Source: Wolbachia endosymbiont of Cimex lectularius
Lineage (GTDB): Bacteria; Pseudomonadota; Alphaproteobacteria; Rickettsiales; Anaplasmataceae
DNA length: 32,000 nucleotides
Direction of reading: 5' to 3'
Assembly (NCBI RefSeq): GCF_000829315.1
Contig: NZ_AP013028.1
Location: forward strand, 690,001-722,000
Position numbers and translations under genes: made by a program. Positions 1-32,000 of this stretch are shown piece after piece; the stretch's first letter is position 1, and each line of letters begins with the position of its first letter. The notes below the pieces were generated by a model. The model worked only from the letters and a program-made list of their open reading frames with translations. It was not told the DNA's origin and ran no database searches.

Positions 1-954
1 TGATTTGCTAATAAATCCAGCAGTCCCAGGAAATGCAGCCATTGTGAGTATTGCGATCAAAGCATACATTCCTTCTACTGACATGAATTTGCTCGCTCTA
101 TTAAAATTCACCACTTTTGTCCGCAAGATAATCGAGTTGGCAACAGCGATGAGCAATAGTTGATAGGCAATGGAAAAAATTATGTTGAGAGCAAGTAGTG
201 GTACAGCATTTTCCAAGCGGCTAAGCAGACTCCCTGTCATAATTAATATGCCCATTTGCCCTACAACACTGTAGGCTAAAAACCTACGGATGTTTTGTTC
301 AAGGGAAGCAAATATAATACCATAAATAGCAGTGATAGTGCCCAGGAATGCTAATATTTCAGAATAATCTTGCCAAAGGTTGTAAGTATGCAGGAGTGCT
401 ACTAAAAAAGAAATCTTGGTAGTAAATAGGGAAAGATATGACGCACCGTGTAATGATGCAGCAGGATATGTATCAACAACCCAGAATGAAAAAGGAAAAC
501 AGGCGCAATTTATTAATAGACCTATGATTATTAGATTAGAACTTTGAATTGCTAACCCTGCTGTTAGTACAACCCCGACGAAAAAGTGTACACAAGCGTA
601 TCTTACTGCAGGGCCATTATCTTTGCTGCCAGCTGCGATAATAAAAGATGCACTGATGGCCATTAATTCACAGAATATCACAGCCAATAATATCTGCTTA
701 GATAATATTGCACACAATGAACTGATAGTATAAGCAAAAAAGGATAACATTTCCGAAAAGCTTAAATTTTTTGCTGGTAGAACAATTAGAAATGCAGCTG
801 ATAAAAAAGATATCAATAAGATGCGAAAAGATAAATCAAAATTTAGAACAGGATAAGACCAATTAAATGTGGTATCGAAATTCTCAGGTAAATTTAGTAC
901 TACAACTACTAATATAGACAGCAGAAATAACAGCGAAAATTTATAAAGTTGCAC
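1..954 (-). CDS. Proton-translocating antiporter / NADH-dehydrogenase chain family membrane protein (MrpD/MnhD- or NuoN-like), N-terminal part; 3' end lies outside the window
   Basis: Absent from the ORF track because there is no stop in the window. My minus-strand translation from GTG (954-952) stays open to position 1 (318 codons). It is polytopic and hydrophobic and carries family motifs ...IRRFLAYSVVGQMG... and ...FPGTAGFISK... Confidence 0.7.
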   Translation of the reverse strand, partial: MQLYKFSLLFLLSILVVVVLNLPENFDTTFNWSYPVLNFDLSFRILLISFLSAAFLIVLPAKNLSFSEMLSFFAYTISSLCAILSKQILLAVIFCELMAISASFIIAAGSKDNGPAVRYACVHFFVGVVLTAGLAIQSSNLIIIGLLINCACFPFSFWVVDTYPAASLHGASYLSLFTTKISFLVALLHTYNLWQDYSEILAFLGTITAIYGIIFASLEQNIRRFLAYSVVGQMGILIMTGSLLSRLENAVPLLALNIIFSIAYQLLLIAVANSIILRTKVVNFNRASKFMSVEGMYALIAILTMAAFPGTAGFISKS

Positions 955-1077
955 GACAATTTAAGTCAATATAGTTTATACTATCTCGATGAATAAATAA
1001 AATCAATTTGCATGTATTAACCACTAATTAAACTGATTATCATGTAATTATATCAGGGTTAGGGGGTTATAGGAAAC

Positions 1078-1110
1078 CGGTCAGATTAGGTTTTTAATCT
1101 AACCTGACCG
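1078..1110. other. Long imperfect hairpin (about 15-bp stem, one mismatch, 3-nt loop)
   Basis: cggtcagattaggtt / ttt / aatctaacctgaccg. It lies upstream of the antiporter gene start and has no flanking T-tract, so it is not a classical terminator. Confidence 0.4.
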
Positions 1111-2033
1111 ATAGCTTTAATAGTGAGGTAAGCCTCAATATAACACGCTCAATTTATAGTACTACATTCGTGCATAATCTATTTGAAATTTGTGCACGGG
1201 TGTTAGTAAATTATTTACTTTTTGAAATAAAGCTCAGCATTAATTTTTTACGGTTAGCACAAAATTAGTTATTTCCTTATTTTATATTACCATACTAAAA
1301 TATCTATTATAGCATAAAGTTATTAATAATATTTGTATTTTAGCATATTAGATGAAGGTTCAGTCTGACAGTCTAGTGTCATCCAAGTAGCTGGCTGGCA
1401 TCCAAGAAATTTTGCTTATAAGCGAGCGCGCTAAGTTAGTGAACATAAAAGTAGCAAATCTTGTGTTACGCTGGCTAAGTTTTCCCACTTCATACCGCAG
1501 CAACCGCTAACGCTAGCGGAACAATGGTTTTTTGAATCAGATCTCTTGTATAGCCAATTTATGGTGAGAAAAATACAGATGAGCACCGTAGAATACTTGA
1601 AGTTTGAGGAGCGCAAGCAAGTTTTGACGCAAAATCAAAAAGCAGGTTATGCAAAAGGTTTACTGTTATATAGCTTAATAATTAAATATTTCATTGACTT
1701 ATTAACTATTTTTATGTATTATTATACTATCAGTAGTTTATATCAAAACATCAATAATGAGTAGCTCTACATTAGAAGAAAAGAAAAATCCAGTAGTTAC
1801 ACTAAAAGCTCAGGCAGAGAAGTTTAATTTTAGTATGTTAAGAGCTGATGAAAAGAATACATTAGCGAATTCTGGTGAGACGATGTTCTTAGATTTTTAT
1901 AGAATGAATTTTGTTGTTAACAAAAAAAGTATAGATAGCACTTTAATTTTTGCTTTAACAAAAGGAGCTAAGAACCTGTTTAAAATCTTGGAAATGTGAG
2001 GTAAAGTAAGCATAGATTAATAATGAGGTGTCT

Positions 2034-2348
2034 ATGCAGAAAAGTTATCCAAGTAATATAAGTCAAGAGCAGTTTGAAAAAATCAGGCTAATTTTGGAGA
2101 GTAGCAAGCAGAAAATAAAACCAAGAAAACTTGATTTGTATGACGTATTTTGTGGGGTGTTGTACGTCTTAAAAAGTGGTTGTCAGTGGAGGATGTTACC
2201 AAAGGGTTTTCCAAGATGGGAAAGCGTATATTACTATTTTCGAGTGTGGAGTAAAAAGAATGGAGAAGAGCCAAACTTGTTGGAATTAGTCTTAAAAAAA
2301 ATTAGTTGGAGAGGTCCGTATCAGCAATGGTCGGAAAGAGAAAACTAG
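2034..2348 (+). CDS. IS transposase OrfA (N-terminal DNA-binding part)
   Basis: Track ORF 2028-2348; ATG at 2034 preferred. The motif LYVLKSGCQWRMLPKGFPRWESVYYYFRVW is typical of the IS5/IS427/IS1031 transposase N-terminus. Confidence 0.85.
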   Translation: MQKSYPSNISQEQFEKIRLILESSKQKIKPRKLDLYDVFCGVLYVLKSGCQWRMLPKGFPRWESVYYYFRVWSKKNGEEPNLLELVLKKISWRGPYQQWSEREN

Positions 2349-2823
2349 CTTTTGTATAATTGATTCTCAAAGCGTTAAAAACGCAGATACTGCTGAAAAA
2401 AAAGGCTATGATGCAGGTAAAAAGATTTCAGGGATAAAGCGCCATATTGCAGTTGATACACAAGGTTTGCCACATGCAATTTATGTAACAACGGCAGAAG
2501 CAACTGACCGTAGCAGTGCTGTGAAAATGGTCGAAAATGCTAAAGCAAACCTCTCTGAAGTTAAAAACATACTGGTTGATGCTGGCTACACAGGAGAAAA
2601 TTTTGCAACACAAATAAAAGCTATCATTGGTGCGACTGTTGAAGTAATAAAGCGAAGTGAGTTACACACTTTCGTCGTATTGCCAAAAAGATGGGTTGTT
2701 GAACGCTCTTTTGCCTGGTTAGAAAAGTGCAGGCGATTGTGGAAAAATTGCGAGCGGAAGCTCAACACTAGCTTACAGATGATAGTCCTCTCCTTCATTT
2801 CTCTCCTGTTACGAAGATTTTAA
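2296..2823 (+). CDS. IS transposase OrfB (DDE catalytic part), +1 frame relative to OrfA, no own start codon
   Basis: The frame opens inside the A8 tract (2294-2301) and runs uninterrupted to TAA at 2821-2823. My translation is LVGEVRISNGRKEKTSFCIIDSQSVKNADTAEKKGYDAGKKISGIKRHIAVDTQGLPHAIY...LVDAGYTGENF...RWVVERSFAWLEKCRRL, which gives the D, D, E motifs. Confidence 0.8.
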   Translation, partial: KKLVGEVRISNGRKEKTSFCIIDSQSVKNADTAEKKGYDAGKKISGIKRHIAVDTQGLPHAIYVTTAEATDRSSAVKMVENAKANLSEVKNILVDAGYTGENFATQIKAIIGATVEVIKRSELHTFVVLPKRWVVERSFAWLEKCRRLWKNCERKLNTSLQMIVLSFISLLLRRF

Positions 2824-3092
2824 ACAGGTTCTAAGTTCTATTGGCCGTTTTATAGTACAATTCATCTCTATATGCATAGATGTTAGTCCAAATATAGAAG
2901 TCATCAGTGTTTAGCTGAAAATGATTATCCAAGCCACTAAACTCACCTAAATTGCGTAGGAAGTTCTTGCTTTCTTCGGTGAGTAATAGGTGCGCAGAAT
3001 GATAATATTTATTGATTTTTTCACCTTTTGTTACATAGAAGTGTAGCATATTTATACCGTCAATAGATTTTTAAAGAGATGTTTTGTGAACT

Positions 3093-3278
3093 TTATTTCC
3101 CACTAGAAATTTGGGATTTGAACTCGTCCAATTCCTCAGAGAGATTTTTTACCCGCTCTTCAAGCCGATACACTGTAACAGTTAATCCGTTGTTCTGTTC
3201 AATGAGTTTTTCATGCATATGCACTCGTAGATCAAGTTTAGCAAGCCACCATATCGCCGCTACCGTCTGTATTAACAT
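3093..3278 (-). CDS. Hypothetical small protein (61 aa; N-terminal hydrophobic segment plus coiled-coil-like tail)
   Basis: ORF only; composition AAIWWLAKL...EERVKNLSEELDEFKSQI. No recognisable family. Confidence 0.3.
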   Translation of the reverse strand: MLIQTVAAIWWLAKLDLRVHMHEKLIEQNNGLTVTVYRLEERVKNLSEELDEFKSQISSGK

Positions 3279-3392
3279 CGTTACTATTACTGCGATTGGG
3301 ATCTTTTGATTTTACATAATGATTTGAAATGTTAATTTATTATAGATAGGTATTGAAAGTTTGTACTACTGGTCGCGAGAATAATGTATGAC

Positions 3393-3920
3393 TTATTGCT
3401 CTGACTTATACTGTTTTTCTGCCTCAGCAAGTAGATCTATAATTTCTTCATAAGGCTTACCGCTATTATAAAACGACCTTTTAAATGCCCTAGCTCTTGG
3501 AGTTTGTTCTTTCCAGCCTCTAACATAAGGGTTAGCTCCTCTCTCCAGCAAAAGTTTTACAACCTCCAATTGACCACCGTCAGCAGCACCAAGTAGTGCT
3601 AAACTAGTATTTATATCTACTCCTTCATCTAACAGAAATTTGACAGCTTCTAAGCATCCTTTCTTTGCGGCATAATATAATACTTTTTTATTAATACTTA
3701 GTGCATCTCTATTCTTTTTTACTAATGATTCCATAGCTTCTAAGTCACAGTTCTTAGCTGCAGTTTTTAGTGTGGTATAAATATCATCATTAGCATCCTC
3801 TTTACCAAACAAGAAGGAATATATAACAACAACACACACTATCAATAATATCGGAAAAATTAATCCATCAAACTGACCTGTTGAACTTGCTCGAAGAGCT
3901 CTTCTCAAATTTCTGTTCAT
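3393..3920 (-). CDS. Ankyrin-repeat protein with N-terminal transmembrane segment (175 aa)
   Basis: TM segment LIFPILLIVCVVVIYSFLF, then ANK repeats (LYYAAKKGCLEAVKFLLDEGVDIN; LLGAADGGQLEVVKLLLERGANP). Confidence 0.9.
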   Translation of the reverse strand: MNRNLRRALRASSTGQFDGLIFPILLIVCVVVIYSFLFGKEDANDDIYTTLKTAAKNCDLEAMESLVKKNRDALSINKKVLYYAAKKGCLEAVKFLLDEGVDINTSLALLGAADGGQLEVVKLLLERGANPYVRGWKEQTPRARAFKRSFYNSGKPYEEIIDLLAEAEKQYKSEQ

Positions 3921-4024
3921 GGTACATCTTTGTTGTTCCTGCTTAACATTAGACCACCATTTGCTTAAATTTTCTTTAATCGATTCTACTTATTACCGCT
4001 TCTACCATAGTTTGGTACCCCCTA

Positions 4025-4534
4025 TTATCCAGAGTATGCTCTGCTTATCACCCACTCACCATCTATTTCTTGACAAAATCCTGATAAATTTATTTTAGCT
4101 TCCGCAAATAACTTCGGATTGCCTGGTATTGTTACGTTTAATTTTGCTTCACTTTGCTTTAATTGTCTTAATTTGGCATTCGCAGCATCAATTGCTGATT
4201 CTGCAGTAGAGTAAGGCTTCTGTATTGGGTAACTTGGTTCTTCATTTCCGACTTTTTCTTCTACGGTTTCCCCCTTTTCATAACTATGCCATTTCGCAAT
4301 TACAGATCCATACTTACTTCGCACATTAAAATTTACCTTCCAATTTATCACATCTTTAGGTGTAAGTGCTGTTGTGCCTAAAGCCTTGCCAGTTGCTGAC
4401 TTTCCTTCTCCTCTTGGAATAAAAATTATATAGCTTCCCACTGGTTTTACTAACGCTTCATACTCCTTATCTAATCTAGTGATCAAAAAACTTATGTCGC
4501 TTTTATCTGTTTGAGTAGTGTGTGGGATATATGG
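4025..4534 (-). pseudogene. Fragment of a phage late control gene D (P2 gpD-like tail protein); lacks the N-terminal half and probably the extreme C-terminus
   Basis: The track ORF starts at a TTG, but the frame is open from 4534 (TAA at 4535-4537). Translation ...HTTQTDKSDISFLITRLDKEYEALVKPVGSYIIFIPRG...NPKLFAEAKINLSGFCQEIDGEWVI matches the central/C-terminal gpD pattern (SD.sFL.RLa....L.F.prg...G.p.l.A...v.l.Gf...idG.W.I). There is no plausible start and it is about half the length of gpD. Confidence 0.6.
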
Positions 4535-4631
4535 TTAGAACAGTAAGCATAAGAAAGCTTTTATATTATTAATTTTGTAGTAGAGTTATATGAGCATATT
4601 ATGAAAACTGATCTATTAAATCAGGAGTTTT

Positions 4632-5522
4632 ATGGATTACAGACTGAGAGCTTATTTACTTGGAGTTATCTGGTTTATACTTAGTTTACTTAGTAGTGTA
4701 GCTAATGATACTATATCAAAACATCTCGGTTTACATCTTCAAAGTTTTGAAATAATCTTTTTCCGTTTTTTATTTAGCACTATTACTCTTATACCTTTTA
4801 TATTTTACTATGGAATGGGAGCTTGTAAAACAAGTCAAATATCTATTCAAATAACTAGAGGTGCATTGTTGTTTTGTGGAATGACCTTATGGACCTATGG
4901 ATTGACTGTTTGTCCAATGGTAACTGCAACAATTATAAGCTTCTCTGTACCATTATTTGTTATACTTCTTGCAATCCTCTTGCTAGAAGAAAATATAATT
5001 TGGCAAAGATGGGTGGTAACTGTCATTGGTTTTTTTGGTATTGCTATTGCTACTAAAGCTTATAGTGAGGACTTTAATCCTAAAATTCTTATTTTTATTG
5101 CATCTGCATTAATTTTTGCTATACTAGATATACTTAATAAGAAGCTTGTAATGAAGGAGCCAGTAATAAGTATGTTATTTTACTCAGCTCTAACAACAAC
5201 TATCTTTTCTACTACACCTTTGTTGTTTTGTTGGCATATACCTTCCTTGTTAGAATTAACATTACTGCTGATTTTAGGAATTAATTCAAATCTAATTCTG
5301 TTCTTCATGTTAAAAGCTTTTGCTCTTGCTGATGCTACTGCACTTGCACCGTATAGATACATAGAGTTAATAATTTCTGCAATAGTAACATACGTTATAT
5401 TTAATGAGCTACCTGACAAAAGCGCTTTTTATGGTACTTTAATATTGATACCATCAACCTTATTTATAGCCTATTCAGAAAGTAAAGTAATTAAGAAAAA
5501 TAATCTAGCAACACTAAGATAA
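4632..5522 (+). CDS. DMT-superfamily (EamA-like) transporter, 296 aa
   Basis: About 10 predicted TM helices in two EamA-type halves. The size and hydrophobic pattern are typical of RhaT/EamA permeases. Confidence 0.8.
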   Translation: MDYRLRAYLLGVIWFILSLLSSVANDTISKHLGLHLQSFEIIFFRFLFSTITLIPFIFYYGMGACKTSQISIQITRGALLFCGMTLWTYGLTVCPMVTATIISFSVPLFVILLAILLLEENIIWQRWVVTVIGFFGIAIATKAYSEDFNPKILIFIASALIFAILDILNKKLVMKEPVISMLFYSALTTTIFSTTPLLFCWHIPSLLELTLLLILGINSNLILFFMLKAFALADATALAPYRYIELIISAIVTYVIFNELPDKSAFYGTLILIPSTLFIAYSESKVIKKNNLATLR

Positions 5523-5608
5523 AAGTTTATGACTCTAATTGTTAATGATGTCCTTTTTAAATGCTTAAGCAGTTGAGCTAGATTAAAATATCTTTATGTG
5601 ATAATAAA

Positions 5609-5881
5609 ATGTATATAACCATTATAGGAACAGGGTATGTAGGTTTAGTATCTGGTACAATGTTATCAGAACAGGGCCATAATGTTGATTGTATTGACAT
5701 AAATACTAAGAAGATTGAGTTGTTAAAATCAGGAAAAATTCCCATATATGAACCTGGATTAGCAAACTATTTAGAGAATAATATAAAGCTGCAAAGGATA
5801 AGATTTTTCAATTCGTATTCTCAAATAAATTCCAATACGGAAGTAGTATTTGTAACCGTAGATACTCCATCAGATTCCTTA
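5609..5881 (+). pseudogene. ugd: UDP-glucose/GDP-mannose 6-dehydrogenase, 5' fragment truncated by IS copy 2
   Basis: MYITIIGTGYVGLVSGTMLSEQGHNVDCIDIN..KIELLKSGKIPIYEPGL...VVFVTVDTPSD is the N-terminal NAD-binding Rossmann domain (GxGYVG). The ORF runs straight into the IS terminal repeat at 5882, and no continuation exists downstream of the IS. Confidence 0.85.
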
Positions 5882-5943
5882 GAACCTGTTTAAAATCTTG
5901 GAAATGTGAGGTAAAGTAAGCATAGATTAATAATGAGGTGTCT

Positions 5944-6258
5944 ATGCAGAAAAGTTATCCAAGTAATATAAGTCAAGAGCAGTTTGAAAAAATCAGGCCA
6001 ATTTTGGAGAGTAGCAAGCAGAAAACAAAACCAAGAAAACTTGATTTGTATGACGTATTTTGTGGGGTGTTGTACGTCTTAAAAAGTGGTTGTCAGTGGA
6101 GGATGTTACCAAAGGGTTTTCCAAGATGGGAAAGCGTATATTACTATTTTCGAGTGTGGAGTAAAAAGAATGGAGAAGAGCCAAGCTTGTTGGAATTAGT
6201 CTTAAAAAAAATTAGTTGGAGAGGTCCGTATCAGCAATGGTCGGAAAGAGAAAACTAG
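5944..6258 (+). CDS. IS transposase OrfA (copy 2)
   Basis: Differs from copy 1 OrfA at three residues (P/L, T/I, S/N) and is identical to copy 3 OrfA. Confidence 0.85.
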   Translation: MQKSYPSNISQEQFEKIRPILESSKQKTKPRKLDLYDVFCGVLYVLKSGCQWRMLPKGFPRWESVYYYFRVWSKKNGEEPSLLELVLKKISWRGPYQQWSEREN

Positions 6259-6734
6259 CTTTTGTATAATTGATTCTCAAAGCGTTAAAAACGCAGATAC
6301 TGCTGAAAAAAAAAGACTATGATGCAGGTAAAAAGATTTCAGGGATAAAGCGCCATATTGCAGTTGATACACAAGGTTTGCCACATGCAATTTATGTAAC
6401 AACGGCAGAAGCAACTGACCGTAGCAGTGCTGTGAAAATGGTCGAAAATGCTAAAGCAAACCTCTCTGAAGTTAAAAACATACTGGTTGATGCTGGCTAC
6501 ACAGGAGAAAATTTTGCAACACAAATAAAAGCTATCATTGGTGCGACTGTTGAAGTAATAAAGCGAAGTGAGTTACACACTTTCGTCGTATTGCCAAAAA
6601 GATGGGTTGTTGAACGCTCTTTTGCCTGGTTAGAAAAGTGCAGGCGACTGTGGAAAAATTGCGAGCGGAAGCTCAACACTAGCTTACAGATGATAGTCCT
6701 CTCCTTCATTTCTCTCCTGTTACGAAGATTTTAA
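6206..6734 (+). pseudogene. IS transposase OrfB with an extra A in the second poly(A) tract (A9 at 6306-6314); the catalytic region is split over two frames
   Basis: The frame entered from the A8 tract (6204-6211) hits TGA at 6320-6322. The DDE remainder continues in another frame (track ORF 6270-6734). Confidence 0.7.
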
Positions 6735-6747
6735 ACAGGTTCTAAGA

Positions 6748-6840
6748 CAGTAAAAAACGCCAATTTAAAAGATAGATAGTGAATAACTAGCTAACTGGGT
6801 TTCTTTTGCCTTTTGTCTGTTTAGTAAATTTCTTAAACAT
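6748..6840 (-). repeat. Partial copy of the composite repeat family (terminal module), abutting IS copy 2
   Basis: aaaaacgccaat...ctgggtttcttttgccttttgtctgtttagtaaatttcttaaacat matches 12660-12730 and the reverse complement of 20113-20200 and 27505-27575. Confidence 0.7.
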
Positions 6841-6919
6841 AGAAGTTATACCAATTTCGTTATCAAACAAGATACATAATAAATTCGCTAAATCTCTAAT
6901 CGCAAGGAAACTTTTTAAT

Positions 6920-8287
6920 TTACCATTGGGATTTGGTATCAGACGGCGATTTGGCTGATATGTCCAGTTTTAAATATCTGCCACTCATAGTAAACACTTC
7001 CGGATCTTGATAAGTTAGCTTGAGTATAGCAAGTATGTTAATAAACAGCAAAGCGGCAATCGAAATATCAGCGACATCCCATAGTAACTGGACTTTACTT
7101 ATCGCGCCAAGCGGAATGATTGCGGTAAAAATTACAATCCAGATTTTAGTGTATTTGTCATTCATAGACATATAGCGTATTGTCTGTTTTGAGCAAAAAA
7201 ACCAAGTAAAAATAGTAGTAAAGGCAAAACAAAACATTATAGCCATGATTAAGTAGTCAATATAAGGCCAATTCATAGCTTTTCTAAAAGCAAAGATGCA
7301 CATGTTAGTGCTCTCTAAATCAGTGACCCAAGAATCTGTGACAAGTAGTACCATCGTTGTAATAAATACTACGAATACAACTATGAAAGGTGATATTATT
7401 GTGATTAGGCTCTGTTCAATGATAAATTTATTGTCGTTTTTCTTAGGAACAATTGAAGAGTGCACGATGCCTTCAAGGCCAAGCCCTATATCTGTTGCAA
7501 AAATACCTCGCAGAGTTCCTACTTGAATGATAGTCAACATCTCCACAATTAAACCTAGAGATAAACCAAAGTTAAAGCTGTCAGCTGTAAAAAAGCCGCT
7601 TGTTATTAGTTTTAGAGAAGGAAGAATATTCTCACTAAACTTAAATAATATAATACCACAAAGCGTTAGGTAACTCACCGTCATTATCGGTATCATAGCT
7701 GATATGAAAATTTTAATTTTTTTTAAGCTGAGAGCTGCAACAACAAAAAATATTATGGCCATTATAATCCCACCAGTAACTACAGGCACGTCTATCATGT
7801 CAAGTGGTATTGATAGAGAGTTTACCTGAACAAGGTTACCAACGGTTATCGAGACTATCATCATAATGACTAGAAACGCAATTGTGGCTTTTCTAGAGTT
7901 AAATGCATCAGCCATGTAGGCCATAGGGCCACCTATAAACCGTCCATTCTTTTTCTTTCTGTTTTTTATACTCAGATAACAAGTGACATATTTTATTGCA
8001 GAAGTGATAACAACAATTATTGCCATCCACAAAATAGAGCCCGGTCCTCCAGTTTTTAGAGCAACAGCAGTTCCTGAAATATTCCCTACTCCTAAATTTC
8101 CCCCTAAGATTGTAAATAGTGCGGCTATAGAAGAAAATTTATTTTCCCCTCTCTTGGCTCCGATAAGTGAAAGAGCGTACGGCAATCTAAATATCTGTAG
8201 CCATTTTAGTTTAACTGATAGATAAACACCGGCGATTAGTATAAGTAATATTGTCGGTAGTAATAAAACAAACTTTACTATATCCAT
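6920..8287 (-). CDS. Alanine/glycine:cation symporter (AGCS) family amino-acid carrier, 455 aa
   Basis: Polytopic membrane protein with the family-like motif GGPGSILWMAIIV (compare GGPGAxFWMW). Confidence 0.8.
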   Translation of the reverse strand: MDIVKFVLLLPTILLILIAGVYLSVKLKWLQIFRLPYALSLIGAKRGENKFSSIAALFTILGGNLGVGNISGTAVALKTGGPGSILWMAIIVVITSAIKYVTCYLSIKNRKKKNGRFIGGPMAYMADAFNSRKATIAFLVIMMIVSITVGNLVQVNSLSIPLDMIDVPVVTGGIIMAIIFFVVAALSLKKIKIFISAMIPIMTVSYLTLCGIILFKFSENILPSLKLITSGFFTADSFNFGLSLGLIVEMLTIIQVGTLRGIFATDIGLGLEGIVHSSIVPKKNDNKFIIEQSLITIISPFIVVFVVFITTMVLLVTDSWVTDLESTNMCIFAFRKAMNWPYIDYLIMAIMFCFAFTTIFTWFFCSKQTIRYMSMNDKYTKIWIVIFTAIIPLGAISKVQLLWDVADISIAALLFINILAILKLTYQDPEVFTMSGRYLKLDISAKSPSDTKSQW

Positions 8288-8389
8288 CTATATGTTGAAG
8301 GTAAACATTTTAACTTGAGTATACAACAAAAATTGAAAATACCTAACTTATTGTTCATGAGAAGTCACACTACAAACGCTATATAAGCT

Positions 8390-8893
8390 CTATTTTTCGT
8401 ACCACTCATTTATGAGTCTACTGACATCAGAGTCCACAAAGTTCTTCAGTGGCTGTCTGACTTTTATCTCAGCCTTTTTAGGGATGCACCTATCTTTACA
8501 TATCGCATAATTTATACGAAAGTTAAGGTCAATATACCCTCGGCTTGGAAACACGTTCATTTTGAAGGGAAATAATACCATATCCTTGTATACGTTACTG
8601 ACAAATGTCACTCTTCCTATTTTGTCTTTATGTTCTTTTGGAGTAGGCCAATAAATATCTATATTTAATGTGTTGCCCTTACAATCAAAAGAAGTGGGAA
8701 GACCAAAATCTCCAGGGTTCTTATAATATATATGCCAACCTGATCTTATTGTAACCTTTATTGCACCTTCAAGGGTAAGGTTTGCTTCATTTACCTTACC
8801 AATAAGCAAATCAAATTTTGCAACTTCTTCGTCAGCATGAAGTTGAGTGCAGAAAAAAAGCAAAAACAATATTAAATGTACATGTATTTTCAT
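8390..8893 (-). CDS. Secreted DsbD N-terminal-domain-like (thiol:disulfide interchange) protein, 167 aa
   Basis: Signal peptide MKIHVHLILFLLFFCTQLHA; motifs GWHIYYKNPGDFGLP and CKDRCIP are typical of the DsbD-N/ScsB-type domain. Confidence 0.6.
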   Translation of the reverse strand: MKIHVHLILFLLFFCTQLHADEEVAKFDLLIGKVNEANLTLEGAIKVTIRSGWHIYYKNPGDFGLPTSFDCKGNTLNIDIYWPTPKEHKDKIGRVTFVSNVYKDMVLFPFKMNVFPSRGYIDLNFRINYAICKDRCIPKKAEIKVRQPLKNFVDSDVSRLINEWYEK

Positions 8894-9167
8894 AAAGGCA
8901 GTTCTACCCTATATATAAAGGAAAAAATTTAGATTTTAGCTATTATAATAAACAATACTATATAAATTATTTATTAATATAATATTGTACTAGTGTAGAG
9001 ATACCCACCCTAGGGGGCTTCTGCGCTGCCTTTTGTTATTAGATCATCGTAGTATAAAGAAGTGAAAAGGATAAGGAAAATAAAAAGTAGTGTCTTTTTG
9101 TAAAAAGCACTACGCGTATTACCTTTAGCACACAGTAAAATTTGAGGTTTTTAAAGACTAGAAGATA

Positions 9168-9198
9168 CCGTGGAGCAAGTGAATTTCTTGCCCCACGG
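9168..9198 (-). terminator. Candidate groEL terminator hairpin
   Basis: ccgtgg-a-gcaag / tgaattt / cttgc-c-ccacgg, 10 nt downstream of the groEL stop. Followed on the minus strand by a moderately T-rich stretch (tatcttctagtcttt). Confidence 0.45.
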
Positions 9199-9208
9199 TT
9201 TCATTTAC

Positions 9209-10861
9209 TTAGAATCCATTCATTCCACCCATGCCACCTGCACCCATAGGAGATGAAGCGCTTTCATCCTTGTTTGGTACATCAACTATCATGGATTCAG
9301 TAGTAATCAGTACGCTTGCAACAGATATCGCTGTTTCAAAAGCAATACGGACCACCTTCGCTGGGTCAATAACACCTGCAGTAAATGCGTTAGCATAATT
9401 CATAGCCTCAACGTTGTATATAAGCTCTTTATCATTCTGTTTAATCAAATGATCAATTATAACAGCAGACTCAAGACCAGCATTTTTGACTAATCTCTTG
9501 ATAGGAGCGCTGAGGACTTTCTTAATAATATTTACACCTATCTGTTCCTCATCACTTCCACCTTTTAGCTTATCGAGAACAGATGAAGTGTAAAGAAGTG
9601 CAACTCCACCACCTGGAACTATGCCTTCTTCAATTGCAGCTCTTGTTGCATGCAATGCATCCTCAACTCTATCTCTACGCTCTTTAACTTCTACTTCAGT
9701 TGCTCCACCAACTTTAAGCACGGCAACACCGCCCGATAGTTTTGCTAAACGCTCCCTTAGCTTTTCCTTATCGTAATCAGAAGTTGAAGTTTCAATTTGC
9801 GATTTGATCTGTTCGATTCTAGCTTTCACTCTGTCAGAGTCGCTATTTTCACTGACAATTGTGGTATTGTCTTTAGTGATTTTAACATTTTTAGCGGTAC
9901 CAAGATCTTCAAGAGTGAGATCTTCCATCTTGATTCCAAGCTCATCTTTTATGACGTACTTAGCGCCTGTTAAAGCTGCTATATCTTCAAGCATCTCTTT
10001 TCTTCTGTCACCAAAGCCTGGAGCTTTTACCGCAGCGACTTTTAAACCACCACGCAGTTTATTGATAACCAAAGTACTTAATGCTTCACCTTCAATATCC
10101 TCTGCAATAATAAGTAAAGATCTACCAGACTTAACAACAGCTTCAAGAACAGGAAGTAGAGGTTGGATAATATTCAGTTTTTTCTCTGTAATTAAGAGAT
10201 ATGGATCATCAAGCTCCACAATCATTTTTTCATTGTTCGTAATAAAGTACGGAGAAAGATAACCACGATCAAACTGCATACCAGTAGTAAGCTCAACTTC
10301 TAACTCTTTTGAACCCTTACTTTCTTCAACAGTGATCACACCTTCTTTTCCTACCTTTTTAACGGCATCAGCAATGCTACTACCAATATCTCTATCACCA
10401 TTTGCAGAAATGATAGCAACTTGCGCTACTTCATCTACCTTCTCCAAAGAAATTGTGCGAGACATCGATGCAATTTCCTTTAATACTACATCTTTTGCCT
10501 TCTGCATTCCGTTTTTAATGCTAACACGATCATTTCCGGCAGCAATTGATTTTGAAGCCTCCATTATCATGTTGCTAGTTAGTATTGAGCACGTTGTTGT
10601 ACCATCACCAACTTTATCATTACATTGAGAGCAGCTTTGAGCAAAGATGCTTGTTATTGCAGCATTTAATGGTTTTTCAGGCTTGATACCCTTCATTACC
10701 TTATAACCATCTTTTGTAATTTCTGGTGCTCCATAGGGCTTGTTAATCCCTACTGTTTTTCCCCTAGGCCCTGCAGTTACTGCTACTGTTGAGTCTACTA
10801 CTGCTGCAACTTCACGAAAAGCTTCTTGCAACTGCTCGCCTGACACTACTACATTAGTCAT
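9209..10861 (-). CDS. groEL: Chaperonin GroEL (60 kDa)
   Basis: Unmistakable GroEL sequence with a C-terminal GGM tail. Start moved to the ATG at 10861, because the GTG at 10870 lies inside the Shine-Dalgarno aagaggtga. Confidence 0.98.
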
Positions 10862-10962
10862 TTTTATCACCTCTTGTTAATAAGAAATTTAGAAAACTAT
10901 AATAAAATCACTTACAATGCACTATGTTGTGCTTTGTTTTAGTTTAGTAAAAATAAAAGCTG

Positions 10963-11253
10963 CTACTTAACGATAGCAAGTATATCGGACTCTTTCATTA
11001 CTATAAACTTTTCATCGCCGTGCTCTATCTCCGTACCAGCCCATTGCCGATAAAACACTTTATCACCAGCTTTTACAGTTAAAGCTATGCGTTCACCACT
11101 TGAATTGCGTGAACCCTCACCAGCTGCTATAACTTCACCTTTAATAGGTTTCTTTTCAGCACTCGATGGAAGCACGATCCCACCTTGTTTTTCTTCGCTG
11201 ATAGGCTTAATCAGAACACTATCATCCAATACACTTAAGTTTATACTTGACAT
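10963..11253 (-). CDS. groES: Co-chaperonin GroES (10 kDa)
   Basis: 96 aa; LKP..D.VLIK...[20 protein letters not shown]; immediately upstream of groEL. Confidence 0.97.
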
Positions 11254-11289
11254 TTATTTTTCCTCATAAATAAATTAACCTATAAACTT

Positions 11290-11318
11290 ATATATGTACT
11301 TGTAAGCCGGATTTCAAG
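11290..11318 (-). promoter_or_regulatory. Candidate RpoH (sigma32)-type heat-shock promoter of groES-groEL
   Basis: The minus strand reads CTTGAAAtccggcttacaagtaCATATAT. This resembles the alphaproteobacterial RpoH consensus CTTG-N17/18-CYTATNT with one mismatch. No CIRCE inverted repeat was found in 11254-11398. Confidence 0.3.
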
Positions 11319-11398
11319 GGCTGAGGCTTGTAAAATATAAGAAGACGAAGTGTGCCTAATATTATATAGTAAAATTTAGGTTTATTGACAGAAATTGT

Positions 11399-12193
11399 AT
11401 GAGTTATATACCATTACAAAGCCGTGGTGTAATAGTTTTATACGGGCCAGACACAAGGGATTTCCTGCAGGGTATTATAACAAATGACATTAATAAGTTA
11501 GATAGCCAAAAGGCTATTTACTCTTTATTGCTTAGCCCCCAGGGAAAGTACTTATACGATTTTTTTCTGATTAGATATGGTAAATATATCCTCTTGGAAT
11601 GCGAAAATATGCACTTGCAGCAAATAATTGAGAAACTGGATTTGCTTAAAACTTACCTGAGAGTGAAGATTAAAGACGTTAGTTCATTGTATAAGGTTGG
11701 AGTTTTGTTTAATACTAAGTCAACAGAATGTAATGAGTCACAAATTATTTTTCAAGATCCAAGGCACAAATCCTTGGGAATGAGGATCATACATAAAGGC
11801 GAAATAAAGCAGCCAGCCGGAAATTTTACTCAATACGAAAAAGTTAGAATTCAAAACCTCGTTCCAGATGGAGCAAGAGATATGGTGCAGAATTCGTCGT
11901 TTCCGCTGCAATATTTAATCGATAAGGTCAACGGAATAAGCTTCAATAAGGAGTGTTATATAGGCCAGGAAGTTGTAAATCGAATGAGCAGGCAAGAAAC
12001 GTTCAGAAGAAAACTTTACCTTGTTGAGGGAAATAGCGCACTTCCAAATATCGGTACTAAAGTCACAAATGAGAACAATGAAGAAATAGGCGAACTGCGC
12101 TCTAGCGTAGACAATATTGGACTTGCATTGCTTTACACTGGGAAAAGCCACGCCAATTTATGTACTGGTGGGGTCAAAATATCTGCGCGTTAA
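11399..12193 (+). CDS. ygfZ: YgfZ/GcvT-family folate-binding protein (Fe-S cluster repair/tRNA modification associated)
   Basis: 264 aa; N-terminus L..RGVI.L.G.D...FLQG..TNDI and the signature near the C-terminus KECYIGQEVVNRM (KGCYxGQE). Confidence 0.75.
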   Translation: MSYIPLQSRGVIVLYGPDTRDFLQGIITNDINKLDSQKAIYSLLLSPQGKYLYDFFLIRYGKYILLECENMHLQQIIEKLDLLKTYLRVKIKDVSSLYKVGVLFNTKSTECNESQIIFQDPRHKSLGMRIIHKGEIKQPAGNFTQYEKVRIQNLVPDGARDMVQNSSFPLQYLIDKVNGISFNKECYIGQEVVNRMSRQETFRRKLYLVEGNSALPNIGTKVTNENNEEIGELRSSVDNIGLALLYTGKSHANLCTGGVKISAR

Positions 12194-12250
12194 GGTGCTT
12201 GGGTCTAAGTTAAGGCAGTGCATGCACTGGCCATAGAAATAAAAAACTAC

Positions 12251-12279
12251 TTGACAACCTTCGCTAGCGCCTTTACAAT
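12251..12279 (+). promoter_or_regulatory. Sigma70-type promoter-like module inside repeat R1 (TTGACA-N17-TACAAT)
   Basis: ttgaca (12251-12256), 17-nt spacer, tacaat (12274-12279), with an upstream A-tract aaaaaact. Confidence 0.55.
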
Positions 12280-12569
12280 AGAATTGTGGGTGTTTTAGGC
12301 CTAAAATTTATCTTTAATCTTGTATTAAGTGACAAAAGCACAGTATAAAACAAGGCGTGTTATGTTTTATTTTTGCAGCATGGACACTGCATGTCTTTAT
12401 AATCTTTTGTCTACATTAGCTGAGCCTCACTTATTAAGCGGTGTAAGAGAGAATCGGACGCCAAGTTTTTGAGAGAACAGTAAACAACTCACGTTGCGGG
12501 TTTTTTTTTGTCTTTTTTTTAAATTAGTTAAAATTTTAACCAATCTCATTTTTTTCACAAAAAAACTGC

Positions 12570-12598
12570 TTGACAAGTTTCGACATTTCCCTTATCAT
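12570..12598 (+). promoter_or_regulatory. Second promoter-like module inside repeat R1 (TTGACA-N17-TATCAT)
   Basis: ttgaca (12570-12575), 17-nt spacer, tatcat (12593-12598), preceded by aaaaaaactgc. Confidence 0.5.
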
Positions 12599-12858
12599 AA
12601 ATTATGGGTATTTACAACCCCAAGTTCAGCTACTTGTTAAGCGTATAGAGCATTAACGCCAAGTTATTAAAATGGATATTGACCAGGGTTTCTTTTGCCT
12701 TTTTCTCCATTTAGTAAATTTCTTAAATATTTATTACTAAAGTAGTATCCTGGGATGGCAGGAGAAGGAGCTACTTGGATGACACCCTCCTGGTAGGCTC
12801 GAATCACAGTGTTCATACAGTTGTAAGCGATACAGATTGGGCAGTCCTGGCTACTAAT

Positions 12859-13968
12859 CTATATATTTCTAAACGCAATACGCTTACGAAATTTTAGTGT
12901 AAGAGCTTGGTTTCTACTAAAAGACAGCATTATGCCAAGTGCAATGCTTGAAGATAAAAGAGAAGAGCCGCCATAGCTAAGTAATGGCAAAGTTATACCA
13001 GTGGTGGGAAAAATGCTTAACGTTACCCCTATGTTTATTATAAATTGTGCGATAAATTGAATCGAAATACCGAGAATTGCCAGCAGATTGAATAATTCAC
13101 TTTCTCTATATGCAACATAGAGTAAACGAGCGGAAATGATGCCAAACAACATCAATGTGGCTAAACACACAATCAAGCCAAATTCTTCTGCTAAAACAGA
13201 AAATACAAAATCTGTATGACAATCAGGAAGAGAGATTTTTACGCTACCTTCGCCAGGTCCAACACCGGTTAACTGGCCTTTTTTGAAAGCTTCCAATGAT
13301 TTTATAACTTGGAAATTATCACGCTGTGTAAAAAAGAGAAAATTGTAAACCCTTTGCTTTATATGCGGGAAACACAAGTAAGCCGCCGCAATTCCAGTTG
13401 TGACTATTCCTACTATGCATACAAAGTATAGAAGTGGTATACATGCAATAAACATTTGGCCGACAAAAGAATATGTCAAAAGCATAGACATACTGAAATC
13501 AGGCTGCAAAAGCAGCAATGTAAAAAACAACAAAAATATTATAATTGATATGTGAATTTTAAACTTCATTCCGCTAGCCAGGACACTAGCCATAACAACG
13601 GAAAAAAATGGCCTTACAAACTCAGATGGTTGAATTGAAATTTTGAAAATATGTAACCATCGTCTCGCGCCTTTTGTTTCCATGCCAAGTATTACCACAG
13701 CTACCATTAGAATAATAAATAGAGTAAAACCCGCAAGCGAGAGGTTAAGTATGGTTTTTATATTGAGAAAAGAAAATGTTACTAGGGTAACCAGTGACAG
13801 AACTATATAAACTGTATGGCGCTGTATAAAATAATTTTGCGGTAAAGAAAGGCGCTGTGCAATTGCAGGACTTGCCGAATGAACGAGAACGAAGCTTATA
13901 GTCAGCAAAAGGACTACTGGAATAATGAGATAATAATCTAGTGTTCTATACCAGAGTTTAATGTTCAT
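12859..13968 (-). CDS. SEDS-family peptidoglycan glycosyltransferase (FtsW/RodA/SpoVE family), 369 aa
   Basis: 10-TM protein with motifs [18 protein letters not shown] and ...[12 protein letters not shown] typical of FtsW/RodA. Which paralog it is cannot be decided by eye. Confidence 0.85.
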
Positions 13969-14663
13969 TTTGTTCCAATGTGTAATGCCACTATTCCATA
14001 GCTCATATTATGAAACTCAACATTCTTAAAGCCTACTTCTTCAATTTCAATTTTAAACTCAGCTTGAGTTGGAAACTCCCTGATGCTTTTCACCAAATAT
14101 TCATAGGAACTCTTATCTTTAGCAACTATGCTGCCAATTTTGGGAATTACTTTAAATGAATATAAGTCATAAAATTTGGTGAACATTTCATTTTGATAGT
14201 GCATAGGGGCAAACTCCAGGCAGATAAATTGCCCATTTGGTTTTAATACCCTGTATGCTTCACTTAAAGCCTTCTTGCGATCGGAAACGTTTCGAATGCC
14301 AAAGGCTACTGTGCAACAATCAAATTCGAAATCTTCAAAAGGCAAACTTTCTGCATCTGCACACACCCAATTAAAATTAAGCTGGTTTGCATTTATAGTT
14401 TTATCACGGCCTCTGCTTAGCATATTTTGATTTATATCACATATTGTGATCTGAGCACTTGGTTCTCTTTTCGCTATTCTTATTGCTATATCTCCAGTTC
14501 CTCCAGCGATATCCAAAACCTTAGAGTTTTTTGTAAAATGCACACTATTTACCATCTTATCCTTCCATAGCCTGTGCATTCCAAGGCTCATTATATCATT
14601 CATAACATCGTAGCGATTTGCTACGGAATCGAACACCTCTTTAACCAATTGTGATTTATCCAT
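13965..14663 (-). CDS. ubiE: Demethylmenaquinone/ubiquinone C-methyltransferase UbiE
   Basis: [25 protein letters not shown] and the SAM motif [12 protein letters not shown]. Overlaps the downstream SEDS gene by 4 nt (ATGA). Confidence 0.93.
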
Positions 14664-14969
14664 ACCCTTCTCGATTTTTATTTAGGCATTACGTAAAATC
14701 GTTGAACGCCTTTTATCATAAAAGTATATCCAGTATTCTGCTGCTGGAATACCTTCTTAATTTTTAATCATGTCTTGCAATATTATACTAAATTTTGTGC
14801 CATTTATTATAAGTTAAGTCAACTCAAGTACATTTGAAGTTTTTTATTGAAACAGGCGAAAATTCTTCCTGTATATCAGCAAAATACTAAAAAAACTATC
14901 GTCTTTCTTTATTGAAAAATTAAAAAAGATGCTGTATACTTGTTACAGTAGTAGATTTTGGTAAAACTT

Positions 14970-15182
14970 ATGGCAAACTCAAGAATTAACATCACTGAAG
15001 GAACTTTAAGAGATCTTACTCGTTTGGCTAGAGTAAAAAAACAGCCTGTTTAAGAGCTAATAGAGGAATTGGTACAAGAAGCAATTGAACGTGAAGAAGA
15101 TATAGCGTTATTTAAACTTGCTGTTAAACGTGACACCCGGAATGCAAAATTAATTAGACATGAAGACATCAACTGGGAATAA
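14970..15182 (+). pseudogene. Ribbon-helix-helix (RelB-like) antitoxin with an in-frame TAA stop at 15051-15053
   Basis: My translation: MANSRINITEGTLRDLTRLARVKKQPV*ELIEELVQEAIEREEDIALFKLAVKRDTRNAKLIRHEDINWE*. The frame is continuous apart from the single stop, and the gene overlaps the toxin ORF. Confidence 0.6.
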
Positions 15183-15417
15183 GCACCAAATTTATTATGA
15201 GGAAGATGCGGTCTACGAAGACCTTCCAGCTCTTCCTAAAACAATAAGATTGAGAGTTAAAGAAGCAATAAAAGAACGTCTTTCAGATTTTCCTGATAAA
15301 GCAGGAAAGCCTCTATTAGGTGAACTTAAAGGATCCCGTAGAATGCAAGTAGGTGATTACCGTGTGATTTATGAAGTAGACGATTTAGAACATATGGTAG
15401 AGTGCAATAAGACATAG
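15160..15417 (+). CDS. RelE/ParE-family toxin-like protein (85 aa), possibly C-terminally degenerate
   Basis: ...LPKTIRLRVKEAIKERLSDFPDKAGKPLLGELKGSRRMQVGDYRVIYEVDD... is the canonical RelE/ParE core (G.L.g..r.RvGdYRviY.vdd). The tail ends ...EHMVECNKT without the usual ...HR...Y. Confidence 0.65.
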   Translation: MKTSTGNKHQIYYEEDAVYEDLPALPKTIRLRVKEAIKERLSDFPDKAGKPLLGELKGSRRMQVGDYRVIYEVDDLEHMVECNKT

Positions 15418-15545
15418 GAAACTAGCATCACTAAAACAGCTACTTGAGCGACAGAGAGGAACTTTCGAATCACTTGGTTAAATTAATGTAACCAATGAGG
15501 AAAATGTATTATAATAAAACTTTTATAGCTCAGCGAATCCATTAA

Positions 15546-16742
15546 GTGGCAATACAAAATATTATCTCTCTTATCATGATATTATCTGTAGCAATTGCCG
15601 ATATGGCAACTGACCTGTATTCAGTTGCATTACCGAGCATTGCCCATTATTTTGAAGTAGAAGGCCATGTGGTGCAGCTTACAATCAGCTTAAATTTGGT
15701 TGGACTTGCGATATCCGGATTAATTTATGGTCCACTATCCGACCATTATGGTAGGCGTCCAATCATGCTGATTGGTATGGCAATTTTTACTTTGGCGAGT
15801 ATTACATGTTACATAGCTGACAATATTGCGCTCTTAATACTCATTCGCTTTATACAAGGAATAGGGGCTGGTGTTACAAGTGTAGTTGGGTATGCAGCAA
15901 TAAGGGATATGTACTCAGGTAGTGAATACTCAAGAGTAATTTCAAAGTTAAATATGGTAGTAGCGCTTTCACCTGGGATAGCTCCAGTGGTAGGCAGTTA
16001 TATAATTTCAAGTGGGTACAGTTGGAAATTTTTGTTTTTTATTATATCATTCGCAGCAATTGTTATGCTCGTTTTTATTTACTTTAAGTTACAAGAAACA
16101 CTCACTATAAGTAAAAGTGAAACCAGTATAACTAGAGTAATAGTCAGTATTCCTAAACAATATATATCAATATTTAGAAATCATCGTTTCCTTGGGTTCG
16201 CAGCCATCCATGGATTAACGTTCATGTGGCTTTGGGCGTATATTGCTAACTACCCTTTCATATTTGAGTCTATGGGTGTTGAAGTACAATATTTTGGTTA
16301 TCTAATATCAATCATAGTTATATTTTACATAATTGGAACTTTGATTAACAGAAGATATGTACCAAAAGTAGGGGTTAGCCGGATGTTAATAATAGGTTTG
16401 ATGTTGCCAATAATACCTGAGAGTTTGCTGGTATATTTTTACTCTATAGGCAAATTAAACGTGTTTGTCCTTCAAACTGTTTGGATTCCAAGCAATATAG
16501 GTCTTGCACTCGTAATAAGCAACAACGTAACCTCTGCGTTAGAAGCAACCAAAAGTATAGGGCTTGGCAGTGCAGTTCTCTCATTTTGCAATATGATGTT
16601 TGGAGCCATCGGAGTATATATAGTAGGAAAATTCTTTTCTTACGGTATTTTATCAAATTTGCTATTGACAATAACATGCTCTATAATTGCGGTTCTCATA
16701 TACTGCCTACTCAGATGTACTGAAAAATATTCAAAAGACTGA
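15546..16742 (+). CDS. MFS transporter, Bcr/CflA-type drug efflux family, 398 aa
   Basis: 12 TM helices; MFS motif A GPLSDHYGRRPIML; GTG start at 15546. Confidence 0.82.
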   Translation: MAIQNIISLIMILSVAIADMATDLYSVALPSIAHYFEVEGHVVQLTISLNLVGLAISGLIYGPLSDHYGRRPIMLIGMAIFTLASITCYIADNIALLILIRFIQGIGAGVTSVVGYAAIRDMYSGSEYSRVISKLNMVVALSPGIAPVVGSYIISSGYSWKFLFFIISFAAIVMLVFIYFKLQETLTISKSETSITRVIVSIPKQYISIFRNHRFLGFAAIHGLTFMWLWAYIANYPFIFESMGVEVQYFGYLISIIVIFYIIGTLINRRYVPKVGVSRMLIIGLMLPIIPESLLVYFYSIGKLNVFVLQTVWIPSNIGLALVISNNVTSALEATKSIGLGSAVLSFCNMMFGAIGVYIVGKFFSYGILSNLLLTITCSIIAVLIYCLLRCTEKYSKD

Positions 16743-16809
16743 TTATATAGTAAGCCGGTTCTTTTTTTCTGGCATTCAGATACTGGAATTTCATATAGTT
16801 ATGTAGGGT

Positions 16810-18960
16810 CTACTGAGCGCAAACCAATTTCTCGCACACACATTTTACTATATGATCAGCACTGATATTAAAATGCTTATAAAGTGTTTTATAAGGTGCT
16901 GATTCTCCAAAACTTTTCATACCGATAAATACTCCATTTGAACCTATATATTTATGCCAACCCATTTCACTTCCAGCTTCAATTGCAACTTTAATGCTGT
17001 CATTATTTAATATTGCTGCTTTATACTCATCACTTTGCTCGTCAAAAAGCCTCCAGCATGGCATAGAAACAACTCTTGTACCTATGCCTTTTTCCTGCAA
17101 TTTTTTCCCTGCTTCAACTGCAATTTCAACCTCAGATCCGGTGGCAAATATCGTTACTTCTAGCTCCCCTGAATATTCGCACAGGGTGTATGCACCAAAC
17201 TTCGATAGGTTGGCGGATTGATCAATTCCAAAGTGGAATTTGCGCATGTAATTCACATTTTGCCTTGAAAGTGCAAGCAGTGCGGGTGACTCTTTTTTTT
17301 CCAGTGCAATGCTGATGCACTCCAGAGTTTCGATTGCATCGGCTGGTCTAAAAACGTACAAATTTGGTATAGCACGAAGAGAGGCTAAATGCTCTATCGG
17401 CTGATGAGTTGGACCATCCTCCCCTACTCCGATTGAGTCGTGAGTCATTACATATATAACCTGCTGTCTCATCAAGGCTGAAAGACGTATAGCAGGGCAG
17501 CAATAATCGGAAAACACCAAGAAAGTGCCACCGTAAGGAAGAATTCCGCCATGAAGAGCCATGCCGTTCATACAAGCTGCCATAGCGTGTTCTCTCACTC
17601 CATAGTGGACATAAGAACCACTATAATCATTGCTATTTATTACCTCCATATGCTTATATTTAGTGCAATTTGACCCAGTAAGATCAGCAGACCCACCAAT
17701 TAATTCCGGCATGGACTTAGTTAAGAGTTCCATTACCTTGCCAAAAGAGGACCGTGTAGCTTCGTTTGGCATTGCCTCGTGTATTTGTTTCTTTAGGTTA
17801 GCCAAATCGCTCTCTATATTATCTGGTAAACGTTTCGCAAGTCTTCTTTGCAGTTCTTTATTTTCACTGGATTCCAGTGTCACGCACTGGAATGACACCG
17901 AATTGTTGATATTATCCGGCAAACGCTGTTTTTGAAGTTCTGCGTAATCCTCTGTTATTCCAGTTTCACTCTTTGTCATCCCAGCTCCACTCTTTGTCAT
18001 ACCAGTGCTTGACACTGGGATCCATTCTTTTTCTTCTTCACTGGTCAAGTGCTGGAACGACATCGAATTGTAATTTTGTTTTGCTCTCTCAACTGTTTCC
18101 ATCCAGGCATTTTTCACATCCTTTGGCACATGAAATGGTTCGTGGTTCCAATTTAATCTCTCTCTCATCTTTTTTATATCTTCCTCCGTAAAAGCACCAC
18201 TATGAGCAGAAGATGTACCGGCACGGCTTGAAAATTTCCCAATGATGGTTTTGCAGCAAATAAGCGACGGCTTGTCAGATTTTTGCGCTTGCTCTATTGC
18301 AAGCGCTATGGAGTTAAAATCATGACCATCAATTTTGTTAACATTCCACCCATAAGCTGAAAAACGCTTTTCCACGTCATCAGAACAAGAAAGGCTAGCA
18401 GTACCATCTATAGAGATGTCATTATCATCAAAAAGGGCTATCAACTTATTCAATTTAAGATGTCCAGCAAGTGATGCTGCTTCATGGCTTATTCCTTCCA
18501 TAAGACAGCCATCTCCTAGCATTACATAAGTGTAATGCTTAATTCCAAACTGCTTTTCAAGGATCGATTCAGCAAGTGCCATGCCAACTGAAGTGGCGAG
18601 CCCCTGCCCTAGTGGACCTGTTGTTGCTTCTATTCCTGGAGTCAAGCCAAACTCTGGATGACCTGGAGTTTTGGATGTGAGTTGCCTGAAGTTCTTTAAC
18701 TCATCTATACTAATGTAGCCTGTGAGGTATAATATGGAGTACAGCAGCATTGAACCATGGCCGTTTGATAAAACGAAACGGTCTCTGTTGAACCATTTAG
18801 AATCATCAGGGTTGTGATTTAGATATTTAGCAAATAAAACAGTTGCAACATCTGCCATGCCAAGTGGCATACCTGGGTGCCCAGAGTTTGCTTTTTGTAC
18901 TGCATCAATTGACAAAAAGCGGATAGCATTTGCCATAGATTCCAAAGGTAGATGGTTCAT
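16810..18960 (-). CDS. tkt: Transketolase (716 aa) carrying an in-frame repeat-derived insertion
   Basis: N-terminus [42 protein letters not shown] and [10 protein letters not shown] are all canonical. About 50 residues longer than typical ~660-670-aa enzymes. Confidence 0.97.
17857..18065 (+). repeat. Palindromic repeat sequences embedded in the tkt coding region
   Basis: Hairpin cores attccagtg/tcacg/cactggaat (17871-17893) and ccagtg/cttga/cactgg (18002-18018). The stretch tctgttattccagt..c.ttgtcatcc.ag...gacact.g.atcc (17951-18023) is shared with intergenic 20041-20096. Confidence 0.8.
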
Positions 18961-19016
18961 ATGTCAATAGAAAAACTTAAAAGTGAAGTATAAGAAATTA
19001 AACTGGCAAAAACAAG

Positions 19017-19046
19017 TTGACACTTAATGCTAAAATCCTTAATAAT
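19017..19046 (+). promoter_or_regulatory. Candidate rpsD promoter (TTGACA-N18-AATAAT)
   Basis: ttgaca at 19017-19022 and aataat at 19041-19046, about 28 nt upstream of the rpsD ATG. Confidence 0.5.
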
Positions 19047-19073
19047 CTAGAGTTAGATTGTGAGAGTTTTTAT

Positions 19074-19688
19074 ATGACAACTGTTATCAATAGAAAGTAT
19101 AGAATCAGCCGTAGGCTTGGTATAAATTTGTGGGGTAGGGCAAAAGATCCAGTAAACAAAAGGAAATACCCTCCAGGTCAGCACGGTATTCTTGGATTCA
19201 AAAGATTATCTGATTTTGGTAAGCAATTCGCTGCACATAAGAAATTTAAGTTTTATTATGCAATTTCAAGTAAGCAACTCAGGCGTATATTCTTAGATGC
19301 TTATAACAGAAAAGGTTACACAGCTGATAATTTTATTGGTATCTTAGAATCAAGGTTAAGTTCTATTTTGTATCACTCTGGCCTTGTACCAACAATTTAT
19401 TCAGCAAAACAGCTCATATCTCATGAGCATGTTACAGTTAATGATGAAGTGGTTAATATATCGAGCTATCGAGTAAAATCTGGTGATATAATAAAAATAA
19501 GAGAGAGAGCAGCAAAAATCCCTATAGTAGTAGAGGCTGCGGAAAAACAAGAACGCAAGGCTCCAGACTATTTAGAAACAAACAGTAAGGAGCATTCAGT
19601 GAAGTTTTTAAGAGTGCCTCAATACTCTGAAGTTCCTTACTCAGCGGATATGGAAGTTAATTTAGTAGTAGAGTTCTACTCTAGGTAA
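19074..19688 (+). CDS. rpsD: 30S ribosomal protein S4
   Basis: [26 protein letters not shown]...PPGQHG. Start placed at the ATG at 19074, because the track TTG at 19017 is the -35 hexamer. Confidence 0.95.
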
Positions 19689-19698
19689 AATAAAAAAA

Positions 19699-19785
19699 GC
19701 CCGTGTGGCGGAATCGGTAGACGCAGCGGACTTAAAATCCGTGGGTTTTGCGACCTTGGGAGTTCAAGTCTCCCCATGGGCACCA
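19699..19785 (+). tRNA. tRNA-Leu (anticodon UAA), type II with long variable arm, CCA encoded
   Basis: Acceptor GCCCGTG/CATGGGC (one G-U), D-arm gcggaatcggtagacgc, anticodon loop cTTAAa, T-arm gggagttcaagtctccc, discriminator A plus CCA. Confidence 0.92.
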
Positions 19786-19813
19786 ATTTAGTTTGGCAGA
19801 GTGTTCAAGAAAT

Positions 19814-20008
19814 ATGAAATGGTTTGATATAGAAGACATCGCAGAAGCTTTAGAGGAAAAATTTCCAGACGAAGATATAGTTAATATCAGGTTTACTGAG
19901 CTTAAAAAAAAGGTCTTGGGTTTAGAAGGATTTGACGATGATGAAAAACGTTGTAACGAAAAAATACTCGAAGCCATTCAAGTAGCTTGGATTGGAGAAA
20001 GATCTTAG
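19814..20008 (+). CDS. iscX: Fe-S cluster assembly protein IscX (YfhJ family), 64 aa
   Basis: MKWFDIEDIAEALEEKFPDEDIVNIRFTEL...LEGFDDDEKRCNEKILEAIQVAW parallels E. coli IscX (..KWTDSREIGEAL...PD.DP..VRFTD....LEDFDDDP..SNEKILEAI..VW). The start is trimmed so that the ORF does not overlap the tRNA. Confidence 0.82.
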   Translation: MKWFDIEDIAEALEEKFPDEDIVNIRFTELKKKVLGLEGFDDDEKRCNEKILEAIQVAWIGERS

Positions 20009-20040
20009 ACCGCTGTTAAACGATCTAATTAGCGCTCCTT

Positions 20041-20565
20041 TTCTGTTATTCCAGTGCCCCTTTCTTGTCATCCAAGTAGCTGACACTAGAATCCAGGATA
20101 CTACTTTAGTTATAAATATTTAAAAAGTTTACCAAGCGAGAAAAAAAGCAAAAGAAGCCCTGGTCGGTGGCTAATTATTTATATGTACCTCAAATATCGG
20201 CGTTTTTATTCTCAGCGCTACGATTCAGCTACTTTTAAATGCAACTAACCAAAATTGTAAACGTTAAGAAATTTACTAAGCAGAAAAAAAGGCGAAAAAA
20301 CTCTAAGGCAGCTAGTATTCAAATTCTCCCTTGTCTATTTGACGTTCTATACTGTCTTAAACGACTTATAAGCGCGTTTCAGCTTGTATAGATAAAAACC
20401 AGAAGTTTTAAAAGACGTAAGGTGCACATAGTGCAAAAATTTAAACATGAGACGCCAAATACCCTAAGTTTTTTGTCATTAACCTGCACAGATTGCGAAG
20501 ATAAACAAATAGCTTCATAATAACAAGGTTGGTGAAGGTTGTCAAGTAGTTTTTTTCGTTTCTAT
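20041..20565 (+). repeat. Composite ~0.5-kb repeat, copy F2
   Basis: Order: palindromic head (20041-20105), two tandem ~125-150-nt modules starting near 20113 and 20262, then a ~200-nt tail ending in the promoter-like module. Collinear with 27497-27945. Confidence 0.8.
20517..20545 (-). promoter_or_regulatory. Promoter-like module in repeat F2 (TTGACA-N17-TATTAT on the minus strand)
   Basis: Plus strand has tgtcaa at 20540-20545 and ataata at 20517-20522, with 17 nt between. Upstream A-tract on the minus strand. Confidence 0.5.
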
Positions 20566-20723
20566 TGCTAAAAAATCTGAATCCAGCTAGCTGCGCATAG
20601 TTGGTAACAGCTTAGAAAGCAGATTTTAAGCTTAAAATTATACCTAAAAAAAATAACTTGATTGTGTATGCTAATATGCGTATATGCTAGATTTATTATT
20701 GATCTCATTAAAGGAGGGTTATT

Positions 20724-21176
20724 ATGAATACAAACATATGGAAGTGGGGAAACACGTTACACATAACAAAAATGGGCATTGAAGGTACAGTTGCACTTGC
20801 GTCTTTAGCAGCAGCAATAACAACGGTATTAATTGCTACTAATATAGTTGCTGTACCTGAGTCTTTGGCGCTTATTAGCACAATTGTTAACCCTATTGGA
20901 ATTGCAGCGCTATTTATTGCTGCTATATATTTCACTATACTAGCTATTTCTTCATATCAGCAAATGCGCAAGAATGAAGAAATAGGTGAAGCTAAGTCAT
21001 CTGGAGGTACTGGGGAAGTTGAAGCAAAAATCGCTGGTTTAGCTACCAAAGCTGACCTAAACACAAAAGCTGACAAGAGTGATGTTGATCGCCAAATTGG
21101 AGATATACAAACAAAACTGAACGAGTTGAGTGTTAAACAGCATCAGGCTTCCGCAGCCACGGTTTTAGGTTATTGA
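20724..21176 (+). CDS. Hypothetical membrane protein (150 aa; two TM helices plus a C-terminal coiled-coil/KAD-repeat tail)
   Basis: Strong Shine-Dalgarno aaaggaggg 7 nt upstream of the ATG and a strong terminator directly downstream. No family recognised. Confidence 0.6.
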   Translation: MNTNIWKWGNTLHITKMGIEGTVALASLAAAITTVLIATNIVAVPESLALISTIVNPIGIAALFIAAIYFTILAISSYQQMRKNEEIGEAKSSGGTGEVEAKIAGLATKADLNTKADKSDVDRQIGDIQTKLNELSVKQHQASAATVLGY

Positions 21177-21183
21177 CACTATT

Positions 21184-21210
21184 AGAGGTAGATTTTCTAC
21201 CTCTTTTTTT
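21184..21210 (+). terminator. Rho-independent terminator
   Basis: agaggtaga / ttt / tctacctct, a perfect 9-bp stem followed by a run of six T (21205-21210). Confidence 0.85.
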
Positions 21211-21232
21211 ATATTCAAGCATATAAAAGCTA

Positions 21233-22312
21233 TTATAATCTATCCCAAACCTCGACTATATCCTCATCAAAGTCTATTACTTCTGCTTTTTTAAATCGGT
21301 AGCAGTTGCTGATGGATTGAATTCCTAAATCTCCTACAAAAGGAATAGCATCATTGCCTAGAATTTTACCGCTGCGGCAGATTATCAGCCTGTCGATTAA
21401 ATTATGCTTCAGTAGCTCTGTGATCAGCGTTCCTCCACCTTCAACTAATAACCTTGTTATGCCAACCTCTGAAACAAGTTTTGATGCCGTGTCTTTCAAG
21501 CAGACTTTGCCTACACTGTTTGAATTAACTACTAGATAGTCAATGTTTTTTATTTTCCCCTCTACTTCTCTATTTGTGATCACCCAAGTTGTTACTTTAT
21601 CTGCAGTCTTTGCAATATTGTGCTCTTCTTTCAATTTTCCCTGGCTATCTATAATTAGTCTTATGGGTGACCTATCTTCAAGTTTTGGTAATCTGCAAGT
21701 CAAAAGTGGATTGTCATTAATGAGGGTATTGCTGCCAATCATAATTGCATCATATTTTGCTCTAAGCTCATGTACCCAATTCCTTGTATTTTCGCTTGTT
21801 ATCCATTTGCTATCACCTGTAAATGTTGCGATTTTTCCATCAAGAGTTGTTGCAATTTTGCAAGCTGTAAATGGTCTGTGTAATTTCCGAGTGGTGAAGA
21901 AGCCGATATTCAATTTTTCTGCCTCCTCTTGCATAATTCCTTGTTTCACTTCAATTCCTGCTTCCTTTAGGGCTTTAATGCCTCCACCTAAAACTCTTGT
22001 GTCGGGGTCGATTGTTGCAATTACTACCCTTTTTATTCCAGCTCTTGTGATTTCCGCGGTGCAAGGTTTTGTAACTCCAAAATGGCAACACGGCTCAAGA
22101 GTAACGTACATAGTTGCGCCGTGAGTTGAATCTTTAGCACTTTGCAAAGCAACTACTTCTGCATGTGGGCGCCCGCCGATTCCTGTATGGCCTTCACCAA
22201 CTACCACACCATCTTTTGCAATGACACACCCAACAGCAGGATTTGGTGCAACACTTCCGAGGGTTTTTTCAGCAAGCTTTAGTGCCATTGACATGAAATG
22301 ATCGTCGGTCAT
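21233..22312 (-). CDS. ribD: Bifunctional riboflavin biosynthesis protein RibD (pyrimidine deaminase/uracil reductase)
   Basis: Deaminase zinc motifs HAEVVAL and TLEPCCHFGVTKPC, plus the C-terminal reductase domain. Confidence 0.94.
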   Translation of the reverse strand: MTDDHFMSMALKLAEKTLGSVAPNPAVGCVIAKDGVVVGEGHTGIGGRPHAEVVALQSAKDSTHGATMYVTLEPCCHFGVTKPCTAEITRAGIKRVVIATIDPDTRVLGGGIKALKEAGIEVKQGIMQEEAEKLNIGFFTTRKLHRPFTACKIATTLDGKIATFTGDSKWITSENTRNWVHELRAKYDAIMIGSNTLINDNPLLTCRLPKLEDRSPIRLIIDSQGKLKEEHNIAKTADKVTTWVITNREVEGKIKNIDYLVVNSNSVGKVCLKDTASKLVSEVGITRLLVEGGGTLITELLKHNLIDRLIICRSGKILGNDAIPFVGDLGIQSISNCYRFKKAEVIDFDEDIVEVWDRL

Positions 22313-23511
22313 TAGAAAGAAGTCATTTCATATGAGGTATCAAAAATTCTTCTATGCTCGTGTATAGCAAATCTATCTGTCATGCCTGAGATATAGTCGC
22401 ATATTACTACTGAACGCTGGAATTGATAAGAGAGCTTGTTCCACTCTGTGGGCAATAATCCTGGGTTTTCATAAAAACATTGAAAGAGCTCCTGTACTAT
22501 ACGTTTTGCTTTGTTCATCGTTCTGTTCAGTTTATAGCTCCTATATATTTTTTCCATGTTGAATTTTTTCATTTCTTTTGTGGCATTTGCAACTTCTGGT
22601 GAAAATGTAACTAACATCTTATTTAAACCTCTTACGTCCTCTACGCTTTTTATTTTATAATCTTCAATATTTTTTTTAGTCTGAGAAACAACATCACTTA
22701 TCATAATTCCTACAGTTCTACTCAGTGATTCATGTATGAGCTTACACTTAGGCAATTTTGAATATCTACTCTTTACGTCTTTAAACGTTTCTCCAATTAA
22801 AGGAATATCGAGCAAGTCTTCTACAGTTACTAAATTTGCCCTGAGTGCATCGTCAAGATCATGAACACCGTATGCAATATCATCAGCAATTGAGGCAACT
22901 TGTGCTTCAACGCTTGAGAATTCTTCAAGTTTTAGATCATATTTTTCATTATATTCTAGCAATAGTTGATTATTTGTGTGGGATACTGCATTCCGACCAA
23001 GTAAGGGACCGTTATGCTTTGCAACGCCTTCAATAACTTCCCAACTTAGATTCATACCATCAAAGTCAGCATGTTTTTGCTCAAGATAAGTTAAAATCCT
23101 TATAGCCTGAACGTTATGGTCAAATTCATACTTCTCGCTATCAAGATTCAAATCTTGAACTGATTTCTTTAGAGCATCCTCTCCTGTGTGACCAAACGGA
23201 GGATGACCAAGGTCATGTGCAAGCGCTATGCATTCGGTAATATCCTCATATAAACCGAGTCTACGTGCAATAGATCTTGCAATTTGTGCAACTTCAAGGC
23301 TATGAGTAAGCCGAGTGCGATAGTAGTCGTGCTCATAATTGATAAAAACTTGTGTTTTGTATTCCAATTTTCTAAACGCATTAGAGTGAATGATGCGATC
23401 CCTATCACGCTGAAAACAGCTGCGGTTTTCATCTTCTGGCTCTTTAAAGTATCTTCCTCTTGTTTTACTTGGGAAACACGCATAACTTAATAGAAAATTA
23501 TTGTTTGACAT
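22312..23511 (-). CDS. dgt: dGTP triphosphohydrolase-like HD-domain protein
   Basis: RTRLTHSLEVAQIARSIARRLGL...ALAHDLGHPPFGH. Its stop overlaps the ribD start by 1 nt. Confidence 0.9.
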   Translation of the reverse strand: MSNNNFLLSYACFPSKTRGRYFKEPEDENRSCFQRDRDRIIHSNAFRKLEYKTQVFINYEHDYYRTRLTHSLEVAQIARSIARRLGLYEDITECIALAHDLGHPPFGHTGEDALKKSVQDLNLDSEKYEFDHNVQAIRILTYLEQKHADFDGMNLSWEVIEGVAKHNGPLLGRNAVSHTNNQLLLEYNEKYDLKLEEFSSVEAQVASIADDIAYGVHDLDDALRANLVTVEDLLDIPLIGETFKDVKSRYSKLPKCKLIHESLSRTVGIMISDVVSQTKKNIEDYKIKSVEDVRGLNKMLVTFSPEVANATKEMKKFNMEKIYRSYKLNRTMNKAKRIVQELFQCFYENPGLLPTEWNKLSYQFQRSVVICDYISGMTDRFAIHEHRRIFDTSYEMTSF

Positions 23512-23558
23512 GTAAAATTTCTACTATAATAAATTATCAATAATAAACGGTAGTGACT

Positions 23559-24020
23559 ATGTCAACAGATTACAATATTAACTTGACTGACAATGCGTTA
23601 AAGAAAATTCACTCCCTTGTAGAGCAGGAAGAGGACAAAAGTTCTGTTTTGCGAGTTGCAGTTTCAGGTGGCGGATGTTCTGGCTTCAAGTATAATTTTC
23701 TTATAGATCAAATAAATAAAAGTCTATCTTTGAGTGATGACGACGATGATGATTACGATGATGAATTTGATGACGACGATGATGACGATTATGAAGAAAG
23801 CGAGGATTATAGAGGCCACTCTAGCTTTAGCAGGAAAAGCAAAGATATAGTAATTAACGACGAAAATGGAAACCCTGTATTAATGGTTGATAATTGTTCG
23901 GCGAAATTTTTAAATAACTCAACTATAGATTACACTGAAGATCTAAGTGGTTCTGGGTTTCAAATAAAAAATACTCTTGCTAAGTCTCAATGTGGGTGTG
24001 GTAACAGCTTCTCAGTTTAA
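23559..24020 (+). CDS. erpA: HesB/IscA/ErpA-family Fe-S cluster insertion protein with an internal acidic insertion
   Basis: LRVAVSGGGCSGFKYNF...IDYTEDLSGSGFQIKN..AKSQCGCGNSFSV is the canonical A-type carrier pattern. ATG at 23559 preferred over the GTG at 23553. Confidence 0.85.
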   Translation: MSTDYNINLTDNALKKIHSLVEQEEDKSSVLRVAVSGGGCSGFKYNFLIDQINKSLSLSDDDDDDYDDEFDDDDDDDYEESEDYRGHSSFSRKSKDIVINDENGNPVLMVDNCSAKFLNNSTIDYTEDLSGSGFQIKNTLAKSQCGCGNSFSV

Positions 24021-24044
24021 TTATGCCTCCTAGGCCTTTTCAAC

Positions 24045-24719
24045 ATGGGTGGTGATGTAGCACTAGAGCTAACTTCTGTAGATAAGAGCTTCAAAGAAGC
24101 TCCTGCTGTTATAAAAGATATAAATCTAAGGGTCGCGAAAGGACAAGTAGTTGCACTGATTGGCAGTTCAGGATCAGGAAAAACAACTATATTGCAAATT
24201 GCAGGTTTATTGGATAAGCCAACTTCAGGTATAGTAACGATAGATGGAGTAAATTGTACACAAGCCAGCAATAAACATAAAACTCATATAAGAAGAAGTT
24301 TTTTGAGCTTTGTTTATCAATTTCACTATTTGTTACAGGAGTTATCGGTATTGGAAAATGTTATGCTTCCTCAGCTCATTGCAGGAAGAAGCAAAACTGA
24401 GGCAATAAAAAATGCGCAGACAATGTTGGAAAAATTTGGTCTGGAAGACAAAGCCAGTAGTATGATATCTGAAATTTCTGGCGGAGAGAGGCAAAGAGTT
24501 GCAATTGCAAGAAGCGTTGTAAATTCCCCAAGACTTTTACTTGCAGATGAACCAACGGGAAATTTAGATCCAACAAATTCTTTGAATGTGTTTTTGCTAT
24601 TATATTCGTATGTAAAGGAAAATAATAGCTCTATGCTTATAGTAACACACAACCACCTCCTTGCAGAAAAGGCAGACTGTATTTTACAGTTAAAGGATAG
24701 ATCACTGGTAAAATTGTGA
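24045..24719 (+). CDS. lolD: Lipoprotein-releasing system ATP-binding protein LolD
   Basis: Walker A GSSGSGKTT, LolD-type motif SFVYQFHYLL, signature SGGERQRVAIAR, Walker B LLLADEPTGNLD. Confidence 0.85.
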   Translation: MGGDVALELTSVDKSFKEAPAVIKDINLRVAKGQVVALIGSSGSGKTTILQIAGLLDKPTSGIVTIDGVNCTQASNKHKTHIRRSFLSFVYQFHYLLQELSVLENVMLPQLIAGRSKTEAIKNAQTMLEKFGLEDKASSMISEISGGERQRVAIARSVVNSPRLLLADEPTGNLDPTNSLNVFLLLYSYVKENNSSMLIVTHNHLLAEKADCILQLKDRSLVKL

Positions 24720-24969
24720 ATGGATGTAGTATAGAACTAGAATCTATTGAGCTACTATCTTGTACTTACCTAACCAATGGTCATTAACAGGGTATAGTCT
24801 GCACGAAGTACTTTCATTACCTTTTATACACGGGCTTTTTAACTTGCGTGACTTGCTTAGAAGGCACCCTGATAGCATAGACGCAATTAAAACAAGAAAT
24901 AATAACTTCCTAAACATAACAAAACCTTTTTGTTTATATTACTACACTCATTTTTCTTGTTTGTAAAGA

Positions 24970-25668
24970 TTAAGCGTACTCTCTTATTTTCACCTCTTTT
25001 TTGGTCTTTTGAGAAGAAATAGCTGCACTATTCAAGCGCAGTTTTATATAGTCGTCTATAATTTGAACTACCTCCTCTTCTTTATCTCTTAAGAAATGAT
25101 TAGTATCGTCTATAATGTGGTATTCCATATGGTCACTTTTTACTGAGTTCATCAGCCTTTTTGCTAGTTCTGTTACATCGCTTTCTTCTGAGATTGTATC
25201 ATTACTGCTTTGTATTATAAGCCCAGGAACCGGACAGAGAGAGAAAAAAGAGAAGTCGTACTTTGTTGCCGGAGGAGAAAGGGCAACAAAACCTACTACC
25301 TCAGGGCGGCGCATTGTTAATTGCATAGCTACCCATGCTCCGAAAGAAAAACCAACTATCCAAATTGGAACGTTGCTAGGATTATGTTCTTGGAGCCAAT
25401 CAATAGCTACTGCAGCATCAGTTAATTCCCCTATACCCTTATCGAAAGTTCCGGTGGACTTTCCCACACCACGGAAATTGATTTTCAATGCAGAAAAGCT
25501 GTTGCCGATAAAAGATGCGTATATATTATGTATTATTTTACTATTCATATTGCCACCATATTGGGGGTGGTGGTGTAAAATTAGCACAACTGGCGCGTTA
25601 GCTTCCCTACTTTGGTGATACTCACCTTCTATTTTTTTTGCTGCATTATTCAAAAAAACTTCTACCAC
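24970..25668 (-). CDS. Alpha/beta-fold hydrolase (232 aa)
   Basis: Nucleophile elbow GFSFGA, upstream LILHHHP..GG, C-terminal D/H candidates. Confidence 0.75.
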   Translation of the reverse strand: MVEVFLNNAAKKIEGEYHQSREANAPVVLILHHHPQYGGNMNSKIIHNIYASFIGNSFSALKINFRGVGKSTGTFDKGIGELTDAAVAIDWLQEHNPSNVPIWIVGFSFGAWVAMQLTMRRPEVVGFVALSPPATKYDFSFFSLCPVPGLIIQSSNDTISEESDVTELAKRLMNSVKSDHMEYHIIDDTNHFLRDKEEEVVQIIDDYIKLRLNSAAISSQKTKKEVKIREYA

Positions 25669-25839
25669 GTAGCTCCTAATAAAAACCTGCTTGACAGATA
25701 TTAACTAATGTAAATCGTGTATATATTAATTATATATTAATTTTACTGTTTTTGCAACAAGCTTTAAATCATACTTTTTATCATGTTAAGCTAATATATA
25801 TGACTGTTATAGCGAGTAGTAAAGAGTTTTCCTAATAAA

Positions 25840-26988
25840 ATGACAGATAAATCTTCAAGTCCCTTTTCTTTAGGTAGTGATTACGTATATGCTGACTATA
25901 ATGCAACTTCCCCAATTATCGACAGTGTAAAGAAGAGTATACTTGAGGTCTTATCAAAACAAATTCTGAATCCTTCATCATTACACAGAAGGGGACAAGA
26001 GGCGAGAAAGATTCTCCAGGATGCAAGAGATAATGTTCGTGGGATTATTGGCGCTTTAGGTGATAAAGAAGTAGTTTTTACGTCTGGTGCGACTGAAGCA
26101 AATAATCTTGTTATGAGAGGGATAGCGGGCTATCGATATGTAATTTCAGCTATAGAGCACCCTTCAATTCTCAATTCTGCGTATAATCCACATATAATAC
26201 CCGTTAATCAAGAAGGTGTTGTTGATCTTTTAGAGCTAGAAAAGATTCTGAGCAAACTTGAGAGGGATAGAGTAATAGTTTCAGTGATGATGGCTAATAA
26301 CGAAACTGGGGTTATTCAGCCTGTTAAGGAAGTAGCTGAAATAGCACATAAATTTGGAGCAATCTGTCACACCGATGCTGCTCAAAGCGTTGGAAAAATT
26401 GAAGTTAATATGGAAGATTTAGGGGTGGATTTACTCACTTTGTCCGCTCATAAATTCGGCGGTATAGCGGGTAGTGGAGTTTTAATATACGACAAAAAGC
26501 TTGTAATAGAACCTATCATAATAGGTGGCGGGCAAGAGAAAGGATTACGAGGTGGTACGGAAAATATTGTTGCAATTGCAGGTCTTTCTGCTGCATTGCG
26601 AGATATCCCAGATCTTCTATCAAAAATGGATGAAATAAAGAAGCTACGCGATCAATTGGAGTGTGAGCTGTTAAACTTTGCCAGCGGTATCAAAATCTTC
26701 GGTAAAAACTCCAAAAGGTTACCAAATACAAGTCTCATTTATATGCCGAAAGTAAGGAATGGCGTGCAGCTCATGCATTTTGACTTAAATAACATTGCAG
26801 TTAGCAATGGCTCTGCATGTTCTTCTGGAAAAGTTGAACCTTCCCATGTTTTGCTTGCAATGGGGGCAACAAAAGAGCAAGCAGAGTGTTCGATTAGAAT
26901 CAGTATAGGTCCAAAAACTAAACCACGAGACGTAGAAAAAATAGTGGATTGTTGGTATAATATCTATAAGAAGAACACTTTGGTATAG
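25840..26988 (+). CDS. Cysteine desulfurase, NifS/IscS family (class V aminotransferase), 382 aa
   Basis: PLP-lysine motif LSAHKFGG, TSGATEANN, and the active-site loop SNGSACSSG. Confidence 0.9.
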   Translation: MTDKSSSPFSLGSDYVYADYNATSPIIDSVKKSILEVLSKQILNPSSLHRRGQEARKILQDARDNVRGIIGALGDKEVVFTSGATEANNLVMRGIAGYRYVISAIEHPSILNSAYNPHIIPVNQEGVVDLLELEKILSKLERDRVIVSVMMANNETGVIQPVKEVAEIAHKFGAICHTDAAQSVGKIEVNMEDLGVDLLTLSAHKFGGIAGSGVLIYDKKLVIEPIIIGGGQEKGLRGGTENIVAIAGLSAALRDIPDLLSKMDEIKKLRDQLECELLNFASGIKIFGKNSKRLPNTSLIYMPKVRNGVQLMHFDLNNIAVSNGSACSSGKVEPSHVLLAMGATKEQAECSIRISIGPKTKPRDVEKIVDCWYNIYKKNTLV

Positions 26989-27077
26989 ATAAGATATCAA
27001 AAAAAACTACTTGGGTTGATAGAGAATTGCAATTTTGAAACCATCGATTAGGTCTTATCGCTACAGTCTCCCTATCA

Positions 27078-27110
27078 GAACCGTGCATGCGAATTTCCCG
27101 CACACGGTTC
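27078..27110 (-). ncRNA. Group II intron domain V-like hairpin (probable intron remnant)
   Basis: The minus strand reads GAACCGUGUGCGGGAAAUUCGCAUGCACGGUUC. Compare the classical domain V GAGCCGUAUGCGAUGAAAGUCGCACGUACGGUUC: same lower helix, 2-nt bulge and GAAA-containing apical loop. It is 1 nt shorter and has AAC in place of the AGC triad. Confidence 0.45.
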
Positions 27111-27496
27111 CACAATATAGTGTTCACAATATTTACTTCTGTGCATATAAGGAAACACATATTCTTGGCTTCGGTATACCAATTCCCATCACACAGGGAG
27201 CAGATATGCCACACGCTATTCTACTTGTTTCAGTATGGGCCTTTTCCTCGTTATTGTCCTATGTAATGGGAATTGGTATAAGCAATCAATCCAGTCAACA
27301 GTATCACTCCTTGCTCATTATAGACTTACAGCTTTGATTTAATATACAATCCAGGAAAATTTGCTTGTTCACAAGCAAACTGATTTGGTGATCATGGAAA
27401 GTAGCTAATCTTATGCTAAAAACGTTCTTGGTGAGGTTGCGTGATAAAGGCTGGACAGAATTACACCTTCTACCCAATTTATGAATTACAACTAGC

Positions 27497-27945
27497 TATA
27501 AATATTAAGAAATTTACCAAGCGAAAAAAAAAGCAAAAGAAACCCTGGTCAGTATTTATTTTTAGTATTGGCGTTTTTATGTCTTAAACGCTGCAATTTA
27601 GCTGCTTTTAAACGCAACTAGTCTAAGCTATAATATTTAAGAAATTTACCAGGCAGAAGAAAAGGACAATAAAACCCCGAGGTAGCTAGTTATTCCACTC
27701 TCTATTTTAAAATCCGGCGTTGGGTGATGTCTTAAACGACTTATAAGCGCGTTTCAGCTTGTATGGGTAAAAACCCGAAGTTTTAGACATGCAGTGCACA
27801 TAGTGCGAAAAATTAAACAATAGTACGCCAAATACAAGTTTTCTTGTCATTTTAACCTGCACAGATTGGGAAGTTAAACAAATAGCTTCAATACTATTGA
27901 TAAAAGGAATAGCGAAAGTTGTCAAGCAGTTTTTTTGTTTCTATT
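27497..27945 (+). repeat. Composite repeat, copy F3
   Basis: Collinear with 20105-20565: tandem modules starting near 27505 and 27630, then the tail gtcttaaacgacttataagcgcgtttcagcttgta...ending in ...gttgtcaagcagttttttt. Confidence 0.8.
27897..27925 (-). promoter_or_regulatory. Promoter-like module in repeat F3 (TTGACA-N17-TATCAA on the minus strand)
   Basis: Plus strand has tgtcaa at 27920-27925 and ttgata at 27897-27902, with 17 nt between. Confidence 0.45.
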
Positions 27946-28099
27946 GAATTCCCGTGGCTTCTGAATATATAGAGGTTGTCCGGAAGCTAGCAAATTCAAG
28001 CATATTCCCTCTTTAACATAACTCTACTCATAGCTAAGTATATGAAATTCTCAGTGAATGTTGTGAGTAAATCATACTCCTTCGATAGCCTTCTTTTTT

Positions 28100-28215
28100 C
28101 TGCCTGGTAAATTTCTTAAATATTATAGCTTAGACTAGTTGCGTTTAAAAGCAGCTAAATTGCAGCGTTAAAGGCATAAAAACGCCAATACTGGAAATAA
28201 ATACTGACCAGGGTT
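28100..28215 (-). repeat. Inverted partial copy of the repeat module; right arm of a 116-bp inverted repeat with 27541-27656
   Basis: The reverse complement of 28100-28215 aligns by eye to 27541-27656 with about 4 substitutions and no gaps. Confidence 0.85.
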
Positions 28216-28385
28216 TTTTTTACTTTTTTTTAGGTTATGCGAGAAGTCTGCTTTCATTTTGACTAAAAGTTTAATCATTACTAATATTAATAAAAATTTA
28301 ATAATAATCCTTAACAATATATGAATTAACATGTTCGCAGCTTCGCATGATAGAGGAAGTAGAAGAATATTCTCTTAGAACCTGT

Positions 28386-28914
28386 TTAAAATCTTCGTAA
28401 CAGGAGAGAAATGAAGGAGAGGACTATCATCTGTAAGCTAGTGTTGAGCTTCCGCTCGCAATTTTTCCACAATCGCCTGCACTTTTCTAACCAGGCAAAA
28501 GAGCGTTCAACAACCCATCTTTTTGGCAATACGACGAAAGTGTGTAACTCACTTCGCTTTATTACTTCAACAGTCGCACCAATGATAGCTTTTATTTGTG
28601 TTGCAAAATTTTCTCCTGTGTAGCCAGCATCAACCAGTATGTTTTTAACTTCAGAGAGGTTTGCTTTAGCATTTTCGACCATTTTCACAGCACTGCTACG
28701 GTCAGTTGCTTCTGCCATTGTTACATAAATTGCATGTGGCAAACCTTGTGTATCAACTGCAATATGGCGCTTTATCCCTGAAATCTTTTTACCTGCATCA
28801 TAGCCTTTTTTTTTCAGCAGTATCTGCGTTTTTAACGCTTTGAGAATCAATTATACAAAAGCTAGTTTTCTCTTTCCGACCATTGCTGATACGGACCTCT
28901 CCAACTAATTTTTT
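28386..28914 (-). pseudogene. IS transposase OrfB (copy 3) with A9 in the second poly(A) tract (28806-28814); the catalytic region is split over two frames
   Basis: Same frame structure as copy 2. One T-to-M difference (YVTMAEATD). Confidence 0.7.
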
Positions 28915-29176
28915 TTAAGACTAATTCCAACAAGCTTGGCTCTTCTCCATTCTTTTTACTCCACACTCGAAAATAGTAATATACGCTTTCCCATCTTGGA
29001 AAACCCTTTGGTAACATCCTCCACTGACAACCACTTTTTAAGACGTACAACACCCCACAAAATACGTCATACAAATCAAGTTTTCTTGGTTTTGTTTTCT
29101 GCTTGCTACTCTCCAAAATTGGCCTGATTTTTTCAAACTGCTCTTGACTTATATTACTTGGATAACTTTTCTGCAT
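28862..29176 (-). CDS. IS transposase OrfA (copy 3)
   Basis: Protein identical to copy 2 OrfA. Confidence 0.85.
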   Translation of the reverse strand: MQKSYPSNISQEQFEKIRPILESSKQKTKPRKLDLYDVFCGVLYVLKSGCQWRMLPKGFPRWESVYYYFRVWSKKNGEEPSLLELVLKKISWRGPYQQWSEREN

Positions 29177-29472
29177 AGACACCTCATTATTAATCTATGC
29201 TACTTTACCTCACATTTCCAAGATTTTAAACAGGTTCTTAGACCTTGCCATGCAGAAAAGCAATCAAAGTATGACTCAATTTCTAAAAGAAAATGGGGCA
29301 AAAACAAGTTTAGAGATAAAAGTGCAATTAGCAGTATTAACTACGCTAACTGTTATGACCCTCAGTTTAGCACTAGTAGTATATTCTGTTATGAAGGGCA
29401 TTCGAGAAATTTCTGCAAAAAAACCATGCGGCATTCTCGATGAAGTAGAGGGCAAAAGGGTGAGATCTTCAA

Positions 29473-30084
29473 TTACGCAAAAAGTATAAGGTCAATTGTA
29501 GTAAAATCACACAATTGCTTCGTAGAGCTATGTCCTGTAATAATTACTATACCATTTTGCTCAGAACGTATTGAGATTAGGTTCAGCACTAATTCGCAGG
29601 TTGCACTATCAAGATTACAAAATGGCTCATCTATCAGCCAAACATTCGCATTAGAGATTAAGAGGCGAGCAAGTGCAACTCTTCTTTTCCAACCTGCAGA
29701 AAGTTCACCATATCTAATATTAAGTACAGGTTGTAACTGTAAACAACAAACAGCGGCCATAATCAATTCTTTAGTATCTCGTATTTCTGCCCAGAGTTCT
29801 ATGTTTTCAGCAACAGTTAGACTATTCTTGCAGGCATTTTTATGCCCTATATAGACCATAGAAGGTATATAAGACTTTGGGTCATCATATATGTCTTTTC
29901 CACAATGCTTTATGTTGCCTGATACTGGTGGCAATAGTCCGGATAAGCTTCTGATTAAGCTGGTTTTACCACTACCATTTGGACCAGTGATTAAGATCTT
30001 AGATTTTGGCTTAGCTTGAAAACTGAGATTTTTAAATAATATTTTATTATTACGGGCACAGGATAAATTTTCACATTCAAGCAT
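29473..30084 (-). CDS. ccmA: Heme exporter ATP-binding protein CcmA (cytochrome c maturation)
   Basis: 203 aa ABC ATPase. L.C.NLSC.R....LF.NLSF, Walker A GPNGSGKTS, LSAGWKRRVALARL, Walker B WLIDEP. The small size is typical of CcmA. Confidence 0.82.
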   Translation of the reverse strand: MLECENLSCARNNKILFKNLSFQAKPKSKILITGPNGSGKTSLIRSLSGLLPPVSGNIKHCGKDIYDDPKSYIPSMVYIGHKNACKNSLTVAENIELWAEIRDTKELIMAAVCCLQLQPVLNIRYGELSAGWKRRVALARLLISNANVWLIDEPFCNLDSATCELVLNLISIRSEQNGIVIITGHSSTKQLCDFTTIDLILFA

Positions 30085-30226
30085 TTACTGGACCTCCAAA
30101 GAGGACCTGGAGCCTAGATACTTCGATGTATGAACATTGCAACTTGTAGGTAGTTTGTGCAACAGACAGTAAGTGTTTGATACGTAAGCATTGTGATTTG
30201 AGAACTCTTTTCACTAAGAGGATGTT

Positions 30227-30431
30227 ATCCCAGTGCCTGAGCACTGGGATCCAGGAATGCTGGTTGAACACTAGATTGGTAAGTATGGAAGTAATTAACC
30301 TAATGTTAAAACACAGCGTCAACTTTTCCGGATTCCAAATAGGAACAACATGGAATGACACAAGAAATCTAATGTTTATTAAACCCATTTGCAAGCAAAG
30401 TTTGCTGGATCCCAGTGTCAAGCACTGGGAT
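30227..30431. repeat. Pair of inverted palindromic elements (MITE-like) in the ccmA upstream spacer
   Basis: atcccagtgc/ctga/gcactgggat (30227-30250) and atcccagtg/tcaag/cactgggat (30409-31). The wider motifs gatgttatcccagtgc...gggatccagg and ctggatcccagtg...gggatgacatcc are reverse complements of each other. Confidence 0.75.
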
Positions 30432-30521
30432 GACATCCTTGTGTCTGAGGCAACACTGGCTGTAAAACTTAACATAATTCAAGGAGTTTAATATCAGAAA
30501 GTAGGCTGTACAACGGATACA

Positions 30522-30953
30522 TTATCTGCCCTTTCCTTTATACTTACCCTTAGTTGAAGCCTGAGCTTTTACAAACAGCTCCCAAAATCCTTTCTGTCCG
30601 CCTTCTCTATTTATCAACTGCGCCAAACGCTGCATAAATCCACCACTTAACATAACCATTTTTGTCCATTTACCTACTGGCTTTGCAATGTCAACTATTT
30701 CTGGATCTTCTTTGTAAACCTGTATATCTTTTTGCTTTTCGCGCAGCATTTCTTGATGTTTCATCAACCCTTTTTGCTTATTCTTTTGATATAATTCATT
30801 GAATTTTCTGTCTTCCTCCCACTTTTCTTCAAGGACTTTTTTAGGAAATATGATTTTCCGAATTCGGTTCTTGTATATATTTCTCAAAAAGAAAAATACT
30901 GCAGCCGCAGCAAGTAATGTTATGCTATATATTATGATCTGTACAAATGGCAT
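30522..30953 (-). CDS. Hypothetical membrane-anchored, lysine/glutamate-rich protein (143 aa)
   Basis: N-terminal TM IIIYSITLLAAAAVFFFL, then a charged coiled region. No family recognised. Confidence 0.5.
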   Translation of the reverse strand: MPFVQIIIYSITLLAAAAVFFFLRNIYKNRIRKIIFPKKVLEEKWEEDRKFNELYQKNKQKGLMKHQEMLREKQKDIQVYKEDPEIVDIAKPVGKWTKMVMLSGGFMQRLAQLINREGGQKGFWELFVKAQASTKGKYKGKGR

Positions 30954-31149
30954 TTTTCGTATCTAGATTTATTAAAAATACCCTTATTATTATACCACAA
31001 TTATAGAAACTCTGCAAACTTGTGTGAGCAAAGACAGCACAAAGCAACATTTCTCTATCTCGCAAGTTGTGTAAATATGCGATGAACGGGCTTGTATACA
31101 ATAAGGTTTATTTCTATACTGCTTAAAGAATTCTGGTGACCAAACAAAT

Positions 31150-32000
31150 ATGAACTACTATAAAACTCACACGTGCAATGAACTGAGAAAGAGCGATGTA
31201 GAAAAGGAAGTTACCCTCTCTGGATGGTTATACCGTAAGCGCAATCACGGTAATCTGATTTTTGTTGATTTAAGAGACTTCTATGGAATTACTCAGTTGG
31301 TATTCAATAACGATAAAGATTTTTTTGATGAAATATCAAATTTAAAATCAGAAAGTGTAATTACTGTTACAGGCATAGTCAAAGCTAGAACTGAAGATAC
31401 AGTAAACAGCTCTATTTCTACCGGAGAAATCGAGGTGATAGTCAACAATTTGCACGTTGAGTCGGAAGTTGAGTTCCACCGCGATGAAGAAATAGCAAAA
31501 GAAGAAAGAAGTATATTAGCAAGCATTACCGGTGAGCAAGAATACCCAGAAAATATGAGATTTAAATATCGATTTCTTGACTTAAGACGTGAGAAAGCCC
31601 GCAACAACATTATTTTGCGCTCACAAATCATTGCAGAACTCCGCAGTCTCATGATAGAGCAAGGATTTTTAGAGATTCAAACACCAATACTCACTGCTTC
31701 CTCTCCTGAAGGAGCACGCGACTACCTAGTGCCAAGCAAGCTAAATCCTGGCAAATTTTATGCATTGCCGCAAGCTCCGCAGATTTTCAAACAGTTGCTC
31801 ATGGTCTCAGGGTTTGATAAATATTTCCAAATTGCACCGTGTTTTCGTGATGAAGACGCAAGGGCTGATCGTTCTCCTGGGGAATTTTATCAGCTAGACC
31901 TTGAAATGTCTTTTGTGACTCAAGAGGACATATTTGACGTTATTGAATCTGCTTTATATAAAGTGTTCGCCAAGTTTTCTCGCAAGTCTGTTGACAAAGA
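31150..32000 (+). CDS. aspS: Aspartyl-tRNA synthetase, N-terminal part (continues beyond the window)
   Basis: Absent from the track because there is no stop in the window. My translation: [52 protein letters not shown]...RFLDLRR...[23 protein letters not shown]...[55 protein letters not shown] (class II motifs 1 and 2). Confidence 0.95.

Follow-up and report, generated by a model that had tools for sequence, protein, structure and literature searches.

Results

Promoter-like boxes at the edge of an intergenic repeat

The DNA analyzed here, referred to below as the window, is a stretch of 32,000 nucleotides from the Wolbachia endosymbiont of Cimex lectularius (NZ_AP013028.1, positions 690,001 to 722,000), and all coordinates without a strain name are positions within it. 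Three of its genes matter here: the SEDS gene (PF01098), the IscX gene, and a class-V aminotransferase (cysteine desulfurase) gene, whose 3′ ends lie at 12859, 20008, and 26988, respectively. An earlier note on this DNA had listed four promoter-like boxes, each preceded by an A-tract, and all four were present as written: TTGACA-N17-TACAAT at 12251-12279 (plus strand, copy A), TTGACA-N17-TATCAT at 12570-12598 (plus strand, copy B), TTGACA-N17-TATTAT with a TG-extended −10 at 20545-20517 (minus strand, copy C), and TTGACA-N17-TATCAA at 27925-27897 (minus strand, copy D). The sequence AAAAAACTRC lies directly 5′ of every one of them. All six TTGACA bases and a spacer of 17 bp are found in the four copies, whereas the −10 has both A in second place and T in sixth place in copies A, B, and C but not in D. 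Thus, the statement that every copy keeps the box was slightly overstated, since TTGACA-N17 holds in 4/4 but the −10 of copy D lacks the final T.

The 17-mer AAAAAACTRCTTGACAA occurs exactly four times in the window. When up to 3 mismatches were allowed, five matches were obtained against 0.73 expected, a number reached in none of 100 shuffles, and TTGACA-N17-TAYMAW gave three matches against 0.12 expected. Generic promoter-like sites showed no enrichment in the window (53 seen versus 51.9 expected), indicating that the signal is the repeated box rather than AT-richness. Chance promoter-like sequence in AT-rich DNA was ruled out by these pattern statistics together with the published start sites described below.

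As revealed by alignment within the window, all four boxes form the 5′ edge of copies of one repeat family. Copy A (12231 to 12559, plus strand) belongs to a divergent “A-type” subfamily. It begins with CCATAGAAAT, followed by an A-tract (12241-12246), the −35 (12251-12256), the 17-nt spacer, the −10 TACAAT (12274-12279), and a predicted transcription start site (TSS) at about 12286-12288; its body is non-coding and carries the T-tracts reported in the earlier note, here placed at 12494-12528. The same layout occurs in other Wolbachia genomes (loci L046, L049, and L109), and in the 5′ transcribed region copy A resembles wAlbB oTSS_+_280648. Copy B (12550 to 12742, plus strand) is an A-type copy with an internal deletion and stands in tandem with copy A, 319 nt from box to box. 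Its A-tract (12560-12565), −35 (12570-12575), and −10 TATCAT (12593-12598) precede a predicted TSS at about 12606, and its single 3′ unit, ending in ...GTAAATTTCTTAAATATTTATTACTAAA, is followed by a palindromic-element-like tail to about 12795.

Copies C and D are canonical, full-length copies on the minus strand. Copy C (20109 to 20568, about 460 nt) starts with GCAATAGAAAC and an A-tract, and its −35 (20545-20540) and TG-preceded −10 TATTAT (20522-20517) are followed by a predicted TSS at about 20510, the 7 nt that once separated the −10 from the ancestral +1 having been lost. Its 5′ region contains GGCGTCTCATGTTTAA and a GCAC-TAT-GTGC hairpin, and two tandem 3′ units follow at a spacing of 144 nt. 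Orthologues of copy C were identified at two other Wolbachia loci (L097 and L086), and wMel oTSS_-_528421 shows a close likeness to it. Copy D (27492 to 27947, about 456 nt) has the left edge CAATAGAAAC, then an A-tract, a −35 at 27925-27920, a −10 (TATCAA, 27902-27897) missing the conserved last T, a predicted TSS at the G at 27889, and two tandem 3′ units spaced by 132 nt. The promoter scan rejected copy D because position 6 of its −10 is not T, and by its sequence this −10 is probably weak.

Two 3′ units stand alone. One, lacking a promoter box, lies at 28094 to 28231 on the plus strand and is an inverted copy of 27525-27662 (95% complementary), which indicates that the repeat family is modular, or mosaic. 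The other, a partial unit (...GGGTTTCTTTTGCC...TAGTAAATTTCTTAA), lies at 6752 to 6840 on the plus strand directly after an IS5-family IS copy. Between copy D and its neighboring gene we also observed a D5-D6 intron remnant (27009-27112) and a mosaic of other short repeats (27112-27480); a relationship of the repeat to group II introns was considered and rejected, this remnant being the only such sequence.

A further box cited in the earlier note, TTGACA-N18-AATAAT at 19017-19046 (plus strand), is real, single copy, and unrelated to the repeat. It lies 28 nt upstream of the rpsD ATG at 19074, which is the start of the gene, rather than the TTG of TTGACA. It is likely the rpsD gene promoter and was used as a comparator only; a secondary TSS of rpsD has been mapped in wAlbB and lies upstream of the box homologous to this one (PMC12558409).

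Conservation across the family

To describe the family, 89 further copies were retrieved from other Wolbachia genomes by a motif of the repeat body, not by the box. The element is about 470 bp long, and at least 26 motif-bearing 8-kb blocks were counted in one 1.39-Mb genome. In its anatomy, an A-tract occupies the position expected of an UP element (about −47 to −41) and is followed by an invariant CTTGACA, a 17-nt spacer of variable sequence, a −10 of the form TAtcAT, and, 7 nt farther on, the start site. Beyond this come a 5′ region of about 140 nt with small hairpins and a tandem pair of units, each about 135-145 nt long and closing with GGGYTTCTTTTGC-T-run-TAAATTTCTTAA.

Of the 441 hexamers ranked over the 89 copies, TTGACA came first in conservation. 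Mean identity was 0.957 in the −35; in the −10 it was 0.85, in the spacer 0.73, and in the upstream flank 0.31. TTGACA-N17-TAnnnT is kept in 70 of the 89 copies (79%) and TTGACA-N17-TA in 78, with another spacing in one copy only; the spacer is thus fixed in length at 17 nt and variable in sequence. Conservation by position in the −10 is T.9, A.9, T.8, C.5, A.8, and T.8. These data bear out the proposal that the box is under selection as far as the top-ranking −35 and the fixed spacer length are concerned, but the box is not uniquely conserved, since several hexamers of the body reach 0.94-0.955. Part of the box conservation could therefore come from recent spread or gene conversion instead of selection.

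We then compared copies at orthologous sites in eight pairs (in a ninth, one partner has no element). The −35 was identical in 7/8 pairs, and the spacer, −10, and body were about 62-76% identical versus about 95% for the flanks. Moreover, different subfamilies occupy the same sites across strains. Such a pattern also bears on the idea that the box is kept for a DNA-level reason, for example because a mobile element is recognized at this end or because recombination between copies is anchored there by homology, with promoter activity incidental. Identity at orthologous sites remains flank-like through the A-tract and −35 and drops sharply thereafter (also in the window versus L007), and the same left junction is joined to bodies of different subfamilies across strains (L016/L046; L074/L027/L083). 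However, the −10 pattern is promoter-specific, with the T, the A, and the last T kept and the middle free, and neither it nor the invariant spacer length is predicted by a recombination anchor. Furthermore, TSSs lie at the canonical distance, and neither terminal inverted repeats nor a target duplication was found. We therefore regard a DNA-level role as unlikely.

The search for hallmarks of transposition covered about 1 Mb of related loci, in which there was no clean empty site and no target duplication. Copies C and D have no terminal inverted repeats, only low-complexity complementarity of A-runs and T-runs plus short internal pairs, and the ends of the family consensus are not complementary. 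The element is small, multi-copy, and non-coding, as are MITEs, and a MITE with terminal inverted repeats was ruled out, such repeats not having been found. A phage origin was likewise rejected, with one IMG/VR match.

Published start sites on homologous copies

TSS-flanking sequences of wMelPop-CLA and wAlbB were aligned to the window copies. Cappable-seq TSSs fall on homologous copies at 131390, 713865, 528421, and 1067756 in wMelPop-CLA and at 280648 and 402708 in wAlbB (PMC12558409, Tables S1-S3). In wMel, 5′-RACE clones of IGR-1047 and IGR-1021 start with GAAGCTATTG... and GAAGGCATTC..., respectively (PMC4349823). The mapped Cappable-seq and RACE 5′ ends lie at, or at most 1 nt from, the position 7 nt past the −10, so the start predicted in the earlier note, about 7 nt past the −10, is borne out on homologous copies of other strains. 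TATAAT and TTGACA motifs are found upstream of Wolbachia TSSs in general, and expression is modest for most of the mapped copies (34-69 cpm), with related variants at 720-758 cpm (PMC12558409).

Two wMel copies responded to a 4-h temperature shift, with log2FC values of 2.4 and 1.4 at 34°C and 2.4 and 1.6 at 21°C (PMC12558409). Their heat induction, along with a likeness to CTTGA..CCCC..TAT, suggested a sigma-32 promoter. This candidate was rejected because both copies are induced to the same degree at 21°C, in contrast to groES, dnaK, and grpE, because the TSS lies at sigma-70 distance, and because the C-run is lost in the window copies.

Ends, structure, and coding potential of the transcript

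The earlier note had envisaged discrete 100-250-nt small RNAs ending at the T-tracts. Such products are not indicated by the wMel data, in which one RACE clone runs for more than 330 nt through the repeat and past the first T-tract, and the IG-1021 RNA is co-transcribed with the downstream coding sequence (PMC4349823). Consistent with this, the terminator scan found no intrinsic terminator at 12494-12528 or in the 3′ units, and in copy A the only stem ahead of the T9 is a 4-bp CAAC/GTTG pairing. T-tracts as intrinsic terminators were thus rejected, both on this negative scan and on the RACE clone from wMel, in which transcription passes the equivalent T-run.

No significant global fold emerged from the copies, the RNAalifold consensus being −1.49 kcal/mol and the MFE z-scores −0.61, −1.09, and +0.03. 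A hand-drawn hairpin set gave 31 double-change cells against 17 in shuffles (0/500 reach it) and 9 double-change pairs against 7.9 in shuffles (181/500 reach it). Some local hairpins do carry compensatory changes, which hints at an RNA or DNA body with a function of its own. With the Rfam 15 covariance models, the repeats gave no match, whether the gathering threshold or E ≤ 1 was applied, so identity with a known RNA family was dismissed, as was identity with ncrwmel01 or ncrwmel02, whose sequences differ (ncrwmel01 is of the palindromic-element type).

These results bear directly on another reading, in which the many copies are genes of one family, encoding a regulatory RNA that acts in trans or the precursor of small RNAs exported to the host, and the usefulness of this RNA explains why the promoter is conserved. 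Such a family would fit a promoter that is conserved while bodies turn over, the response of the two wMel copies to a shift to either temperature, two small hairpins with the series AU/GU/GC and CG/UA/UG, an excess of G-U on the sense strand in H1 and H3, and hairpin sequences that differ by subfamily at one position. It is weakened by the lack of a consensus fold, by the z-scores given above, by a count of double-change pairs that shuffles often reach, by bodies at orthologous sites that are 68-76% identical against 95% in the flanks, and by the lack of an Rfam match and of a known 3′ end. On balance, an RNA-gene family is a possible, if rather unlikely, explanation.

No open reading frame is conserved across the subfamilies. 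An ORF of 33-50 aa from the ATG in GGCGTCTYATG exists in several copies of different genomes, including copy C, and could suggest that the transcript encodes a small peptide, e.g., MFNFLHYVHLMSLLISPRLLGFSLYKLKRAYKSFKTV, resembling a type I toxin. In the family consensus, however, this frame is closed after 13 codons, the largest subfamilies use a different frame, no Shine-Dalgarno sequence precedes the ATG, and amino-acid changes are as frequent as nucleotide changes. The conserved small hydrophobic ORF expected of a type I toxin-antitoxin system was not found either, as the frame varies between subfamilies. A peptide-coding role is hence highly improbable.

Orientation relative to neighboring genes

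The earlier note had also pointed out that the boxes fire toward convergent genes, and had taken this as compatible with small or antisense RNAs. The gene context is as it described at all three loci, copy C, for example, pointing at the 3′ end of iscX; family-wide, however, orientation is random, the downstream gene being convergent in 31 and co-directional in 29 of the 60 scorable copies. Firing at a convergent gene is a coincidence of this window. Of the small-RNA or antisense reading, what stands is that the box drives transcription of the repeat in homologues, whereas the random orientation and the lack of a significant fold speak against the remainder.

The copies are very unlikely to be dedicated cis-antisense regulators of their convergent neighbors, SEDS, iscX, and cysteine desulfurase. 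A convergent gene 3′ end is targeted at each of the three window loci, and T-runs let transcription through in the wMel RACE clone, both of which count in favor of such regulators. Yet, besides the even split of orientations, the element lies in the opposite orientation in the SEDS intergenic region of the Cantharis cryptica Wolbachia genome (L121), and about 500 nt of mosaic repeat plus the intron remnant separate copy D from its supposed target.

Relationship to known repeats

Part of the family appears in earlier work under other names. Among the wMel repeats listed by Wu et al. (2004), class 11 is the most abundant and comprises 89 pieces (PMC368164, Table S1). By coordinates only, its piece 713868-714146 starts 3 nt past TSS 713865, class 29 pieces at 1067796-1068144 lie after TSS 1067756, and a class 4 piece at 1190018 lies after the RACE 5′ end at 1190012. 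The family therefore overlaps the unnamed wMel classes 11, 29, and 4, which are dispersed, intergenic, and non-coding like the element, by a match of coordinates. That study gives fragment coordinates only and reports no consensus element, promoter, or transcription (PMC368164).

Primers for at least eight candidate intergenic regions of Woolfit et al. (2015) match the family sequence, and wMel IG-151, 446, 921, 1021, 1035, 1047, and 1049, along with the region of the “IGR-392” primer, are family members; most such candidates were dropped there as repetitive or after RACE with a plus-strand-only primer failed (PMC4349823). The flanking sequences of orphan TSSs of Suliman et al. (2025) likewise belong to the family, with TSSs positioned as predicted here (PMC12558409). 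Both studies treated these loci singly, not as a family. The typing locus VNTR-105 is probably part of the family too, a link drawn from coordinates and one primer: it lies between WD1129 and WD1131 (Riegler et al., 2012; PMC3287509) and matches IG-921 (tRNA-Arg-4/WD1131, 1,080,340-1,081,546), which holds class 11 pieces at 1,080,494-1,080,929 and whose RACE primer matches the 3′ unit of the repeat. VNTR-105 and VNTR-141 have published periods of 105 and 141 bp with 23-bp hairpins, and the tandem 3′ units of the element have periods of 132-144 nt. In the searchable literature, no description of the family as promoter-bearing was found, nor were the element sequences in main texts.

Correia repeat-enclosed elements of Neisseria measure 100-155 bp, carry terminal inverted repeats of 26 bp, duplicate a TA target, and have promoters facing outwards from the element ends. 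Like these and other promoter-carrying MITEs, the Wolbachia element is a short, abundant, non-coding intergenic repeat that would carry a functional sigma-70 promoter to new sites and alter neighbor transcription. In contrast to Correia elements, it is about 470 bp long, has internal tandem units and no terminal inverted repeats, and its single promoter at the 5′ edge fires inwards through the entire element. The REPs of enterobacteria are GC-rich palindromes of 20-40 bp without promoters. BIMEs and REP mosaics resemble the element as modular intergenic mosaics of a few motifs, often just 3′ of genes, but its modules are AT-rich, longer, and promoter-led.

Discussion

Taken together, the boxes probably, though by no means certainly, are working sigma-70 (RpoD) promoters that a mosaic, Wolbachia-specific intergenic repeat of about 470 bp carries at its 5′ edge. 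Their reading as promoters is supported by their conservation and by the published TSSs on homologous copies. Copies A, B, and C would fire in this strain, and copy D, judged by its −10, would be weak. RNA polymerase would start at the edge of the element and transcribe the entire non-coding body. The T-runs would be poor terminators, a view based on one RACE clone and one RT-PCR result, and transcription would then read through into whatever lies downstream, so that the effect on a neighbor would be set by the position and orientation of the copy. At the three loci of the window, this would yield convergent or antisense transcription into gene 3′ ends; for about half of the copies elsewhere, it would yield sense read-through or a leader for the downstream gene. 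We infer that selection maintains the promoter so that the element itself is transcribed, and that effects on neighbors are by-products.

A further reading, doubtful though conceivable, is that this repeat, the most abundant one between the genes of arthropod Wolbachia, works as a self-transcribing modular RNA gene that spreads or is exchanged between sites, with a promoter selected because the RNA acts in trans on Wolbachia genes or as a source of small RNAs delivered to the host. If that were true, tens of stress-responsive loci per genome would add a previously unrecognized layer of regulation to an organism nearly devoid of transcription factors. With two sigma factors and a very small set of regulators, Wolbachia nonetheless shows hundreds of orphan and antisense start sites.

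If, as the promoter reading implies, the family supplies tens of near-consensus promoters per genome, it would explain a sizeable share of the orphan start sites and would also account for earlier “highly expressed intergenic regions.” Strain-specific transcription of neighboring genes would then be predicted wherever the presence of a copy, its orientation, or the integrity of its box differs, and VNTR typing loci would be tied to transcribed DNA. The family also offers a concrete and cheap target for the study of promoter and RNA function in a genetically intractable organism.

Four copies of one promoter box in the window

The four boxes reported in the earlier note were recovered exactly as given there: TTGACA-N17-TACAAT at 12251-12279 (+) in repeat copy A, TTGACA-N17-TATCAT at 12570-12598 (+) in copy B, TTGACA-N17-TATTAT with TG directly upstream at 20545-20517 (-) in copy C, and TTGACA-N17-TATCAA at 27925-27897 (-) in copy D. 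AAAAAACTRC lies ahead of all four, and the exact 17-mer AAAAAACTRCTTGACAA occurs four times in the window. TTGACA-N17-TAYMAW had three matches versus 0.12 expected in a pattern count of the window, and generic promoter-like sites were not enriched in the region (53 observed versus 51.9 expected), indicating that the signal is the repeated box, not AT-richness. The note had the box kept in every copy; this holds for TTGACA-N17 in all four but not for the -10 of copy D, which lacks the final T. Furthermore, copy C has lost the 7 nt that once separated its -10 from the ancestral +1, as seen in an alignment of the window copies with published start site sequences. A partial fifth box edge, AAAAACCTGCTTGACAG, lies at 25681-25697 (+) upstream of the cysteine desulfurase gene. 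Neither a -10 at 17 nt nor a repeat body accompanies it, and it may represent a solo left edge or else a gene promoter unrelated to the family.

The neighbouring genes were also as described, with the SEDS gene (PF01098) ending at 12859, the IscX gene at 20008 and the class-V aminotransferase (cysteine desulfurase type) gene at 26988; rpsD occupies 19074-19688. The longest IscX ORF (19748-20008) overlaps the 3' part of tRNA-Leu(TAA) (19699-19785). Since its Pfam match begins at residue 23, the actual start probably lies beyond the tRNA. Elsewhere, a GAT/GAC-rich run of 9-12-nt repeats at 23735-23810 (+) forms a poly-Asp/Glu stretch within ORF 23553-24020, and the YgfZ-like protein encoded in the window was found in Wolbachia assemblies only.

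Conservation of a Wolbachia repeat is highest in the box

Family members were retrieved from bacterial and archaeal genomes, one for each species, by a motif of the repeat body, GGCGTSTYATGTTYWAWTTTT, so that sampling was not conditioned on the box. At least 120 DNA stretches matched and, among the matches listed, nearly all were from Wolbachia or 'Rickettsiales' MAGs, at least one of which (L007) shares 95.6% identity with the window over ~5 kb. A single complete 1.39-Mb genome holds at least 26 motif blocks scattered round the chromosome.

Alignment of copies A-D revealed a composite repeat consisting of the box module, a ~250-nt body, which copy B lacks, and one or two 3' units that end GGGYTTCTTTTGC-T-run-TAAATTTCTTAA. 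In the consensus element of ~470 nt, the box usually lies ~95 nt ahead of the motif, with two 3' units at ~+185 and ~+330; these are tandem duplicates with a spacing of 144 nt in C and 132 nt in D. The conserved stretch begins sharply at (CAATAGAAAC)AAAAAAAACTACTTGACA and ends after ...GGTAAATTTCTTAAATATTTATAGCTAAAC, which puts the box right at the 5' end of the element, facing inwards.

Conservation was then measured on 89 distinct family copies. Mean identity was 0.31 in the upstream flank, 0.66 in the A-tract, 0.82 in CTRCT, 0.957 in the -35 hexamer, 0.73 in the spacer, 0.85 in the -10 hexamer, 0.66 in the discriminator and 0.75 in the rest of the body. TTGACA ranked first of 441 hexamers, in agreement with the claim that the box is better conserved than the surrounding repeat. 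Several body hexamers, among them GTCTTT (0.955) and CGCTTA (0.946), nearly equal it; thus, the box is the best-conserved part, yet not uniquely so. TTGACA-N17-TAnnnT is kept in 70 of the 89 copies and TTGACA-N17-TA in 78, with another spacing in only one. A DNA-level role for the box was also considered and appears quite improbable; positional conservation of the -10 (T.9, A.9, T.8, C.5, A.8, T.8) is, judged from sequence, the pattern that marks a functional -10 of the sigma-70 type.

Several other repeats accompany the family in the window. Solo 3' units at 6752-6840 and 28094-28231 adjoin two of three copies (1968-2838, 5878-6748 and 28368-29241; 99-100% identical) of an IS5-family IS of ~870 bp, whose DUF4096 and DDE_Tnp_1 content is split over two ORFs. 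A WsnRNA46 Rfam match (68.6 bits) at 30206-30454 (-), with a 122-nt insertion in its loop, coincides with a long TGTCATCCCAGTGCTTGACACTGGGATCC-type palindromic element; an arm of 30 nt related to it lies at 17995-18024, and similar tails follow copies B (~12745-12795) and C (~20055-20108). A group II intron domain V-VI remnant (RF00029, 46.8 bits) without intron body was found at 27009-27112 (-), adjoined by a mosaic of other short repeats (27112-27480). Directly at its 3' end, AAAAAAAACTACTTG at 26998-27013 (+) matches the promoter repeat exactly from its 5' edge through the first half of the -35; the CAAGT within it is probably part of the intron end, and the match may be a coincidence or reflect an intron inserted in a repeat copy.

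Sister copies are transcribed from the box

Published 5' ends on sister copies, located at the canonical distance after the -10, support the promoter reading. Among the primary start sites mapped by Cappable-seq are some with the box within 50 nt upstream and the repeat body within 100 nt downstream (Suliman et al. 2025, PMC12558409). They include oTSS_-_131390, iTSS_+_713865, oTSS_-_528421 and iTSSps_+_1067756 in wMelPop-CLA (34-69 cpm), a diverged variant near WD1309 (720 cpm), and oTSS_+_280648, oTSS_+_402708 (758 cpm) and oTSS_+_1119165 in wAlbB (PMC12558409), the first of these wAlbB sites being of the same type as copy A. When aligned with the window copies, CTTGACA was invariant in 10 of 10 sequences, and the mapped +1 was the G of GAAGCTATT, 7 nt past the -10, except for iTSSps_+_1067756, which starts at the T directly before it. 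Within 4 h of a temperature shift, the wMel 131390 and 713865 sites are induced ~3-5-fold whether the move is to 34 C or to 21 C, in contrast to classical heat-shock genes, which rise at 34 C and fall at 21 C (PMC12558409 Table S1).

Two 5'-RACE clones begin GAAGCTATTGTATTTGC (IGR-1047) and GAAGGCATTCAGTTATCTTC (IGR-1021); the former extends >330 nt, passing the first T-run and reaching the second 3' unit, and IG-1021 RNA is co-transcribed with the downstream CDS (Woolfit et al. 2015, PMC4349823). In that study, family sequences also make up the primers for at least eight candidate intergenic regions expressed in RNA-seq. Every RACE primer was designed on the plus strand, and that of IGR-446 has the same sense as the transcript mapped by Cappable-seq; failed RACE attempts are thus uninformative. 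Transcription of sister copies therefore starts at the canonical distance, passes through the body and can extend into a downstream gene.

By homology, starts are predicted at ~12287 (A), 12606 (B), 20510 (C) and 27889 (D). The first three would fire in the window strain, and the copy D promoter is probably weak because its -10 is TATCAA. A terminator scan found no GC-rich hairpin before the T-runs, which would terminate poorly.

The repeat RNA is probably non-coding and little structured

ORFs of 25-64 aa are present, differing in frame among subfamilies, and in the consensus the frame from an internal ATG closes after 13 codons. Copy C carries a 33-aa ORF, MFKFLHYVHLTSFKTSGFYLYKLKRAYKSFKTV, at 20449-20348 (-) from the ATG of the GGCGTCTCATG motif, and relatives of 37-50 aa recur in some copies from other genomes, closed in the consensus. 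The RNA is probably non-coding, and a small peptide as the product is hardly credible.

The earlier note had also proposed discrete sRNAs. No Rfam family matched over the repeats, even at E<=1; the consensus fold was essentially none (RNAalifold, -1.49 kcal/mol, 71 transcripts), and window transcripts showed no extra stability over dinucleotide shuffles (z = -0.61, -1.09 and +0.03). Together with the read-through of IGR-1047, these results lend no support to that reading as a general property. A 5'-terminal stem, GAAGCTA...TAGCTTC, recurs, and a hairpin after the motif varies by subfamily (GCAC-TAT-GTGC, CAGTAC-ATAG-GTACTG or TGCAG...CTGCA). Base pair series occur in the hairpins AGGT-TTTT-ACCT (AU/GU/GC and GC/AU/GU) and AACGC...GCGTT (CG/UA/UG). 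In a hand-drawn structure, double-change cells numbered 31 versus 17 in shuffles (above 500 of 500), with no excess of pairs showing double changes (9 versus 7.9), and G-U cells exceeded A-C cells (123 versus 59 overall), chiefly in two stems. These data lend weak support to a few local sense-strand hairpins and none to a complex fold; a trans-acting sRNA family is unlikely.

Neighbours and turnover of the element

The box was said to fire towards a convergent gene. This is true of all three window loci, where transcription would run towards the SEDS, iscX and cysteine desulfurase 3' ends, but the family is split between 31 convergent and 29 co-directional downstream genes. Antisense transcription thus finds no support as a family-wide property, and dedicated antisense regulators are very improbable; convergence in the window would be a by-product of where copies landed. 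Co-directional downstream genes usually begin within a few hundred nt of the element 3' end, consistent with the co-transcription at IG-1021. Upstream genes were co-directional in 52 and opposite in 30 of 82 cases (loci L005-L124, with orthologues possibly counted repeatedly), and the co-directional ones usually stop 14-130 nt ahead of the box, as does the YgfZ-like gene (stop at 12193) before copy A. This modest bias suggests that the element prefers sites just behind gene 3' ends.

In eight orthologous-site pairs, flanks share ~95% identity and seven pairs have the same -35; one partner of a ninth pair (L062/L121) lacks the element. Identity falls to ~65% right after the -35, and spacer, -10 and body are 62-76% identical over all nine pairs. 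In L007, the closest relative, the YgfZ-SEDS spacer has the same left junction and a body from another subfamily (window 12231-12275 versus L007:5746-5792 share junction, A-tract and -35). Two or three subfamily bodies likewise stand behind one left junction, strain by strain (L016/L046, L074/L027/L083), and the Wolbachia of Cantharis cryptica has a copy beside its SEDS gene in the opposite orientation. These sequences suggest that copies often exchange segments, or that insertion has recurred at one position. The family is thus dynamic, and it is not bound to particular target genes.

Relation to known repeats and possible role

The Neisseria Correia elements are small repeats that carry promoters. 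They and similar repeats are the closest analogues in function, but the Wolbachia repeat differs from Correia elements and MITEs in having a single inward-firing promoter, ~470 bp and internal tandem units. Among MITE hallmarks, terminal inverted repeats were found neither in copies C and D nor at the family element ends, and a search over ~1 Mb of related loci gave no clean case of a target duplication. Both the repeat and its transcription have been documented in part. In wMel, fragment lists of repeat classes 11 (the commonest, 89 pieces), 29 and 4 fall in the same places as this family, with no mention of a promoter, and 'repeat family 8' (45 copies, said to be flanked by inverted repeats) is a candidate counterpart (Wu et al. 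2004, PMC368164). The VNTR-105 locus appears to consist of arrayed 3' units, and class 11/29 pieces at 90,084-90,484 may be VNTR-141. PMC12558409 and PMC4349823 treat loci one by one, with key data in supplements only; within the literature searched, recognition of a single promoter-bearing family is new.

Taken together, these results place a near-consensus sigma-70 promoter at the edge of a Wolbachia repeat family. Selection may have kept it for element-level transcription, for a useful RNA or for use as a portable promoter.

Follow-up and report, generated by a model that had tools for sequence, protein, structure and literature searches.

The transketolase gene and its product

The window analysed here, a 32-kb stretch of the genome of wCle, the supergroup F Wolbachia of Cimex lectularius, contains a tkt gene on the reverse strand (16810..18960), identified from the ORF list, Pfam and TIGR00232. 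It encodes an intact transketolase of 716 aa in one continuous reading frame, as the original prediction had it, and the product is identical to BAP00012.1 of wCle, confirming the earlier guess of a Wolbachia-like genome. The protein matches the TIGR00232 equivalog over its full length with 825.3 bits (cut-off 682.25) and is thus a transketolase. Pfam places Transketolase_N at residues 8–299 and Transket_pyr at 401–570, leaving about 100 aa between them, and the C domain is present as well. All invariant and near-invariant columns of 108 transketolases are retained, and the tkt backbone is under purifying selection (omega, dN/dS, 0.08–0.16).

Protein and DNA alignments of orthologs delimit a variable block at codons 298–368 (71 aa, 213 bases; 17857..18069, reverse strand). 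It stands in place of the six residues VSSTSE of the 651-aa Wolbachia alleles, a net difference of +65 aa, and its dN is 2–5 times above that of the tkt backbone. The insert peptide quoted in the original prediction is found where it had been placed. As had also been proposed, the block is without counterpart in ordinary transketolases (alignment A2, 104 distant representatives and four Wolbachia sequences) and in the 651-aa Wolbachia orthologs. Ortholog alignment had been set beforehand as the test of this point, a conserved peptide at the site being the refuting outcome, and insert-free orthologs exist.

An AF2 model of wCle Tkt built on 108 diverse sequences reached a pLDDT of 91.4, and one built on 25 near-identical Wolbachia sequences (pLDDT 33) was discarded. 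The model superimposes on the solved E. coli and H. influenzae transketolases with a TM of 0.94–0.95 and an rmsd of 1.8 Å. Residues 305–359, inside the insert, are the only stretch of at least three residues with a pLDDT below 50, and form a coil between helices 280–305 and 365–374. The AlphaFold check suggested earlier, whether the insert forms a surface loop, thus returns a low-confidence coil, predicted to be surface exposed, in an otherwise normal transketolase. The insert, presumably translated, is predicted to loop out as a disordered segment, with fold and catalytic residues unaffected.

Composition of the insert

The block is made up of three copies of a 30-nt stem-loop, two intact and one lacking an arm, together with a tandem array of 21-nt units, derived from the repeat's head and 5' arm, and a duplicated tkt fragment. 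The first copy in coding direction, REP-a (18039..18063, reverse strand), was recognised by DNA alignment with the wMel copy ATGTCATTCCAGCGCGTGACGCTGGAATCCAGG. This copy is decayed: its 3' arm of 9 nt is missing, the remaining coding-strand sequence ATGTCGTTCCAGCACTTGA-CCAGTG encodes SFQHLTSE, and its folding is lost (z 0.05). REP-b (TGTCATACCAGTGCTTGACACTGGGATCCA; 17995..18024, forward strand) and REP-c (coding strand TGTCATTCCAGTGCGTGACACTGGAATCCA; 17868..17897, reverse strand) are intact and were located by pattern search and blastn. REP-b, in reverse orientation on the coding strand, encodes a 10-aa peptide and forms a hairpin of −6.2 kcal/mol (z −3.0), and REP-c encodes (V)SFQCVTLES and forms one of −8.4 kcal/mol (z −4.6). 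The two pair with each other in the RNA fold (MFE −62.7 kcal/mol, z −3.3). Both hairpin cores described originally are present, ATTCCAGTG-TCACG-CACTGGAAT at 17871–17893 and CCAGTG-CTTGA-CACTGG at 18002–18018.

The 21-nt array (17953..18006, not assigned to a strand) comprises 2.6 copies (TRF score 73) encoding GMTKSGA / GMTKSET / GIT, and varies from one to four units across alleles. The duplicated tkt piece (17898..17950, reverse strand) is a copy, with a 9-nt gap, of the resident segment 17815..17856 (reverse strand), which ortholog and local alignments show to hold the first conserved residues past the block. In local DNA alignment only one of 2000 shuffles was as good as the match between duplicate and parent, and the internal duplication is plainer in other alleles (ELQRRLDERLPDN ... 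ELQRRLDKRLPDN).

The repeat unit and its dispersal

The repeat unit is TGTCAT-NCCAGTG-N5-CACTGGN-ATCCA (30 nt), laid out as a (T/C)GTC head, a 9-bp stem (ATNCCAGTG/CACTGGNAT), a 5-nt loop and a CCA tail; four of its six reading frames are stop-free. The pattern ATNCCAGTGN5CACTGGNAT occurs three times in the 32-kb window (17871, 17999 and 30409) against 0.01 expected, a count that none of 100 shuffles reached. Copies with the 9-bp stem and 5-nt loop fold with −6.2 to −9.2 kcal/mol (z −3.0 to −4.6). All window copies carry the head TGTC, not CGTC, and the tail ATCCA(G/T) ends REP-b, REP-c and the copy at 30406–30435.

That last copy (30406..30435, reverse strand) lies between an ORF ending at 30084 and one starting at 30522, and agrees with tkt 17995–18024 at 29 of 30 positions (blastn E 1.7e-9). 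An intergenic variant with a 10-bp stem and a 4-nt loop (30225..30255, forward strand; −11.6 kcal/mol, z −5.0) aligns to the tkt core with a score of 40 (shuffle maximum 24), and the related cores predicted at 30227–30250 and 30409–30431 are thereby borne out. A third intergenic copy (20041..20096, forward strand) is composite, with tandem half-repeats followed by a full copy in the layout of tkt 17951–18024. The claimed recurrence of 17951–18023 at 20041–20096 is statistically significant, its local score of 38 exceeding that of all 2000 shuffles (maximum 30). The same did not hold for 12741–12800, also proposed as a related core, since 159 of 2000 shuffles equalled its match to the tkt block; this segment is related only to the copy at 20041 (score 48, 0 of 2000 shuffles). 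The intergenic window copies are 90–97% identical to the tkt copies, and the central claim of the original prediction, that one short palindromic repeat occurs both between genes and in frame within an intact tkt, is confirmed.

A scan of genome contigs with the exact 28-nt pattern returned at least 120 loci in many Wolbachia strains and other taxa. Among the matches listed, those outside Wolbachia belong to Brucella, Mesorhizobium, Paramesorhizobium, Phyllobacterium, Dongiaceae and Acetobacteraceae, and inverted pairs and clusters are seen. Most of the listed Wolbachia matches have the TGTC head and one (L104) has CGTC. The latter is the head of all Rhizobiales copies, whose 30 positions include about two differences from the Wolbachia core. 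In an AT-rich genome, the TGTC head represents a C-to-T substitution. About 28 of the 30 letters of the hairpin are common to Wolbachia and the free-living Rhizobiales, Dongiaceae and Acetobacteraceae. In the listed Wolbachia loci 40 of 141 cores lie in stop-free frames that extend at least 60 aa on each side; by Pfam, the core is in frame in IleRS, LeuRS, PurL, PPDK, CcmF, an E2 acyltransferase and UvrD-type helicases. A phage vehicle for the repeat was rejected, the 28-nt pattern occurring in only one of 2.9 million viral contigs.

Relation to known repeat families

The core is the Wolbachia form of the published REP CGTC-4, and is the building block of both WPE and WsnRNA46. CGTC-4 has been listed for wMel and wRi (Di Nocera, De Gregorio, Rocco 2013, BMC Genomics 14:522, PMC3733652). 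A supplementary table of that study gives a ComEC gene of wRi with the CGTC-4 peptide VIPVLDTGI, which is the translation of the window core in forward frame 2, so the core matches a published Wolbachia member. CGTC-4 resembles the tkt copies in its short stem-loop with a 5-nt loop, 4-nt head and CCA tail, and the core in being dispersed, often as inverted pairs or clusters. The core forms a stable 5-nt-loop hairpin, ends in the CCA tail, has dispersed copies and carries the sequence of a published member; the CGTC head is absent from the window, but Wolbachia copies are listed as CGTC-4 all the same (Di Nocera 2013, PMC3733652). What differs is that tkt is absent from the intragenic cases listed there (Di Nocera 2013, PMC3733652). 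Nor is the tkt block a simple singleton or dimer, being put together from five parts, one of them host sequence. The inverted pair was also compared with Rhizobiales dimers, and homology over its entire length was rejected: the match is confined to the 30-nt ends and the spacers are unrelated, that of the wCle pair being tkt's own sequence.

WPE, the Wolbachia palindromic element, was reportedly described by Ogata, Suhre and Claverie in 2005. It is represented in NCBIfam by TIGR02697 ('WPE_wolbac'), a 36-aa domain, and WPE-like in-frame inserts have been reported in addA, addB and priA (Badawi 2014). Like the tkt insert, WPE is a Wolbachia palindromic repeat lying in frame in coding genes, and the palindromic DNA encoding the tkt insert occurs outside genes too. 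A canonical WPE (36 aa, 85 bits) consists of a pair of window-type cores and a conserved spacer, and positive controls from other Wolbachia loci scored 85.2 and 47.4 bits over the full TIGR02697 profile. The tkt insert reached 24.4 bits (E 2e-5; cut-off 27.55), covering profile positions 17–36 only. Its 10-aa module aligns to domain positions 23–36, and it is the REP-b peptide that the C-terminal third of the profile matches. The insert differs from WPE in being without the first module in the right frame and without the conserved 16-aa spacer; with a partial match below the cut-off, it was rejected as a canonical WPE.

The tail-to-tail repeat pair at 30206..30454 (reverse strand) matches Rfam WsnRNA46 (RF02625) over the full model, 1–151, with 68.6 bits (gathering score 65.3), and the family consensus is itself a tail-to-tail pair of the window core. 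The targets reported for this small RNA of Wolbachia are murD and the host dynein heavy chain (Rfam RF02625). The tkt block scored 16.8 bits (E = 2) against the same gathering score and was rejected as a member.

RPE, the Rickettsia palindromic elements, are said to go back to Ogata et al. in 2000. Like the tkt insert, they are selfish palindromic repeats that lie in frame in housekeeping genes, keep the ORF open and are placed in loops away from active sites. The tkt insertion is in frame, preserves the host ORF and has orthologs without the insert, and in the AF2 model it is predicted to lie at the surface, away from the catalytic site. The analogy with RPE drawn originally is apt, given that the core is CGTC-4, which has been equated with RPE-4 of R. 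conorii (Di Nocera 2013, PMC3733652). The R. conorii CGTC-4 peptides WIPWSNHGMT and VIPWLDHGI (Di Nocera 2013, PMC3733652) parallel the 10-aa peptide of the tkt insert and VIPVLDTGI. RPE differ in belonging to another genus and in their diverged sequence, the likeness being taken from the published equation with RPE-4 and the published peptides, and classical RPE-1 is a single unit of 100–150 bp whereas tkt contains a multiplied 30-nt unit and duplicated host sequence. The in-frame tkt insert is a newly documented case of a kind known in Wolbachia and Rickettsia since 2000–2005, and the basic picture is unchanged since the RPE and WPE papers.

Allelic variation at the tkt site

Across 120 Wolbachia tkt clusters the product ranges from 643 to 733 aa, with nearly all length variation at the insert site, and most clusters retain some insert. 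Single-copy alleles (NSVSFQC.TLESSE.K) are found in several distant backbone groups, and sister MAGs of wCle encode Tkt versions of 709 and 698 aa. The short alleles read GTGTC-CTCGA-CCAGTGAA and the 655-aa alleles GTGTC-CTTGA-CTAGTGAG, in both cases head, loop and tail with two arms absent. They may be decayed repeat copies rather than virgin sites and, because they equal armless repeat copies, the direction of change at the tkt site is ambiguous. A single contiguous deletion turning a single-copy allele into the short one was rejected, as it cannot be placed anywhere; a fit is obtained only with two separate arm gaps of 9 nt plus small gaps in the flanks.

The backbone DNA of wCle is 95–100% identical to that of the short F alleles up to both junctions of the block. 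In a neighbour-joining tree of the backbone, wCle is surrounded by about 19 short-allele clusters with nearly one 6-aa sequence throughout, which is also found, near-identical, in the supergroup S strain of Atemnus politus. In none of 100 bootstraps did the short F alleles group to the exclusion of wCle. The block itself has details in common with other strains: wCle, MAG_698 and one group-A allele all have a REP-a with a 9-nt arm deleted and an ELQKQRL duplicate, and loss of exactly 9 nt from REP-a together with the 9-nt-gap tkt duplicate (ELQKQRL) recurs in MAG_698, P0002 and P0129. Between wCle and MAG_698, dS is 0.63 in the insert and 0.69 in the backbone, and insert omega is 0.18, a value from 64 codons that is confounded by constraint on the DNA hairpin. 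MAG_698 was rejected as direct donor of the wCle block, being only 81–90% identical and no closer there than in the backbone.

Origin of the insert

We consider it probable (about 0.85) that the tkt block is selfish-repeat DNA of the CGTC-4 class made coding, that the site evolved locally and that the wCle allele was imported. This reading builds on the observed identity and dispersal of the repeat, its in-frame state, the insert-free orthologs and the low-confidence loop of the model. Since four of six frames are stop-free, an in-frame copy in a permissive surface loop would only lengthen the protein. In the order of events that we infer, a copy would have entered at the junction where the last helix of the ThDP-binding domain gives way to the helix that runs into the Pyr domain, and a second, inverted copy would then have been added. 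The 21-nt half-repeat may have changed by slippage, repeat and host flank may have been duplicated in tandem, and 9-nt arms may have been deleted and loops inverted. Strong purifying selection on tkt accounts for the fact that all products seen are in frame and free of stops. The wCle block is probably an old composite allele and not a fresh transposition. Nested among insert-free supergroup F alleles and sharing its idiosyncrasies with alleles of distant strains, the wCle allele most likely arrived by homologous recombination, and not through a new transposition.

A possible but clearly less favoured alternative is vertical inheritance with loss, in which the composite would have been present in the supergroup F ancestor and beyond, wCle would have kept it, and the other F strains would have lost it by deletion or received a short allele spread by recombination. 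The resemblance of the short and 655-aa alleles to repeat remnants with both 9-nt arms gone is consistent with such a history, as is the occurrence of single-copy alleles in several distant backbone groups; the similar dS of insert and backbone (wCle versus MAG_698) agrees with it, but fits import equally. The nesting of wCle among the roughly 19 short-allele clusters, with an excluding clade in none of the bootstraps, argues against it, and the near-identical 6-aa sequence of all short clusters would call for several identical losses.

An acquired function of the insert, as an interaction surface loop, a tkt-tuning mRNA structure or the source of a WsnRNA46-like sRNA, seems unlikely. The insert omega below 1, the long mRNA stem of the two inverted copies (z −3.3), the membership of the intergenic pair 30206–30454 in a published sRNA family and the retention of some insert in most Wolbachia tkt clusters would all suit such a role. 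However, the insert is hypervariable in length and content and predicted to be disordered, the closest relatives lack it with no compensating change, the omega value carries the limits given above, and the WsnRNA46 score of the tkt block itself is only 16.8 bits.

Very unlikely is a fresh transposition, by which an F-type tkt free of repeats would have received its copies de novo in the wCle lineage. Flanks of F type to within a few bases of the block on both sides, and intergenic window copies so similar to those in tkt, are what it would leave behind. The block is, however, a five-part composite, partly host tkt sequence and not repeat, whose odd details recur in MAG_698, P0002 and P0129; an independent insertion would not rebuild the 9-nt loss in REP-a and the 9-nt-gap ELQKQRL duplicate. 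An assembly error or a freely drifting pseudogene, hinted at solely by the name 'transketolase family protein' that NCBI gives to long forms, is refuted by the identical 716-aa product from seven contigs (including a 1.25-Mb genome), the 709- and 698-aa versions of the sister MAGs, the intact ORF with its low backbone omega, the (nearly) invariant columns and the confident AF2 fold.

CGTC REPs have no known transposase (Di Nocera 2013, PMC3733652), so that 'selfish' mobility of the repeat is suggested only by its distribution. A hairpin kept at about 28 of 30 letters across taxa with no known transposase could point to a conserved host enzyme that recognises and propagates it, but this reading, in which the enzyme would still be active in Wolbachia and the tkt site a live hotspot, is unlikely. 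If so, the site would generate the Tkt length polymorphism through hairpin-driven events (loss of arms, flipping of loops, slippage of the 21-nt unit, duplication of flanks) as well as through exchange between strains, and the in-gene inverted pair might give a WsnRNA46-like RNA or tune tkt expression.

Implications for annotation and typing

The repeat insert accounts for the range of 643–733 aa in Wolbachia Tkt, and for the NCBI name of the long forms, which are called 'transketolase family protein' and not 'transketolase'. In annotation, the extra residues are to be treated as repeat-derived and not as a new domain. The series of alleles at a single codon position in 120 clusters is a natural record of a hairpin repeat trapped in a constrained gene, showing copy gain, 9-nt arm losses, loop inversion and expansion and contraction of the 21-nt half-repeat. 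Whole cassettes appear to move between Wolbachia strains, and the tkt site is a possible marker for strain typing. That WsnRNA46 is a pair of the tkt-type repeat also bears on how such 'sRNA genes' are to be read.

A repeat-built insert in the transketolase gene

The tkt gene of strain wCle (16810..18960, minus strand) encodes a 716-aa product identical to BAP00012.1/WP_041045848.1, the transketolase of this supergroup F strain. The product scores 825 bits against TIGR00232 (cut-off 682), and its Pfam domains are Transketolase_N (residues 8-299), Transket_pyr (401-570) and the C-terminal domain (589-699). An in-frame insert of codons 298-368 (17857-18069, minus strand) stands where 651-aa alleles have VSSTSE. 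As originally predicted it has no counterpart in ordinary transketolases; distant ones show a helical stretch of 18-25 aa there and nothing insert-like. An AF2 model from a 108-sequence alignment (pLDDT 91.4, pTM 0.90) matches solved transketolases with TM 0.94-0.95 and an rmsd of about 1.8 A. Residues 305-359, its sole run of at least three residues with pLDDT <50, are predicted to form an unstructured excursion joining helices 280-305 and 365-374. The tkt backbone has a dN/dS of 0.08-0.16; dN of the insert is 2-5 times that of the backbone and its omega, from few codons, is 0.18-0.62.

On the coding strand, from 18069 down to 17857, the insert begins with REP-a, a forward copy of a 30-nt stem-loop repeat from which the 9-nt 3' arm has been lost; it encodes SFQHLTSE. 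A short spacer (EEKE) separates it from REP-b (17995-18024), an intact reverse copy encoding 10 aa. There follow a 21-nt tandem array of the repeat's head and 5' arm (TRF, 2.6 copies), encoding a 14-aa stretch plus GIT, a 15-aa duplicate of tkt's own next segment (the resident stretch has 14 aa), and REP-c (17868-17897), which is intact, forward and encodes SFQCVTLES. The hairpin cores of the original prediction were found in place. Intact copies form 9-bp hairpins (z -3 to -4.6), and REP-b and REP-c pair in the predicted mRNA fold (MFE -62.7 kcal/mol, z -3.3).

The motif ATNCCAGTGN5CACTGGNAT has three sites in the 32 kb, against 0.01 expected, and two of them are inside tkt. REP-b is 27/30 identical to REP-c in inverted orientation and 29/30 identical to an intergenic copy at 30406-30435 (E 1.7e-9). 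With the 716-aa frame open, the same repeat occurs both between genes and within an intact gene, as had been proposed. The proposed similarity of 17951-18024 to intergenic 20041-20096 was significant (0/2000 shuffles as good); that to 12741-12800 was not (159/2000).

Identity and spread of the repeat

The tkt repeat is one of the CGTC-tagged REPs, a class described by Di Nocera et al. (2013, PMC3733652), who reported REPs also inside genes and found no dedicated transposase. Its core is in their CGTC-4, listed for wMel and wRi and equated with the Rickettsia palindromic element RPE-4 of R. conorii, and a wRi peptide in their supplementary table, VIPVLDTGI, is frame 2 of the tkt core. The RPE-like behaviour suggested earlier is borne out, and both observation and interpretation were correct. 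The Wolbachia palindromic element (WPE) model TIGR02697 (NCBIfam, WPE_wolbac) matches the insert with E 2e-5, under its cut-off and over the last third only, and a canonical WPE was rejected on these grounds. In control proteins the full 36-aa domain (85 bits) consists of two cores separated by a spacer that is fixed; the insert is therefore made from the brick of the WPE and is not the canonical element.

Species-representative genomes scanned with GTCATNCCAGTGN5CACTGGNATCC gave at least 120 loci. Hosts among the matches listed were many Wolbachia strains and, outside Wolbachia, Brucella endophytica, Brucella sp. IR073, Mesorhizobium, Paramesorhizobium, Phyllobacterium, Dongiaceae and Acetobacteraceae. 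Copies outside Wolbachia have the sequence CCGTCATCCCAGTGCTTGTCACTGGGATCCAT and are mostly head-to-head pairs about 110 nt apart. In free-living Rhizobiales (Brucella, Mesorhizobium, Paramesorhizobium; loci L010, L011, L013, L028, L034, L058, L084 and others) the core is about 28/30 identical with a CGTC head, and the pairs have conserved ends and variable spacers. Such cross-order conservation of a 30-nt core is striking for non-coding DNA.

Among the matches listed, 40 of the 141 cores from Wolbachia loci lie in stop-free frames with at least 60 aa on each side, whereas 50% of random positions do so. Cores are therefore depleted in genes, though far from excluded. In-frame cores use all four open frames, and Pfam-confirmed hosts are IleRS, LeuRS, PurL, PPDK, CcmF, E2 acyltransferase and UvrD-type helicases. 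Inserts of this kind, WPE-like and in frame, were reported for addA, addB and priA by Badawi et al. (2014).

Allelic series and origin of the wCle allele

The 120 Wolbachia tkt clusters span 643-733 aa, with nearly all length variation at the insert site. The ortholog alignment proposed with the original prediction revealed insert-free orthologs: 20 clusters, comprising the rest of wCle's backbone group and the Atemnus politus strain, have VSSTSE or a near variant alone. One (P0108) has TSLINE, five have SSVSLTSENK, and the other 94 carry 1-3 repeat-coded modules plus 1-4 GMT units of 7 aa. The wMel gene has a 42-aa stretch there. From close relatives wCle differs by one 21-nt unit and an inverted loop (VSST vs VLDT, TCAAG vs CTTGA). 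Loops are inverted in otherwise unchanged hairpins in clusters P0122-P0129, compared with 17995-18024, and at loci L068 and L089; CTTGA alternates with TCAAG, and the peptides are VLDT vs VSST, or CLT/CVT vs CQA. The inversions suggest hairpin-mediated template switching.

Armless versions, with head GTGTC, loop CTTGA/CTCGA and tail C(C/T)AGTGA but neither 9-nt stem arm, occur in alleles P0114-P0116 and P0105, in the first unit of L126 (wPip_733) and at L121 and L122. The same 9-nt 3' arm has been lost again, independently, from REP-a of wCle and from SFQRVT-RKEEKE alleles. Obvious filters on paired 9-nt arm losses would be selection for staying in frame and relief from forming a hairpin.

Up to both junctions wCle is 95-100% identical in DNA to the short (651-aa) supergroup F alleles. 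Its block and that of MAG_698, an allele of a distant strain, share 81-90% identity, no more than the backbones share. A backbone NJ tree nests it among short alleles, a clade of short F alleles without wCle appearing in 0/100 bootstraps, and its insert has odd details in common with distant alleles (the REP-a arm loss and an ELQKQRL duplicate). Because of this nesting and these details, we favour import of a ready-made composite block by homologous recombination (probability about 0.6). One argument against import is that dS between wCle and MAG_698 is about the same in the insert (0.63) as in the backbone (0.69). Moreover, short alleles read GTGTC-CTCGA-CCAGTGAA and 655-aa alleles GTGTC-CTTGA-CTAGTGAG, that is head, loop and tail with neither arm, and look like an older copy decayed. 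That wCle retained the block and other strains repeatedly lost it is nevertheless rather unlikely, given the nesting. Fresh transposition into wCle tkt, set beside details common to distant alleles, is highly improbable.

Intergenic repeats and other features

The Rfam WsnRNA46 (RF02625) consensus is a tail-to-tail pair of the 30-nt core; the published "small RNA gene" is therefore a REP/WPE dimer. A match at 30206-30454 (minus strand, 68.6 bits), its apical loop extended by 122 inserted nt, qualifies; membership of the tkt insert was rejected (16.8 bits). Overlapping intergenic ORFs of 132 aa (30077-30475, minus) and 104 aa (30177-30491, plus) are largely repeat translations (SSQCLTLGS, WIPVLRHWD, DPSVKHWDD) and are the kind of spurious ORF annotated as "WPE domain protein".

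Novelty is low, since in-frame palindromic repeats in Wolbachia genes have reportedly been in the literature since 2005 and have a model in NCBIfam. Our literature search found no paper mentioning tkt specifically; worth a note are the series of alleles, the conservation of the core across orders and the finding that WsnRNA46 is a repeat pair.

Another family of intergenic repeats, 70-140 nt long (..TTAAGAAATTTACCAAGC..AAAAGAAACCCTGGTC..), occurs in both orientations at 6781-6840, 12669-12753, 20093-20168, 20203-20312, 27505-27562, 27576-27677 and 28093-28231, adjoining degenerate hairpin-repeat copies at 12741 and 20061. An insertion sequence of about 870 nt is present in three copies 99-100% identical (1968-2838, 5878-6748 and 28368-29241); its terminal inverted repeats measure 41-51 nt and its transposase reading frame is in two parts. 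The third copy is inverted relative to the first two, which are direct repeats separated by 3.9 kb. A group II intron catalytic domain (Rfam RF00029) matches at 27009-27112 (minus strand, 46.8 bits, gathering score 40), and a run of GAT/GAC-rich 9-12-nt repeats at 23735-23810 lies within an ORF as an acidic D/E-rich coding tract.
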